Assembly (NCBI RefSeq): GCF_018389705.1
Contig: NZ_CP065581.1
Span: 540,001 to 572,000, forward strand
From: Mycoplasma mycoides subsp. capri
Lineage (GTDB): Bacteria > Bacillota_I > Bacilli_A > Mycoplasmatales > Mycoplasmataceae
Reading direction: 5' to 3'
DNA: 32,000 nucleotides
Shown: positions 1-32,000 of the stretch, one piece after another
Position numbering within the stretch: position 1 is the first letter of the stretch
Layout of the letters: each line of letters opens with the position of its first letter
Translations under genes and position numbers: made by a program
The notes under the pieces: model-generated
What the model was told of the DNA's origin: nothing
Databases searched by the model: none
What the model saw: the letters and a program-made list of their open reading frames with translations, nothing else

Positions 1-9731: not shown

Positions 9732-10121
9732 TTGAATAAAAATAAGAAAATATTATCTAATAATTCAAAAATAAGTACAAGCCCCAAGCTTTTCAAAAAA
9801 GATATTTTTTTCAAAATTGCAATTGTACATAAATTGGATAATGGGTTTGATTTTAAATCATTAACAATTGAAGGTATAAAAGAATTTCATAATTTTATAA
9901 ATGAAATTTTAAATAAAAAGATGACCATTTCTCAAGTAGAAAATTTATATATGAGAAAGACTTCAAATCCATTTAATAATAGAACTGTAGATCAGCAAAT
10001 TGAAATTCGTGAAATCCATTTAGGAAAAAATAGACAACCTTTTAGATTATTTGGTTATTTTAATGATGATAATTATTTTGTATTAACTAAAATAGATCCT
10101 AATCATCTTTTTCATGAATAA
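9732..10121 (+). CDS. Orphan 129-aa protein, candidate cognate toxin of the Panacea-domain gene
   Basis: Track ORF with a TTG start 2 nt after the upstream TAA stop. GGTGA (9721-9725) provides a Shine-Dalgarno 6 nt upstream. There are no Trp and no TGA codons. The C-terminus IREIHLGKNRQPFRLFGYFNDDNYFVLTKIDPNHLFHE loosely recalls the RelE/ParE/Gp49-type C-terminal beta core. The start codon is uncertain; the next in-frame ATG is at 9921. Confidence 0.6.
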   Translation: MNKNKKILSNNSKISTSPKLFKKDIFFKIAIVHKLDNGFDFKSLTIEGIKEFHNFINEILNKKMTISQVENLYMRKTSNPFNNRTVDQQIEIREIHLGKNRQPFRLFGYFNDDNYFVLTKIDPNHLFHE

Positions 10122-10187
10122 TTTATAAAATAAATTTTATATCAAAATTTTTACTAATAAATATTAAAAAAACTAGTAATCAATAGA

Positions 10188-10230
10188 AAAAATAGTGTTA
10201 TTTAGATTTAATTCTATTAACACTATTTTT
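10188..10230. terminator. Bidirectional-type rho-independent terminator after the two-gene cassette
   Basis: A 13-bp perfect inverted repeat AAAAATAGTGTTA / TAACACTATTTTT (10188-10200 / 10218-10230) with a 17-nt loop. An A-tract lies upstream and a T-tract downstream. Confidence 0.55.
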
Positions 10231-10426
10231 ATTTTGTTTAATATCTAATATAATGTGTTTTTAAGCAAGTATAAGTTGTTTAAAAATATCAAATAAAATT
10301 ATCTCATTTAAAAGTTTATTTTTTAGAATTTTTATCAAAAACCATAGAGTTTTTATACACTAGTTTATTTTGTTATTTTTTAAAATAATATAATATAAAT
10401 GTGTTATATAAAGGAGTTATTAATTA

Positions 10427-13393
10427 ATGTTATTTTTAAAGCAAATTAGAGCCAGTGGGTTCAAATCATTTGCCGATCTTACAGTAATGGATTTTAATTA
10501 TGACATGACTGGGGTAGTTGGTCCAAATGGATCTGGAAAGTCAAATATTACTGATGCAATTAGATGAACTTTAGGAGAACAATCAACTAAAACTTTACGT
10601 GGAAGTAAAATGGATGATATTGTTTTTAGTGGAAACAATGAAAAAAAGGCAGCTGATGTTGCTGAAGTAACATTAGTTTTTAATAATACTCATGAAAACT
10701 TTTCATCAATCAAAAGTGATGTTGTTGAAATTACTCGTAAATTTGACAAAAATACTAGAGAAAGTGAATTTTATATTAATTCTACTAAATGTAAATTAAA
10801 AGATGTTCAATCTATTGCTTTAGAAGCTGGATTGACTAGATCAAGTATTGCTATTATTTCTCAAGGAACTGTTGCTAATTTTACTGAATCAAAACCTGAA
10901 ACTAAAAGAGAAATTTTTGATGATGCAGCTGGGGTAAGCAAGTATAAAAAAAGAAAAAAAGAAACATTATCAAAACTAGAAAAAGCAACTGAAAACTTAA
11001 CAAGACTAGAAGATATTGCAAAAGAAATTTCAAGAAGATTACCAAATTTAGAACGTCAATCTAAAAAGGCTTTAGAATATCAACAAAAAGTAAATGAACT
11101 AAAAAATATAGAACTATATATCTTAACAAAAGATCTAAAGGTTTTAGTTAACAGAATTGAAGAATTAAGAGTAGAAAAGATTGAATATGAAACTCAAATT
11201 AAAAAATTAACAAACGAAATTAATATGAGTCAAGAAGAAGTTAATTTAATTATTGATAAAGATTCAGAAGATAATCAAAAATTAGGTGAACTTAATTCTA
11301 AATTTAATTCAATAGTTGAAAAAATTGCTAATTTAAAAGTAAGAAAACAAAAAGCAGAATTTAAAGAACAAGAAAATCTTAACACAAAAGACCAAGATGA
11401 ATATAAAGCTGCTTTAATAAAAAAACAATTTGATGAAAAACAAATTAGTATAAAATCAGAAAAAGATAAGTTAACTAAAGCAGAAAATTCATTATTAGAA
11501 TTAAAAGATAAATACGACTATTATTCAAATAAATATAATGAAATTTATAGAGAAATTGAAACTATAAGAACAACAATTTCAAGAATTAGTATTCAAATTG
11601 AAGCAATAGAACATAATAAAAAAGCAGCGTTACAATCATATCAAGATGGAGTAAGCGCTATTTTAAATAATCAAAAACAAATTGGTGGAGTTGTTGGTGT
11701 TTTAAAATCACTTATTAATGTAAAAGAAGAATATCAAATTGCTATTTCAGTAACTGCTAGTGGTCATATGAATTCATTAGTTATGAAAACTGATCAAGAT
11801 GTTAAAAAAGCAATTGAATTTTTAAAGAAAAACAATAATTTAGGTAGAGTAACATTTTTACCACTAAATACTTTAACTCCTAATTTAATCAATCCAGTAC
11901 AAAGACAAATACTAGAAAAAAGTGAAGGATTTGTTGGATTTGCAAATGAACTAGTAGAATATTCAGAAACTATTTCAAAAGCAGTTGAATATGCTTTAGC
12001 AAGTATTATTGTTGTTCAAAGTTATGATGATGCTATTAACTTAGCAAAAAATACTAATTTTAGATTTAATATAGTTTCACTTGATGGACAAAGAATTTTA
12101 CCACATGGAGCTATTGTTGGTGGTTCAACTAGAAATGCTAATATTTTTACAAAACAAAATACACAAAATCAAGATAATAATTTAGAAGAATTAAAAAATA
12201 AAATTGAATTATTAGAACAAAAAGAAATTAGTAAAACTAAAGAAATAACTGAATATAAAACAGCAAATGATAGTTTAAGAGATCAAATTAACGATTTAAA
12301 TGGAACTATTAGAAACGCTAAAAATAACTTATTTAATTGAACTGAAAATTTAAAAGAGTTTTCAGATGAACATAAAAGTTTAACAGGAAGAGATTTATTT
12401 ACTGGTGTATATAGCAAGTCAGATGAATCTGAATCAATAATTTTAGCAAAACAAATTTCAGAACTTGAAATTCAAAGAGATGAAATTCAAATTGAAATTA
12501 ATTCAATTTCTTTTAAACGTACTCAAAGTATGGAAAAACAAAAAGAAATGAATTCTAAAAACAGTAAAAAAAGAGATGAATTGGATGAACTAAAAACTCA
12601 TGCTGGATCAATCAATACTGAATATAATGTTTTATTACAAAGAAGAATTACTATAATTGATCGTTTATCTAATGGATATCAAATTACTGAAGAAACTGCA
12701 TTAACAATGGAAGTTGAAAATATTGAAGATGAAGAAGTTGCAAGAGAAAGAATAATCGAACTAACAACTTATATTCAAAATATTGGTAATGTTAATATGG
12801 ACGCTATTGAAGAATATAAAAATGAAAAAGAGCGTTTTGATTATTATGATCAACAAATAAAAGATATTTATGATGCTAAAGAAAAACTAGAAAGCATTAT
12901 TTTAGATATTGATATTGCAATGGAGTCTCAATTTAAACAAATTATTGAAGATGTTAATAAAGCTTTACCAGATGTTTTTTCAAAAATGTTTGGTGGAGGT
13001 TATGCAGAATTAATTTATACAGATCCAGACAATATTTTAGAAACTGGAATTGATATTAAAATTTTTCCACCAGGTAAAAAAATTACAAACTTAAATTTAT
13101 TATCTGGAGGAGAAAAGTCTTTAGTTGCTTTATCAGTATTATTTGCAATTTTAAAAGCAAGACCTTTACCATTAGTAATTTTAGATGAAGCTGAAGCTCC
13201 TTTAGATCCAGTTAATGTTGAAAGATTTGCAAGATATGTAAGACAATTTTCACATAACACTCAATTTATTATTGTTACTCATAGAGAAGGAACAATGACT
13301 CAATGTGATTCATTATTTGGTGTAACAATGCAAACTAAAGGTATTACTAAAATCATTAACGTTAAATTAGTTGAAGCTAAAAACTTACACTAA
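10427..13393 (+). CDS. smc: Chromosome partition protein Smc (988 aa)
   Basis: ATG at 10427 follows AAGGAG (10411-10416). The N-terminus is MLFLKQIRASGFKSFADLTVMDFNYDMTGVVGPNGSGKSNITDAIRW(TGA)TLGEQS. Track ORFs 10610..12340 and 12530..13393 share this frame, and the gap is open. The gene has long coiled coils, a hinge, and a C-terminal LSGGEKSLVALSVLFA...LDEAEAPLD. Confidence 0.93.
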
Positions 13394-13403
13394 TTTATAA
13401 AAT

Positions 13404-13429
13404 AAAATCCGGAGGTCCCGGATTTTTTA
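13404..13429. terminator. GC-rich bidirectional terminator between convergent smc and relA
   Basis: AAAATCCGG-AGGTC-CCGGATTTT, flanked by A-rich sequence on the left and T-rich sequence on the right. It lies between the smc stop (13393) and the relA stop (13430). Confidence 0.7.
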
Positions 13430-15694
13430 TTATTTAATTTTTTGGTTTGAAATTCCTCTTTCAACTCCATTAATACCAGGAATTGATCTTAAAGCTGAAA
13501 TTGTTTGTGTTAACTGATTGCTGTTTTTAATTTTAATAGTAATTACTCCACTTGATAATAAAGATTTTTCATCTGTAAAAATATTTGCATTAATAATTGA
13601 TACTTTTAATCCAGAAATAATTTTACTTATATCATAAAGTAGTTTGTTTCTATCAATACCAAAATATTTTAATTTAGTAGTATATGTATTTTTTTCAGCA
13701 ACAGCTTCATTTCATTGTACAACTACTAATCTTGATTTCATATTAGTTCAATCAATATTTATACATTCTTTTAAATGTACTTTAATTCCATTATTTTTAG
13801 TAACAAATCCAACAACCTCTTCATAAGGAATTGGCATACAACAACTAGCTAAAGTAGTTTTAATATTTTTAATACCATCAACTAAAATATCATTTTTAAT
13901 AGTAGTATCATAAATGATTTTTGATTTAATACTTGCATAAGCTTCATCATCTTTTGAATAGTTTTGTTTAATAAAAACTTTTTCAGCAGCTTCATTAATT
14001 GTAAATTCACCTTTAGCTACATCTAATAAAAAATCATTTAGTGAATTATAGTCCATTGTTTTAACTGTTTCTAATATTTCATCAGCTGTTTTTTTCTTTC
14101 ATTTTCAATCTTTTTGATTAATATAAGCATTAATATTAGCTTCAGTTTTTCTAATTAATTCTTTTTGTTGGTCTTTTTTATCTAATGTTTCTTCATTAAT
14201 TTTCTTTTGTAAATATTTTTTAATTCTATTTCTAGCATTTGAAGTAACAACGATTTTTAATCACTCATGAGTTGGTTCTTGTTTTGGTGAAGTTTTGACT
14301 TCAACAACTTCTCCAGATTTTAAAACAGTATTGATTGGTAAAAATACTCCATCAACTCTTGCACCAATTGTCTTTTCACCAATTTCAGTATGAATTCTAT
14401 AAGCAAAATCTAAAACAGTTGATCCATAAGGTAAAGTAATTACAGCTCCATTTGGAGTTAAAACATAAATAGAAGCGGTAAATAAATCATCTTTAATTGA
14501 TTGTTCAATTGATGATTGTTGATCTTCAGATTTATCTAAATCTAAAATACGACTAAAAATATCAATTTTTTCATCAATTTCTTTTTGCTTTTTAGCAATA
14601 TCAATAATTTCTCCTTCTTTATATCTTCAATGAGCAGCAGCTCCAGTTTCAGCAACTTGATTCATTTCTTCAGTTCTTATTTGAACTTCAAAAATATTTC
14701 CATTTGCATCAGATAAAGTAGTGTGAAGTGATTGATAAACATTATTTTTAGGTGTTGCTATATAGTCTTTAAATTTTCCAGCTAAAGGAATGTATTTTTG
14801 ATGAATAAAACCTAGGATTTTATAACAATCATCAATAGATTTTGCAATAATTCTAATTGCTAAAAGATCTGAAATCTCTTCAAAATTCTTACCAATTACA
14901 TTCATTTTTCTATAAATAGAATAAATAGTTTTAGGTCTTCCAAAAATACTAATTATTTTAATATTTTTTTCTTTTTTTAAATATTGTTCTAAATTAATAA
15001 TGATTTCATTAATAATTTGTTGACGATTTTGCATATCACTATTAAATAAATCAGTGATTTTTTTAAATTCTTGTGGATTTAAAATTTCAAATGATCTATC
15101 TTCTAATAGTGACTTAGCACTTTTCATTCCAATTCTATGAGCAATTGCTGAATAAATTTCTAATGTTTCTTGAGCAATAATTTTTTGTTTTTCAGGACGT
15201 AAATTTTTAATAGTATAAATATTGTGCAATCTATCAGCAATTTTAATAATAATTACTCTAATATCTTTTGACATTGATAAATAAAGTTTTCTTAAGTATT
15301 TAGATTTAATTTGCTGACGATTTTCTTTTGCAAAAAAACTTACTTTAGTAACTGATTCAACTAAATTAGCAACTTCTTCATTAAAAAGTTCTACAAGTTC
15401 TTCTTTTTGAATAGGAGTATCTTCTAAAATATCGTGTAATAATCCAGCAATAATAGTGTTAGGACCCATTCTTCACTGAGCTAAATAATAAGCAGCAGAT
15501 AGTGGATGATAAATATAAGGATCGCCATTTTTTCTAGTTTGATTAAAATGACATTTAAACGCATATTTATAAGCTTGTTCAATACGTTCTAATTCACTTT
15601 TATTTTTAATATATTTTTTTAATTCATTTAATAAATCTTTAAAATCTTTGATTTCACGATAATCAAAAGATATATAATTATATTTATTATGCAT
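13430..15694 (-). CDS. relA: Bifunctional (p)ppGpp synthetase/hydrolase, RelA/SpoT (Rel) homologue (754 aa)
   Basis: Track ORFs 15473..15694, 14627..15469 and 13748..14056 share a frame. I walked codons from 13748 down to the TAA at 13430-13432 and found no TAA or TAG. The HD hydrolase motif is HPLSAAYYLAQW..GLLHDILEDT. The synthetase region is RPKTIYSIYRKM...YQSLHTT...EVQIRTEEM. TGS and ACT-like regions lie at the C-terminus. Confidence 0.92.
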
Positions 15695-15719
15695 CCTATC
15701 ACATCCTTATATTAGAATA

Positions 15720-15725
15720 ATTATA
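15720..15725 (-). promoter_or_regulatory. Possible -10 box (TATAAT) for relA
   Basis: TATAAT on the minus strand lies 26 nt upstream of the relA ATG and abuts the apt terminator T-tract. A chance match is quite possible in this composition. Confidence 0.25.
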
Positions 15726-15755
15726 AAAAAATAAAGACAAAAAGTCTTTATTTTT
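15724..15755 (-). terminator. Rho-independent terminator after apt
   Basis: Stem ATAAAGAC / GTCTTTAT (15731-15738 / 15744-15751) with a 5-nt loop. It is flanked by an A-run (15725-15730) and a T-run, so it reads as hairpin plus U-tract on the minus strand. Confidence 0.55.
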
Positions 15756-15776
15756 AATGTTTTATCATCACTAATT

Positions 15777-16289
15777 TTAGTATTTAATTAATTTTTGTAC
15801 TTTGTATTGATCAAATAAATTTGCATCATGTAAGAATGTTAAATCAATTAAAAATGACATTCCAATTACTTCTGCTTTACTTAATTTAACTAAATCAATA
15901 ATCGCTTGCATAGTTCCACCAGTAGCTAAAACATCATCAATAACAACTACTTTATCATTTGGTTTTAAATCTCCAACATGAATTTGTTGATGATTTGTAC
16001 CATATTCTAAACTATATTCAACATCATAAACTTCTCTTGGTAGTTTATTTGGTTTTCTAACTAGAACAAATCTTTTATTAGCAGCATAAGCTACAGCTGA
16101 TGCTAATAAAAATCCTCTAGCTTCAGGAGCTACAACTACATCAACATCTAATTTTTTTACAAAATCAGCCATTTGATCAACTGTATATTTAAATGCATCC
16201 TTATTGTTTAATAATGGGGTTATATCTTTAAAAACAATTCCTTGTTTTGGAAAATCTTTAACATCAACTACAAACTCTTTTAAATTCAT
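15777..16289 (-). CDS. apt: Adenine phosphoribosyltransferase (170 aa)
   Basis: Intact track ORF. The PRPP-binding motif is VVVIDDVLATGGT, and FKDITPLL is typical of Apt. Confidence 0.95.
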   Translation of the reverse strand: MNLKEFVVDVKDFPKQGIVFKDITPLLNNKDAFKYTVDQMADFVKKLDVDVVVAPEARGFLLASAVAYAANKRFVLVRKPNKLPREVYDVEYSLEYGTNHQQIHVGDLKPNDKVVVIDDVLATGGTMQAIIDLVKLSKAEVIGMSFLIDLTFLHDANLFDQYKVQKLIKY

Positions 16290-16300
16290 ATTCTGCCTTT

Positions 16301-19300
16301 CTAGTCATTAATTCCATTAATGATTTGTTCTTCTTGATTTATTTTAAAGTTTTGAACATAGTATCTATATCCTAAAACATATATCATACGTTTTTTTTCT
16401 AATCAAATTCAAATTGGTAAAGCTATAAGTAGTGAAACTAAACTAGCTATTAAGATTCCAATAATAATAGTTAATCCCATTCCAATTATTGCATACAACC
16501 CAAATGATAAAATGATCGCATATGCTAAATAAATTACTGTTATTAAAACTGTTCTAGTTATACCAAATTTAAAGACATTAATAAAAGTTTCTTTTAAAAA
16601 GGCATTATTATTAGCAATTAAATCAATTTCAATTTTTGTATGTTTTTTATGGTGTTTTAAGATGTTTTTATTTTCTTTAATTTTTAATTTGAAATCTTTA
16701 TACATACTATTATCTTTTTTATTAAAACGCAATTTGATATTTTGTTTTAATTTAAAAAAGATTTTAGATCATCAAGATTTAATATTGTTTTGTTCTATTT
16801 GTTGTTTAATTAAATTCTTTTTATTAGTTTTATATTCAACTCTTAATTGATGATTTTTTTCATGTACTTGATGTCTAGTAGCTTTTTTGTTTGAAAAGGC
16901 CATAATTTCTTTTTCAAACATTTCAGTAAATGTTTTATTATCTTTAGATTTAATAATAGATTTACCTTTTCCTAAAAATAATACACAAGTTATAATAGTA
17001 AAGCTTAATACAGCTAAAATAGCACTTAAAATTTCAATTCCAACTGGTACTCTAAAAATAACTACTAGTGAACTTACTAAAACTATTACTAAGACTAGTG
17101 TTAAAGCTAAAGCAACAAAATAAGTTCATTTAAATCTAATTAAAATATAAACTAATAAAGCTAATAATGTAATTGCAAATATAATTGCTATATTTTTAAT
17201 TTCACCATAAGCAGTGTATGGAACATTTATTAAATTAATTATTCCATTAGCTGAACTATTATCATCATGATCATATTTAATAGATAAATCAGGATTTTGT
17301 AAATTATCTTTAACAAGTAATTTTTCAAAAATACTAATTATTTTATTATCTTGGGCATTAATAATATTAAATCCAACATAAGCTAATTGTTTATGATCAA
17401 GATTTAAACTATTAGTATCAATAAAATCATAACCATAATCAACATCAACACTAGCTCTAAAATACTTATTATAAGAAACTGGATTTTTTCATAAACTTAC
17501 ATAGTTTTTCTTAACAATTTCTTTATATATATTACCAACAACATAACTAGCTCATTGGTTTTTATCACTAGGTTTAGTTAAATTAGAATAATCAACTTTA
17601 AACTTAGATTTCATGTAAGCATCTTGACTATTTTTAACTTTTTCAAGATGTTCACCCATACTAATGATATCTTTTCCTCTTTTTGTAGATGGATCAAATT
17701 GTTTGTAGTTTCTGATTGCTTCATCTAAATTATCATAAATATCATTAATTTTTTGTCCATAAGCAATTACTGAATAACTTTTTCCAAAACTTGAGTTATA
17801 ATTTGGACCAATTGTAATTCCAATAATAGCTCCTAAAAAAGTACAAATAATAAAAATAATTGTAAAAATTTTATTAATTTTAAAAATTCTTCTTTGTTTA
17901 TTTTTATTTTCTAAAGTTTCTAGAACCTGACTTGAAGTATTTGAATTAATTCTTGCTTGTAAAAATTCTTGTTTTATTAAACTATTTTTAATTGATGATT
18001 TAGTAAATGAATTTTTATTAATTATTTTTTGTTTTTTATTTTCAAGTTTTAATAAATACTTGTTTTTTATTTCTTCAGATTTTTTCTTTTTTAAGATTTT
18101 TGCTTTTTTAGCATTATTGATTTGTTCTTGTTTGTTTAAATAAATTTCATATTTATTTTCAAGTTTTAATAAACGTTTATTTACTAGTTCTAAATTGTGT
18201 TGATCTTTTTTAAGCTGTTTTAACTTTTTATTAGTAATAATTTGTTCTTGTTTATTTAAGTAAAAATCATATTTATCTTTGAATTTTTTTAGTTTAGCTA
18301 AATCTTTTGTAGTTAATTTAGTTTTAGTGTTTAAATTTTCAATTCTTGATAAATAAAAACTTAACATTAAATCATTAAATCAAGTTGATTGACTATTTTT
18401 AATAGTATTTAAAGGTAATAATCAAGGATATTTTGTAAATAATTTAGCTTTTAAAACTAGTCAAGTTAATAAACGTAAACCTAAAATTACAAATAAAATA
18501 ATTATTAATATATTAATAACACTAATTGTTGCTAGATTTTTTAAAGCCCCAGACCCAAAGATAAATAACAACACACTAGGAATTAAAATAATAAATGAAG
18601 TATCTAAAGAAATAGGTAAAGTATCTTTATTACTAATTTTAAATGATGATTCTGGTGATAATTTTTCTTTATAAATATGAGTTTTTAAATTTTCAAAATA
18701 AATAATACTTGCATCTAATATTAAACCAATACCAACAAACATTATCATAAAGATTTCAGGACCAATTGCCATGTTAAAAATAATTGGAACAAACATTGTA
18801 AGTGATGCTGAAATTGCAGCAAGAATTATTGCAAACAATCCTAATAATCTGTATGAAAATAACATAAATACTAGAACTGCTAAAGCTAAAATCACTAAAC
18901 AAGCTAAAGTAATAATTAACATTATATTAGTAATATCAGCACTAAATTCTTTAATTGATAGAACTTTAAATGTGAATCCTAATGAAGTTTGTAAAATATC
19001 AGATTCAACTTGTTTTGCCATTGTATTACTTCATACAGGAATATAAAGTTTGGTTGTTTGAGTTTTTCTATCTGTAACAATAGCAGGATTAGTTGTAACT
19101 ATTCTAATATTTTCTGGTGATATTTGATTATTATGTAATAAGATATTATTTCTAAATAAATTTTGATCTAAATTTTTATTAACAATATGATTTTTATCAG
19201 TAGTATCTTTTTTAAATAAAATTTCAGTCATTAATATTTTTATTAAAGAATTTGAAACTTTATCAATATAATCTAATTCTATATCTTGAGAAGTAGAATT

Positions 19301-32000: not shown

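Follow-up and report, generated by a model that had tools for sequence, protein, structure and literature searches.

Two adjacent genes, panA (positions 9274-9729) and panT (9732-10121), lie on the forward strand of the window, that is, the whole 32,000-nucleotide stretch of Mycoplasma mycoides subsp. capri DNA that was analyzed. We propose that these genes form a type II toxin-antitoxin (TA) module with a RelE-like RNase as its toxin, and we assign this reading, mechanism included, a probability of roughly 70%. A PanA-PanT module with a predicted RelE-like RNase toxin has already been predicted in the literature, where two papers earlier reached the same conclusion for orthologues (PMC8832971, Dataset S1; PMC13621843); as the product of a genome scan, the pair is a rediscovery of that published prediction.

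The downstream gene, panT, starts with TTG and encodes a 129-amino-acid (aa) protein of the MAG6450 family that is a predicted BECR/RelE-like endoribonuclease toxin. Translation of positions 9732-10121 (plus strand) yielded a product with no Trp and no in-frame TGA, exactly reproducing the length, the TTG start, and the lack of Trp reported in a first-pass annotation of this DNA, and the identical 129-aa sequence was present at NCBI. The choice between TTG 9732 and ATG 9921 as the start codon, raised in that annotation, was settled in favor of TTG. The conserved block of PanT starts at F27, and upstream of it TTG 9732 is the sole standard start codon; because homologues are conserved from residue 27 onward, residues 27-63 included, ATG 9921 was ruled out. 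An antisense ORF of 73 aa (9707-9928, minus strand) was regarded as a by-product of the AT-rich sequence. The Lys/Ser-rich N-terminal tail of PanT (residues 1-25, encoded by 9732-9806) was predicted to be disordered, as the first reading had also held, with residues 1-17 at pLDDT below 50 in the AF2 model. This tail carries a conserved Leu8-(Thr/Ser)9 motif, with L8 in 92 and T9 in 62 of the 99 sequences of the family alignment (identity down to 22%) on which all conservation counts given here are based. Given that the unstructured N-terminus of the toxin is contacted by the stand-alone Panacea protein in a validated PanAT pair (PMC10440598), and that Leu8-Thr9 is conserved, the tail is a candidate handle for the binding of PanA.

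The upstream gene, panA (plus strand), encodes a stand-alone Panacea (DUF4065/SocA-like) antitoxin of 151 aa when read from ATG 9274; GTG 9265 is also a possible start. Translation with table 4 revealed eight TGA codons read as Trp, and because of these codons panA is visible only with genetic code 4. In Pfam, residues 25-119 of PanA matched SocA_Panacea (PF13274) at E 7.6e-20, and the protein also matched PHROG 1281 at E 6.8e-36. At the junction of the two genes (9721-9734, plus strand), a ribosome-binding-like GGTGAT (9721-9726) lies within the 3' end of panA, 5 nt before the TTG (9732-9734), and is followed by the panA stop codon TAA (9727-9729) and a spacer of 2 nt. A junction of the form GGAGAT-TAG-(0-2 nt)-TTG was also found in M. 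agalactiae, in an Erysipelotrichaceae MAG, and in Streptococcus phage Javan59, and GGnGAT-stop-TTG is common to several lineages.

The order of genes in this region is fakA-plsX-rnc, then the panA-panT pair, and then smc (10427-13393). Between panT and smc, 60-115 nt past the panT stop, an AT-rich hairpin followed by a U-run (10182-10238, plus strand) resembles a terminator; its RNA fold was calculated at -16.9 kcal/mol (z -4.4), and none of 200 shuffles was as good. A consensus terminator scan found no terminators in this 23% GC DNA; the hairpin was missed because the scan demands at least three G-C pairs. The corresponding consensus promoter scan gave 15 promoter-like sites against 14.3 expected in DNA of 23% GC, and was uninformative.

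In the first-pass annotation, PanT was described as an orphan of a possibly mollicute-specific branch, and outside its tail and C-terminal core it was said to resemble no family that could be named. These descriptions were not borne out. PanT scored 116.1 bits (E 9e-34) against the NCBIfam model NF046006 (MAG6450 family), for which the curated cut-off is 40 bits, and the match covered residues 27-128 end to end as one domain, corresponding to profile positions 1-102 of 103. A profile search assigned 114 clusters at 50% identity to this family, all of them single-domain proteins of about 105-176 aa. Beyond the mollicutes, relatives were found in Listeria, Oribacterium, Erysipelotrichaceae, other Bacillota MAGs, and viral contigs or prophages. 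Viral contigs were scanned with sub-alignments of the 99-sequence set; no match to the family was obtained in the plasmid collection. The MAG6450 family is one of the largest uncharacterized groups of Panacea-linked toxins.

Three residues of PanT, H96, R105, and H125, were invariant (99/99 sequences). H96 (codon 10017-10019) stands at the end of strand 90-97, R105 (10044-10046) at the start of strand 105-110 within the motif FRLFGY, and H125 in the C-terminal tail, as the last residue of D122-P-N-H125 (10095-10106). Conservation was also high for D122 (98/99) and for R75, located just past helix 2 (9954-9956; 94/99), while G108 was conserved at 94% or more and H128 (10113-10115) in 79 of the 99 sequences. 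The C-terminal motif EIHLG...FRLFGY...YFVLTKIDPNH, which had drawn attention on first reading, is indeed present and forms the most conserved part of the family. When AF2 was run with the 99 sequences, the resulting model had a pLDDT of 83.1 and a pTM of 0.75, and comprised a short N-terminal strand, helices at 46-61 and 66-73, and strands at 82-86, 90-97, 105-110, and 116-122. With 9 sequences only, AF2 gave a poor model (pLDDT 60.7), from which Foldseek yielded nothing informative. As predicted, PanT would be a small alpha+beta domain of the BECR/RelE-like type, with a short strand, two helices, and a four-stranded antiparallel sheet, in which the edge of the sheet and the C-terminal tail would carry the His96-Arg105-His125 triad, R75, and D122. 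The spacing from R105 to H125 was 19-20 residues in 94/99 sequences, and that from D67 to H87 in YafQ was 20 residues in 49/49; moreover, the tail beyond the last His (4-5 residues) is equal to that of YafQ. This pattern of catalytic residues fits the RNase branch of the RelE/ParE superfamily, and not the residue-less ParE branch.

Direct searches for a relationship to RelE or ParE were negative. PanT had no Pfam hits at E≤10, and at E<1 no RelE/ParE-type Pfam family was matched by more than one of the 99 members. Searches of PDB sequences, run with PanT alone as well as with profiles of 9 and 99 sequences, found no RelE-like chain, and a search of PHROGs with PanT returned nothing meaningful. 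Matches to the prolactin receptor, MICAL, and phage spike H at E 0.17-0.4 were dismissed as chance hits. The family alignment was also compared by hhalign with a 49-sequence alignment of YafQ (PF15738) built in this study, giving a probability of 0.05-0.1 in local, mact-0, and global modes; because the YafQ sequences span little diversity (none below 54% identity to the first of them, Neff about 2.7), the comparison constitutes a weak negative. A Foldseek search with an AlphaFold model had been suggested in the first-pass annotation. With the pLDDT-83 model, no hit below E 0.1 was obtained in PDB or BFVD, HigB and ParE appearing only at TM 0.3-0.38, and for this reason no claim of a structural neighbor is made here.

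In contrast, two intermediate profiles were matched significantly. The PADLOC model NsnC was matched by 64/99 members (best E 1.2e-8) and the PADLOC model CARF7--CARF_RelE by 16/99 (best E 6.3e-6). The matches were collinear over about 100 residues, covering positions 181-280 of 284 in NsnC and 258-358 of 359 in CARF_RelE. [quoted passage not shown] The initial suggestion of a RelE/ParE-like toxin paired with Panacea was thus sustained in part: it is favored by the intermediate-profile matches, by the H-R-H triad, and by the genomic linkage described below, whereas no direct comparison with RelE, ParE, YafQ, or HigB was significant. [quoted passage not shown] However, the positions of the catalytic residues mirror those of YafQ, and we regard this alternative as unlikely.

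Homologues of panT were then considered together with their neighbors, an approach that the first-pass annotation had also recommended. Of 19 loci, 18 had a Panacea (PF13274) gene as the immediate upstream neighbor of the toxin homologue, each time on the same strand and with a gap of no more than 8 nt or an overlap. These linked loci span Mollicutes, Listeria, Oribacterium, Clostridia-type and Erysipelotrichaceae MAGs, five IMG/VR contigs, and phage Javan59; at one locus, in Mycoplasma sp. HU2014, an intact toxin homologue occurs without a Panacea gene. PanAT pairs were defined by a PF13274 gene that is adjacent to its partner, on the same strand, and at most 100 nt away (Kurata 2022; PMC8832971), and panA and panT show this adjacency (same strand, gap of 2 nt) as well as conserved linkage. 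The association with Panacea that had been noted at the outset is therefore real but not novel, being the catalogued PanAT arrangement. Mobile contexts were also observed. They included the order integrase - panA - panT - cI-like repressor - antirepressor and, at prophage ends, endolysin - panA - panT, and in M. agalactiae and M. yeatsii the pair lies at different chromosomal sites beside IS elements. Strains of M. capricolum and M. leachii carry independent truncated alleles that lack the catalytic sheet, and M. agalactiae stays viable when MAG6450 is disrupted by a transposon (PMC3179502, PMC4251992). Truncated alleles and viable mutants are both consistent with a dispensable toxin.

Orthologues of this pair have been catalogued previously. 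In Dataset S1 of Kurata 2022, M. feriruminatoris WP_040538495.1 and M. leachii WP_013447797.1 were listed in PanT cluster T1 with the order A|T and a gap of 2 (PMC8832971), and both proteins fall in clusters of the MAG6450 family. The T1 pairs in that dataset also include the orthologues of M. mycoides capri GM12, M. yeatsii, and M. agalactiae 5632, the mycoplasma pairs being marked 'notest' (PMC8832971). The C. cadaveris T1 toxin WP_074844970.1, which shares the T1 label with the mycoplasma proteins, was recorded as 'toxic' and of type 'mRNase' (PMC8832971). Of the T1 pairs, this one alone was assayed, and in E. coli the toxin was not neutralized by its PanA (PMC8832971, SI Table S1). To the extent that the T1 label denotes membership of the same family, this failure to rescue counts against neutralization by PanA.

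For the type II TA module that we propose, toxicity, RNase chemistry, ribosome dependence, direct neutralization, and the trigger are features that we infer. By analogy with YafQ, RelE, and Cami1, PanT would most likely cut RNA through metal-independent acid-base catalysis, in which one histidine would serve as the acid and the other as the base, with stabilization of the transition state falling to the arginine. It would most probably act on ribosome-bound mRNA and thereby stop translation. PanA would bind PanT and neutralize it directly, possibly via the Leu-Thr motif in the disordered tail. Translation of the two genes is predicted to be coupled, the putative ribosome-binding site of the toxin gene lying within the end of panA, and the weak TTG start would keep toxin output at or below antitoxin output. 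Given that the module is mobile and, in Bacillota, is often carried at the ends of prophages, it probably serves in addiction and/or abortive-infection defense; in the M. mycoides cluster, it would have become lodged between rnc and smc.

PanT was identical at 128 of 129 residues to the protein with accessions ACU78383/ADH21889, which we take to be those of GM12/JCVI-syn1.0. Judged by accessions, identity, and gene order, rather than by an annotated record, panT is presumably the orthologue of MMSYN1_0416. The latter was described in mSphere in 2026 as an interferase that distantly resembles RelE, has one strand more, and shows a conserved His at its C-terminus, encoded beside a DUF4065 gene (PMC13621843). 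In JCVI-syn3.0, the toxin homologue was quasi-essential and the Panacea gene non-essential (PMC13621843). This pattern is the reverse of what a simple TA module would lead one to expect, and it counts against our reading; polar effects on the coupled toxin gene and its neighborhood could account for it. Still, the quasi-essential score of the inferred orthologue poses a puzzle, namely whether a "toxin" may aid the growth of a minimal genome.

One answer would be that PanT has been domesticated in the M. mycoides lineage for a growth-supporting task, for example in RNA processing or ribosome quality control, leaving Panacea as a regulator or a remnant. The retention of quasi-essential MMSYN1_0416 in JCVI-syn3.0 beside a non-essential MMSYN1_0417 (PMC13621843), the placement of the pair among the core genes fakA-plsX-rnc and smc, and the intact homologue without Panacea in Mycoplasma sp. 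HU2014 would all agree with such a role. However, polar transposon effects near MMSYN1_0416 were raised by the authors of that study themselves (PMC13621843). Moreover, the gene is truncated in several M. capricolum/M. leachii strains, can be disrupted in M. agalactiae, occupies different chromosomal sites near IS elements in M. agalactiae and M. yeatsii, and travels elsewhere as prophage cargo; it therefore behaves as an accessory mobile gene, not as a core gene. We consider domestication quite improbable, and give an equally small chance to the more specific case of co-option in which the quasi-essential score is real, the H-R-H RNase performs an RNA-processing or ribosome-rescue task next to rnc, and Panacea acts as its regulator. 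Finally, the failure of all direct RelE/ParE/YafQ comparisons, together with the fold and the 'yRi.Y' strand motif that ParE toxins share and that was noticed on first reading, might suggest a ParE-type or non-catalytic member (e.g., a gyrase poison) or an unrelated new fold that is only superficially RelE-like, but this is extremely improbable in view of the His-Arg-His set that never varies and the conservation of R75 and D122 in 99 sequences of identity down to 22%, a pattern that points to catalysis, the significant, full-length profile matches to two RNase effector domains, and the typing of the T1 representative as 'mRNase' by Kurata et al. (PMC8832971).

Considered as a TA module with a RelE-like RNase toxin, panA-panT has the same architecture as PanAT T1 (PMC8832971), with a stand-alone Panacea gene first, the toxin gene second, and a gap of 2 nt; there is no structural difference, and the two are the same entity. 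MMSYN1_0416/0417 (PMC13621843), the presumed equivalent, likewise has the DUF4065 neighbor of PanT. MMSYN1_0417 was treated in that study as a 'non-cognate', DarG-like antitoxin, whereas we read the pairing as cognate and widespread because of the 18/19 linkage and the PanAT literature. PanT resembles YafQ, RelE, and HigB (GraT) in size, in its predicted beta-alpha-alpha-beta-sheet topology, in having putative catalytic residues where a strand ends and in a short tail at the C-terminus, and in the 20-residue spacing from the second to the third of them. It differs from these toxins in having no detectable sequence or profile similarity and no significant Foldseek match, in one extra strand, in a long N-terminal tail, in an Arg in place of YafQ Asp67, and in its antitoxin, which is Panacea rather than DinJ, RelB, or HigA.

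The closest sequence relatives are effector domains of larger proteins. In the Menshen system, PB-BECR1, the C-terminal RNase domain of NsnC, has an H-R-H triad as in PanT, the identity of the triad being taken from its description (NAR 2025, PMC12065111), and its best structural neighbor is YafQ (PMC12065111). Unlike PanT, which is a single domain of 129 aa with a Panacea partner and the neighbors panA, rnc, and smc, NsnC is a protein of about 284 aa with an N-terminal inactive-PIN domain that works with NsnA (ParB-DUF262) and NsnB (ABC ATPase). In Cami1 (CARF-RelE), the likeness is confined to the RelE portion (positions 258-358 of 359, matched by 16/99 members); PanT has neither a CARF sensor domain nor a CRISPR context, and a protein antitoxin would control it, where Cami1 is under the control of cyclic tetra-adenylate. 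The MAG6450 family may represent, in free-standing form, the ancestor of the effector domains of NsnC and CARF-RelE or a sibling of theirs, a link of which we found no statement in the literature on these systems. If this is true, one clade of H-R-H RNases includes a TA toxin together with effectors of a CRISPR and an anti-phage system. What H96, R105, and H125 do in PanT would also bear on the mechanism of the Menshen NsnC effector.

The first-pass annotation had described a 129-aa ORF at 9732-10121 (+) with a TTG start and no Trp; this translation was exact, contained no in-frame TGA, and an identical 129-aa sequence is present at NCBI. The window has a GC content of 22.8% and TGA is read as Trp, with smc and other long genes broken under translation table 11 and intact under table 4. 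Because of this TGA usage, the upstream Panacea gene (panA, 9274-9729, +; 8 TGA codons), smc, and other genes appeared only as fragments in a table-11 ORF list; a standard-code pipeline would lose the antitoxin and leave the toxin looking orphaned. The annotation had left the start codon to be decided between TTG 9732 and ATG 9921. The frame is open from 9720, and TTG 9732 is the sole standard start codon before the conserved block. Conservation among homologues begins at F27, 5' of the internal ATG 9921, which was therefore rejected in favor of TTG. A GGTGAT motif lies 5 nt 5' of the TTG, within the final codons of panA, and 2 nt separate the panA stop codon from the TTG. A GGAGAT-stop-TTG junction was also found in M. 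agalactiae, an Erysipelotrichaceae MAG, and Streptococcus phage Javan59; at the sequence level, this conserved junction thus indicates translational coupling of panA and the toxin gene (panT), with a weak start codon.

The protein is neither an orphan nor mollicute-specific, contrary to what had been proposed. A Pfam search with it gave no match, and residues 27-128 matched NCBIfam NF046006 ("MAG6450 family protein") at 116 bits (cut-off 40). In the literature, MAG6450 of M. agalactiae is a "conserved hypothetical protein" and nothing more, and transposon mutants are viable (PMC3179502, PMC4251992). A word-indexed search returned 9 close clusters, from the M. mycoides cluster, M. feriruminatoris, M. 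yeatsii, M. leachii, and M. agalactiae or M. bovis only. A full HMMER profile scan returned 114 clusters at 50% identity (53 with E<1e-10), all single-domain proteins of at most 176 aa, fragments excepted. Listeria monocytogenes, L. innocua, and Oribacterium members were gained by further profile search, and others came from the Erysipelotrichaceae MAG and viral contigs. When 99 family members were aligned, H96, R105, and H125 were invariant, and L8, F27, F55, R75, G108, and D122 were at least 90% conserved.

Homologues were examined at 19 distinct loci (the window, 6 species-genome loci, 7 further neighborhoods, and 5 IMG/VR viral contigs). In 18 of these, the next gene upstream, in the same orientation, encoded a Panacea protein, so that the proposed search for homologues beside DUF4065 genes was positive and the pairing, already in the literature, is not "non-canonical". 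The sole exception was a 2.5-kb, IS-flanked contig of Mycoplasma sp. HU2014 without a Panacea gene, in which an intact toxin homologue (L004 517-930) has a Fic/DOC-domain gene immediately after it (1002-1931; PF02661, E 5.5e-22). M. agalactiae 14628 has a comparable Fic gene ~2 kb downstream of its pair (L002 6286-7188). The contexts of the pair are those of typical mobile cargo: integrase, panA, panT, a divergent cI-like repressor (HTH_3 and Peptidase_S24), and an antirepressor in the Erysipelotrichaceae MAG; endolysin, panA, and panT at prophage ends; IS30-type and IS1595-type transposases close to some pairs; and the same Panacea-then-toxin order in GenBank phage Javan59. In the Javan59 record, the upstream Panacea gene alone carries an annotation ('putative prophage protein ps3', 60% identity to the window PanA); the toxin homologue (L024 4001-4375; MK448817.1 40391-40765; TTG start, 45% identity) has no CDS of its own. 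The family is probably under-annotated systematically, owing to its TTG start and short length. Also, in three distant lineages (Oribacterium and two metagenome contigs), an SDH_protease gene (PF01972, serine-dehydrogenase/ClpP-like; L010-L012 2387-3430, L015 1276-2445, L018 1387-2430) overlaps the Panacea gene start, yielding a three-gene operon of protease, PanA, and toxin. This arrangement is intriguing because SocA, the founding Panacea protein, hands its toxin to a protease.

The pair and a RelE-like reading of it had both been published before, as predictions. Among the entries of Dataset S1 of Kurata et al. 2022 consulted here (PMC8832971), PanA/PanT pairs are predicted in M. feriruminatoris G5847, M. 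mycoides capri GM12, M. yeatsii, M. leachii PG50, and M. agalactiae 5632, in A/T order with a 2-nt gap (16 nt in M. yeatsii), all five in putative toxin cluster T1; the one T1 pair listed there as assayed, from C. cadaveris, is given as "toxic / failed to neutralise / mRNase". Two of these PanT accessions, WP_040538495.1 and WP_013447797.1, fell within MAG6450-family clusters (67% and 60% identical to the window toxin). Moreover, MMSYN1_0416 of JCVI-syn3.0, adjoining the DUF4065 gene MMSYN1_0417, was described in 2026 as a distant RelE-like interferase that has one additional strand and a conserved C-terminal His; it had HHpred matches to GraT and YafQ, without statistical significance for RelE homologues such as GraT (PMC13621843). 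[quoted passage not shown]

We favor, at a probability of about 0.7, a mobile PanA-PanT module with coupled translation, in which the toxin, an endoribonuclease of the BECR/RelE-like, YafQ type, is neutralized by Panacea. The enzyme would use H96, R105, and H125 and most likely act on ribosome-bound mRNA; that the same fold serves as a ribosome-independent RNase is unlikely, though the best placed of the alternatives. The window PanA is a stand-alone SocA/Panacea protein (PF13274, E 7.6e-20), and would neutralize the toxin through direct binding. Stand-alone Panacea antitoxins neutralize directly, in one case by gripping the toxin's unstructured N-terminus (NetFlax work, PMC10440598). Residues 1-25 of the window toxin (9732-9806) are predicted to be disordered, yet their sequence is constrained: Leu8 is present in 92/99 members, usually followed by Thr (consensus K-L-T), often with a second L-T motif ~10 residues on. 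The pattern resembles a short linear binding motif, and by analogy with the gripped N-terminus Leu8-Thr9 becomes a candidate handle for PanA.

In the window, the pair (9274-10121) lies between rnc (8444-9142) and smc (10427-13393), with fakA/yloV and plsX also upstream and relA/spoT on the opposite strand. In Bacillus subtilis, rnc and smc are adjacent and co-transcribed (rnc-smc-ftsY); if the same is true here, the module resembles an insertion by which a conserved operon was split in the M. mycoides cluster. The pair occupies different chromosomal sites in M. mycoides, M. yeatsii, and M. agalactiae. In the favored reading, the module is prophage-borne and probably an element for addiction or abortive infection whose place between rnc and smc has become fixed. 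The window protein shares 128/129 residues with a homologue whose accessions, ACU78383 and ADH21889, we take to be those of GM12 and JCVI-syn1.0, and we infer that it is the MMSYN1_0416 orthologue. That gene is quasi-essential in JCVI-syn3.0, possibly via polarity (PMC13621843). An AT-rich stable hairpin with a U-run (10182-10238; -16.9 kcal/mol, z -4.4 vs shuffles) between the toxin ORF and smc bears on this proposed polarity of toxin-gene transposon insertions on smc; a consensus terminator scan missed it because the scan requires G-C pairs. A domesticated, growth-supporting function would account for the syn3.0 score, and we consider it improbable. Truncated or frameshifted alleles in M. 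capricolum (P0141, P0143, P0148, P0149) and M. leachii (P0009) retain the N-terminal half and are missing the entire catalytic sheet with H96, R105, and H125, with breakpoints at no fewer than three places (after the two helices in two different ways, and after EIHLG). These sequences suggest repeated inactivation of the toxin and are consistent with its being dispensable.

The AF2 model was poor with 9 sequences (pLDDT 60.7) and confident with 99 (pLDDT 83.1, pTM 0.75, core >90). It comprises a disordered tail (1-17), a short strand (~26-30), helices 46-61 and 66-73, and strands 82-86, 90-97, 105-110, and 116-122; as modeled, this order of elements is RelE-type plus one extra strand. The RelE/ParE/Gp49-like core proposed from the sequence fared unevenly. 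In direct comparisons, no RelE/ParE-type Pfam family was matched by two or more of the 99 members, PDB profile searches were negative, and Foldseek against PDB and BFVD gave nothing below E 0.1, with HigB (6af4) and ParE1 (8c24) at TM 0.3-0.38 only. Profile matches were positive: the PADLOC NsnC model was matched by 64/99 members (best E 1.2e-8) and CARF7--CARF_RelE by 16/99 (best E 6.3e-6), in each case the whole structured domain against the C-terminal ~100 positions, the effector domains. A RelE-like toxin with a Panacea partner is a reasonable reading; that the protein is ParE-like and non-catalytic, or has an unrelated fold, is very improbable. In a further direct comparison, hhalign against a YafQ alignment made in this analysis reached a probability of 0.1 at most. 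In 94/99 members, R105 and H125 are 19-20 residues apart, resembling the 20 residues from D67 to H87 in 49/49 YafQ sequences, and in both YafQ and the MAG6450 family the C-terminus lies 4-5 residues past the last His.
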